Shown: positions 1-64,000, counted from the first letter of the stretch. The stretch: DNA of 64,000 bases from Epiperipatus broadwayi (GCA_028023455.1 JAQFVV010000004.1:16802001-16866000); one strand, 5' to 3'. Numbers and translations are program-made. Notes: a model not told the origin generated them from the sequence alone.

Positions 1-330
1 TCTTTCTTCTTCAGCAACTGAGACAGAAAGGATTGCTTTTCTCAATAGATTGATTAAGACTGACCTCTTCTTACAAAACATGGAGGCCTACTGATTTACC
101 AACACTCCTCTTTTTGGAACAATCCTGTCCAACCTATCACAATTGTGTCTCCAATATGACCAAATTAAACACTGATCAATTAAGTCTATTTTTACCAAAA
201 AATATTCATTTATTTCCCTCCTTTTTTTATTGCAAAACAAGTAAAATAATTCCCATGTACTTGTTTTTCTTTTATGCCAAAATAGAAACAAGACAATCAG
301 TTAATTACATTGCCCTGATTAACACTACTT
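1..330 (-). mobile_element. Degenerate APE-endonuclease-like fragment of a non-LTR retrotransposon
   Basis: Minus ORF 88-291 reads KIDLIDQCLIWSYWRHNCDRLDRIVPKRGVLV, resembling the APE R-D-R...RGGGV motif; short and decayed. Confidence 0.3.
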
Positions 331-625
331 ATTGCAGTGAAGAGAGATAAAGAGAAAAGAAGGAATAAAACAACTCTAATCAATTAAAACAAAAATGTTA
401 GTCTTATTTTTTTTCTTTTCTTTTAAAGCTTTATTTATTTATCTATTTCAAAAGTTAAAATTAAAAATTGTTAAATAATTTACTAAAAAAAATTTATGAA
501 TAGTTAGTGAAAAGAAAAGAAAATGTTTCACTCAGTATTTTTTTAACATTAAAATCAAAATTGATAGGTAAATTAATGAAGAGAGTGGATAAAAATTGTT
601 TATTTCATACTTTTTTTTTCTTTTA

Positions 626-698
626 CAATCATTTATCACATGATCACATCTCTATACTGTATGGAGAGTTTTGCCTTTGTTTTCAATCATTTATCACA
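626..698 (+). mobile_element. Internally deleted copy of the HHR retroposon (family 1) with 15-bp TSD
   Basis: Direct repeat CAATCATTTATCACA at 626-640 and 684-698. The element 5' end (TCACATGATCAC..TCTCTATACT) is fused to its 3' end (GTATGGAGAGTTTTGCCTTTGTTTT), both matching the full copy at 58715-58907. Confidence 0.75.
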
Positions 699-981
699 AA
701 TTAAAATATTCACATTATTATTTTAATCAACAATGTTGAGAAATTTTATATTATCATTAGAAAAAAAACATGGGAAAATAAAATCTATCATTTCCCCCTT
801 AATTAATATATTCTAAATTTTAGAAACTTGTAATGTTGGCATGATAGTGTTGGCCACTGTTCACAATATTATATATATTGTATTGCTAGCAAATATATGT
901 GTAAATTTATATATAAATGCAAGCTATATATAAGTCATGTGACATCTGACTTTTTATTATTACTATGTTAAAAACACATAT

Positions 982-3900
982 CATCATCATCAACCATTAT
1001 CAATCCATTGCAGGATGAAGGTCTCTCCAAGTTTAATCCATCTTCTCTGATCTTTAGCTTCTCTTTTCCGCAACACCCCTGCACATTTTCTTATTTCATT
1101 CATCCATCTCACATGTGGTCTCTTTCTGGGTCTTTTACAATCTCTTGGAATCCAGCTTAAAATTTCAATCGTCCATCTATTATCATTTCTTCTAGCAATA
1201 TGTCCAGCCCAACTCCATTTCAATATTCTAATTTTTTCAATAAGGTCAGTAACACCTGTTTGTTGTCTTACCCATACCTTGCGTTTTCTATCTCTTCTTG
1301 TTACTCCCAACATACATCTCTCCATACTCCTTTGAGTGGTCTGAAGTCTTTGTATTGCTCTTCTGTTAAGTGTCCAAGTCTCAGATCCATAAGTAAGAAC
1401 TGGTAAAACACATTTGTTAAAAACCATTCTTTTCAAACACATAGGCATATTTCCTTTTAATATCAAGTTATTTCTACCAAAAGCACTCCAACCAAGTTTA
1501 ATTCTATGATTAATTTCCTCCATTATGTTTCCATCTGTATTAATAATCTAACCAAGGTAGTTGTAACTGTTAACTCCTTCTAATTCTTCATAATCAATCT
1601 TTATTTTCATATTTTGAGCAAATCGATTAAACATTACTTTAGTCTTTTTAACATTTATCTTTAGTCCTACTTTTCTACTTTCATCTGCTAACTCCTGCAA
1701 CATTTCCTGCAGCTCTGAAGCATTATTTGCAAAAACAACTACATCATCTGCAAAATCCAAATGACTTAAATACTCTCCATTTACTTTCATTCCTTTAGTT
1801 TCCCATTTTAATCCACAAAATACTTCTTGCAGCACTGCTGTAAAAAGTTTTGGAGATATGGAGTCACCTTGTCTTAAACCTTTCTCAATGTTGAACTTTC
1901 CAGTATCATTATGTAATCTAATTGTTGCTGTTGCATTTTTATAAATATTCTTTAAAATATGATAATATCCTGGATCTATACCTTGATGATCCAATGCTTT
2001 AATCACTGAAGAAATGTGTATAGAATTGAATGCCTTTTCATAATCTACAAATCCAAAACATAATGGCAACTCATATTCATTTGTCCTTTCTATGACTTCT
2101 CTCAATACCTGGATATAATCTAAGGTACTAAAACCACTTTTAAATCCAGCTTGTTCTCTTGTTTGGTGGAAATCCAAAGTTCTCTGTAGACGAGTTGTAA
2201 TTATCTTGGTAAAATTTTTATATAAAACTGATAAAAGGCTGATAGGTATGTAATTTCTAATATCTTCTTTATCACCTTTTTTAAATATTAATATTATTAC
2301 AGCATTCTTCCAATCTTTCAGTATATCTTTATCATTTAGACATTTGGTATATAACTTTGCTAAAATTGTTTCTATTTCTTCACCTGCTTCTTTTAATATA
2401 TCAATTATAATTCCATCATTTCCTGGAGCCTTTCCTTTCTTCATACATTTAATTGCATGTCTCACTTCTTCATTTAAAATTCTGGGCAATTCGGAAGATG
2501 TAATAGATATAGGAGGTACTTGTTCTTTATTACTATATAATTCTTGATAAAAATCTTCTACCAATTTTATGATGTCATCTCTCTTTTTAGTAATAATTCC
2601 ATCTTTTTTTCTTATTGCAGATATAAATTTCCTACCAATACCAAAATGTTGTTTAACATTCTTGAGACTTTTATTTTCTTCTACAGCTTTCCTTGCTATT
2701 TCACAGTTATACTTTCTTATATCATTTTCAACTCTTTTCCGTACCATTTTACAAAATTCGAGATATTCAATTCTTTTTAATACATCATTTTTGTATATCT
2801 TTATATTCCTTCTTTTCTTCATAAATTCTCTAGTCTCAGTAGAAATTTTATTAGTCAATTGCTGCTTTTTTCTACCAGCTATCTTTGTTGCAGTTTTTAA
2901 AAGTGTATCAGTTATTTTCATATTAATTTCATTCAAATCTGAATCATGTTCAAAATCTCCTAACACTTGAAACCTATTTGTAAGTTCTAATTTAAATTCA
3001 TTAGAATGTTTCTGAAGATTAGGAATATCAACTGTAAATATTGTTTTTCTTAATAATTTTTGTCTCTCTAGTTTTACATTAACACGTAACTTACACCTTA
3101 CTAATTGATGATCACTTCCTGTGTTAAATTTATTAAGAACATTACAATCTTGAAATATGTATTTCCTGTTAGTCAAAATATAATCCAATTCTGCTGTACC
3201 TTCATTTAGATGCTTCCATGGACATTTCCTTTTAACATTTTTCACAAAAAATGAATTCATAATATAAAGTTTTTCTTTTTCTGCAAACTCCACAAGTCTA
3301 TGTCCTCTCTCATTTCTATTACCATAACCAAAATTACCTACAGCAATTTCATCTTTCATTTGTCTACCAATTCTAGCATTAAAGTCTCCCATAACAATTT
3401 TAAAATGTTGTTTACTCTGATCAAAAGCCTTTTGTACATCCATATAAAAATCTTCTACTACTTCATCACTATGAGAACTTGTTGGGGCATAAACCTGAAT
3501 TATCTGCATTTGGTATCTGCTATTAAGTTGTATAACTAATCTTGCAACTCTGTCTGATACACCATCAATCTCCACAATATTGTTCTTCCACTTTTTATTT
3601 ATAATGAATCCTACTCCACTTGTATTTCCAATATTTGTGCCTTTATAATAGAGTATATGTCCACTTTTTAAATCAATTGTTTCTTCACCTTTTCTTCTAA
3701 CTTCACAAAGTCCAATAATGTCCCATTTAGTATAAGACAATTCTTCTTCTAATTCTTGCAATCTTCCTTCACTTGAAAGTGATCTGCAGTTGTAAGTACC
3801 TAAATAAAAAGTCATCATCAAATGGCAGCCTGGGTCCACAATCAGGGGATTCTTAGCACCCTCCGCCTTCGGCCACCAACCGCCGCCTTGGTTGGTGACT

Positions 3901-4289
3901 TTACAGCCTCCTGGGAATAAGGGCCATGCTTTATTTTTGTCTGTCATAATTGTATATATGTATTGGAAAAATATTTATCATTTACACAAACATTCATTCT
4001 GCCTTATCAGGCACTGAGAAGAAAGACCATGGTGTTTCTTGATCTTAAACTCAGAGGTAAAAAGCCAATAAATTCACCACGCTGGCTAATGCGTGTTGGT
4101 GAGCAGCCCATCCATGTTCGTATACTATATGAATAATCACATAGTAATAACAGCTGCAATGACAAGAACGTATGGAGTGGACATTAGGAATTTGCCCTGC
4201 TCAGTTCCTTTAAGGCCTCCAAGAGGAATCAAAGGGTCTCCTTTCAGTTAATAGCAAACTCCTTTCTGCAGCAAAAAAAAAAAAACAAC
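982..4289 (-). mobile_element. RTE-clade non-LTR retrotransposon, near full length
   Basis: Single APE+RT ORF, (TGA)n tail at 982-990, ~320-bp 5' region. Possible 9-bp TSD AACACATAT at 973-981 and 4290-4298; the 5' boundary is less certain than the ORF. Confidence 0.95.
990..3947 (-). pseudogene. RTE ORF (APE endonuclease + reverse transcriptase) with one in-frame TAG at 1548-1550
   Basis: APE motifs TYNCRSL, GLCEVRR, VYAPT, MGDFNA, LDYIL, SDH; RT motifs QAGF, DYEKAFN, RQGDSISPKLF, FADD; RTE C-terminus LTYGSETW, WSWAGH. ORFs 1548-3947 and 990-1523 are in the same frame (YLG*IINTDGNIMEE). Confidence 0.95.
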
Positions 4290-5790
4290 AACACATATAT
4301 GCTGTGATATATGTTATCATTTAAAAATAAATGATCTAATTTATTTATTTTTAAAAAGTGAGAATATTGAAATAGAAAGAAAATATGTTTTTAAAGAGTT
4401 TTTCTTTTTTAAGCAACACAAATTTGCAAAAATAGAAATATTGTGTCATTTTTTTCTTTTAAAAGAAAAGAAAGTTTTTAGTATTAAAGAGTGGGTAGGG
4501 GGTAAAGTCTAAAATAAAAGTAACAAGATTTAAAACTCAGCATCTTCTTTTTATAAATAATAAAATGTATAAAAGTAAGCAAATGTGAAATCAGACTAAA
4601 AATTAGTCTGTAAAAATAAATGTTAGTAAAACTTTCAAAGTATAATTACTTCAAAGATTACTTGGGTGATAAAAGAAAATTATAACTCACAATTAAATTA
4701 ATTTTTAAAAAATCACATACGCTATCTGATTGAGATAGTAGATGAATCTGAATAAAGGATTGAGATAGCAAGAAATGTAAAATTAATTAAAAGACAGCTT
4801 TCAAGTTATGATCAAAATTAAAAATATGATAAAAAATAAACAATGGGAGAGAAAAAGATATAAAAGTACCATCTTCATTATTGTTCTTTAATTGGGCTGC
4901 AAACTGCTAGATAATTCCACTCTTTAATCTGTAATTCAGTTTGGACAGAATGCATAATCCAAACAACCAGAGATCCAAGTAATCAGAAACTGTAAATACA
5001 GTAGCAATCCAGTCATTACTGCTGCAGTCAACATTACTGGGGAAGCCACCAGAGTGTCTGACATGGCTTCATGACCCAAGCCCTCCACCATTAACTATCT
5101 TACCTGAATTGACACCTGGAACCAATGGTGAGATTGTACGGTAGAAGCTGCTGCAAACCCTCTTTCTATCATTATTCAGAAGAATGGAAAACAAGTCATG
5201 AATCCATCAATGGAGAACCAAAAAGCCAACCAGTATGAAAATAAAACAAAGAAAAACCTAGATAAAGATCCTTTTAAATATATTCTGATCACAGTCTAGA
5301 CTCTTTATTTTAAATGAACTTTAATTAATGAAGAACTATTATAACTATAGTCTAAAATAATCATTTAAAATTGTCTTAGGTAAAATTTATTATTGTTATA
5401 GTGTATTAAATATATGTGTATGTAAATAAATATTAATGTTTGCTTAAATATTATTTGGTCTATTATGTCTTATGTCACTGCGCCATCATTAATTTCAAGT
5501 TATAAGTGTTATATATTAAGTTAAATGTGCTGGCCCCTGAGACAGTGTGAACTAGTCATGGGATATGCCAATGCTAGATTGTGTGCTTGTCATCTGAAGC
5601 ATACTGCATATATAACTCATGGTTGGCTAGCACCTGAGGTTGATCCCCAAAACAAAATGTTTGGATGGCAGGGGTTTGAATACAGCAGATGAGGTGGGCC
5701 ACAGTCTGGAAATGTGGTCATGTTATGCTTTGTATAGCTTGATCTGATCATGGCTATCATTGATGATTTTATGCTTTCAATGGTATTCTC

Positions 5791-5901
5791 CCCTCTGCTT
5801 GAAGGGCCAATCTGTTCCTGTGTATTTTTTAAAAATTTATTATAATCCCTCTGCTTGAAGGGCCAATCTGTTCCTGTGTATTTTTTAAAAATTTATTATA
5901 A
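5791..5901. repeat. Perfect 55-bp tandem duplication
   Basis: CCCTCTGCTTGAAGGGCC...TTTATTATAA at 5791 and 5847. Confidence 0.95.
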
Positions 5902-7864
5902 AAGATGTTTAAACCCAATTAAATAATCTCCTTTTAGTGGACCTGGTTCAATATATAATTTTGTAATTGTATTCCACCACTTTTGAAGCTAAGGATCCTT
6001 TCTTGTATTGAAAAATCTACAATTTATTTACTGCAGAGTTACCTTTTTTAGCATGGTTCTCTCTAGATCTACATACTATTTATCTATAAGTAGATTAGTT
6101 TCACTTACTTGTTAATTCTCTTTATTTTTGATTGATAAGTATATACTAGAGTATTAAAGCATCTCAACTCCGAGCATGTAACACAACTTGTGATATATCA
6201 CCAACCAGTTAACAAATGTTGCTGATATTCTCTTACTTGGATAAACTTCCTGTCTGCAACTAATAATAGATGAGTGAATACTCAAAAACTTGTTTTACTA
6301 ACTAAATTAAATTTTGAATTCTGATTAAAATCTGTTAGAATGTTTTGCCATACCTATTGATTTAAACACATTTTCAAAATCTCATAAGCTAATCCACCCT
6401 TTTATACAAAGTGTTTTTCAAAAACATTTCTGTCTTTTTATTCTTGTTTTCTAGGTCCTTAACTATCTGTGGTTTCCTTAGACAATAATCTGTTTTCTAA
6501 TTTGTAGTTTTAAAACACTTTCAAATTTTATATAAATTAGAAATTCATAATTTGAAGTCTTTCTTTATTTTTATATTATGGCTTTGACAAAGACTGATTT
6601 TTTTACAATTAATGCTGACCATAAATTAATATTTTCACCATATTTTTTAACTAACAAAACTTATCATTACAAGATTATGTATATTTGCAATGACTAAACC
6701 CTATCCATTAAAATGAAAAGCTGAATTTTAGTTCTGTACATAGCTTGTAATGCTTATTACAGATATTAAATATAAAAATTATTTTGATTTTCGGCCACAG
6801 ATAATTCTGAAAGTCACAATACTGACCGATTTTTTTTATAGAGTCAAAATGTTTCAAACAATGAAATAAATGAGCAATAAATTCTTAATTGCTATATATT
6901 TGTCCTGAGCACATATATATTTGAAAATATATATATTTAACTATCCTATATTGATATTTATTTATTTCAGTTACATTTTGATCAATCTTCTATGTCCATG
7001 ATACCATAACATTAAAACTTTTATTTTTAAGCTAGATATTTATCTAATTTAAGTACCTGTATACATTTATACTATTTCATTTTAAAATTTGTAGCATGAT
7101 TGTGTTATAATTTATGATCATCACAATCTATTTAAACACATTCAACAATTACAAAAATATTAATTCATAATAATTGCTAAAAACTAAAATATATGAGTCT
7201 ACATTTTTATCGATATGTGTATGATAAGATGACATTGATAAAATTTCTACCCACAATCCAAAAATTGGTCAAAAGAGTTATTTTAAAAAATATCTTTACG
7301 TTTTGCTAAATAAATGAATCTTAAAAGAATTAAGGCTCTTCTTAATATTTTGAAGTTTTTTATAAGAAAGTTTTAGAGATAATTTGGCTGAGTTTTTGAA
7401 TGGGAAGGAAAAAGGCCTGCTCTAATATTATTAAGGTAAGTTTATAGATCTGATATATGCAAAAAAAAGTTCTTAATATCATCAGAAGTTTTTATATTAA
7501 ATCAAATGATCATAGATAATATCTGCTGAGAACATTTCCAAAAGTGCCGTAGCTATCAAGATATAGTGGTGAATATTTAAGAAAAATTCATCGAAGATTA
7601 AACATTCTGAACTATATATGCAGTGATGAATAAATTTATGATTTGTCTTTATGTCTTACACTTATAATTTTAAGCACTCTAATTTGCTCTATATTATGTA
7701 GATAATTGAATCTTTACCTAACCATAAAGAAAGTTTTTTCCAGCTTCACAGAATTATTATTTTGAATTTCATGTAAAACAATATTAAAGACAGGAATACA
7801 GATAATTTTTAAAACTGATGCTGGGTTAATAAACTTCTAGAAAGATTTTAGATCTACTAAATCA

Positions 7865-7920
7865 AATCCCTTTGCCTTTTCAAATGTCTTCAATCCTTTG
7901 CCTTTTCAAATGTCTTCAAT
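7865..7920. repeat. ~27-bp tandem duplication
   Basis: AATCC(C)TTTGCCTTTTCAAATGTCTTC twice. Confidence 0.9.
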
Positions 7921-8574
7921 GTTTTACACATTAACGATCTGAATCTTGATAATCAGAGACAAGCATTTATATGTTTATTAATGAGTGTTATAATTGCATG
8001 ATGCCAGTATGAATGATTATTATTTTAATAAAGTGAAAAAGACATTAAATTTTATCTTTTTATTTGAAGTTCAACTGGTTTTTTCATAGATCTACAAATG
8101 ATTCCCAAAGAACTTGAATGATATTCTTTATAAAATAAATGGGAAGCGTCTATCTTTTAGAGTCTACCAAACTGAAAATTTATTTAATGAAATACATGAA
8201 TCCATTTCTATTGTGAGAATTATGATATACATTGTTCATCTAATAGCACAATAGTTATATTTTCCCTCTATAATTAGGTCATTATCAAAAGGCCAATATA
8301 ATATCTCTTTGCTAAATAGATATAAATATTCTTTGCACTTGTTCAACAATTACAATGGGTATTTATTTTATTCCATTTCTAAAATAATTGATTATGGCTC
8401 GAGAAAATGTTGGATCATCATATAATTATGAAATGATTTTGTTAGCAACAAACTGATAATATTTGTAATTAAAAATCTCTTTAAAATTCACTCACATCAC
8501 AATAATAAGATCAGATATTTTATAGTAATATCTCCACACTAAAACCCAATATATGTATATTATTATATTTATTT

Positions 8575-8624
8575 CTATACTTAGCGCTTTCGAAGGAATG
8601 ATGCCTTCATTTTCAAAGCTATAG
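8575..8624 (-). ncRNA. Minimal type I hammerhead motif, U3-A8 core variant (family 2)
   Basis: Sense CUAUAGCU-UUGAAAAU-GAAGG(CAUCAUU)CCUUC-GAAA-GCGC-UA-AGUAUAG: stem I with one bulge, perfect 5-bp stem II, palindromic stem III. Confidence 0.65.
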
Positions 8625-9000
8625 ATAGATAGTTCTAATAACGATGTTCAATTTATTTATTTAAACCAACAGATGCAAATTATTCAAATCAGGTCTGCCA
8701 TTTCTTCAAGATTGCACAAAACGTGCCTCCCCCATTCAATGAGTCTGTGTCTAAATCAATGAAATAGGCCTCCCCAACTTCTCCCCCACCCAGAACATTC
8801 TGTTTTACTGTTTCTCAGGTCAACCCAATAGCATTCCTGATAAGACAAAATGCATGGCTTCAGAATTTGTTGTTCACTTGAAATGAAAGTTATCCAAAAA
8901 GATTCTTGCATAACAATCTTCAATGGATATTATTCAAAGATTGTGAATAATGAACCATTTCATGCAGCATATACAAAATGTAACCACATGATAAACTTGA
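8575..9000 (-). mobile_element. Decayed 3' end of a Penelope-like element (GIY-YIG-like remnant + terminal HHR)
   Basis: Minus-strand remnants FCICCMKWFI..NSEAMHF and EAYFIDLDTDSLN resemble the PLE GIY-YIG C-terminus; followed by an HHR-like motif as in the PLEs at 39.6 and 63.2 kb. Confidence 0.4.
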
Positions 9001-9067
9001 ATGTATTTTTAACATGTATATACCAGAAATTAAAAATGCACAGAGACAAAACTTTCTGTATAAAAGC

Positions 9068-9205
9068 ACCGATCAGTACAAACCAGAGTAATCAATGGAT
9101 GCAGGAAGGTTTGTGCATAGAATCCCTATCTAAGGCCTACTCATCCAATATCCCTGGACAAGTTTCTAGCTTGTGGCTTTCATCAGTGAGTATCCTTGGA
9201 TCTGA
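9068..9205 (-). mobile_element. HHR retroposon family 1, partial decayed copy
   Basis: Matches 58750-58880; sense CUGAUGA-AAGC(CACAA)GCUA-GAAA-CUUG-UC; proximal stem I mismatched. Confidence 0.8.
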
Positions 9206-9328
9206 GAGCACTGCATCTGGATCTTAGGATCTAATGTAACTCAGCAACATCCATCTTTTACTTTTTTAGCTAACTATGATGCTTTGAGTCCAAAATGAAA
9301 ACACAATGCTTGCACTGAGTTTGCTAAT

Positions 9329-9395
9329 ATATGGAGAGTTTTGCCTATGTGAAAAACAGCTTGTGTAAGCACAAAGAATGGTAATCATGTGAAGT
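9329..9395. repeat. Family 1 end fragment (3' end joined to inverted 5' end)
   Basis: TATGGAGAGTTTTGCCT...AATCATGTGA; same arrangement at 55565-55627. Confidence 0.6.
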
Positions 9396-10478
9396 TAAAA
9401 ATGCTAATATAATTTCTGATTTTAGCTTGTTGATCAAAGCATTTATACTACTGCTGCTCATTAACTTATTTTCAATATGCAAGGGTTAATACCTCAACTA
9501 CAGTAGTAATTACTTTTTATGATGATGAATAATCACTAATAATGTGGGTTGACTTGGTTTTCACTAAAGATGTGACTCTGAATCTTTTACAATGAATATA
9601 ATCCATAAACATAATAAAATTAAAATTTCTCAGTTTAGCCCAATAGTAAAGTGATAAACATGAGAGCTATAAGTTCCTGGATAAAACTCAAATGGTCACT
9701 TCAAATACTCAAATGTCATATAAACATTTTTAAAATAATAATTGACATAAATAGCTTATCAGTTAACTGTTTCAAATGCACTTGTTTGTGAGATATTTTT
9801 ATACAATAAAACATGTCTATATTGTTATTGAATCTGTTTTTTTTTTTACTTTTCAATGAAGATAGTGAGATAGTAAAAGCATATTTGGAATTTCTAATCC
9901 TTTAATTTTTTACATGATGTAGAAACAAAGGTACTTATTTTATTGATAAAATTACTTCCAGTTATACATGGTTACCAGAAATTTAATGCGGTTTTAAAGA
10001 ATTGAAAAACATGGTTTTGTTTTCTGCAGAAGAAATTAAAAGATGGCACTGAAAAATATCAAATAAACAAAATAATGGATCTGAGTATATATATGGTTCA
10101 CAGACTGGTTTGTAAAATTATCGCTAAACTTATCTCTAATGTGTTATTATAATTTTGTCTTTTTCTCCGGGAGTTCAAATAATCATGCTCATTTGTGAGA
10201 GACTATTGCTGCCAATGAAATAAACCAAAAAGACATCTGAATATAAAATTGTTCATGTAATGCAGCACAAAAGGTCAGGAATAGAGTGAAATTAGAACTC
10301 TGATCCAATCTTGAAATTAAGAATTATCACTAATAAATTAGCTATAGAAATATGGAAACAATGCGAATTTTTTTAATATAGATGGTGACGTGTTTAAATC
10401 ATTAACGATAGAGAAAATAGTATTAGCTAATTGAGTTGTCTTCAGGGGCAAAAACATTTATAAAAACAGTTTAGTCAA

Positions 10479-10550
10479 GCGTTGGTGGTCGAGTGGCAAG
10501 CACAGCTGCCTTACAAGGAGTTATCCCAGGTTCACTTCCCGGCCGATGCT
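10479..10550 (+). pseudogene. tRNA-Gly(TCC)-derived pseudogene/SINE head with anticodon changed to TAC
   Basis: GCGTTGGTGG..GCTGCCTTACAAGGAGT..GGTTCACTTCCCGGCCGATGCT aligns with eukaryotic tRNA-Gly(TCC) as I recall it; degenerate T-loop and anticodon stem. Confidence 0.8.
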
Positions 10551-11764
10551 ATGACACATGAAGAAAGACAGTTTAGGAAAAAATAATATGATCAATCAGA
10601 GGAAATGTAAAGCAGATTAAAAATAAATCAAGATTGAGAGATGTTTTCAATTGTCCATAGGTATTGGTAAAAAGGAAGTTGTGAAATGAGTGAATGCCAA
10701 AAATATGGTATTTGTAGTTATTATTTAACAATATATAATTTATAAACAAAGAAATCTGCCTTCAGTTTTTGAAGCTTCCTTATTTATATCTGTTTACATT
10801 TGTTATGCTTCTGTATATATACATGGGTATGTGAGTTTATATATTCTACATAACTCATTTTCTTAAAAATAATTTTCAGTAAATAAATATATTTATTTTA
10901 CCATCACCATGTAATCAAAACTCTTTTTTTTTTTCCAATAACAAATTCCTCTGATATTATAAACAAAGAAATTTCTCATTAATATTTTTTTTCCCATATT
11001 ATCATTTATAATTCTTGGTTGATTTTTTTATATTTGTTTTAGATATTTTTTTCTCTAAGGAAAAGACAGTTGTAATCTAAATATAAGAAATTTAATAGTT
11101 ATTTCTCATTTGAGAAATATGATCCCAAAGGTAAAAAGCCTTTAAAATTATTCTTTAATTGAAGATAGAATTAATGGAAAAAAGTTGTCATATATATATT
11201 TTGAAAATTTGAAGTCTCAGACCACTAGATAAATGTGTTTATTGTTCCACAAGGATATATTTTCATTAAAACTTCATATTCTTTATTTGGGTAAAAAAAA
11301 AAAAAACTAAACAAATTAAGTATTCATAAAAGAAAAAACAATAATGTACAATAGTTTTTAACTTAAAAATATAATTCTAATTATTAATTCTTTTCAAAGT
11401 TTATTTTTATATAAGATGCAAGATTTATTTCCATTAGAATATTACATTTCCAATATTTTAAAATATTTAGGCATTAGAATAGCTCTTATAATGATTTATA
11501 TATAATAGTAATCAAATGATTTATTATTTGGGAGTTCATATAAAGTTCAAACATTGGAAGTGACCGATTTGAGCCATGATTCATGGATCTTGAGCTCTAA
11601 AATCCACCATTCTTCCACTTCACCAAATCACACAGAGATTATATAAAAAGATGAAATAACTTCACTTTTTTCAACATTAACTTTAATATACATATCTTAA
11701 AACAAAAATGTTAATAGCTAATTGCATAATCACCGTCTTCTTACACCTTTAAGCGAATAATGTT

Positions 11765-11796
11765 AACAGTTTCGACTGTTCCACAGTTTTCTTCAG
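11765..11796 (-). ncRNA. Degenerate hammerhead core (family 4) in a PLE-terminal-like segment
   Basis: Sense CUGAAGA-A-AACUG(UGGAA)CAGUC-GAAAC-UG-UU; same family as 16100-16144; stem I poor. Confidence 0.5.
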
Positions 11797-12870
11797 ATCT
11801 CAATCTGCTCCTCTACCTTTCCCTTTCCACCATTTTAAAAGTATAAGAATACTGTGATTATTTAATAAGATATATTGTTGTATATGAATAAGCAAAATTA
11901 CTGAAGAAGAAGAAGGAAGAAGTATATAGAATTATATAGAATAGTTAATTGGTCATTATATGTAAAACATATACCATTGCCTTCATCCTTAAATAAACTA
12001 ATAGAATATAAGCAATCTGTTGGCAAGGCAACATTACAAGTAGCTAATAAACAAAAACCACTTACTATAAGATCTTAAATTGATTACAAATTAAAGCAAT
12101 GATAGCAGATTGAAATTAAATATGCCTAAAATTTTAAATAAAATGAACAATGGATAAACTATTTGAATACAGATTAATAAATAATCATTTTTACAAGCTT
12201 TCAAAAAATTAGTATTTAATACTTCAGATATAATAAACCAATGTGACAACAGCTATGTATATCACATACCTTTCATATTTAAATAAATCAACAGAATAAA
12301 AGTAATCTGTTGTCAACACAACACTACAATTAATTTGTTTGAAAAGTTATGTAATTACATATTAAGCTATCTTTAAATTGTTCACTTTTGTCTATTGTTC
12401 TGAAGTTTATTTAAAATATCTAGAAAAGTTAATTTCAATAAGTCTCAATTATTGCTTTCATCTATTTAGGATCTCAGAAGAGGATAGTTAGTCATGGTTT
12501 CTATTTACTATCACATTATACTGTTGCCATTATAACAGATTCTTAATATTTTACTGATCTATTTAAGCATGAAGACTATAGTGTGAGATATAATTTCCAT
12601 ATCAATACTATAGACAATTACTGGTATTACATGGTGACTTTTTATATTATTTTATTTTAATATTCATAGTTACATAGTAAATTTTCATGAATTCAATTTG
12701 AATTATTATATAAAAGATAAAACCATAAAAGGTAAAATGGTTTTTAATCCATTTTTAAAAAAAATTCTTCAAAAGTTTTTCATATAGATCAGTGATGGAG
12801 AAGACATTATTTCCTAAACTTGCCAGTTATTGGTTTGAGCAAAATTCTATACCTGTTTCATCCTCTAGCT

Positions 12871-13056
12871 CAGTGGTTCTCAACCTTCCTAATGCCATGA
12901 CTCTTTAATGCAGTTCCTTATGTTGTGGAGATCCCCAACCTTTAATTTACTACTGTTATGAATCAGAAATGTGTTTTCCAATGGTCTTAGGCAACCCCCT
13001 GTGAAAGGGTTATTCGACCCTCAAAGTGGTCATGATCTACAGGTTGAGAACCACTG
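12871..13056 (+). mobile_element. hAT-Charlie non-autonomous element resembling SPIN_NA/URR1
   Basis: TIRs CAGTGGTTCTCAACCT / AGGTTGAGAACCACTG; 8-bp TSD CTCTAGCT (12863-70) / CTCTAGTT (13057-64). Internal sequence closely follows the rodent URR1 consensus as I recall it, with a ~40-bp deletion. Confidence 0.85.
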
Positions 13057-14314
13057 CTCTAGTTTAAGAATAAATAGATATTAATTTATTGAAAGTCCAA
13101 ATCTGATTGGAATCTGGAAAAAAAGTTCAACTTTTATTTATTCTCGATTTGAATTGCAAGTCGTAGATATATTGTGCTTGCATATAGGTTAATAATATTA
13201 AGATTATTTTATAATGTAATGAAATATTTTCACATCTTAGTGATATAAAGAACTCATTATATTTTATTATTTATTCAAAAACAACGTTTTTTTTTATTTA
13301 GAATAAAAATTTACATATATTATAACAAAGTAATAATAACTTCAGGCATTTAAGTTCAAAAACCAAATGCATGCATGTATATATCAATTTGAGACATTTA
13401 GATTTTGTGATATAATAATAGTGATAATACAAAGATACCCACACATATATAAAATATGATATGTTGGACTATTTCCATCATCTATCATTAAATGTTTAAT
13501 GTATAGAAAATTTTAAACTTTATTTAAAATTTTCAAATAACAAATTGTTAGTAATAACACACAAATAGACAGCACAGATTAGTAATTACACAGTGTTTGA
13601 AGTACTATTATTCTCCACTCTCCAGGTGTTACTGTCCTAACCAGGAGTCCTTTTCCTTTCTAGGAAATTTCATGTGAATGTGGAAGGAAGTATATTGATG
13701 AGACCTGATGCCCTGTTTATCAGTGATTGAAAGAACACAAATTAATGTTTAGAAAAAAAAAAACAGATGTGACTACAGTAGCAATCTATGTATATAACAA
13801 TGGATATATGTTCAATTGAAAAAATACAAAAATATTGGATACAAAGGAAAAGATTCAAAGAAAAAAAAATTCAAAGAAGCAAAATCAGGAGGAAAATGGG
13901 CTTTATTAAGTAGTTGGAAAATATAGGAAATGATTGCAAATATGTAAATAGGGATTTTTTAAAAGATATACAATATTTATTTAATTATTATTATTTTTTG
14001 AAAAAAAAAATGTAAAAAAAATATATATTTTTTTATTTATAGGTATTAAAAAAATTTAATTTTAATTTATTTAGTTGAATATTATAAATTGTATATATAT
14101 GTAAGATGTAAAATATTTTTTTATTTTAAGTAATAAATTTTATTAAAACACAACATATTTACATAATTACAAGATAAATTTCTAATTCAAACAAAAAAAG
14201 GAACAGTATTATCCTTCACTTGTCCATTATACACATTGTATCATGTTCATTTAACTTTCCTGTCACCTGTTAATTGTCATTGTTTACGATTTAGATCCTT
14301 TTTCTTTAACAACA

Positions 14315-15110
14315 TTACAATTCTTTCTTATATGTTTTACTCCAGATTTCACATTTGAAAAAAGCAATTCCTCCCCATACTTGTTGGAAGGTTTTTTGGA
14401 GCCAATATTTTAGGCATAAGTTAAAGTAGTTCTCCCAATCTTTATCCATTTTTTTTAACCAATTGAATTTCTTATTATCACATAAAAGTGAACATCTTAT
14501 TGCCCACAATGATTTCAACTTATGGATCTTTACATTCACTTGTGTGAGTTAAAGTTTATAACACATTTTTCATAAGATATTTGAGATTTATTATAGGCCT
14601 GTGAAAGACCTTCATTCTAATTTCTCTAAAGGCATAACAATCTTCAAACAAGTGCATAAAAGTTTCACTGCCCCTATTATACATAATACAGGTTTTATTC
14701 AAACTCAATCCCAGTCTTTTATTAATATAGGTAGTTGTAGGTAGAATTCCATTGATTAACTTAAAAATAAATCTCATTGATGTCTGAGGTGTATATATTG
14801 AGTGAAATTTTTTAAAAAATTTTTCAATGAACAGCTCAAACAATTATTTTCATTTTGGTAATTTGCTTTTTTTAAATCTTTATATCTAATACCATCTAGG
14901 GTGTTTACATCAAGTTTATCTTGCAAGTCTTTATATGTCATCAACAGATCAGTAAGATACAATCTTTTTTCAGCTCCCAATCTATTAATAATAAATATGT
15001 CACCATTTGGGAGATTAAATGACTGATCTTTGGCTACATTCATATATGCTTTAGCAGTAACAAATTGAACATAAACTTTTGGGCCAATTAAATTGAGACC
15101 ATCCTTATTT
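14315..15110 (-). mobile_element. L1/Tx1-like ORF2 3' fragment (zf-RVT region), frameshifted
   Basis: FIFKLINGILPT...KTCIMYNRGSETFMHLFEDC (C-x2-C..ET..HLF..C pattern, one Cys mutated) across three overlapping minus ORFs. Confidence 0.75.
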
Positions 15111-15650
15111 ACTGAAAGCTTTAAAAGCGAGGTAGAGAAGAGACGTTTTCTTTCCCCATATAAATTTTTTTGCCATCTGATTTATTTGATTAAAAATGTG
15201 TTAAATTTATTTATTTATTTATTTGATTATAGTATGTAAGTACATGTTTAAAAAAAGTGCAATTTAATGTAAATAATGTCCAGTAAATAGCTATGTGAAT
15301 TGTATAGCATAAGATCTTGAGAAGGTCTCAATAGAGATGAAAACTGATTCGATAAATAAATTGTTTATTTCAATCTTATTTTTATTGATTAATTATTCAA
15401 AGAAGCTGCTATAGTAAATAATCCTAGAAGCAACACGGTGTGACAATATATAATGTATGGAAGCCTCTAATTAATCTCACTTTTAGAAAAAAGTATTAAA
15501 AAAAAAAAAGAAATCAAGAGGATTTGAATCAATCATCAGAGATAAATATATAAAATTTTTACTAATTGTTGCCTTTAATAGAACAGCTCAGTTCATTAGA
15601 GCGTTGCCTTAAAATTCAATATTCATGAATCTAGAATTGTAAATTCGATG

Positions 15651-15877
15651 CCTATGCTAATATTGTTACTAATCAGGCCAGCAATACCTGAATGAGAGTG
15701 GAGAAAAATACTATTTAAAACCTTGTGTAATTAGTAATCTGTGTTGTCTATTCATGTTATTTAAATTTGACTCCTATGTTAATACTGTTACTAATCAGGC
15801 CAGCAATATCTGAATGAGAATGGAGAATACTACTATTTAAAACCTTGTGTAATTAGTAATCTGTGTTGTCTATTTAT
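15651..15877. repeat. ~122-bp tandem duplication
   Basis: CCTATGYTAATAYTGTTACTAATCAGGCCAGC... at 15651 and 15773, few mismatches. Confidence 0.95.
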
Positions 15878-16038
15878 GTGTTATTATTAACAAGTTATAC
15901 GTATTTGAAAATTTTATATAAAGTTTACAATTTTCTATACCTTGATTGGTGGAAATAGTCCAGCATATTATCACATCTAATATATTTTCTTATTCTTCTC
16001 TTTCACTTTCTTTGCATATCTTTATATATTCATATATA

Positions 16039-16205
16039 TATATTGCTTATAACACTTCTTTTATATACATTTCAATGCAAACAAATTTTCTTAAAAACTT
16101 CTTTATTTTCCTTACAGTTTCAACTGTCCAGCAGTCTTCATCAGAGTTTTTAGAAAAATTTGTTTGCATTGAAGTGTATATGAAAGAAGTGTTATAAGCA
16201 ATATA
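16039..16205. repeat. Fold-back inverted repeat (61-bp arms) enclosing a hammerhead core
   Basis: Arms 16039-16099 / 16145-16205. The 45-nt spacer on the minus strand reads CTGATGA-A-GACTG(CTGGA)CAGTT-GAAAC-TG-TA-AGGAAAATAAAGA. Confidence 0.9.
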
Positions 16206-18966
16206 CACATCTAATATACCATCAAAACAAACTTTCAAACCCATATATATATATGTTCTATTACCAGAAACGATTTTTTAAATATTTTTTAACTAATTAA
16301 ATTTTGTATTTTTGAATATTAATTTAATATATAAATATAAATAATAAATCTAACAGTGATTAACTATTTTACACAATCCACAGAAGTACTTTAATCAATG
16401 TCATATTTATTATTTTTATGTTATTAACGAACACTATTTATATTAATTTTTATATATAGCTATTTAATTTGTAATTTTATATATTTAGAAGAAAGTTTGA
16501 TTTACTTTTCTCCTATAATTTAATTAAAAATTTTGCTAAATTGGTTCCTTTCTTATTTTTGAATAAAATTAATCAAGAGATTAAATTATTATTGCAAACA
16601 GAATAATTAAATAATTAATAAAATAGTATGACAATCTTCAGTTGTTTATATAAATTAATTCAAAAAATAATTTATAAAATAGAAGAATAATAAACAGGCC
16701 AAACTCTATGAAAAGAGAGAGAGACACAAGATAATTCATTGGGAAAAATGTGAAAATCACTCTTGTTGTAAAACAATGCCAGTAATGTTGAAGGTAAGAA
16801 ACCAACTACAGAGTGGCAGAGGAAAATAATTCCATTGAGAAAATATCTTACATGATGGGTAGACAAAATCATCATCTGAATCAGTTTCAGAAAGTCTGCC
16901 TTTCTTGTTATTAGTATGTCCAGAATGCTTTAAAACTACACTAAAGATATTTATAAAAACATACTAAGCTATAAGATAATAACTATATATTGAAAGAAAT
17001 TTAAAAGAACTTAAATATTACTTCAAAGTTTTCTTGAAAATCGAAAATATTTCTGTTGGAAAATTTTTATAAGATGTAACTACAAGCTAAGAAAGTAAAT
17101 ATAATTTTAAAAAATGCAGGCCAAAAGGTATTCTAAAATCTAAGAAAGTTTCACCAATTATTTAAAAAATATATAGATTCTAATTATAATTTTGCCATAG
17201 TCACTGTTAAATTTGTTATGATCAGAAGCCTTTATAATACAAATAAAAAAATCCTCCAGATATTATATTTTAATAAGACACAATTAATTTCTAGGTAACC
17301 AATTATAATTTCCTAAATTATTTTAATCTATCCCTATTATTCTAATTATATCCTCTTTTTGTATATACAATTTGTCAAATATTACTTATATTCCTATTTA
17401 GTTATTAATTCTTTAATGTACAATTTTATATTTATCAGATAAAAAGCAAATTCTTATATCCATGTTATTATTTTCTTCTTTAAATCTGTTTTTGTCTATT
17501 TTTTTTTTTCTTTTTTGATCCATACTTTTTATTATTAAATTTATCACTATGATCTAATCAACTGTTATTGCTGAGATAAATAGTGTAAACAATAATACAG
17601 ATATAAAGGGAAAATGAAATCCTAAATAATTGCTTATATTAAGTTACACATTTAAGAATTGAACAGGAAAATTTAATTAATATATACAATTGGGGGAATC
17701 TTATTTTCACTACATAGTTAGAAGTTCCAAAAAAATGCATAAGCATCATCAGTAATTACTTCTCCATTTGCCATTGTTATGCATCTTAATATTTTTGTTA
17801 CATATGATAACCAATATATGGACTCAATAATTCTCTAAGTATACTACATTAAATTATAATTGATCATAGTTAATAATAATATCTGAAGTTGGTGTAAATA
17901 TAGAGAAAAAGATCTTAGGGAAAGATCAAGAATAAATTTAGCTAATAATTATAAGTGGATTCTAGATAAATAAAATAGACACCATTAGGAATATGTTAAG
18001 AGTATTTAAGTGATTTCAGGAGAAAATTCATTCAAATGATTAAAAAATGCAATGTGTAGTTTGCACAATTTAAGTCAAATATAGTTAAAAGTAGAAAGTT
18101 CTGTTGAAAAACAAATTATCACCTGTGTGTGTTCATATAAAATATGAATGACATTTTTAGGAAAATGATGAAAACAGAGTACTAAAGAATTAAAAATGAT
18201 CAAGAAAGTGGATGACAGGAAATAAAAATACTATGGAAAAAAGAGATATGGTGGGTGGGTGGGGTGGATGAATTAAAATGATGTAAAGAAAGATAAATCA
18301 TATTAGAAAATAAGATAAAAAATTAAATTAAATTCTGAGAAAGAATGGATGAAAAATATGACAAAGCTGAAAAGGAATCAAGTAATCTAAACTTGATGTG
18401 TACAATGTAGAAAAAGAGAAAGTGATACGGATGAACCTAAAATTGATTTAGTAACTTCCTTGAATATAAAAATAAGTCTATTTTAAATTACACAAGTGAT
18501 ATTGAAAATGATTTTCAAAACTCATTGTCTAAAAACTTCCAATACATTTTATTAATTTGTAATTACATGTTAGACTACTTCCATTATCTAGTTAAATTGT
18601 TAAATGTTTTTATATATATTTAAACATTCTTTATACCTTTCAAAATACCATTTGGATCTACTATTAATAATATACAAATTAGTGTGAAATAACTAATAAT
18701 TGAATATTTCTAAAAATATTTAACAATTCAATTAGATGATGCAAGTAATTCAATATATAATTACAGCTAAAAGACAATCACAACAAACCTTCAGACAACC
18801 ATTTTATCAATGTTTACATCTGTTAATAATATGAAATATATTGAGAAATATAAAATAAATGTAAAATGCACAAAAAATGCAAACACTTATGTGATGTCAC
18901 AAATAAATTAAACATTGATATAAATGACATAAATAAAAATAATTTGATAGAAAACCATGAAAGAGC

Positions 18967-19028
18967 TTAAAATAAGAGTAAAAATGGTGATGATTTAAAA
19001 TAAGAGTAAAAATGGTGATGAGTTAAAA
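18967..19028. repeat. 28-bp tandem duplication
   Basis: TTAAAATAAGAGTAAAAATGGTGATGA twice. Confidence 0.9.
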
Positions 19029-19749
19029 GTGGATGTAGAAAATTTCAAAAGAAATGAGAATTATTAAGTTGGAAAAAAAAGTAATTATGGATCTAAACTT
19101 AATAGAGAAATAACAAAGAAATCAACTTTGAAATGTCAAAAAAGTAGAGGAGAAATGTGCAAATATTATTTCAATCTAATATAAAGATGATAGTTTTATC
19201 ACAGAGTTTAAACTAATAGAACTTTAATGTAATCTTTGAAGAAAAGGTATTTTTTTATCAACAGCATTGAAAATTTGAAGATAGTTAATTGAAAGAAAGT
19301 TACATTTGTCAAATACTTGTAAAACATTAAATGAAAAAATATTTTAAAAACTAATCCACGACATCAAAAATATCAAAGTTAAAATTCAAAAGAAGGCATA
19401 ATTTATGTTTATTTGATGATATTAAATCTTTGATACTTTGTCTGATGATAATTTAATCTTTGATAAACAAATATCTAGATGTCAAACCACAATATGATTA
19501 CAACATTCATAACACTCAATGTTGCATCTCATAGGGGAAAAGCAGTCTAATTGGGTTCAAAGAATGTTTTTAAAAAACAAAAAACAATTGTCACAAAATA
19601 AAAAACATTTTCTAGAATCTAGATCAATGGAAATCTTGTATAAATGTGTTTAGGAGAAATACCAGGAGTTGATTTAAATAGATAAATAATTTCAGAAAAT
19701 ATTGTTAAATTTGGAGTAATCATATTATTAGCAATCTAGTCCACAATTA

Positions 19750-21300
19750 TAGAAGAAGAAGATGATGATGATGATAATAATAGGTAGGAGGAGAAAAAGA
19801 AGAAACAGAAGCCACTCATAAATGGGTATGGCCATTCTAACTCCAAGAGAGGGAAAAAAGGAGTGAGAAAGAAAGTGATCTAGAAATGAATGTTTGTGAT
19901 GACTATACAAACCAATCTGTGGAATGCAAATATATCTGCATATAAAGCATGCTAGCTCATTTTTCTGTTTACTTGATATTTTATAATGTTGTCCTTTATT
20001 TTTTTTTTAGCAGAAAACTTTTATTTACGAGATACTTCACATCATGTCTAATTGTAACTCTCTGATATTTTCTGTTTTCTGCTACATCACTCCAATGGAA
20101 ACAATTGACATTGTATTTCTTAAGAATGTCTTTGAGGTAATCCTTATAATCTAAATAGCGTCTAGCTCTCCCATGAATACTGTGCCCAAGTTCACTATAA
20201 AATATCTTTTTAGGAAGTTTACACTATTCATTCATTTTACATGTCCACTCCAATGAAGATATGATTTTACAATAGTGGACTTAATAGTATCACATCCAGG
20301 AAGTTGAAAATACATTGGTTGGTTTTATGATCTTGCCATTATATTTTTAAAACTTCATGGAGTATTCTAAAATGAAACTTTTCTAATGCCTTTATACTGC
20401 ATCGATAGAATGAATAGCCTATTATCACTTCTATACAATAAATTAGGTAAAATAACAGTTCTATATACAGCTAATTTAGTAGCAGCAATTATTTTCCTGT
20501 GATAAAACGTCCTATCATTTAATTTATTAAAATCAGCAGCATCATATTGGAGTCTATGTTTTACCTTAACATCTAAGCCCACCAAAATATTTAAACTGAT
20601 TTATATACTCAAGTTGATAACACTCCAAGTTACAAGTTGTTGAGAATTCTTTTTCTAACATTGACTGATAGAAAACTCAAGTTTTTTTAACATTAATTAA
20701 TAAACTAGTCTTTATATGCCACATTAAATACATTTTGTAAACTATTTTTTGAACTGGAAAAATTAGCATAATCATCAGTATATTGTAAATCCAGAATCAA
20801 ACAAGATAAAGTTCTTGTTTGTGTTTTTAATAAATTCAAATTAAAAATTTCATCATCAAACCCATATATTATAATACCAATTCTGTTGTGTTTTCTGTTG
20901 GAAAATGTTTTTAAGCTAATAAATGAGTTATAGCTAATGTTACACCAAAACGTTTAAGCAACTATATATTTTTAATACCATAATTATAACAATTATAATT
21001 ATTTACCAACCATTATGGTTTTCTAGATTACAAATGCATTGTTACTATCAGTAATAACCAATAGGTTGGAGGAATGCCATAAGTTATTCTAATAAACCCA
21101 ATAATTCCAACCATGTTAATTTACCTCAAGAAAAGTTCAATATTATTAACTTTTAGCAACTTCTTGATCTGAATTTGAGTTTACCTGAGTACATTCTGCA
21201 AATAGTGGAGGGTATGCATTACTGTCAAGAGTAATTACAGGTAGATGACTACCGTTCTGAATATAACTAATAATATTTATCTTTCTCTCAAGTGGACATT
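19750..21300 (-). mobile_element. Second, old RTE-clade LINE (RT and C-terminal part)
   Basis: LDLQYTDD (RT motif C), KLAVYRTVILPNLLY, LHWSGHV, KLPKKIFYSELG; (ATC)/(TTC) microsatellite at the 3' end near 19750-19780. Confidence 0.8.
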
Positions 21301-21596
21301 AGTTTTAATAACCTGTTGTGAACAATCATACTTATTAATTGGCATGTTGGTGCCATTCATCATTTGTTTACCTTACTGTTATTTCATTGATCACATGGAT
21401 TGTAAACTTAAATCTAATTTAAAGAGCTCTACAGTTCAAACAAATCTATTACTGAGAGCAAGCTTAAAATATGTCCATGATAATAATAGTATTAATAATA
21501 ATACATCTTGCCACTAGAGAGCGATATATAGTCTTCTTTCATTTGTTGTGGAAATGGGATGGAGCAGAATATGGGAAAACTTAGACTGGGTAATGG

Positions 21597-21687
21597 AAAA
21601 TAAAGTGGCTAACAGGTTTCTCTGGGTATAATTGTTGAGAGATTCTTGACTCCATTTAAGGAGAAGCTACAGTACATCACATCACAT
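21597..21687. repeat. ~90-bp dispersed repeat, copy 1
   Basis: AAAATAAAGTGGCT(T)AACAGGTTTCTCTG...CATCACATCACAT; second copy at 40212-40303. Confidence 0.85.
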
Positions 21688-21799
21688 GCTGAATAGTGAA
21701 TCATCTAAATTGAAGTTATGTTATTTTAGAATTTTACTCCATGTAGATTTGCTTTCATAAAGATTGATCAAGAAAGAGAAAACATTATTTCAGGCTTTG

Positions 21800-22360
21800 T
21801 AAAAAACACTTAATTATAACTTTATGATTTCCAGAGAACCTGTGCTATTTTTTCAGCTAGTGCTTTAAAAGAATGCCCTGTAACAATTTATAGGAATAGC
21901 TTTGAGTTTAAAGTTAAAACACAATGATATAATTCTAGCACAAATACCATCACAGATTTATAATCAGGAGCAATGTTACTTTTAATGATTCAAGATTTAA
22001 AGCCTCAATATTTCCATTATAAATAGCATGAAAATGCCATTAACAATTGCCCCAAATCTTCGTGTTTACAATGTAATACGATAGCTACTGCAATGCATCA
22101 ATGTCCTAGATTGATCAAACACACACAAAAGGACATGGATATTTTGAATTTACAAAGGAAAAATAAAGTAATTAAAACTAAAGAAAGTGATATAAATAAT
22201 ACGAACGTTTTGTTTAAGAGCATTAAACATGGAGAAATTAGAAATTGTGAGTTCACATATATTTCTAAAATTTTGGATGATAAAATGAAAAACAATACTT
22301 TAATTGTGTTACCGATACCAATTAACAAAACAGTGGGTCATATAATAGATTATAATTAAA
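21800..22360 (+). mobile_element. Non-LTR-like C-terminal remnant (Cys/His knuckle) upstream of HHR repeats
   Basis: One frame with stops: TITDL*SGAMLLL...NNCPKSSCLQCNTIATAMHQCPRL continuing into ORF 22093-22359; clade uncertain (a PLE zinc linker is not excluded). Confidence 0.4.
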
Positions 22361-22716
22361 CATCAGGTTATTCAATGCATCTGAGATAAATAGTGACTCA
22401 GGACATCCTCAGAAAAAAATACAGGAAATAGAAAATCCTGACTTTTACCTGTGAATGAAAAAGATGACCCAATATCTTTAATAAAAAGTAAAAAAGTAAA
22501 AATAATTTCTCACAATACAGAAACGGAACTAGAATATTATACAGAAGAAGAAAATCTCTAGTTTCGAAAATGATTAGTAATAATCATTAGTGTATTTATC
22601 TGAAATGGATGGCGCTAAAGTTGTGAGTGGAGGGAGTTTGACAATGGTAAATGAAAATGTAACAATTTACTCTAGATAAATACTTTGCATATAATAAATA
22701 TATATATGAGAGATAG

Positions 22717-22771
22717 TGACCTGGGCCAATTGATGAGTGCTGTTTCAGCACGAAATGCATCTTGAGGGTCA
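22717..22771 (+). ncRNA. Type I hammerhead ribozyme motif (family 3, copy 1; C3U)
   Basis: UGACC.UGGG.CCAA-UUGAUGA-GUGCUG(UUU)CAGCAC-GAAA-UGCA-UC-UUGA.GGGUCA. Confidence 0.8.
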
Positions 22772-23125
22772 TTTGTCTTTTATTGTATCTTTATTTATAT
22801 GAATTTGAAAAGAATTGGGGAAATGTGGAGATGTTTATTATATCTATAAATATATTACATACGGGACAGAGAAAGGTGAATTACTCCGTGTGTGTAAATT
22901 CTAAAAAATCAGATATATTAATCTTTAGCTGAGGTTTAAAGTTTATATCTGTACTAGAGATAATCTCTAGGTTCGAAAATGGTTAGTAATAATCATTAGT
23001 GCATTTATCTGACATGGATGGCGTCAAAGTTGTGAGTGGAGGGAGTTTGACAATGGTAAATGAAAATGTAACAATTTACTCTAGATAAATACTTTGCATA
23101 TAATAAAGATGAATATGAGAGATTG

Positions 23126-23180
23126 TGATCTGGGCCAACTGATGAGTGCTGGTTCAGTACGAAATGTATATTGGGGGTCA
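23126..23180 (+). ncRNA. Type I hammerhead ribozyme motif (family 3, copy 2; intact core)
   Basis: UGAUC.UGGG.CCAA-CUGAUGA-GUGCUG(GUU)CAGUAC-GAAA-UGUA-UA-UUGG.GGGUCA. Confidence 0.85.
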
Positions 23181-24399
23181 TTTGTCTTTTATTGTATCTT
23201 TATTTATATGTATTTGAAAAGAATTGGGGAAGGGTGGTGCTTGTTATACCTATAAAGAAGAAAATATCTTAGATGAGCTGGGTGTATCATGCAATTTGAA
23301 TGTCTCAAATGAGGTCTCTATTAGATCACTGGGGATTTTTCAGTACCAGAATGAGACCATGACTTGCAAAAAAATAATACTTTTTACATTATTAATTAAT
23401 ATTTGCATGTATAATATTATATCCTAGTTATCGTTGTATGTGTTTTTTTTTCTTTAATTGTTAACTAAATAGGTTTTCGATAATGATTACTGAAATAAAA
23501 AATGTATTCTTTATATATATATAATTAATGATAATATTAATTTAATTTTATTAAAGTTGATTCTGAAAATAAATATTGGAGCTTTTAATATTAGGGGGAC
23601 GAATTCAATAAAGAAAGTTTCACAGCTGACTAAGTGGTGTGATATTGTTCAAGTGCACATTTTGGTCTCATTAGAGATTAAGATTTATAATAGTTCTCAA
23701 ATTGACTGACTTTCTTAGTAACAAAGATTTCTCCATTTTTTCTAAAACCTGCTCTGTATTGTCAGGAAGAAAGGGTTCTTCAATTACAAACACATGCAAA
23801 TTTAAATCATTTAACATTCTGTATATAGATTCACATATAATAATAATGTTTCATCACAATGCCATCACCTTAAACATAATTTTTGTATACATTACTATCA
23901 GGTTATGTTATTTTAAAGAGATTAATTTAAAAAATAAACACAATTCTTGCAGCCACTCCATTCCCTGTCCTACTATTTGGGTATTTCAATATCTCATGAC
24001 ATTTTTTTTAAACAAAAGATACCATAGACAGAGTTTTCCTTAATAAGTGGAGAGGGCTATTTACATAACTCAGTTTCATTCAATAATATGTCACTAATAG
24101 AGCTAATGTTTCATTCACTAATGCTACATTGTAATATTAGTATTAATTAAAAAAATTCCAAGATCTCAGATCATCTACCTTTAATTGTTACATTAGACAT
24201 ATATGCAATGTATAAGACTCTGATTCACACAAACAAAATAATAAGAGTGCTCTTGCCAAGTTGCACTACTGAATTATTATATTCTAACATTCACATAATC
24301 CTATACAAGATTAGAAACCTTAAATTACATCCTGCACAGGCCTAACTATCATTTGTAAATATTGTCTCACATACAATAGACCGTGTTTCTTGTAATAAA

Positions 24400-26250
24400 C
24401 CTCCCTCTCTCAAGGTTGATAGTCAGACTCCATAAGTGGATTATTATTCTAAACAATTTAAAAGTTAAATGGAATAATCTGAATGCACTAAGAGAAGCAT
24501 ATGAGACAACATGTGAAATGCTCATAGAGTAATACTTATCCATTAAAAAGGTAAATCATATTTTGGAAAGCCATATACATGATCAAGAAATTATATACAA
24601 CAAGCATGAGCTAATCTTCAATAATTAAGGTACCCATGGTAATAAAAGTTCAACAAAAATAATGTCGGGAAACAATATGTTATTTCCAATATATTAAAAA
24701 TTTATAAATAAGATTTGAGGTTGCAGCAGTTTCATTCTTCATAAACAATTTGTTGAAGACCTAAAAGAAGAAATAGAATCAAACCAAATGAAATTCAAAA
24801 CTAGCTATAACACCAAACTAAAAAACAACCTGAAATTCATGGAATTCCTAGCTTTATGTATAGCTACTTCAGCACATTACAAAATTCTTAAAAGTCCTAG
24901 CAAGTTTTTAATCCAAAGGCATTTATCAGATAAATGATCTATATCACATGTTATTAGTATCTTTTATTAAAAAACAAGAAACAATACATGAATTAGAAAA
25001 CTTATATTCTATATCCATGAGTTAGCTTGGGATAAAAATTTTGTAATCAATATTAAAAGATAAATTGGGTTCTCTACAGGACAGGCAGTTTTTCTTTTCA
25101 AAACTGTGCCAGATTCTGTGAGAAAAATAAAATATAATCAATAGAATTATCTAATAGTTCAGTTGGATATAAAGTTTGCTTTTGATATGATTCCATTTGA
25201 CTTGCTAATTAACATTTTGACAGATGCAGGCAAACCTACAGCACTTCCTTATTTGCTTATGAATTTAGTACTAAATATTCTCACTCAACCATTTAACCCT
25301 CATAGATAAGTTCCTCAAGGATCTTCATTAAGCACACTACTATTTGTCACATACATTAATCCATTGTTAAAAAAACTGAACAGGAATTAACTGGCATATA
25401 TATTTCTGGATTAAATTAAAATATCTCATATAATGCATACAAGGGAAGATGTCACAGTATTTCTGACATCTCAAAAGCAATTCCTCATATTATTAAAAAT
25501 ATTAAATGAATAAAGTAGAGAGTTCAAACCAGATTTCTATATGAATTAATCATCCACATGGTTGATTTATACAGGAACAATTTTGGACATATATTTTAAA
25601 GAAAAGCCTAATCCATATCTTGGCTTTACATTCTAATTCAGAAATACATAATAATATAAAAAAATCAATTTAAAAGTAAATTGAAAACATTACCAATTTC
25701 TTATCCAAGTCACACTTTTCTCTATTTAAAGACATCATTGATTAATATGTTAATTATAAATAGGATCATGTATTATTCTCCTGATGTTTTATTTATTAAA
25801 GCTTTCACAACAAATACATATTCACAATGTAGAAAACTTACCTAGGATAGACAGATAGTAAACAATAACAGAAAAGTTTAGGTTTGCAAAATAATATATT
25901 CACAAAACAAAAGACACAACATAATATTATCATGCTCAGAAATGTTTCAGCAACTCAAATTAATGATGAAAATTACAACAATAGAAAAACTTCCTTCAGT
26001 CAATGGATACTGGAAACATTTATCAGCAATCACATTCATTTCTAATTTTTGTTTTTATCCATCTAAAAACATATTAAATATTGGAATGTCTACTCATTGT
26101 TGCATATACAAATAAATTGTAATGGATATTTGCCCATTACATTAATCCTCCGAGGGTGCTTCAAATACAACTATACTCAAGCTTAATAACAAGCTTCTAA
26201 TTAGAAAATTTAAATTTTGGATGTTAGAACCAAAATGCAGTGATTTCTTT
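24400..26250 (+). mobile_element. Highly decayed non-LTR retrotransposon RT region
   Basis: Remnants DRQFSF, VQLDIKFAFDMI (25165-25195), VPQGSSLSTLLFVTYINPL (25308-25365), YLGFTF; boundaries approximate. Confidence 0.7.
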
Positions 26251-26328
26251 ATTAAATAAAACTTGAATCCCTTCCCACATTACATTTGTGTAGGCATAAA
26301 AAACAATATATGAATGTGGACGACGAGT

Positions 26329-26638
26329 CTAGTCCATGCCACAAAAATATTGAAACACAGTCTCACTTTTTTTTTTGAGTGTCCAAGTTTTAATAACATA
26401 AGGTCTGTGGGGATCATTCAATAATTTCAACCTTAACTTAAAATCTCTCTTTAATGTCTTCACTTTGGATATGTATGCAAATATTTGAGCATGCACTTTC
26501 ATTCTGTATGTATGGTGGTGCATTAGATTTACCTTTATGCATAATAATAACTGTAGAAAATACCCTAAAACATGTTGGAACAAATTGGAAACAATAAAAA
26601 CAAGAGACTGGAAGATAACCCCTGATAGTACATTTCAT
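26329..26638 (-). mobile_element. Short deleted RTE-type fragment
   Basis: KLRLKLLNDPHRPYVIKTWTLKK resembles the RTE LYG.ETWTL motif. Confidence 0.45.
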
Positions 26639-26723
26639 ATTACTTGGTCCCTTTTAAAACAGCATGTGAGGCCTCAGCTAGATACATCTAGCTCGGAATG
26701 ACAGAAGATACAGAAAAAATATT

Positions 26724-27500
26724 AAAGTGATTGTATTTTTTTGCATGAATTTTTTTTTGTTTGATTGTGTGACCCCCCCCCCCCTTTGTAACAGAATTGT
26801 ACATATTACTGTAACCATAAATAACCTATGCTAGACATATACAAATTATCATATATGTATTATATTAATGATGAAGTTGTAATATAACTCTTTTCTTTTT
26901 TGTAATTGAATTGTAAATTTTATTATAACTATGAGTAGCTATGCTAGACATAAAGTACTTTGAAAACTAACAATATTAATAATAACAATAATAATGATAA
27001 TAAAAATAATTTTTCATTAAAACAATATCAGTTATTTACAAAAAATAAATATGTTGATGATTAAATAAATGAACATAGAAATAAAATTCATAACAGAAGA
27101 GAAAGAAAAAAGATTAGAGTGAGTGTAGTTTTGAGTGTATTTTTTTTGTGTGTTTTTGTAACTGAATTGTACATATTACTGTAACCATAAATAACCTATG
27201 ATAGACATATACCAATTGTCTTATATGTATTATACTAATGTTGACGTTGTAATCTAACTCTTTTTTTTTGTAACTGAATTGTAAATTTTATTATAATTGT
27301 AAATAGTCTATGATAGACATGTACCAATTATAATATATCAATGTTTATAGTTTTGATGTAACCTTTGTTTTAAAAAATCAGTAAAGTGCTTTGAAAACTT
27401 ATATTAATAACAACAATAATGATGATGATAAAATATTTTTTTATTAAAACAATATCAGTTATTTATAAAAAAAGAAATATGTTGAATGTAGAAATAAAAC
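26724..27500. repeat. ~370-bp tandem repeat (2 units) with internal ~115-bp subrepeat
   Basis: GTAACWGAATTGTACATATTACTGTAACCATAAATAACCTATG at 26788 and 27158; GTAAYTGAATTGTAAATTTTATTATAA recurs within each unit. Confidence 0.85.
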
Positions 27501-28831
27501 TCATAACAAGGATGTATTTTTAAACTTATGATGTCTGAATTTATTTTTGAATTAATGGACAATTCTATATTAAATGTTTATTTTTATTTTATATACATTT
27601 TGTATGTGGACTATCTTTTTTTTTAATATACACTTTTTATTATAAAATATATTACTTTATTCATTTTATTAAATATGTATTTATAATAAATTCAACAATA
27701 AATGCAGATATAAATTTAAATATAAATGTGGACTGTTTTTTTTTAGTTTTAATTTCTGCATATATTTGATTTGTCATTGATGTTTTTTGATAAAAATTGG
27801 TATTGCTTTAATAAATAAATTATTTTCACTGTAAAATATACTACTTAATTTTCACTTTGTTATATATGTAATATTTTTACATAAGTGTGTGAATATGCTT
27901 GACAAAGTAGAATACTTTTTTTTTCTGCTTTATTATCTGGCTAAGTGTACTTTCATTGTGTTGCTACTTGATTTTATTTAATACATTCTTGTAGCCTAAA
28001 TTCAATAATAAATGTGAACATTTTATTTATTAATTAGTATTTCACCCACTCTATATAACTCTATCAAGTGAGTAGATTGTACACTACATTAACACAACGT
28101 ACATATGTATTACAGAAAATGTAGACACTAAATAGGAATAGGGAGGGACAAAATATTATGAAAAATAAAATATAGAGTTAAAAAAAAAAAGACAATATAG
28201 TATAAAAAACAGTATCAATATTGAAGCTGAAGATATTTATGAGATGAGTTGCAAAATGCATTAAGGCAAAAACAAATAGTCTTTAAAAAAATGTAGCAGT
28301 CTCAATGAAAATATAGAATGATAAAATTGTGATATACAGGATATAAGAATAAAAAAGATTATGGAAAAAAATAAGACAATTTGGGAATAAAGCCAATAGA
28401 ATAATTAGGAAAGATTTTTCAAGAATGGAATGCAAAGAAACGAAATACTATAAATTATATTGATACAAATAATTAAGATTTATATGGGGAGTTTTGTTAA
28501 AAAAAAATGTATCGCATTAAAAAATGAGCCGAGTATTTACGTTTTTTAATATTACTTAAAAAGTCAAGTAGAGAGAGCTATGGCCTCTAAATTGGACAGA
28601 AATTTTTTGTTCTGCCATTTTGTAGTCCAAATTTTTTTCACCAGAGTGTTTCTTGTCGAATTATTTAAAAATTTGTTGTGAAATATCAAATACACGGCGA
28701 CATAAAATTATATGGTAACATCTGAAATCCGGGCATGGCCACTTGATGGCGTTGATGCTATACAAAATCAATATAAAGTTTTTCATATATGGTGGCTGGA
28801 AGAGTTGCAAAATAGATGGAAGAAAATAATG

Positions 28832-30935
28832 TATGGATATACAAAAGGTTTTTGATCAGAGTAAACACCATTTTAAAAATGTTATGGGAAACTTTAATGC
28901 TAGAATTGGTAAACAAATGAAAGATGAAAGTGCTGCAAGTAAATTTGGTTTTGGTAATAGAAATAAGAGAGGACACAGACTTGTGGAGTTTGCAGAAAAA
29001 GAAAAACTTTATATTATGAATTCTTTTTTTGAGAAAAATGTTAAAAGAAATGGACATGGAAGCATTCAAATGAAGATACAGAAGAATTGGATTATATTTT
29101 GACTAACAGAAAATACATATTTCAGGATTGTAATGTTCTTAATAAATTTAACACTGGAAGTGATCATCGATTAGCAAGATGTAAGATACATGTTAATGCA
29201 AAACTAGAGAGACAAAAATTATTAAGAAAAACATTTTCAGTTGATATTCCTAATCTTCACAAACATTCTAATGAATTCAAATTAGAACTTGCAAATCGGT
29301 TTAAAATATTAATAGATTTTGAACATGATTCAGATTTGAATGAAATTAATAAGAAACTAACTGATACACAATTAAGAACTACAACAAAGATAGTTTGGGC
29401 AAAAAAGCAGTGATTGACCAGTAAAATTTATTCTGAGATAAGACAATTTATGAAGAAAAGAAAGAATATGTAAATATATAAAAATTATGCATTTTATCTC
29501 GAATTTTGCAAAATGGTGTGAAAAAGAGTTGATAATGATATAAGAAAGTATAATTGTTAACTGTCAAGGAAAGCTATAGAAGAAAATTAAAATATCAAGA
29601 GTGTAAAAGAAAATCTTGGTTTTGGTAGCAAACTTATTTCTGCAAGAAGAAAAAAAAATGGAACTATTACTAAAAAGAGAGATGACATCATGAAATGGGT
29701 AGAAGAGTTCTATCAAGAATTATATAGTAATAAAGAACAAGTACCTTCTACATCTATTATATCTTCTGAATTGCCCAGAATTTTAAATGAAGAAATGTGA
29801 CATGCAATTAAATTTATGAAGAAAGGAAAAGCTCCATGTAATGATGGAATTATAATTGATATATTAAAAGAAGCAGATGAAGAAATAGAAAAAAAATTTG
29901 GCGAAGTTATACACCAAATGTCTAATTGATAAAGATATACCCAGATGATTGGAAGAATGCAGAATTCATATTAATATTTAAAAAAGGTGATAAAAAGAAT
30001 ATTAGAAATTACAGACCTATCAATCTTTTATGTTTTATACAAAATTTTTACCAAGATAATTACAATTTGTCTACATTGGATTTCCACAAACCAAGAGAAC
30101 AAACTGGATTTAAAAGTGGGTTTAGTACAGTAGATCATAGCCAAGTATTGAGAGAAGTTAGAGAAAGGACTAATGAATATAAATTGCCATTATGCTTTGC
30201 ATTTGTAGATTATGAAAAGATGTTTGATTCTATAAGCATTTCTTCAGTGATTAAAGCATTGGATCATCAAAATATAGACACAGGATATTGTCATATTCTG
30301 AAGAATATTTATAAAAATGCAATAGCAACAATTAGATTATATAATGATATTAGGAAGATTAACATTGAGATGTAAGACAGGGTGATTCCATATCTCCAAA
30401 ACATTTTACAGCAGTGCTGCAAGAAGCAATGGGAAACTAAAGGAGTAAAAGTAAATGGAGATTATTTAAGTCATTTAGATTTTGCAGATGGTATAGTTGT
30501 TTTTGGAAATAATGCTTTAGCGCTTCAGGAAATGTTGCATGAGTTATCAGGTGAAAGTAGGACAAAAGGTAAATGTTAAAATGACTAAAGTAATGTTCAT
30601 TGGATTTTCTCAAAAGATGAAAATAAAGATTGATTATAACAAGTTAGAAAAAGTTAAGAACTTCAAATACCATAGTCAGATTATTACTACAGGTTGAAAC
30701 ATAATGGATAAAATTAATCATAGAATTAAACTTGATTGGAGTTATTTTTGTAGAAATAACTTAATACTAAAAGGAAATATGCATTTTTTGAAAAGGAAGG
30801 TTTTTAATAAAAGTTTTTTACCAGTTCTTACTTATGTATCTGAAACTTGGACACTTAATACAAGAACAATACAGGGACTTTAGACCACTCAAAGAAGTAT
30901 GGAGAGATGCAGGTTAGGAGTAACAAGAAGAGATA
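28832..30935 (+). mobile_element. Decayed, 5'- and 3'-truncated copy of the RTE family at 982-4289
   Basis: Collinear with 3445->1290 of the first copy (MDIQKVFDQSKHHFK, DYILTNRKY, DYEKMFD, LDFADG); many stops and frameshifts; no tail. Confidence 0.95.
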
Positions 30936-31992
30936 TACCTAATCATATTATATCAATAATTTTAGTTGCATGTTATGATTTTAATAATTATTATTTTTGT
31001 TCAAGTTATTACTATTTTATATTATAGTGATATTCAATGTATGAACCAATTTGTATTAAACATGTTTATCAAAAGAACTTAATGAAAGTCAGATTTAGAA
31101 TATTAATTTTCTTTTAATTAGATTGGAAGGAAATGATACACGTGAATCAATATTTATACTATTATTAATTGCATATTTTATTTTAAATTATAATTGTGTT
31201 GTTATTATAAATTTATTAAACGCACATTGATTACGTAAGTAATATTTACTGAGGCTATAACCTCGGTAATATACGTATAAAATGCGATAGTAGGGACCTC
31301 TACAGGTGTTATAAAATTATTTATTTTGAGGAATTTCATGTTTATATATACAGTATTGTGATTCAGTTTTTTAGTCTGAAAACTAAGATAAGGACTCGGA
31401 GAATGTAAACAGAGATTATTATAAGAGAGAAGAGTTTACCTCATCAGTTTCAGAAATTAAGTTGTGGCACCTTTAAGGCATAATAATTATTTCATATATA
31501 AAAATAAAATTATATCTGTTTTACAAATATTATTTTCCAAATACCAAATCTTAGGTGGATTTGTAGGTCCATCCTGTTATATATTTGGCAGTCTATAGCT
31601 ATTAGTCATGGATAGTTGACTTTAAATCCCTTTTTCATTAGAATATTTTCTGCAGGACTGTTCCGTTTTTGCATAATTTTTTTTGCATATTTCCCTTCAT
31701 TATGAATTCAAACAGAAGTAAACTAACTCCCTCATAATATACCAACAAATAACTCTCATCTATCAATAAACAATTCATTCTGTTTATCTTCGTTGAAATA
31801 TAAATATTATTTAGCTATAGCTTATAGTAAGGGAATTCGTTTTTTTCTATTTGAATTTCATACTTATTAATCTATGCCTATTAATATTTACATACATATT
31901 TGTTTTTATAATTGCATTCATTATCCCAATTCTTTACTATGTTATGATGATACATGCATTGATAAAAAACATAAAAAGATATGAATATATAT

Positions 31993-34574
31993 TATACCAG
32001 TCCATACTCCCTGCGGAATTCTTTTCCTAATCTTGCACTGAGCATGAAGTGACCAAGATTCAACAGGTAAAGAAATGGATATCAATCTAGCCGATTGTCT
32101 GTACTCATGTATATTGGTACTTCCAGCTAAATTGATAGAAAGAGTGGATTGACAGGACTCTTCCAGTTAAAAACACCCTTTAGTTGATATCTTATTTGAA
32201 TGCCCGAATATTTAGAACAATGGCAAGTACACACCTTTGAAAAATCTATTTACAAAATAGACCTTTGCGTGCCACTTCTAGAAAAGAATCAAATAATGAA
32301 TTTTTCACCCTCCTAGAAGGATGTGCAATACCATATGTTCAGCGGAGCATAAGAATAAGATGTAATACCCCGGTAGAGCGATATCCCTTTGTGGCTAGCT
32401 CAGTCACTCTACAATCTAGGGTCTTCAAATGGGTAAGTTAAATGATTATTACCGGTACGTGGTTGATAAGGAAAAAATACATTTTGATCAATATAAATAA
32501 TAATATGAAAACGAAACAAGTTTAATATTATGATTAAATATTTATTTAATCCCAAATACCCACCACTGTTTCATACTAATGATGATATAATAACAAAATA
32601 TTAAGTAATTAATTATCCCAAACCATATATATTCGAGGCATTGAAATAGATAAAATACAATTTTAAATAAGAAAAATAATAAATCCCTAAAGCTATTTAC
32701 AATGTTTATAAGTAATGGAATGGTCTGAGCTCTTTTTACCCAATAGAAATAAATTTTACTTTGTGTGATTTGATATACAGATATGAGATTTTCGGTCATA
32801 CAGGTATACGCTTTTACTGATAACTTTAAAACCTTTTTATTGATAGCAAATAAAAAAAAAGACAACTAGGCATACATATATTTGCAATATGAGATATTTC
32901 ACGAATTTCATACTTTTCAACAAGTCAACAAGGTTGCATTGGCTCAGATACTATATTGTACTCACCATAAGGTACTGTATCTATTTCCCTTTCGCTAAAG
33001 ATAAATTCCTGTACATGTATATACGCGCATCACAATTATACACTTACTATTACTTTAAATATAAAGTTATTAGAGTACTTGCTTACAGGGAATCTATAAT
33101 AGATCAATCCCTTCTTGCACTCATCATAAGGTGCAGCAGTAACAAAAAAAAAAACTTAAAAAGGATATACGGTTAAATACATTTTTAGATATTCAGCAGG
33201 AGATATCGTATTTATTATAAGCGTATGTACGCATACATGTATATCCATATATGACGAATTCCAGGAGTAACAACAAGAGGAAAATGAATAGCAACAAAAA
33301 AAAAAAATCTCATTGCAATCTTTGTTGAAAATACTAGAATTTGAAATAGAAAAATTGACTCAAAGGATTTAAGTAAAAGCTTTATCATTTATGCCTGTAA
33401 TAACCGCAAATTCATATACATATGCGAGAGATTCTCTCTCTTTTTTAAAAGATTGATAATAATAACAAAAAAATATATTTAATCGGAAATATCAAAGTTA
33501 ATTATCTCAATATTAATAAATATCTTAAAATAAACTTATATCTGTGTCTTCATTCTTCTCCTCTGGGCTCTTGAGTGGGCTTCAAGTTAACTGGCTGTGT
33601 GGTGAGGATTTCATCCATTTAGCAAGGCGGCGTTTGTCATCATCATGGGCGGCTGGAATTGGCATGGTCACATCTTGGCGGCTTGGGACAAAGAAAGGGC
33701 GGTGCACCGGCTAGTCTACCCCATGGTCATTTTACTGGACTCACTGGTAGATTGCTTCATATTTTCCTCTGTTTGTATATGATAATAAATTTTATCAAAT
33801 GTTCATTTTCTATCTTGACTAGTTTATTAAATTCTTAAGAAATCAAGAGTTCTTAAAAGAACTATATAATGGATTTCTTAGAAAATGTCAGCAGCGGTCT
33901 AGTCCATAAATTTATCTCTAAGTTGCTAGATGATTAAAAATCTCTGGAGCCAAAGTAGTGAACGACTTGAATGCCAAAGAAAGAATGAATCCCACAGCAC
34001 TATCAATCCCACTAATAAGAACCAATTCAGATATCCCTCTGAGAAGAATGAATCAGCCAATCCTTTTAATTTAGCTTATCACTTAGATTGCAAACATTCC
34101 TTTATATTTTTCCGATTAAATTCTACATTTTAAGTTTGACATCTATCTTGAATAACCCAGACCACTTGCTTACAAAATCAATTCAAAAGAATTTTTTTAA
34201 AAAGATAACAGTTTAATTATAGCATTATCAAACCTTTTGCTTTTGATCAGATTTTTGCAAAAGCAATTAACATTACTTGCTTATGGAATAAAATTACAAT
34301 CTTTAGAAAAGTAATTAAAAAAAATATACAATATGTTGGAAAAAACAAAACAAAAACAAATACATATAATGACATATCATAAAAAATATACAAAAAGGAA
34401 AAACAAAAATAAAAAAAATACATGAGTTTATTATACGTGTACAATATTTAAATTTGTGTGTGTGGGTATTCGACTGCTCAGACCGAACCTCCATTATTAA
34501 TCTAGCACATTTTTATATTTGTTGTGCTTAATGCAGACTTTGTGCAAGGCCATTTGATAATGCCTGGCACAATA
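31993..34574. repeat. Segmental tandem duplication, copy 1 (~2.58 kb)
   Basis: Starts TATACCAGTCCATACTCCC, ends CTGGCACAATA; near-identical to 34762-37342. Confidence 0.97.
32261..32432 (+). CDS. Candidate coding exon inside the duplicated unit (second copy 35030-35201), unidentified protein
   Basis: AG acceptor at 32259-60 (weak pyrimidine tract), 57 open codons PLRATSRKES..SRVFKW, strong donor TGG|GTAAGT; 4 synonymous vs 2 nonsynonymous differences between copies; phase 0 fits the acceptor at 37382. Confidence 0.3.
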
Positions 34575-34761
34575 CCCCCTCTCCAATGAGACTTTTAAAT
34601 GGATATGACCATTTAAAGTCCTAAATTCTTATTTACATAGATATTAAGTATATGTTTACTAGTTATATTTTTACTGTAATTTTCACATTTATATAATTTA
34701 ACTTGTTCTTTCCTTAATCATACCATTTTTACATTTAAACCACGTGTGGCACCAGTTTTAC

Positions 34762-37342
34762 TATACCAGTCCATACTCCCTGCGGAATTCTTTTCCTAAT
34801 CTTGCACTGAGCATGAAGTGACCAAGATTCAACAGGTAAATAAATGGATATCAATCTAGCCGATTGTCTGTACTCATGTATATTGGTACTTCCAGCTAAA
34901 TTGATAGAAAGAGTGGATTGACAGGACTCTTCCAGTTAAAAACACCCTTTAGTTGATATCTTATTTGAATGCCCGAATATTTAGAACAATGGCAAGTACA
35001 CACCTTTGAAAAATCTATTTACAAAATAGACCTTTGCGCGCCACTTCTAGAAAAGAATCAAAAAATGAATTTTTCACCCTCCTAGAAGGATGTGCAATAC
35101 CATATGTTCAGCGGAGCATAAGAATAAGATTTAACACCCCAGTAGAGCGATATCCCTTTGTGGCTAGCTCAGTCACTCTACAATCCAGGGTCTTCAAATG
35201 GGTAAGTTAAATGATTATTACCGGTACGTGGTTGATAAGGAAAAAATACATTTTGATCAATATAAATAATAATATGAAAACGAAACAAGTTTAATATTAT
35301 GATTAAATATTTATTTAATCCCAAATACCCACCACCGTTTCATACTAATGATGATATAATAACAAAATACTAAATAATTAATTATCCCAAACCATATATA
35401 TTCGAGGCGTTGAAATAGATAAAATACAATTTTAAATAAGAAAAATAATAAATCCCTAAAGCTATTTACAATGTTTATAAGTAATGGAAGTGGTCTGAGC
35501 TCTTTTTACCCAATAGAAATAAATTTTACTTTGTGTGATTTGATATACAGATATGAGATTTTCGGTCATACAGGTATACGCTTTTACTGATAACTTTAAA
35601 ACCTTTTTATTGATAGCAAATAAAAAAAAAAGACAACTAGGCATACGTATATTTGCAATATGAGATATTTCACGAATTTCATACTTTTCAACAAGTCAAC
35701 AAGGTTGCATTGGCTCAGATACTATATCGTACTCACCATAAGGTACTGTATCTATTTCCCTCTCGCTATAGATAAATTCCTGTACATGTATATACGCGCA
35801 TCACAATTATACACTTACTATTACTTTAAATATAAAGTTATTAGAGTACTTGCTTACAGGGAATCTATAATAGATCAATCCCTTCTTGCACTCATCATAA
35901 GGTGCAGCAGTAACAAAAAAAAAAACTTAAAAAGGATATACGGTTAAATACATTTTTAGATATTCAGCATGAGATATCGTATTTACCGAATATTATAAGT
36001 GTATGTACGCATATACATACATGTATATCCATATATGACTAATTCCAGGAGTAACAACAAGAGGAAAATGAATAGCAACAAAAAAAAAATCTCATTGCAA
36101 TCTTTGTTGAAAATACTAGAATTTGAAATAGAAAAATTGACTCAAAGGATTTAAGTAAAAGCTTTATCATTTATGCCAGTAATAACCGCAAATTCATATA
36201 CATATGCGAGAGATTCTCTCTCTTTTTTAAATGATTGATAATAATAACAAAAAAATAATATATTTAATCGGAAATATCAAAGTTAATTATCTCAATATTA
36301 ATAAATATCTTAAAATAAACTTATATCTGTGTCTTCATTCTTCTCCTCTGGGCTCTTGAGTGGGCTTCAAGTTAACTGGCTGTGTGGTGAGGATTTCATC
36401 CATTTAGCAAGGCGGCGTTTGTCATCATCGTGGGCGGCTGGAATTGGCGTGGTCACATCTTGGCGGCTTGGGACAGAGAAAGGGCGGTGCACGGCTAGTT
36501 GTCTACCCCATGGTCATTTTACTGGACTCACTGGTAGATTGCTTCATATTTTCCTCTGTTTGTATATGATAATAAATTTTATCAAATGTTCATTTTCTAT
36601 CTTGACTAGTTTATTAAATTCTTAAGAAATCAAGAGTTCTTAAAAGAACTATATAATGGATTTCTTAGAAAATGTCAGCAGCAGTCTAGTCCATAAATTT
36701 ATCTCTAAGTTACTAGATGATTGAAAATCTCTGGAGCCAAAGTAGTGAACGACTTGAATGCCAAAGAAAGAATGAATCCCACAGCACTATCAATCCCACT
36801 AATAAGAACCAATTCAGATATCCCTCTGAGAAGAATGAATCAGCCAATCCTTTTAATTTAGCTTATCACTTAGATTGCAAACATTCCTTTATATTTTTCC
36901 GATTAAATTCTACATTTTAAGTTTGACATCTATCTTGAATAACCCAGACCACTTGCTTACAAAATCAATTCAAAAGAATTTTTTTTAAAGAGATAACAGT
37001 TTAATTATAGCATTATCAAACCTTTTGCTTTTGATCAGATTTTTGCAAAAGCAATTAACATTACTTGCTTACGGAATAAAATTACAATCTTTAGAAAAGT
37101 AATTAAAAAAAATATACAAGTATGTTGGAAAATAAAAAAAAAACAAATACATATAATGACATATCATAAAAAATATACAAAAAGGAAAAACAAAAATAAA
37201 AAAATACATGAGTTTATTATACGTGTACAATATTTAAATTTGTGTGTGTGGGTATTCTACTGCTCAGACCGAACCTCCATTATTAATCTAGCACATTTTT
37301 ATATTTGGTGTGCTTAATACAGACTTTGTGCCTGGCACAATA
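34762..37342. repeat. Segmental tandem duplication, copy 2
   Basis: Period 2769 bp; 187-bp unique spacer 34575-34761; small indels incl. an 18-bp difference with TGC microhomology near the end. Confidence 0.97.
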
Positions 37343-37381
37343 TATATATTTTATTGAGTTTGCATTTTTTTTTTTTTTCAG

Positions 37382-37981
37382 AATTATTGTGAAAGTATCT
37401 CAAAATTAATCCAAAAAAAGCCTATTTCATCGCAATAAGCTCAAAAATAATTCTATTTCTCTGAGTACTTCTGAAAACAATTTTATTAGCTCAAGTGCAC
37501 TTCATGATAAAAGTGATGCATTATTGAATTTACATTCATTAATAAAGGAAATGAAAAAAGAAGATACTATTGAAGGTAACTGCAAATCACAAGAAACAAT
37601 CAAGTTAAGATATTTAATTAAGAAAAATGATAATTATTTAGTTAACAAAGAAGAAATAAATTATGACAAAAAACAACAAACTTGTTGCATTGAAAATAGC
37701 TTAAGTGAGAGAAATAATTTTGATTTGAGCATGGATTTTTTAAATAATACCGATGAGAAATATGATTTTTTTATCTTTAGAACTTAGTGCTGAGAGTTTT
37801 ATCTTTAGAACTTAGTGCTGAGAGTTATGATGCTGAATCTTTAGAATCAATTGGATCTAAAAACCCAATTCCGTATAAAAATAGCAAATGTAATTCATTA
37901 TTATTTTTAGAAGAATTGAATTGTTTAAAAAAATCTAAACCACGAATTAAAAAATATCATACTATTGTTGCAGAAAATTAA
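37382..37981 (+). pseudogene. Disrupted terminal-exon-like coding segment (N/K/S/E-rich, unidentified)
   Basis: Strong T-run-CAG acceptor; long open stretches in AT-rich DNA; frame breaks at an A7 run (~37412), a T run (~37766) and a 28-bp tandem duplication (37773/37801). Confidence 0.5.
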
Positions 37982-39590
37982 ATTTTTATTATTTTTTTTT
38001 CAGTTTTATTAATAACTATTTTCTAATTTAATTAAACATATGTAATTTTTTAATAAAATGCTCTTTTTTTTACCTTTTTATTATTAAGATGAGGCATTTA
38101 ATGTATTTCCAGATAGTTTGGCAGCACTGGGCTAAATTTTTGGAGCCAGCTGAATTACTATTTTTTTTTCAATTATGTGGAAAAAATTCTAAGCTTATAT
38201 TGATTTTCTTCATCTGTTTAAAAAATTTCAGACTCCATTCTAAATTTGGGATGCTAAATTGAGTTCATGATAAAATACAACTAATTAGTGTATCATAAGT
38301 TTCTCTTATTTTTATTTATACTGTTGTGTAATGATATATAAAATCAATTTCAAAATAAAGTGTAAATTGAATTGAGTATTACAGTGAAACAATATGTTTA
38401 AATAAAGTTCAATAATATTATCAACTAAATATATCTTTTGTTTTTTCAATGTTATATGTAAGTGATATCAAGTCCATATGAGAATTTAAATAGGACTAAT
38501 TGCAATTACTAACTGAAATTCAAATATAAAATATCATATTATCAAATGCTAAATTATTTCAGCAGCATTGTGAGACAAACATAAAGTCCAAATAAATAAT
38601 GATTTAATCAGACTTTTAATGTTTGTCTCACATCACTGCTAGAATAATTTAATGTTTGGTAATATGGTTATTTTATATAAAAATATATATACGCAGCCCT
38701 GAGATCATATGTTTCTGAAATAATAATTTTTATATGTATTATAAGAATCCTTCATAACTCAGATTTTTTAGAAATCATTTTAATAAACTTGCAAATGACA
38801 TCCTCATATATTAATCTACTAACCAGACAAAAAAATGAATACACTTCTGTCTCCTTAAAAATTTATTAGGTGTGAAACATGCTAGCAGTGATCTGAGTAA
38901 AACCTCAATCTAACCAGCTTATAATTTATTGTAACATCTTACAACAAATTCATTTATGTATATATAGTAACAGAATTATGCCTGCTAGTGATTATGTTCT
39001 ACCTTCATGATTCTAGAGAATGATGGTATCTTGCAGGTAACCATGTGCAAGATGAGGTGACTATAATCTTAAAATGTAATTCTATTCAATCATCACCATT
39101 GATAATGATCAGACTGAAAGAGGTTGATTCAAGGCAAACTCCAATCATATTTGCAGACTATAATCTATCCCCACACATAATAATCTAATAGATTAATTAG
39201 CCCTATCAGAGAAGCTATATCATAACTTATACTAAGTCTTAAATATAAGTCAAATACTTGTATGATGGATGAGAAATCGATAAGAAAGGAGGCTTTTTTT
39301 TTAATTATAACAATTAATTTATTAATAACAGTAAAAAAAAAATGTAAATAAAACAAATTAACTTTCTCTAGCTCCTTGTATTAATAAATTTCATAATCAA
39401 AAAAAAATATTTTAGAATCGATCAGTAAAATCATTCAAGCATATTATGACTTAATTCATTTTATTTCAATTCTTTTAGTCCCCCTAAATGTAATTGATTT
39501 CCTAGCTCCAGAATTAATAATATGAGAATATGTCTAAATGCGCTAAAACGCAGGCAATGGTGAAGCTAAGTACAAATTATATATTAATTG

Positions 39591-39632
39591 GCCGAGTGCT
39601 TTCAAGAAGTTTTATCTTCTCATAATCATAGC
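39591..39632 (-). ncRNA. Minimal hammerhead motif, A3-U8 core variant (family 2)
   Basis: Sense GCU-AUGAUUAU-GAGAAG(AUAAAA)CUUCUU-GAAA-GCAC-UC-GGC. Confidence 0.65.
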
Positions 39633-39683
39633 AAATGAGTTGTGTGAGCATGATAAAAAATGTATGCAACAAATATTTAAATA

Positions 39684-40640
39684 CACCTGAGTCTCGTTTT
39701 ATGCAGATTATTTTAATGCGATTTTGAAGTTATGCGATTCACATTTCTTCTTAATATCTTTCATATTTCACTATATTTATTAGATATCAAGAAATTTAAA
39801 TTATTAATAACTTATTTTGACTTGAAATACTTTTTTTTCCCAAAAAAATATAACGTTATATTAGCAGCAGCTAACGTGAATATGGCCTTAAGCTGTATTT
39901 AGAACTTAGCTTCTATGTAAATAACCTATTTATACTAATGAGTAAATAATAATAATAGATGTATATTTACATATAAAAATATCGCAATATATATTCAAAA
40001 AATTTAAACTTTTAAAACGTATTATGTTATATATAACAGAAATAAATAATCTTTTAGATTTTTAAAATAAAAAACGAAGATTTTATAAACTGAAAATAAT
40101 CTTTCGAATGATAATATTTTGATTGCATTTAATTTTTTAAATATAGAAACAGAAAACCATTAACACAGCACAAGACTGAAAATGGCGTTGTTGTACATCA
40201 CATCACGAATAAAAATAAAGTGGCTTAACAGGTTTCTCTGTGCATAATTGCTGAGAGATTCTTGACTTCGTTTAAGGAGAAGCCACAATACATCACATCA
40301 CATCGAATCTGATTTCTTATCAGTTTACAAACGAATGCTAGCAGTAATGATTAAAATATGTATGGAAAATGTAAAATTAAATACTGTAGTAATAAAAAAA
40401 GTAAAAAAAAATTGTCTTGTATTAATATTTTTCAAATATTTGAAATTTTTTATTAGTCATACTTTATTTGCTTATTTTTTTAATGCGAATTTAAAAGTAA
40501 TTTTTCTTTGTTGCTTTGCTTTTATGCGAATTCAGAAAATTATAGCACCTACCCCCATTTTTCAAGGTAAATTAAGTCTATTTTTGTGCGATTTTTTTTA
40601 ATGCGGGTTTTCTGTGGAACCATAAAACGAGACCCAGGTG
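39684..40640. mobile_element. Tc1/mariner-pogo (Tigger-like) MITE, 957 bp
   Basis: TIRs CACCTGAGTCTCGTTTTATG / CATAAAACGAGACCCAGGTG, TA on both sides, subterminal TTATGCG/TAATGCG repeats. Confidence 0.85.
40212..40303. repeat. ~90-bp dispersed repeat, copy 2 (inside the MITE)
   Basis: Matches 21597-21687; GTGGCTT...AAGCCAC terminal stem. Confidence 0.85.
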
Positions 40641-43189
40641 TATATACAAAGTGGATTAGAGAGTCCATTTTTTGGAGAGAAGCATGCTTCCAGTTTATAG
40701 TATAGGTGCCGTTAGCTATAAGACATGCTTTTTTGATTTTTACATTTAGCCATGGCATTCTATGCATGCAATGGAAGCAGATGATGATTCAAATATATAG
40801 CCGGTGGATCTTTGGTGTTCTAAAAAGATGAAATTATATTCAGGTTTATTCAGAACTCTTTTATATAAAGAACTGCTGAGAAACACGAGTGGAGAGAGAC
40901 ATATGGAATTTGCCATAATATATGACATTGCATCTGACTTTTGGGCATGGGATTTTGTACATTGTGTGAGGAGTCGGCTCAGAGGGTAGGCTGTCTTTTG
41001 AATTGTTAATTAATCTATTAGTTGATGGGGTATATGGGTGGAAGAAGAAACCATGGACTGTCATCCTTGGTAAGGTTGATATGTGACTTCTGGTAAAATT
41101 GTTTTACCATTCTTGTGAGATGGCTGGGTTTGAATCCAACATTAATGAGATCTTTTATATATTTGTTTTATTTTAATTTTGTGGGAGGCTTCAAATTTAG
41201 ATAAATGATAAATACGGAAAAGGAATGATGAGAGACCTGAAAATTTGTGTGTGCATGGAGAGATTGATTTAGGGTGTGTGAAGTTTCTGATGCCCAAAGG
41301 TTTCATATACATAGTGTAGTTTAGTTGACTTGCATATCATTTTATGCGAATGTCCAGATATTTAATCTTGTTGTGTAAGTCTTCTCAAGTAATAGTAAAC
41401 GATATGCCTGGACATCTGATTAAATATTGATGATGGATGATTCAGGTCCAGTGGCAAAGACATCATCAACATAACAGTTATAAATAAAGTTGGAAGTGTT
41501 ACTGAAGTATTTAGGAAGGAGTTAACTTCAAAATGGGGTTTAGGTATATGCTGGATAGAATTCCACTAAGTGGTAATCCCATGGGCCAATCATCTGTCAT
41601 ATGAAAATATTGTCCGTTGAATGTGGCGATGAAAGAAAATCACAAATAAAGGTGATGAGTGTCTGTGGATAATTGCTTTTTACAAGTTCCGTTTGGACGA
41701 TATTAATGGAGTGATTCCGATTAATGGAACTGTATAATTCAGTAATGTCTAAAGAAGAAATTTTATATTCTGGTTTTAGCTTACAGTGTTTGATGTGAGC
41801 AATGAAGTCAAAAGAATGGTATAAGCACCAATATCAAACTCTAAAATCAAGATTTAAAACAATCTTAAAAATTACATAAATATAATTTTATAATATATAA
41901 AATTTACAAAATAAAAAGTAACATTTTAAGAAATGATTACAAATATTTAGACCCAAAATATTAACCTTTGAAGATACATTGTGATGTATATTGAATATCA
42001 TAATTGAATAATGAAATATAACAATTATTTTAACATTTAAAATATTGATCATTTTTAGCACTTTCTTAGATATGATTAAGGATTTATATTTTGATAACAA
42101 ACTCTACAGTCTAGATTTAAAAAATCTTAAAAATTACATAAGCATAATAATATATAAAATTTAGAAATAAAAAATATAAGAAATGATTAAATATTTAGAC
42201 CCAGAATATTCTGAACTTCGATGATTCTATCATGAAATACAGAAAAATAATAGTTCATATCACGTACCAATGGATGATATATACTGAAAGGAATATTCCG
42301 AAAGTACTAGTAATTAACAAAACAATAAAAAATAAAGTTTCAAACAATAAAAAGGTGGCTTCTATTCCATCTGATAACAGTCATGTAAATATAACTTTAT
42401 TTAAAAATATAAATGTGTTTAGAACAAATAAAGCTCTCTGTATATCCTGTAAGCAATGGATACTATATTTTCAAAATTTGATTTTAATAATGACAATACA
42501 AAAGAGTGAATTTTTAATAATTGTAAATAAATCTGTGAAGAAATTCTATGAAGAAAATTATTTTGAAATGTATTAAATCCACAATAATGGCTAATATAAC
42601 TACATCATAATATGGCCTTTTTAAAAAAAAATTTTTTTTTTCAATCAGTCTATAATCAGTAAAGAATAAATTAGTCAAGAATTAAAAACTGTAATAATTT
42701 ACTAAAGAAAATATCAAATTTTCCAGATCCTAATTCAAAAGGATCCATTAACATTATTAAGAAAGATTTGAAATATAAAATTTAAAAATTTATAAAAATA
42801 TGTAATAAATTTTATTTGTGTTGAAATCTTTGAAGAAACATAAGTTTCATGAGGTGATACTAGTCTGTAGTGTCAAAATTATGTCAAGCTGACCTCAAAA
42901 GTTTTTATGAAACCAAATAGTCAATAAAAAAAAAATTTCAGTGTGTGAATATTTTAATAGACATCTTCTATTGGTCCATCTAATAGTCAAGACAAATAAA
43001 ACAAGCTTGATTTTATATCCTGAAAAATTAGATTCCCATCATCTAATCCTAACTTAAATTATATAATTTCCCCATTAAATCTGTTATTTATAATATAGGG
43101 TATATGAGCATAGACTTTCACATGATCCACCACTCTCCACTCTATCTAATAACACTGATACACTCAAGCACATATATGCTGAAAAGATA

Positions 43190-43390
43190 AATAATCACAA
43201 ATATATGTATTTCATGCTAAACCAGCAATCATCAGTTGGTCCAGATTATCATCTCCCACACATATATACTATAAGTGCTCAGATATATATTAAGATAGAC
43301 AATCTACATACTTTAATGGACAGGCTCCAATCCACTACACATTCCAACTCTTCAACCGTCCATCCAATTGAAAATTTTATGCTGATATAT
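43190..43390 (-). repeat. Diverged third copy of the family 3 HHR repeat
   Basis: Sense GGACCAA-CUGAUGA-UUGCUG(GUU)UAGCAU-GAAA-UACA-UA at ~43200-43242; upstream sequence loosely matches 22600-22720. Confidence 0.7.
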
Positions 43391-43399
43391 CATTTCATC

Positions 43400-44600
43400 A
43401 AAAAATCAACAAGAAACTGGAAAAATGTTCATAAAAATAATGTAAGATATAGATGAATATTATTATCCTTCTTATATAGAGACTGACTAAAATAAGATTA
43501 ATGAATTTGTAGAGACAGTAGACATTCAAAAACCATTCTCACAATGTGTTTCATATTTTATTTAAAAAAAAAAAACAGTTTCACTAAAATAAAAGAATAG
43601 GGATAATTATAGAACAATTACTACTTAGAATAGTACTGCTTGAAAAGTCTTCTAAAGAATTGTCAACTTCTTTGTTATATATATGAAAAAAAAAAACATA
43701 TGATAGTTGAAATATATTTTAGATTAACTATCTGTGTTTGACAAACAAGAATACAATTGTGTACTCTCAAATATCAAAAGAAACTGAAGAATGGGATTAG
43801 TACACTTTTAACAAAAGTTTATCCAAAGAAACAAATAGCTTTGGTATATTGATACTTCCTAATGAAAACTGATTTATTTCTTAAAAAAGAAAGACAGATC
43901 TCCAAAATCTTCCAATTCTAATTCAGACTAAAATTCATTACCTAAATTCAGTATCTAATAATAAACTGCCTACAATTTGATATTAATTTAAGTAAATGCA
44001 TATATGCAAAAAATGATTCAGAAATTTAAAAAAATAATGCTAATCAAGTTTATTTTAATATAATCCATTGTATAAGTTGAAGAGATCAACAGAAAAAGTA
44101 CCACTTCAAAAATTTTTACAATTATTGACAAGGCTTCAATGAAAAAAAAAAAAGTTTATTGTTTGGGAATTTATAAGAAATTTGGGTATCAGAAATAACA
44201 GCTGGAGCTGGAAGCCATAACCCTTAATATCCAGTTCACTAAATTATATAGGATAAAGCTTCAATCATTCTGAAGATTTATAATATATTGAACAGGTTTT
44301 GGATATTTTAAATTTAATTAAAGTTATAAATAACAAATTCTGTTCCTGGTTGAATTTATCACTGAACATACAAAAGCAAATTGATTCTCATAATGATAAA
44401 ATTAAATCTTGAGAACAAACTTTCCTGCTGGAACTAAAATTTATAATGAAGAAATATTATTTTACATACAATGTATTAAAAAAAAAATCCGTAGAATATA
44501 TATCCTGAGAACACGAGATAAATTGATTGCTTCATTCCATATCAAATATCAATTAGCCTCAAATTGTAGACAATGCAAGAGATTAGGACTCAGTCCCTTT
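43400..44600 (-). mobile_element. Highly decayed non-LTR-type RT region, immediately 5' of the family 3 HHR repeat
   Basis: Remnants in correct order: YENQFAF (~44370-90), LDIKG (~44225), SGTFSVDLFNLY (~44075-44105), FAY (~44000). Confidence 0.5.
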
Positions 44601-44898
44601 GATATACACTATGTATAATCTATTATGTGTTAAATTTATTATTCTTTTGATTATATTTAATAGAAATATAAAGCTTATCTATAAAAATATATCTATTAAG
44701 TTTTGTCAATATTTTAATAAAATCATTGCTATAAAATTCATAATTACACAATGATAACTTAATTTATAAATAGACATTTTAATAAAAATGTTCATTTAAA
44801 AATTTAAAAAAATAAAGCAGTGAAAAATATAAACATTTACAGAAAAAGTTACTTAATGTATAAATTAATAAAATTCTTTAAAAATCTGATTATAATAA

Positions 44899-45423
44899 TT
44901 ATTTATCGTAGAATTTTTCATAAAGTTGGGGTAAAATCATCATTCTCATTATTTCTTGATTAACATTTTCTTCAATTTTCCATGAATAGCATATAATTTT
45001 TCGTTCATATTTTTCAAATAATTTGCCCCAAGCATGAAATAAATATCCTTGTTTACCATCAAGATTTTTATATTCAATTTGAGTAGTAAGTTGCTTTTTT
45101 AATTCTTTAGCTAATCCACTGGAATATGCTTCTAGTTCATCAACAACAGATAAGGCAGATATATTGACTGTTTTAGGTAATCCATTACAACGAAATTCGC
45201 TCCGAATATCATTTAATGGGCAAATACACCTAATTACACCTGTACCATCATCAATATAAATTATAAATTCATTTTCTTTTCTTTGTACTTTTATTATTAT
45301 ACCAAAAACATCAACCTTTGTAACACTTATGTTTTTATAAAGAAAAACTCCTTTCTGATGAGGGTCTTCTGGAATTATCAAAAAATCACGAATATACATC
45401 TGACAATGCATCAAAGAATCCAT
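44899..45423 (-). CDS. STN1: CST complex subunit STN1 (OBFC1) homologue, N-terminal OB fold only
   Basis: MYIRDF..KGVFLY..VDVFGII..IDDGTGVIRCIC and WKIEE..QEIMRMMILPQLYEKFYD match human STN1 LYIRDI..PGVFLY..VDVLG..VDDSTGVINCIC and ARMLELPTIYRKVYD. Strong T-run-CAG acceptor at 45434-36, so the exon likely starts at 45433 with an upstream exon. Confidence 0.9.
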   Translation of the reverse strand: MDSLMHCQMYIRDFLIIPEDPHQKGVFLYKNISVTKVDVFGIIIKVQRKENEFIIYIDDGTGVIRCICPLNDIRSEFRCNGLPKTVNISALSVVDELEAYSSGLAKELKKQLTTQIEYKNLDGKQGYLFHAWGKLFEKYERKIICYSWKIEENVNQEIMRMMILPQLYEKFYDK

Positions 45424-45825
45424 TAGCAGACATCTGAAAAAAAAAATTATTATAATAATATTAGATTTGTTTAAAGCAGTACTTTAGTTATCAATTACAT
45501 TAATAGTAATAAATTAATTAAGCATCATTACATATTATAAAAGCAATATCATTATAAATATTTAGCTAGAAAAATTTGTGTTCATCAATATCACCACCAA
45601 AATTTAGAAAAATTAAAGTATTCTTAATTTTTTATTTTTAAAAATATAGTAGTAGTAAAAATTAACAAATATACAATCAGCTAAATTGTTTATTAATTAC
45701 AATTTTTTATTTTTTCAAAATCCTTAATTAATAAAAGTAGATGACAGCGTGTACTCCTACTTAATATAAAATGCATAAAAAATAGCCATGCACAAAATCT
45801 CCCTTTTTTGAGACAGTTTAAATAC

Positions 45826-45848
45826 TGAAATTGATATTCGCCATTCAT
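45826..45848 (-). CDS. STN1: Possible short first coding exon of STN1 (MNGEYQF-Q)
   Basis: ATG at 45848 and a CA|GTATTT donor give phase 2, matching the acceptor at 45433; weak donor, inference only. Confidence 0.25.
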
Positions 45849-46056
45849 TGCAATTAATATTATGAGTTATATAGTTATTTATAAACACACTAAATAAAAG
45901 ACTAATTGTATATTAGTTATTAACATCAAAAAATATATAATCACATGACCTCAGCTTACACAAATGCTTTTCAGGAGCAAACTACTACCACCTATTGTTA
46001 AGCTTGAGTAATCAGTTCTTATTAAATCCTTATCTAATGCTGTTTTGTTCACATCG

Positions 46057-46095
46057 CCAGACCAGAAACTAGCTTATGGTTTTCATCAGTGAGGA
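46057..46095 (-). repeat. Family 1 HHR fragment with an in-place 11-bp inversion
   Basis: CCAGA-CCAGAAACTAG-CTTATGG..TCATCAGTGAGGA versus CCAGA-CTAGTTTCTGG-CTTGTGG at 58829-58851. Confidence 0.6.
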
Positions 46096-49000
46096 GTTTT
46101 TTTTAGTACAATCAAATTGCAGACTGATCAAGATAAGAATATTGTTTTATTTTAGTGATCTAAGAGTTAATCCAGAAATCTTTAGCTTTTGAGTTTACCA
46201 TTCTAGAGCAGGAATGCCTTTACACTCAATAATAATAAAAATTATACACCAAAACTGGCATATATAAGCTAATGTTTTATGCTTTATTCTCAGCTGAGAA
46301 ATATAGCAATAGACTGAATTAAAAAAAACATTGAATAATTCCTAATTTATTGATGAAGATTTGAAGTCAATGTTGTCTAGGTAAAAAAAATCCTTTTACT
46401 AAATAATCTCGGTATAAGATGGTTGCAAATGTTTTAATTTTCTATTTTAAATTACAACCAATTATCTTTCCCATAATGACACAAATCAATTAAGACTGAT
46501 AAAGTTTCTGAATGTATAGAGATATGGCTGTTGTTGCAAGAAGATTTGGATAAAACAAATCAACTTTAACCCAAAGATTTAGTCTCTGGTTTGATTTAAA
46601 AAAAAAACAATAACTTTGTGATAACTACTCCAGACAATATTTAATGGTGAATACAAATAGATTCATACTTATAATATTTAATATTCCAATATTAATAAAA
46701 ACCTGATAGTAGCATATAAAAAGAATGTAAATCAAATCTTGCCCTTTATTTCAAACTGTAAAGGCAATCATATTTCTCTCTTGACTAATGAAATAAGAAA
46801 AGTGATTCAGAACATGCATAAAATCTTTTGCTGCTGCTCACATCAAGGAGATATTTTTTTGTTAATGAATTAATTGTTTTGAGGAGAATACATATTCAAA
46901 ATCTTTGGCAATAAGTATCCTCCAAATAACAATCATATTGCATCTGAAAATAATTACTTTTAATTAACTATACATAAATTTGTCACAATGAGTGTGTCTC
47001 AACAGATTTGAGTATTTTTGAGATAAGTTACCCAGTCACTATCATGAAAATCTACATGTACATAACCAATATAAATTTTTTGAATTTGGTAAGGAATAAA
47101 AAAAAAGTCTAATGAATCTAGTATACTCCAGAAGTATCTTTAAAGCAACTCACTCCCAGATATTTTTTAAAATTATTTTTTATTATTTCAGATACAACAA
47201 TATTAGCAGCAAGATAGAACAATGCTATACTTAAAATTAATCCACATAAGACTGAAATTAGGAACCTAATCTTTATCTTGGCATAGATCTTTATGAATGA
47301 AGCGAAGCCAATTTTTGTTGAAATTTCTCAATATCTTGTTGGTGTTGATAAGTGAGACACTCAGTAGCATTCATCACAAAAAGGAAAATAATTTCTTATT
47401 GAACATTAGAGATCACATTGCAGATTTATAATGAAAGATTTAGATTCTGTGACTAACTTATGAGATATTCATTAATTATGCATAAATTCACAACACCCTT
47501 GCAAATAATATGAACTTCATAATTCTTATAACTTTATTTTTTGAGTTAGTAATAAACTGATGGATGATGTGAAAAGAGGATTCTCAGACAATCTTGTCAC
47601 AGCAAGTTCTTATAATTTGTTATAGTAATGGTATACTACAAACTTCCTTAAATGTTAGTAAAAATGTTCAATTAACAACTAGTAATAACAGAAATTTTAT
47701 AACAAGACTATCTGGAAAATTAACTGGACCAATTATAATCATGTATAGTTAGTAAATATAATATGATATTATCTGGCATTTTGGACCGTATTGAGATTTA
47801 TAGTCTAATATTTCCCATTAGCTTGGAAATGCTCATATTTTTGCCATTACGATAGCAAGTTCATCTCATTCTTATAAATTATATCCAATTAATCCTAAAA
47901 ATCTCTAGATAAACATTTAAACCAATCACTATATCACTCATTGATCCATTATATTTTAAGGGTATTTATATGAATTATGACACATTTATCATAATTCATC
48001 ATGGATTTCTTAACTTTCTAATTCTTGTAACTTAGTCTTCTAATGCTACATTTAAAAAATTCCTATATAGTGCACATTAAGCAACTATATTAACTCTATA
48101 ATAAAAAAAAGGCAATTATTTTAATTTAATATTTATCTTAGCTTTAATTTAGTCATGCACCTATTAATAGATTACAATTGTTATTTATCTTATACATGTA
48201 TAATAAAAGTATCAAGTGAGTCAACACAATATTGGAGAAAATAACCAAGATTTATAATTTAACAAGAAGATTAAACAAATGTTATCGAGGATCTATTATC
48301 TTAGAATAAACTATATATCATCTTAGGCATTCTATCAACACAGATTCCTTGGAATATTTTAAATCTTAATAATGCTTAACATATTAGTTTTGTTGTCTTT
48401 AATATTTAATAATCCATTTTAGTAAGAATATCCTAAAGATTAATATTTAAGGTACACAGCTTATCTAAAACATCAGCTAGGAATTAATAGTATTCTTTTT
48501 ATATTATTTAATGCTGTATTATCCTGTTTGGCCAATCTCTTTACTATTGAAAGTATACTCATGATGCTAAATAGATGCAGATGAATGCAATGAGAATATT
48601 AAAACTTCAATAATACTAATGATATTCTAAACTTAAGAAACAATAATTATGATATGCAAACTGAAACTAATGTAATGTTTAAAGAATCATCATCAAAAAT
48701 AGTATCATGAATTATTCCTTTATCTAGAGGAACATTAAAACCCTATTAATTAAGCTGTGCATCTTGCTTATCAGTATACAACTCTGCAGTTTGCATAATT
48801 ATTTATGACATTTGGCTTCTGGTTCCCTAAACTTTAACAATGAAAGGATATACTGGACCTATTCTGAATCAGGATTTCATGGAATATGTTAAGTCAGGTA
48901 AGTCATTATTTAATAAAATCAGAATTTTCATGGTCATTACTAGACAAAATCAGAGCTTTAACAGACACACCTATCTAGTATAACGCATAGACATATTCAG

Positions 49001-49599
49001 AAGTTTCGTGGAATATATTATAATGAAAACTGATGATGCTAATAGGCAATATGATCATATCCATATTGATCTATTAAAATACAATGAAAAATAGGTTTTT
49101 ATAATTATTTGCTTGAGATGCTGATTATATGCGCTTTGTAGATACGTACGCAACATATTGATACTTCATAAGATACTAAACTTTACTGAAGATCACCATT
49201 AAATCTAATTTAAATGTTAAAATTTATAATTTTATAAGACAGTGGAATAAAGATCTACTAATCACAATCTCTAAACACTTCTAAACCCATTTAATGATTA
49301 TGCTCGAAGATAAGATCAATCTTATTTTTCTAAGACTCATCCCCAATATATATATATATATGAATAAAGACATTATATAGCTTATTTATTTCAATGGCTT
49401 GATATTCAACCATGCCATAGAGTGCCACATGCAGTTACGCCCACAAGATTTCTGATGTCATATCAAGACATTTACCCAATCGTTTTCTACTGTTCTAACT
49501 TCAACAATAAGCATGATTCTCCTAAATTTCCCTCCTAACCAAATACATAAATACACATACAATATATAGATAAGTCAGAAATTATTTTATAATAATACT

Positions 49600-50950
49600 T
49601 CATTTAATTAATAACATAAAAAAATACAAGACACATAAAAAATATACATTTAATTATATACATTACAATATTTATACAAATTAATTTGTTAATTTATCAT
49701 TGAAAATAATTTTTACTAGCTATTGCATAAAAATTATATGTCCTCTTTTATAAACAAAAAAATGTAATACTTAGTTTTCAGATACAAGATAAACCTTCCA
49801 CCTCTATTAACTCTTCCAATAAATTTCCATCCACAATATTCATTATGTCAAAAAAATAATAAATATACAATTAGATTTGTTTCCTTTATCTTTTCTTTCC
49901 TTTTTTTTAAAAAAAGGTTAAAAATTGAACTACTAGCATTTCTCTATAAATATTTCAACTAATAAAAAAAATCTGAACTTAAAGGTAATATTTATGAATA
50001 AAGAGAAAAATTTCATTAACATAATAATTTATTACACTACAACTATATATACAATTTAATACCAATAATAAAATTAATGAGTTCACTTTTTTAAATGTAT
50101 GCAAACACACTCTACGATATTTTATTATTACTATCAATATTTTTAATGATCAAGGTTTTTAATTTTTTTTTTGTATTTATATATTGGATTATTTCCATCA
50201 TTTAATATGAGTATTGAATGTCTTTAGAAAAATTAAACTTGATTTAAATATTCCAAATATATTCAAGTTAGTAATAGCGTACAGGTTAGTATATGCACAA
50301 CATTTCGAGAGGTATCATTCTCTCCTCTTCTTCAGGTGTTGTTGGCTTAAATATGACAGTATTAGCATGAAAATTGAATCTGGACCTTTAAATTCTTGAG
50401 TGTTGAATTTTAAGGTGAAGCTTCTTATACAGCTCTTCATTTGATTTTTAAAAAAACAACTATTGTAGGTGATAACTAGTATTTTCCCGAGTCCAGACTT
50501 CTATTCATAATTCTAATAATAACAGGTTTCTTTCTGTCAAAACAGTCATGCTTAGAGATGAAAACACATTAAAGTTCTTCCCCTCACTACATTTAATAAA
50601 TTTGGCTATATGGACATCATTGAAGCTGAATTCTAGATAAATAGAGTATACGCTGTTGTTTTTAATTTGCAGAATTTTTTTTATTTTCCTGTTCCTATAA
50701 ACTTTTGAATAATTTTTATACTACTTCTTGGCAATAAGTAGTAAGTCCAGCTATTCTTACTTCAAATTGTAGACTAGCAAGGCTAAAATTTTAAGTTCTG
50801 AAAATACCAACGTATCTGTTTTCAGGTTAGTCCCATGATTTTTCATTACCTTGTTTCTTAAATATTTTCTAATAATTTTTAAATTCCCAATATGGAAGAC
50901 AAGAAAATGATTAACATCATTTTATTACAAAAACAAATAAAAAACATATT
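49600..50950. repeat. Diverged interspersed repeat, related to 53300-54400
   Basis: Shared blocks e.g. AATACTTAGTTTTCAGATA (~49767/53343), AATGAGYTMACTTTTTT, ATTTTCCTGTT; probably an old LINE 3' region. Confidence 0.55.
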
Positions 50951-51049
50951 TTAATACTTCTATTACAATTATTGCTTTTATTTTTATAAAGGTCATTTTC
51001 TATTTAAATAATTTGTACATTTACTTTTAATTAAATAAAACTTAATATC

Positions 51050-53000
51050 ACCCCCCCAATAAGACAGCCTCCTCTATGCATATGGAGAAAATAATTATCA
51101 CCCCAATCTAGAACGGAAACAGAATGATTGTCACAGACAAGCCTTGGCTCATTTGTTTGTAACCCCACTATTTATTTATTTTTTCATTTATCTTTCAAGT
51201 TAGAATAAAGTCAAAATCTCTTGCACTACTATTTTTCTTTCTACATTTAAACTCCTTATCATAAGAACATTACAATATGTTTTAGTTCTATTTAAGGCGT
51301 AATTAGATAAGAGAATCCATTCTGGACTACAATTTCTAAAATATATAATCCATAATGGGATGGCGTGTTTTCTTACAATGTCCATACACTGGATATTTTG
51401 AACCAATGATTACTTTAGGTATTATTTACCTAGATTTGTTATTATTATTATTTTTCAATAGATATGATTTATCATAATTTCTAGGATACATTTAATTGCT
51501 AAAGAAAATATTCTATCATGTGAAATGCCTTGGTCAATCAACCTTTTCTTCTTAAAAAAAGGATTGCTGGGAAAATCCAGAACTAAGTAAAGATTCAGTG
51601 CTTCTTTCCATTCAATGGATCATCATCCAGTCTCAAATCAGATTTCATCAGCTCATTTTCCCTGAGGTGATTCAACGGTCACAGCACTTCTCCAAGAATC
51701 ATTCATCTGATGAATTCCAGAAAAACTCTATTTGCATTAGAATAAAAGTAAAAATTTCTTTATTGTTGGCTAATAGGAAATGAGGACTTACTTTTAAGAA
51801 ATAGATTCTCCATGCCTTAACATTTGGTACAATATTTTAAAAGAATGCACAATTTAATGGTGTTGAAAAAAACTTTTTTTTGCTATAATGCATGACCAGC
51901 ATACCCCCCCCCCAACAAATTCCCTAAAAATACATTCCTGCAAAATGCAATTTCTATCTCTCCCATGAATCACAGAATATCGATCAACTTTACCATCTCA
52001 AATTTTCTTTAACTCTAAAACATTACAATTTTTTTTAATCCAATATATTCATTATCCTTCATTTCCCCCCCAAATTAATTTATCTAAATAAGAAGGGGGG
52101 CAGGGAATATTTTTCTCAATTACTGCTATTTTCTCCAGATGTCTTGGATAATTAGGGTTGCCATTTCTCTTTCTTTTTTACCTAGTTCCTTCAGGTAGAT
52201 TTGTTCTCAGACTGTGGTCAGGTTCATTAACTACTTTTCGCTTAATTTTCAACTCTTTTTTATTCATCCCTTTGTCTCATCTTTTCATGTAATGTTTCTA
52301 CATACTTATGTTGTTGTTCTCTCATCTGTATAAAACTTTCAATTTTTGAGTTGCTTTCACATTCTAAATTGATCAATTTTTCAATTCTCCACTCCCGAGC
52401 ATTTTGCTTGATTTTTGACATCTGATCTATCACTTGTGTTATTCTTTTTTGCTTCACTTCCCCATTTATCTTAACTATTTCTTCATATAACTTTTTCTCC
52501 TCTTTCAATTTTGATTTATCAATTTTCTTACTTATCTGATTTATTCTTTCTGCTGCCTCTCTTATCCTGATTCTCTCCCCCCCCCCATTTTCTGGACAGA
52601 TTCTGAATGGTTTCTTATTCATTTTTTGATTGTCTTTTTATTTTTCCAGTTCAATATCTTCCATCATCATCATTTGATTGTTTTCATCAATATCATCTAA
52701 ATTTCTACCCTCTTTCAATTGCTTTTTTTTATATTTTCTTTGTTATCCTTTGATTTTCTTTTCTTTGCCTTATTTCTTTAATCTTCTATTTTCATACACA
52801 TTTAATTATTTTTGTCAATCTTTCTTATCATCATCTGATTTTCTCTTTTTTTCTTGACTGTCTTCCTCCATTAATCATTTTTTGATTTTCTTGTTCTCTG
52901 TCTTGCTTATTTTCTTTGTTTTGTCTTCTTCTCTCCTTTGATTGCTTTCTTTTAAGGTATTAATAAGATCTTCCATATATGTAACTCATTTTTTATCTCA
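51050..53000 (-). mobile_element. Decayed 5' half of a non-LTR element (coiled-coil ORF1-like + APE remnants)
   Basis: K/E-rich ORF 52260-52622 followed by DRYSVIHGRDRN..GGGMLV, MILGE and further APE-like remnants. Confidence 0.45.
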
Positions 53001-53299
53001 TGCTTTTGTGATTTAATGCCAAGTCTCATTTGGATCACTACCAAGTCATACCAAAATGTAATAGGATATTTTGGTTGGTGATATCATACCTGATGATATC
53101 ATCATGCCTCCTGTTGGGCCATCAAAATATAACAGAAATTAATGGTCTAATAGGTAATATGTTTGCATTTCATAGTGATCCATTAAAATATAAAAGAAAA
53201 TGAGTTTTATGTTCCACTAACTAAAGATGACTATACATGTCTCTATATGGATAAACTACACAATTGATGCATAAAATCTCCTTCGAAATGTCAAAATGT

Positions 53300-54400
53300 A
53301 CCATAATAAGAAAATGTTTTCTTTTTTAGAGAAAAAATATATAATACTTAGTTTTCAGATATGAAAATCTTCCCATATTATAGAGTGCTAACCATCCAAA
53401 TAATTTTTTTTTTCTCTTTAAAATTTTAATAAAGTTATGATCTCCTTCAGTAAATTTTCTTCCCAAACAAAAAATTTCATTCCCTTTATTTTTTAAAGTT
53501 AAAAATTGAAATGACTAATATTGATCTATAAATATTTCGAACACAAAAATATGAAATCAAAGTTAATATCTATAAATATATAGAACAATTATTTTGTTAA
53601 CAATACAGCTATATACAATTAAATAAGAAAAGAAATAACATTAATGAGCTAACTTTTTTTTAAATGTACAGCACAAATCTTTTACACGTTCTTATTGTAT
53701 AACTAATCAGTTAAAAATTTTTTCTTTAAAAACTTTTGTAGATAATAATTGATAGTGTTCTGAGCTCCAGGTTTCCACTCCACAGTTCTCTAATAGTTAT
53801 TTAAGTTCAGATTTTCTTTATTATGCTTTTAGACAGATATACCCATTTACAGTTGGGTTCAAGAATTTTTGGAGATAATAATAATTCTGAGTTCCAGGTT
53901 TCCATTCCAAGCTCAGATTTCCTTTATTATGTTTTCAGACAGAAATATACATTTACAGTTGGGTTTAAGATTTTTTTCTAGAAACATATATTGATACATA
54001 AATGAATCAATGAAATTCAGCTCCAGGGTAGCCTTAGCACATGCTGTTGAAAAATCCATATTATTATGCATAATGTCATACTGTATACCATTTTTTAGCT
54101 TGCAGAATGATTAAATATTATTTATTTTCCTGTTAGAATAATCCTTTGAATAATTTTCTAAATAATAGCTAGTAATTTCAAACTGTAGACCAGTAAGGTC
54201 TAAAATTTTACATTCTTATTAATACCAACTTATTAGTGACTTCACTTATATATAATCTTGTCTGTTAACCAATTTCTAACAATTCTTTAATTCTCAATAT
54301 GGGAGGAAAGAAAAAAAACTTAATGGTATTTTTATTAAAACATGAAGTAAAAAAATACCTGACATTTTGTATTTCTGATACAAATAAATTTTGATCATCA
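53300..54400. repeat. Diverged interspersed repeat, related to 49600-50950
   Basis: See partner; also a local ~130-bp internal duplication (53760/53887). Confidence 0.55.
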
Positions 54401-55564
54401 ATGAATGATTTATGCATGTAAACAATTAAATAAAATTTAATATCATTTTTCTTTTTTTAACATTTAAATTTTCTTGTCACATTATCAATTAATTTTTAAA
54501 TAATGTAATTCTATTAATTTATATTTATTACATATCTTTTCTACATGTGTATCAGTTGTATGAGATTGTGTGGATAGTTGAATGGTGCTTGAAAATCTGA
54601 GTTCAAGTCCCCTATACTTATTACATAAGCCTAATTCTCAATATAGTCATAGTGTGATCCAGTCAGATAAGTCATTCTAAAGATAAAAATTCAGCATGAA
54701 TTTGAATTTTCTATGAATTGGAGATTAATTTGCCCAGGAAAAAAACAACAATCTGCAACCTTCACAAAAAATCACTTAAAAAGTAAAAGTGGCAGAATTA
54801 TATATTCTTTTCACAAGAAGAATTAGTTGACCTCTCAGAGACATTATAAATAATCATATCTTATGTAATCTTGATACACTCCTATGCATTCTCATGTCTC
54901 TCAACATAGTAAATTATAGGCAAGCAAACTCTGACTGAAAAGAAAAGAGCTGAACTGCATTGATTCATTCCATATCAAAATGTCATTTCACAATATGGGA
55001 TAAAAAGGATAAGAAATTATAGTGAATTATTTTGTTAACAAATTTATAATAAATACTATCACTAATACAAATCAGAATCTAAAGTATTTATATAGACAAC
55101 ATGACAATCAAAGCATATTTAGGGCATTAAAGAAAAGTAAGAAAATCGTAAAAAATAAAAAAAATTATTTGTAAAATCGATCTGAAAATAAAAATATTAT
55201 CAAAAAAAAAAAAAAGTGCAAAATTTAATTGCAGTAAAGTAACAATATTTTTAATTTTTTAAATTCTGGTCTTAATCTTAAAGTTTTGATTTATTCTTGT
55301 ACAGCAGTAACCTTGTAACTATGTCCACATCATGCTTGGAGTTTTGTAAACGACTGGTGTATATTAATAAAACATGCTGATTTATTTAATGCTCTTATAG
55401 ATGGCTTGGAAGAGAACTCCAATAGGCACTTGAAGTTAAATTTATTAAAAATCATGTCATCTTGGTGATGTTTTGATTGTAAATGAGTTTCGTCATTTTC
55501 TTATTTGAAAATACAAAGACATTCATATCTTAAAGTTTTAACTGAAACATGGCAAAATTATCGA

Positions 55565-55627
55565 CTGTATGGAGAGTTTTGCCTGTTTTAACAGCTCGAA
55601 CAAGCATAAGAAGTAATGATCATGTGA
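55565..55627. repeat. Family 1 end fragment
   Basis: CTGTATGGAGAGTTTTGCCTG...GATCATGTGA. Confidence 0.65.
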
Positions 55628-56611
55628 TATTTAGTATTTTCTGCTATCTTATAATGGTGTATTGACTGCTTCATGAGCTTTAAAAAATCAAATAGCTAAG
55701 CTTTGATCAAATTTAATGAAAATGGGTTTGATTTTCTTTATCGGCTTAATGCTATTTGCCAACATTAGCATAATTTATGATATTCAGAGTTTTCAATCTC
55801 CACTGACACTTTTAGCAGAATAAAAATGGTTTTTAACAATTGCCCGATTCTTTGTATTTACATATCTACATTGATGATAAGGACATTTAGTTAATTTTAG
55901 ATCGTCACTCATTTTATATACCAATCAAGAGTGATTTAATCACGTTATTTCTATTCCATAGCAGATTGTGTTTTTCTAGAAAGTTTATTATTTTAACAGA
56001 ATCAGAGTGAAAAATCAAATTATGCACTTTCTCAGTAAAAAAAAAAAAAAAAAAGGCAGTGATTTGTTTATATTTTAACAATGTTTTTAAATAGATAGGT
56101 TGTGTTTCTCTAATTTTTTTTCCACAATATTTTTAAGTTAACTTCAATAATACCAATATATATGGCTATCTCTTAACTGTACATCATGACGATTGAGTTA
56201 TTATATCTTTTAACAGTAAGAAAACATTCATACTAGGGTTCAGCAAACTTTTTAACATAAAAAGCCATTTGTTTGAATACTCCCCAATAAAAGAGCAGCA
56301 AGGAAAGAGGTAAAAATAGGTTCATAAAAAATATGAATTTCCTAATAGTTGTGGATCTATTTGAACATTTCTTTTAGTAATAGAACATAAATTATAAAAA
56401 CTCTCTTAAAAATAAACAAACAAAAATTACTTTGATAGTTTGATTTATTCATAAAATTTCTAATATTTAAACATTAATATATAATAATAATAATAATTAT
56501 ATAATAAGACTGAATTCAAGAAACAGTGTTGTAAAGTACACTTTTCCTCTTCTAGGGTCATCAAAATATTTATTTACAAATTACAAGAGGAAATAAGGCA
56601 TATGTTTATCA

Positions 56612-56931
56612 TGATAAAAAGAGTGTTAAACCATCAAACATCACATGATCACCATCTCTATACTAGCACATAATTTGTTGTAAACAAAGGCAAAACTCCC
56701 CATACAGTAGTGCCACCCTGTGCCAAACAGAGTAATCAATGGATGCCAGAAGGCTTGTGCATAAAATCCCTATCTAGTGCCACAAGCCAGAAACTAGTTT
56801 GGGGATATTGGATGAGTAGGCACTAGATAGGGATTTTATGCACAAGCCTTCTGGCATCCATTGATTACTCTGTTTGGCACAGGGTGGCACTACTGTATGG
56901 GGAGTTTTGCCTTTGTTTGATAAAAAGAGTG
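56612..56931 (+). mobile_element. Family 1 insertion with perfect 100-bp fold-back and 14-bp TSD
   Basis: TGATAAAAAGAGTG at 56612-25 and 56918-31; arms 56682-56781 / 56819-56918 are exact reverse complements; the 37-nt spacer holds the 3' half of the HHR. Confidence 0.9.
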
Positions 56932-57577
56932 ACAAGATTGAGATCAAACAGCCTCATATGACTCGCAAGTCACACTGTACTGACTCTTGATATATAATAA
57001 ATAATTGCGAGACTCAATTTTATGAAAACATAAGAAATTTGTGCTGAATCAGAAAATATTTTTTTCTCCTAATTTTCTTACTTATTATAAATGTAAATTT
57101 TAAGCATATTTTTATGTCTAACATATCAGTCTATCCTTACATTTATCTAACAAAGATACTAAATATGATTCAGTAAAGATTGGGGCTTTACACAAAAATA
57201 GAACTGCCATACACAAACTGATGTCAGAAAAGTCAATGAAGTCACAATTGCTGATATACAATGGCTAATTGACAAAATCAGAGAATACTAGAAAGAAATC
57301 TATATGTGCTTTATTGATTACAACTGTATTTTTGATTCGGTTGATCATATTGAATATTGGACTACCCTGCATAGTTTGATACAGTGATAGCGGACCAGAC
57401 TCTGGAGCTCAAAATTTTCAAATCACAATTGGTTCTATCACTTCGACATTCAAACTTACGAATTCTCAACAAAAAAGATATTTGATTATTATTATTCAAC
57501 AATAGATTGCTAATAAGAAAATGGATAAGGCTGTATATGGTCACCCTATCTATTCTATTTTTATACTAAATATATAT

Positions 57578-57850
57578 TATATAAAATGCGCTAACACACA
57601 CAAGCACACAAAGCTAAAAACAAATAAAGCAAACATATATTATTTTAATATCTATTCATTAAATGGCTAAGCACTTTCAAGGTTCAAGCCCTCATAATCA
57701 TAGCCGTATTACAAAAAAATATGGCTGTGATTATGAGGGCTTGAACCTTGAAAGCGCTTAGCCATTTAATGAATAGATATTAAAATAATATATATTTGCT
57801 TTATTTGTTTTTAGCTTTGTGTGCTTGTGCGTGTTAGCACATTTTATATA
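57578..57850. repeat. Palindrome of PLE terminal sequence (133-bp arms, 7-nt loop) with two back-to-back family 2 HHR motifs
   Basis: Arms 57578-57710 / 57718-57850, 6 mismatches; HHRs at 57663-57707 (-) and 57721-57765 (+): AUGGCU-RUGAUUAU-GAGG(GCUUGAA)CCUU-GAAA-GCGC-UU-AGCCAU. Confidence 0.92.
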
Positions 57851-58129
57851 TTTTGATTCATAATTAGCCACAAAGTAGAAACTATTTGCTTAAATACATA
57901 TTGTGAAAAGCCAGATTAGAAAATAATAAATATTGATTCAATTATTGGTAGAAGAAATATGTAAATATACCACTCTTATAAATGAAAAAGAGAAAAGATG
58001 AAGATTCTTATTATAAAAAGTTAGGATTATGGTTCAATATAAAAAACATCAAGATTGTGATAAATTTACCAGCTGACTTCAAAGCTTATAATGAATGGTT
58101 TTTCCTCTTTTTTTGGATCATTTATCAAC

Positions 58130-58570
58130 AAATGGATCCAGCAATCAAGAGATTTGCTTCAGCCTAATCATGGGCAAATGAAAGATCTGGAAAAGATCTT
58201 TTAGATAATGGGATATCTTTAACAAAAAGATCCCAATGTTCAAGCTATATTTTTTTGGGTCTATCTACGAATGTGAAAGTTAGTCATGGAAGAAAATACT
58301 GATGCTTTTGAACTGTGATGCTGGTGAAGCCTTTTGTCAAAACATAGATAACAAGAAAATGATATTTGAATAGTTTAGGTTTATGAAAAATTACCAGACT
58401 AAAATTGTCTTATTTTACTTATGAAACAATTTCAAATTCATTAAAAATGTCTATACTGCCTAAAACTATCAATAATAAAAAGGTAAGGATGATCAGTAAT
58501 AAAATGGATGAATGACATTATCATAATGATTAATGTCTTTGAGCAATCTAAAAAATCACGTTATTCAAAT
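58130..58570 (+). mobile_element. BovB-like RTE 3' coding fragment, decayed
   Basis: YECES*, DAFEL*CW*SL, KITRLKLSYF, KWMNDI resemble BovB MYGCESW..IDAFELWCWRRLL..RLKLSYFGH..RW.D.I. Confidence 0.65.
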
Positions 58571-58714
58571 GATTACTAAGAAATGATGTTGTTTTTAATT
58601 ACCTTTAATAATATCTGCAATTATAATTCACTAAACATAATTTAAAAAATTATCTAATAGCCTGGAGTCAGTGAACAAATTTTTTTTTTTTTATAATTAA
58701 CTCCATAGATATAA

Positions 58715-58907
58715 AACAAGGCAAAACTCTCCATACAATAGTGCCATCCTGTGCCAACCAGAGTAATCAATGGATGCCAGAAGGCTTGTGCATAAAATCC
58801 CTATTGAGTGCCTACTCAACCAATATCCCCAGACTAGTTTCTGGCTTGTGGCCTTCGTCAGTGAGGAACCCTGGATGTGCTAGTATAAGAGATAGTGATC
58901 ATGTGAT
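58715..58907 (-). mobile_element. Full-length family 1 HHR retroposon (193 bp) with 12-bp TSD
   Basis: CCATAGATATAA (58703-14) / CCACAGATATAA (58908-19); sense begins TCACATGATCAC and ends GAGAGTTTTGCCTTGTT. Confidence 0.85.
58819..58876 (-). ncRNA. Type I hammerhead ribozyme motif (family 1, best copy)
   Basis: AUCCA.GGGU.UCCUCA-CUGACGA-AGGC(CACAA)GCCA-GAAA-CUAG-UC-UGGGGA.UAU.UGGUU: 6-bp stem I, palindromic ACUAGU stem III, GUC site; A.A at the base of stem II is non-canonical. Confidence 0.75.
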
Positions 58908-60480
58908 CCACAGATATAACAATTCTAAATCATAAATTCATAAATAAAATGTTTCAAACCTATATGATTTGTTGGAACTGTGTTTGCCATTCTGAAAGTG
59001 AACTTGTATTTGAAAGTTTAAATGTCTAAAATTAAAAAAACTCAAAATTAAATAATTAAAAATTCAAAAATATTTTTTAAAAGAATGAAATTGAAAATTG
59101 AATTTGGGCCAGATAAACTTGGAATTTTTTTTAGACTATAGGCTTACAATTTTTCTTTCAGATAAGTAGTTCATTACCAACCCAGCCTGCCATCCAATTA
59201 TTGGTTGGTAAATGAAAATCTAACTATTTTTTGCTAAAGAGTCAAACAAAGATGAAAAACACTCTAATTATATAGAAGTTGTCAAGCATACGGAGTTATC
59301 CTTTAGAAGATAGTTGAAGAGATTTTGCCTTGCAGTAGATTATATCTGAATATAATCAAATATGCAATTTAAATATTATTGCACTTGAAAAATTATTAAT
59401 TAAATATTTCAGATACTGCAAGGATAAATTATGCATTAGTTTAATTATATACAAATATAAACATTTTTAAGCCATTTTAAATATAATAATAGTGATATAG
59501 CTATTAAATTTGAATGCTAAAATAATTGAATTGTGAGAGTGATAACTAATAATGATGTTCAAGTAGTAATTGTTAGTCATTGTGGATAGTGTAAATCAAT
59601 AAGGGGTTTAGAAAAAGATCGGCAATAGTAAAAGATTTCTTAATGTGTAATGACCAAAAATTACACATAATGAATCTGATGTTGTATTGTGCAATGTCAC
59701 TTCTTGAATTCTGAATACACAACTTGCATATTTTGTATTGCATATGCTGTCATGACACACAACACCAATGAATGTTTCCAAAATACCTTGCCTCAGATTT
59801 GGGGACTATTATATGGTATGAATTGCAATGTTCTGATAGAGTAACTATGAAAAATAAATGACTTAATATTTTCCTGATGACATTTCTCAGTCTATAAGTA
59901 TTAAAATAGCATACTTTAAATTGTATTGTGTTAGAATGTTTGATTTTAATTAAACATTGTTATCTCCTTCTTTTACAGAAAACCTAAGTGTTTGAATGAA
60001 AAACCCTTTAGAATATTTCTTCACCACCATCATTGTATGATTATGTAAGTGTGAATATCATTTTCAGTTTTTTAAATTCAATTCAAACAAATGTAATTCC
60101 ACAAACTGTATTTATTTGAAAAATTATTAGCAATATTTATTTATATTTTAGGATTAAAATATTTTTCAGTTATGGATAAGTGGCTAAATATAAACCATTG
60201 AGGTAAAAACATTTATGATAATGTGGAAGTCTTTGCTACCGGACTGTAGATCTAAACTGACAAAAAAAGAAAAGAAAATATGTTAAATTATTTTTGCGAT
60301 ATGGATTTACTTCTAATAATCATGATAGTAAAGAAAAATCTCTTTCTTTAATTTGTAACGAGGTTTTGGTTGAGGAGATCATGAAATCAACCAAAGTAAA
60401 ACAACTTAATATCAAACAGACAGCATACTATATAATATACCAAAGGAATATTTTGAACTACTTAAAATTTTTTTCTTCTT

Positions 60481-60568
60481 CTCATGTGTCATAGCATCAG
60501 CCGGGAAGCGAACCCGCTAACCCAGGACAACTACTTGTAAAAACTCTCTCGCCCACCAATGCTTGACT
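60481..60568 (-). pseudogene. Second tRNA-Gly-derived repeat copy
   Basis: AGTCAA-GCATTGGTGG...TTACAAG..GGTTCGCTTCCCGGCTGATGCT-ATGACACATGA shares both flanks with 10473-10561. Confidence 0.75.
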
Positions 60569-60639
60569 TTTAAATAAAGAAAAACAATATTTTGATAATT
60601 TTTTATTCCCAATAAGAATAGTATAATAGCAAAAATTCT

Positions 60640-60900
60640 CAGTTCTAATCATTAAGATAATATCTCACATTACCTGCTGCTATTAAAATGTTTATTGATA
60701 CCAAATAAGAATGGGAAGATGCAGAAACATCATGTTTCATATAGGAGAAACTGTTTGGATACATGATACACTAAGAAAGAAGTGATAAACAGAAATTGTG
60801 ACAAAAATTTCTATCTAAACAATTACGTATAAAAGAATTAGCTGATGGTAAAGAAGTCAGAAGACACATTAACCATAAGAAAAGCTGGTTAAATGATCCA
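60640..60900 (+). mobile_element. Gypsy-type integrase C-terminal fragment
   Basis: FHIGETVWIHD ... LADGKEVRRHINH. Confidence 0.55.
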
Positions 60901-60960
60901 CTAAATCAAATAAATGAAAGAGCAAGTTCTTCCATAGTGGATGCATATGATCCTGTAAAG

Positions 60961-60980
60961 CAGGGGCCTCCAAACTATGA
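60961..60980 (+). mobile_element. Probable left TIR of a hAT-Charlie element
   Basis: CAGGGGCCTCCAAACT preceded by CTGTAAAG (fits nTnTAnAn); no partner TIR in the window. Confidence 0.45.
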
Positions 60981-62122
60981 GATTTGCGCGAAAATGTGCC
61001 AAATAAATTAATTTTCCAATGGGAATCTGCAAAATGAATGGGATGCTGTAGATTTCAAATGTGATAACTAAAATTGTATTTAAAATTTGATATTCCATAT
61101 TATATTAATATGTTATTTAAGAATTAGTCCGGCAATAATTTTCTAATCTTGCAATCTCGGAAAATAACATCTGCGTGTGAGCTCCTGTTTCTTACAAATT
61201 TAACTGATCAATTTGAGAAAAATGACAATCTCTTAAGTTTACTTATTGCAAAATGATAATCTATAACTTTATTTAGTGGAAATGAAACAAACATGTAAGT
61301 ACCAATTAGAAAAAAATTAAATAAACAATTTTCAATATTTGCGATTCTCAAAAAAAAAAAGGCAATTTAATGAACCAAGTCTAACTATTTATTATCAAGC
61401 AATTTATTTTCAAAACAAATAATCATGTGATTAAATTGGAAAAATTGCAACAATTTTCAGTATTTTGGGAAACCAAAATGCAGTTCAATCAAAAAAATTT
61501 CAGTATTAATTATAATTTTCAAAACAATTGCTTTTTTTTTTTTTTTGAATCACAAATATTGAAAATTGCTTATTTGAATTTTTATATTTGGTACTTAAGG
61601 GTTTGTTTCATTTCCACTAAATCAAGTTATAAATCACCATTTTGCAGTAAAGTTAGATGATCGATTACTCATGCCAGCACTTTCATGACATCACAGCATA
61701 GTTTAAATCATAAAATGATGAGCAAAACAAAACAACGTTAAACTTATTACTAATAATAATCACTAGTTATTATCATAAATAAATTTTAAATAATTTCTAA
61801 TTACTATGAATTACAATTTAATTCTTTGATTTTTTTAATTTGGCATTCTATTGACTACTAATATTTATTTACAAAATTAATTAATTTCCTAAAAAGATTG
61901 TAAATGAGTTTAATTTGATCTTTATATGCACATTTGCGCCAATGACTTTCATATATTATTCACCAGATTATTAATGCTGAACTGCAACTATATACATCAT
62001 GGTATTTCTTCACTCTTGTTTGGCCTTGATCGACAGTATCAGTTCACAGTGTTATAAATGGTTGTGATGCTGTGACATTAATTTTTAAATTGAATCTATA
62101 AGTTTGTTATTAGCCTTATAAC

Positions 62123-63290
62123 ATGACTGACAGATGGCCCATGGGTTTTCCCCTCAGCAGCATCATTTCCGGCCTATATTTAAACCACTTTGAAAACATA
62201 ATCATTCCATCATACCTCACATACCTTCCAGATGTCATATACACAAGTTATGTTGATGACATTTTCATTGCCAGACCAGATCCTTTAATTCAGAATATTA
62301 AAACAAATCTACAAAGCCACTCAGCTTTGCAGCTTACAATTGATAGTGAAAACTCATGTCAATGTCTCACATACTTAGATTTAATAATTCAAAGAAATAT
62401 ATCTCATCTTGATTATATCATGTGTGCTAATTTGCTTGAAATTTGTGGGTTTGTGCACCCTAATGCAACTGTTCCTCAATCTTACAAACTCGCAGGTCTA
62501 TCCTCCTTCCTATTCCATAACCATGTCAACATGAATTATTTTACAAGGCAAACATAGAATTATATCTCAAAGATTTAATGTCTATTGGGATTCAAACACA
62601 GTCTTCTAAAAAGAAAAGGAAAACAATTTTACAGCAAATTAAATTCTAACCCTCCTACTAATGTGAAACCTTGGCTTTTCTTGCTATACATTTCTAAATT
62701 AACAAAAACTTTTAATAAAACACTCTTTCCAATTTATCACCTTGCTTTCCATACAGCCCTCCCATCTACAAATAGATTACTCAACAACAACCAAGGACAA
62801 GCTTAAACAAGAACTCATCCCTACCACTTTTTATCAAATTAAATGCCTCTAAACCGGATGTCAATATATTAGGGTGAAACTCAAACATCCTTATCTACAT
62901 GCCTTACACAGCATCAATATCTATACAAAAGAGCCTCAGACAAACAAGAACACAGCTCTATTTTCCTGGAATATCAAAAGGTGACAGGACATCAATTTAT
63001 TCCTTCTTCTTCCACCATTCAATACATAGAAAGAAATGACTTTAAGAGGAAAATCATAGAAGTATGCTATATATCCAACAACAATAATGCTATCAATCGC
63101 AAAGATTCATTTCCCCCCCTCTCCAAAAAATGGATGCTCTAATCTAAATAATTAACACTGTAATTTAAATAAATTTGAATTCCATCAACTGCATATACAT
63201 ACACACTCATCTGTCCATTATTTTCCAACATTAACTTGTTATGAATATGAGAACCTCATAAGTTCTCGAAAGCACTTAGCCATATAATTT
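62123..63290 (+). mobile_element. Penelope-like element, 5'-truncated and decayed (RT + GIY-YIG + terminal HHR)
   Basis: WPMGFPLSSIISGLYLNHFE, YVDDIF, YLDL; YQIKC..YIR.ETQTSLSTCLTQH; KRKIIEVCYI. Confidence 0.88.
63236..63282 (+). ncRNA. Minimal hammerhead motif, A3-U8 core variant (family 2)
   Basis: GUU-AUGAAUAU-GAGAAC(CUCAUAA)GUUCUC-GAAA-GCAC-UU-AGC. Confidence 0.65.
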
Positions 63291-63599
63291 TTATAGAATA
63301 AACTTCTCTATTAACGCATATAAGAGCACATATTACGTCTGTTACATTTTATATATGAGAAGTACAAATTGTTAACTCTTTTTTTACTAGCCTTTAGGTA
63401 TTTTGACTTTTGCTACTTGTTACAATTGTCTATCCACAAGAATTCTTGCAGTATTTAGTGCAGTAGTGAAAAATTCTTAATTTCATAAATTTATGTTTAA
63501 AGGCACATTTTCATTTATTCAGATATTTGCTTGTGCAGATTCCTTATAATTTAATAAATGTTTATAAATTTATTCTTTTTAAGTTTTAACAAGAGTTGG

Positions 63600-64000
63600 G
63601 AAAAGAAAGAAAAAATTGATGATGAATTCCACGTGTTTAATGAAGAATGGAATGTAAAATACTTCTTCATACAATCAAAATCAAAGAATAAAGACACATC
63701 TTTGATTTGTAAAGACAGTATTGCTGTCTTAAAAAAATATTATTATTTCTTCAAACAATCAAAATCAAAGAATAAAGACGTCTTTGATTTGTAAAGACAG
63801 TATTGTTGTCTTAAAAAAATATTATATACACTGTCACTATGAAACAAAATATGTTTCAACATTTTCGTAACTTAAAAGAATGCAGCATTCTTATAAATTT
63901 GAATCATTAAGTTACTGTCTGCATTCTCAGCAAGACATTTTTACTAAGATAAATTCAGAAAATGAAGCTTTAACTTTGGTAAAAGAGGGAAACCATTTAC
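63600..64000 (+). pseudogene. hAT-Charlie (GTF2IRD2/SPIN-like) transposase N-terminus, disrupted; runs off the window
   Basis: KKEKIDDEFHVFNEEWNVKYFF..LICKDSIAVLKKY..HYETKY..SQQDIFTK; 84-bp internal tandem duplication 63660-63826. Confidence 0.85.

What the first reader, a model, noticed from the sequence alone, without database searches (positions are those of the whole stretch)
58703..58919. A ~190-bp hammerhead-carrying, SINE-like retroposon with long TSDs
At least seven pieces occur in this window (626, 9068, 9329, 46057, 55565, 56612, 58715). It is non-coding, has fixed termini (TCACATGATC...GAGAGTTTTGCCTTTGTTT), no evident tRNA A/B boxes, one type I HHR with compensatory stem II change (GGC/GCC vs AGC/GCU), and 12-, 14- and 15-bp TSDs at three copies. 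Fixed ends plus long TSDs differ from tandem, permuted animal retrozymes and suggest a ribozyme-bearing passenger of a TPRT element; the partner is unknown.
Basis: partly seen in the sequence, partly recalled or inferred. Interest (0 to 1): 0.82.

Follow-up and report, generated by a model that had tools for sequence, protein, structure and literature searches.

The report
Truncated hammerhead retrozyme copy, Penelope-style insertion
The ~190-bp element is a real but cut-down copy of a very abundant 456-466-bp non-coding repeat that carries a hammerhead ribozyme motif and was pasted into this animal genome in the way Penelope-like retrotransposons insert, so it is a new member of a known kind of element and not a new class.

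Summary
The sequence facts hold. A 192-bp non-coding insert lies on the minus strand at 58715-58906. It has a 13-bp target-site duplication with one mismatch and a type I hammerhead motif, and related pieces lie at six other places in the window.

The "190-bp SINE with fixed ends" is not the family's unit. The unit is about 456-466 bp: a 272-bp body with the hammerhead, a ~57-nt tail and a ~127-nt spacer. It forms tandem arrays of at least 7 units.

The hammerhead core pattern occurs 82,050 times in the 5.6-Gb genome. The window's head-to-body junction occurs only 4 times.

Insertions show the published Penelope-like-element footprint:
- a fixed 3' start and variable 5' truncation;
- head-to-head arms (25 close pairs in one order, 0 in the other);
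- a tail often on only one arm;
- TSDs of 11-17 bp around whole composites, including one 3.55-kb, ~7-unit foldback.

I read it as an animal non-LTR retrozyme moved by Penelope-type machinery. No autonomous partner, RNA or cleavage evidence was obtained. The motif has an A.A where G10.1-C11.1 is usual, and Rfam does not detect it. Earlier notes of this scan describe the same kind of element elsewhere in this genome.

The parts
58907..58919 (-). Upstream copy of the target-site duplication (TTATATCTGTGGA)
   Evidence: 13 bp with one mismatch to 58714-58702.
58875..58906 (-). 'T cap': reverse complement of the family's 3' tail (TCACATGATC...GCACAT). I read it as the remnant of a second, inverted arm cut off within the tail.
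   Evidence: the same letters in the opposite orientation follow the body's 3' end in thousands of copies (3,409 exact 33-nt body-tail junctions; 23,278 tail ends).
58715..58874 (-). Direct arm: the 3' 168 nt of the family body (unit positions ~292-459), 5'-truncated just upstream of the hammerhead. It ends at the family's fixed 3' end ...GAGAGTTTTGCCTTGTTT.
   Evidence: 93-94% identical to long-form copies.
58820..58874 (-). Type I hammerhead motif. Helix I 5' strand 58874-58862; CUGACGA 58861-58855; helix II A-GGC/CACAA/GCC-A 58854-58842; GAAA 58841-58838; helix III C-UA-G-U 58837-58833 (palindrome ACUAGU); C17 at 58832, with the predicted cut between 58832 and 58831; helix I 3' strand 58831-58820.
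   Evidence: read directly; the pattern occurs 82,050 times with 0 in the reversed control; unconstrained cofolding of two copies gives the double-hammerhead pairing. Rfam is negative.
58702..58714 (-). Downstream copy of the target-site duplication (TTATATCTATGGA). Its first one or two T may belong to the element's end.
56612..56931 (+). Composite insertion of the same family: TSD (56612-56625), T cap with full leader (56626-56675), inverted arm (56682-56781), direct arm (56779-56918), TSD (56918-56931).
626..697 (+). Mini-insertion: a 14-bp TSD CAATCATTTATCAC (626-639 and 684-697) around a 44-bp insert, made of a T-cap piece plus the last ~26 nt of the body.
9044..9391 (-). Older copy (~81% identity) of the AGC/GCU subfamily with the same layout: T cap, ~45-nt inverted arm, then a near full-length direct arm. 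Its helix I is decayed.
55564..55633 (+). Strongly 5'-truncated arm: the last ~24 nt of the body followed by a diverged tail in sense orientation.
46053..46096 (-). Decayed fragment of a related hammerhead region; GAAAC is replaced by GUUUC.

Best explanation
The feature is a 5'-truncated copy of a high-copy, non-coding, hammerhead-bearing retroelement of the animal 'non-LTR retrozyme' type. It was inserted by the target-primed mechanism of Penelope-like elements (PLEs).

Shown:
- The family unit is ~456-466 bp: a 272-bp body with the hammerhead motif, a ~57-nt tail and a ~127-nt spacer.
- The unit occurs singly, as partial tandems and as arrays of at least 7 units.
- New copies start at one of two fixed points in the template. 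One is the body's end, ~119 nt 3' of the predicted ribozyme cut. The other is the tail's end, ~176 nt 3' of the cut.
- Copies stop at variable 5' points.
- Two arms are often laid down head-to-head in one event, inside one 11-17-bp target duplication. The tail is often on only one arm.

Inferred:
- A PLE reverse transcriptase/GIY-YIG endonuclease nicks both target strands and primes on both, initiating internally on a long or multimeric, uncleaved transcript.
- In the window copy, one arm stopped inside the tail and was joined to the other arm's 5' end at a short homology (CACAT). This gave the appearance of a 190-bp unit with fixed ends.
- The hammerhead would act as a dimer on multimeric RNA to release unit-length RNA. 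It leaves no mark on the DNA ends.
For: Family unit and tandem structure:
- Alignment of five loci shows body-tail-spacer-body.
- The tail pattern recurs at exact 466-bp steps, x5 and x7.
- The array in L052+L053 has 5.1 units on the minus strand and ~2.3 on the plus strand, head-to-head. The T cap is on one arm only, and the whole 3.55 kb is flanked by GAGATGTACCTT on both sides.

Copy numbers:
- 82,050 core patterns against 0 in the reversed control.
- 23,278 tail ends, of which 7,999 run on into the spacer.
- Only 4 window-type junctions.

Orientation: all 14 close opposite-strand pairs in the first 100 core hits and all 11 in the first 100 tail hits are (-,+). None is (+,-).

TSDs: 18 of 24 composites score >=11, against 4 of 550 mismatched controls.

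Variable arm ends and junctions.

PLE machinery is abundant: 10,242 GIY-YIG candidates, and intact 800-901-aa RT+GIY-YIG frames.

The footprint matches published descriptions:
- 5' truncation, pLTR-like partial tandems, an inverted 5'-truncated copy and a one-sided tail (PMC8557442).
- Both strands extended, two internal RT start sites that define the tail, and hammerhead cleavage not needed in vitro (PMC11167929).
- Animal retrozymes as PLE derivatives that occur as monomers, dimers and multimers (bioRxiv 10.64898/2026.07.22.740005).
Against: - No autonomous PLE sharing the body, tail or spacer was found. The 12 GIY-YIG loci and 3 full-length PLEs show no DNA or blastx similarity. Their composition also differs: 19-24% GC against 39% for the unit.
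- The tail is ~57 nt, longer than the published 30-40 bp.
- There is no RNA evidence. All runs were assembled contigs of uncertain type.
- The hammerhead has A.A at 10.1/11.1 and only 3 Watson-Crick pairs in helix II, and Rfam misses it. Among near copies it is no better conserved than the rest of the element (0.936 against 0.926-0.939). Activity is therefore unproven.
Confidence: 0.8

Rival explanations
1. It is a self-standing ~190-bp SINE-like retroposon lineage. It would have its own fixed 5' and 3' ends, be transcribed as such, and be moved by an unidentified TPRT element.
For: Twelve loci hold a head+body form of 184-204 bp with TSDs. Six of them share the junction CACAT|CCA. Two copies (L002, L011) lie in paralogous larger repeats.
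Against: Only 4 exact junction matches exist in 5.6 Gb, against 82,050 cores. The 12 copies have at least 5 different junctions, and the window copy carries a different internal haplotype from the others. The 'head' is the inverted tail of the large family, and a 5-nt complementarity explains the recurrent joining. There is no Pol III head.
Confidence: 0.07
2. It is a solo or partial terminal repeat (pLTR) of an autonomous Penelope-like element present in this genome, not a separate non-autonomous family.
For: PLE pLTRs carry hammerheads, and the insertion footprint would be identical. As in the Anolis Poseidon element, an ATG inside CUGAUGA opens a 48-codon frame ending at the body/tail border (my reading, compared). 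Only 15 PLE loci out of more than 10,000 candidates were inspected.
Against: Arrays of 5 and at least 7 units at 466-bp steps have no room for an ORF. There is no similarity to 15 PLE loci from at least 3 protein families. The hammerhead-like motifs I read behind two of the full-length PLEs (L044, L045) are of another type, U3-A8 with GACUAU/AUAGUC and ACGU.
Confidence: 0.08
3. It is a MITE-like DNA transposon whose terminal inverted repeats are the 33-57-bp head and its inverted copy.
For: Some copies carry the head at one end and its reverse complement at the other: L018 2388-2522, L026, and L002/L011.
Against: TSD length varies from 11 to 17 bp and once exceeds 50 bp. Many composites have the repeat at one end only. 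Inner ends are variably truncated. Arms are strictly head-to-head, and multimeric arrays lie inside one TSD.
Confidence: 0.02

Closest known systems
Animal non-LTR retrozymes (Cervera & de la Pena 2020, PMC7229834; Li, Clavereau & Pollet 2026, bioRxiv 10.64898/2026.07.22.740005)
   Same: Both are non-coding, low-GC repeats of a few hundred bp, each unit carrying a type I hammerhead with a short palindromic helix III. Both occur as monomers, dimers and multimers, have TSDs longer than 4 bp, and co-occur with PLEs.
   Different: The unit is slightly longer (456-466 bp against ~150-450 bp). The motif has A.A at 10.1/11.1. Most copies here are dispersed truncated arms rather than long arrays. Expression and circular RNA are unknown. 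Here the insertion footprint can be read directly: two start sites, head-to-head arms, and one TSD around a multimer.
Penelope-like element insertions (Craig et al. 2021, PMC8557442; Frangieh et al. 2024, PMC11167929)
   Same: Both show 5' truncation, partial tandems, an inverted 5'-truncated copy at the 5' side, a tail extension that can sit at one end only, variable TSDs, a hammerhead upstream of the start sites, and DNA ends that are not at the ribozyme cut.
   Different: This element has no RT/EN frame. I found no sequence shared with the PLEs I could inspect. The tail is ~57 nt rather than 30-40 bp.
Sm-alpha / Sj-alpha SINE-like hammerhead elements of schistosomes (cited in PMC2770079)
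   Same: Both are short, dispersed, high-copy, non-coding retroposons carrying a type I hammerhead.
   Different: Sm-alpha has a tRNA-derived head. This family has no tRNA-like part, and its ends are PLE-type.
Non-autonomous Chlamys elements such as MRC1 in Chlamydomonas (PMC8557442)
   Same: Both are short non-coding passengers of PLE machinery that form pLTR-like and head-to-tail multicopy insertions.
   Different: Those elements share 3' ends with known autonomous families and lack canonical hammerheads. Here the partner is unknown and a hammerhead motif is present.

Membership tests
Hammerhead ribozyme, type I | Conserved core C3 U4 G5 A6 N7 G8 A9 / G12 A13 A14 / A15.1-U16.1 / H17 | tested here: met
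   CUGACGA ... GAAA C-UA-G U C. N7 is C or U across copies. The core pattern occurs 82,050 times.
Hammerhead ribozyme, type I | Three helices around the core with helix I open-ended | tested here: met
   Read. Helix I has 5 pairs (one G.U), an internal loop and 3 more pairs. Helix II has 3 Watson-Crick pairs with loop CACAA. Helix III has 2 pairs. All are weak. The single-molecule MFE fold does not give the hammerhead.
Hammerhead ribozyme, type I | G10.1-C11.1 pair closing helix II | tested here: not met
   The family consensus has A10.1 and A11.1; both were fixed letters in the pattern. The sister family F2 has G-C there but U at position 9.
Hammerhead ribozyme, type I | Palindromic helix III / loop 3 that allows a dimeric ribozyme (metazoan and PLE type) | tested here: met
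   ACUAGU in this family, ACCAAUUGGU in sister family F2, AUGCAU in the unrelated family at window ~22.7 kb. Cofolding gives the double hammerhead, but it scores no better than shuffles.
Hammerhead ribozyme, type I | Match to the Rfam hammerhead covariance models | tested here: not met
   No hammerhead hit at gathering score or at E<=10, on either the window copy or a full unit.
Hammerhead ribozyme, type I | Self-cleavage | not testable with these tools
   This needs in vitro transcription of monomeric and dimeric units.
Animal non-LTR retrozyme | Short non-coding unit with one type I hammerhead, repeated head-to-tail | tested here: met
   units at 440-466-bp steps, with arrays of 5 and at least 7 units. 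There is no coding similarity.
Animal non-LTR retrozyme | Low GC, no LTR/PBS/PPT, and TSDs longer than 4 bp when present | tested here: met
   The unit is 39% GC. TSDs are 11-17 bp. I did not search specifically for a PBS or PPT.
Animal non-LTR retrozyme | Expressed as unit-length linear and circular RNA | not testable with these tools
   Only assembled contigs of uncertain library type were available.
PLE-mobilised (Penelope-type) insertion | Variable 5' truncation with a fixed 3' start | tested here: met
   3' ends lie at ...GCCTTGTTT or at the tail's end, and 5' ends are scattered over unit positions 136-307 and beyond.
PLE-mobilised (Penelope-type) insertion | Inverted 5'-truncated copy next to the 5' end (head-to-head arms) | tested here: met
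   25 close pairs are (-,+) and 0 are (+,-). See also the composites and the foldback.
PLE-mobilised (Penelope-type) insertion | Tail extension, often at only one end of the insertion | tested here: met
   Eleven head-to-head composites carry the tail on one arm only; at least four other copies (L018 2388-2522, L026, L002, L011) carry it at both ends. The tail is ~57 nt, against the published 30-40 bp. Up to about two thirds of intact tails do not run on into the spacer; about half after allowing for mutation.
PLE-mobilised (Penelope-type) insertion | Sequence shared with an autonomous PLE (pLTR or 3' end) | tested here: inconclusive
   None was found in 12 GIY-YIG loci and 3 full-length PLEs. 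More than 10,000 candidates were not inspected.
PLE-mobilised (Penelope-type) insertion | PLE RT + GIY-YIG genes present in the same genome | tested here: met
   One search gives 10,242 candidates, all 150 scored being over the Pfam cut-off. Open frames of 800, 885 and 901 aa carry Y.DD (all three) and a literal GIY (L045 and L046; none in the 901-aa L044 frame).
Classical SINE (Pol III head, LINE-dependent) | tRNA/7SL/5S-derived head with A and B boxes | tested here: not met
   ARAGORN finds nothing in the long form. Rfam finds nothing in the full unit.
Classical SINE (Pol III head, LINE-dependent) | Poly(A), simple-repeat or LINE-matching 3' end | tested here: not met
   Copies end at ...GCCTTGTTT directly against the TSD. 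The family piece near the window's LINE lies on the opposite strand.
MITE / DNA transposon | Inverted repeats at both ends and a fixed TSD length | tested here: not met
   TSDs of 11-17 bp, and many copies carry the repeat at one end only.

The most novel reading that the evidence does not exclude
The family may be a retrozyme lineage that shares no sequence with any autonomous Penelope-like element of its genome. It would be recognised only through its own ~57-nt tail and start-site region. Its genomic footprints would then be a natural record showing three things: animal retrozyme multimers are made in a single two-armed PLE insertion; reverse transcription starts at two internal sites; and hammerhead cleavage is not needed for this.
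Probability: 0.3. Interest if true: 0.5.

Novelty: new member of a known kind. Interest (0 to 1): 0.3.

Why it matters
How animal retrozymes are copied back into DNA is still argued mostly from co-occurrence with Penelope-like elements and from pLTR similarity in frogs. This family has at least 82,000 copies, and its insertion record is clean. It shows two fixed start points ~119 and ~176 nt downstream of the ribozyme site. It shows strictly head-to-head arms. It also shows a 7-unit multimer inside one target duplication.

This agrees with the in vitro picture of internal initiation on both strands of an uncleaved template, and it offers a defined RNA for testing that picture. It also shows how rare rearranged products of such insertions can look like a small SINE with fixed ends. 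That is useful for repeat annotation. It does not reveal a new mechanism or a new class.

Tried and rejected
1. Rfam at gathering score and at E<=10, on the window copy and on a full unit: no hammerhead hit.
2. Hammerhead conservation compared with the rest of the element among ~78 near copies: no difference, about 93% everywhere. These young copies cannot show selection.
3. Dimer cofolding gives the double-hammerhead pairing, but the energy gain is no better than for shuffled sequences.
4. A TATATAA box about 31 nt upstream of an apparent common 5' end suggested a transcription start. With a full-unit reference the arm ends scatter (unit positions 136-186 and beyond), so the fixed start was an artefact of my first reference.
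5. Partner search:
   - GIY-YIG loci and three full-length PLEs show no similarity to the body, tail or spacer.
   - A hammerhead-like stretch 490 bp upstream of the L045 ORF proved to be a separate 288-bp short family, not that PLE's repeat.
   - The tail piece near the L036 GIY-YIG hit is an unrelated composite insertion.
6. A Pfam scan of the three long PLE frames returned nothing, although one search scored the GIY-YIG domain and the motifs are visible. I did not resolve why.
7. RNA evidence: the only runs were assembled contigs flagged 'RNA?' as a guess. They show the family is abundant in four coded organisms but say nothing about transcripts, ends or circles.
9. Arm 5' ends showed no clustering at the predicted cleavage site in about 30 arms; only one lay at position 200. 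The sample is too small to exclude a weak effect.

Full report
**What is at the coordinates.**
Read on the minus strand, 58906..58715 is a 192-bp AT-poor island in a 27% GC window. It begins TCACATGATC and ends GAGAGTTTTGCCTTGTTT. It is flanked by TTATATCTGTGGA (58919-58907) and TTATATCTATGGA (58714-58702), a 13-bp target-site duplication with one mismatch.

Inside lies a type I hammerhead motif:
- helix I 5' strand, 58874-58862;
- CUGACGA, 58861-58855;
- helix II, A-GGC / CACAA / GCC-A;
- GAAA, 58841-58838;
- helix III, C-UA-G-U, so that ACUAGU is a palindrome;
- C17 at 58832, then UGGGGAUAUUGG.

Two of them are TSD-flanked: 626-697 with a 14-bp TSD, and 56612-56931 with a 13-14-bp TSD.

**The 190-bp form is not the family's unit.**
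The window lies in a 5.6-Gb genome. Many relatives of the query match only its 3' 165 nt. They carry the 5' 33 nt nearby in the opposite orientation. Longer copies and an alignment of five loci give the real layout:
- a 272-bp body that holds the hammerhead and ends ...GCCTTGTTT;
- then a ~57-nt tail, AATAACAATT...CATGTGATGTTTAGTGGTTTAA;
- then a ~127-nt spacer;
- then the next body.

Exact-pattern counts over the whole genome show the proportions. All reversed-pattern controls gave 0.
- Hammerhead cores: 82,050.
- Tail ends: 23,278, of which 7,999 run on into the spacer.
- Body-tail junctions (33 nt): 3,409.
- Copies of the window's head/body junction: 4.

Twelve short-form copies show at least five different head/body junctions. 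The window copy carries a different internal haplotype from the others. The commonest junction sits at CACAT. This is complementary to AUGUG in the tail and also occurs in the body of some variants. I therefore read the short forms as recurrent joining products, not as one propagating 190-bp lineage.

**Tandem arrays.**
Tail patterns recur at exact 466-bp steps, five times on C1 and seven times on C2. Core patterns recur at 440-456 bp.

I fetched one array (L052+L053). It has 5.1 units on the minus strand followed head-to-head by about 2.3 units on the plus strand. The inverted-tail cap is only on the left arm. The same 12 bp, GAGATGTACCTT, lie on both sides of the whole 3.55 kb. The multimer was therefore laid down in one insertion event.

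**Insertion footprint.**
- Composite insertions have the form cap, inverted arm (from the body end back to a variable point), direct arm (from a variable point to the body end). TSDs lie around the whole composite.
- TSDs are general. 18 of 24 composites score at least 11, against 4 of 550 mismatched flank pairs.
- Among the first 100 core hits and the first 100 tail hits, all 25 close opposite-strand pairs are in (-,+) order, with 3' ends pointing outwards. None is (+,-).
- Arm 5' ends are scattered.
- The 3' ends are of two kinds: the body end, ~119 nt downstream of the predicted cut, and the tail end, ~176 nt downstream. Up to about two thirds of intact tails stop at the second point; about half after allowing for mutation.

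This matches the published footprint of Penelope-like elements point by point. PMC8557442 describes 5' truncation, partial tandems, an adjacent inverted 5'-truncated copy and a tail at one end. PMC11167929 gives the in vitro findings: both target strands are cut and extended, reverse transcription starts at two internal sites that bound the tail, and hammerhead cleavage is dispensable.

PLE genes are extremely abundant here. There are 10,242 GIY-YIG candidates. Open frames of 800-901 aa carry the RT Y.DD motif (all three), and two of them (L045, L046) a literal C-terminal GIY; the frames fall into three families 43-48% identical to each other.

**What it is.**
The family is an animal non-LTR retrozyme in the sense of PMC7229834: a short, low-GC, non-coding unit with a type I hammerhead, repeated head-to-tail, with TSDs longer than 4 bp. 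It was mobilised by PLE-type target-primed reverse transcription. This agrees with the 2026 preprint that derives animal retrozymes from PLEs and finds them as monomers, dimers and multimers.

The window copy is a direct arm truncated just upstream of the hammerhead. It is capped by a second arm that stopped inside the tail.

It is not a classical SINE. It has no tRNA-like head and no poly(A) or LINE-like end. The family piece beside the window's LINE is on the other strand. It is not a MITE, because TSD length varies and many composites carry the cap at only one end.

**The hammerhead.**
All core nucleotides are present, and N7 varies between C and U. At the 10.2/11.2 pair, my reading of the first 100 hits gives 70 G-C, 24 A-U, 3 A.C, 2 G.U and 1 C.C. 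The two Watson-Crick states mark two subfamilies, so this amounts to one or a few compensated changes, not many independent ones.

A sister family of 288 bp keeps the architecture with G10.1-C11.1, A10.2-U11.2 and a longer but still perfect helix III palindrome (ACCAAUUGGU). It has U at position 9.

There are reasons for caution:
- A.A replaces the usual G10.1-C11.1.
- Helix II has only three Watson-Crick pairs.
- Rfam finds nothing.
- The single-molecule fold is not a hammerhead.
- The dimer fold, although it gives the double-hammerhead pairing, scores no better than shuffles.

Cleavage is therefore plausible as a dimer on multimeric RNA, but unproven.

**What remains open.**
I found no autonomous partner. 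Twelve GIY-YIG loci and three full-length PLEs share nothing with the unit at DNA or protein level. They are much more AT-rich, and the hammerhead-like motifs I read behind two of the full-length PLEs (L044, L045) are of another type.

No RNA data were usable. The laid runs are assembled contigs of uncertain type. They show only that the family body is abundant in four coded, presumably related, organisms, and that the long form predominates.

**Earlier notes of this scan.**
Notes on other DNA of the same genome describe hammerhead retroelements inserted as Penelope-style foldbacks, and PLE hammerheads with swapped core pairs. My results on this family agree with the former. I used these notes as leads only.

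**Verdict.**
This is a real feature with a correct sequence description. It is a new member of a known kind and of moderate-to-low interest. Its value is as a clean natural record of the insertion mechanism.

Noticed in passing
window 22553-23253 (+): A second, unrelated hammerhead family in tandem. Two motifs of the form CUGAUGA-GUGCUG...-GAAAUGCAUC lie about 409 nt apart, with helix III palindrome AUGCAU.
   Followed up: partly
window 990-3947 (-): LINE-type ORFs. A 799-aa frame carries an AP-endonuclease domain (Exo_endo_phos) and RVT_1, and a 177-aa frame follows it. It shares nothing with the hammerhead family.
   Followed up: partly
window 44899-45423 (-): A 174-aa open frame with a weak Stn1 (telomere protein) Pfam match (E 5e-8). 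It may be a host gene exon.
   Followed up: no
window 10479-10550 (+); L036 3289-3390 (same bases as L043 ~222-323): A tRNA-like sequence scores 30.1 bits, just over the Rfam cut-off. A related tRNA-like stretch sits between the inverted and direct arms of a composite insertion in L036/L043. This looks like a template switch onto a tRNA-derived SINE RNA during insertion.
   Followed up: no
L021 1155-1209 and 1707-1760: An insertion of tail-spacer-body-tail is flanked by direct repeats of more than 50 bp, far longer than the usual 11-17-bp TSD. It may be a very staggered cut or an insertion into a pre-existing repeat.
   Followed up: no
L044 ~595-645 (+); L045 ~420-470 (-), downstream of the PLE ORFs: The full-length PLEs carry a hammerhead-like motif ~300 nt behind the ORF: UUGAAAA(A/U)-GACUAU...AUAGUC-GAAACGUU. 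This reads as a U3-A8 core variant with an extra base before helix II and an ACGU palindrome. Earlier notes of this scan report such swapped cores.
   Followed up: partly
L045 3513-3800 (-); L048-L051: A sister short family of 288 bp with more than 1,600 candidates and tandem steps of ~404-420 bp. It is about 72% similar to this family over the ~50-nt hammerhead region. Its motif has U at position 9 and is G/A polymorphic at position 12.
   Followed up: partly
L044, L045, L046 (three PLE ORFs): Pfam hmmscan returned no family for the three 800-901-aa PLE frames, although the GIY-YIG model found the same loci in the genome search. Extreme Lys/Asn/Ile-rich composition (19-24% GC) may trip the bias filters.
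   Followed up: no
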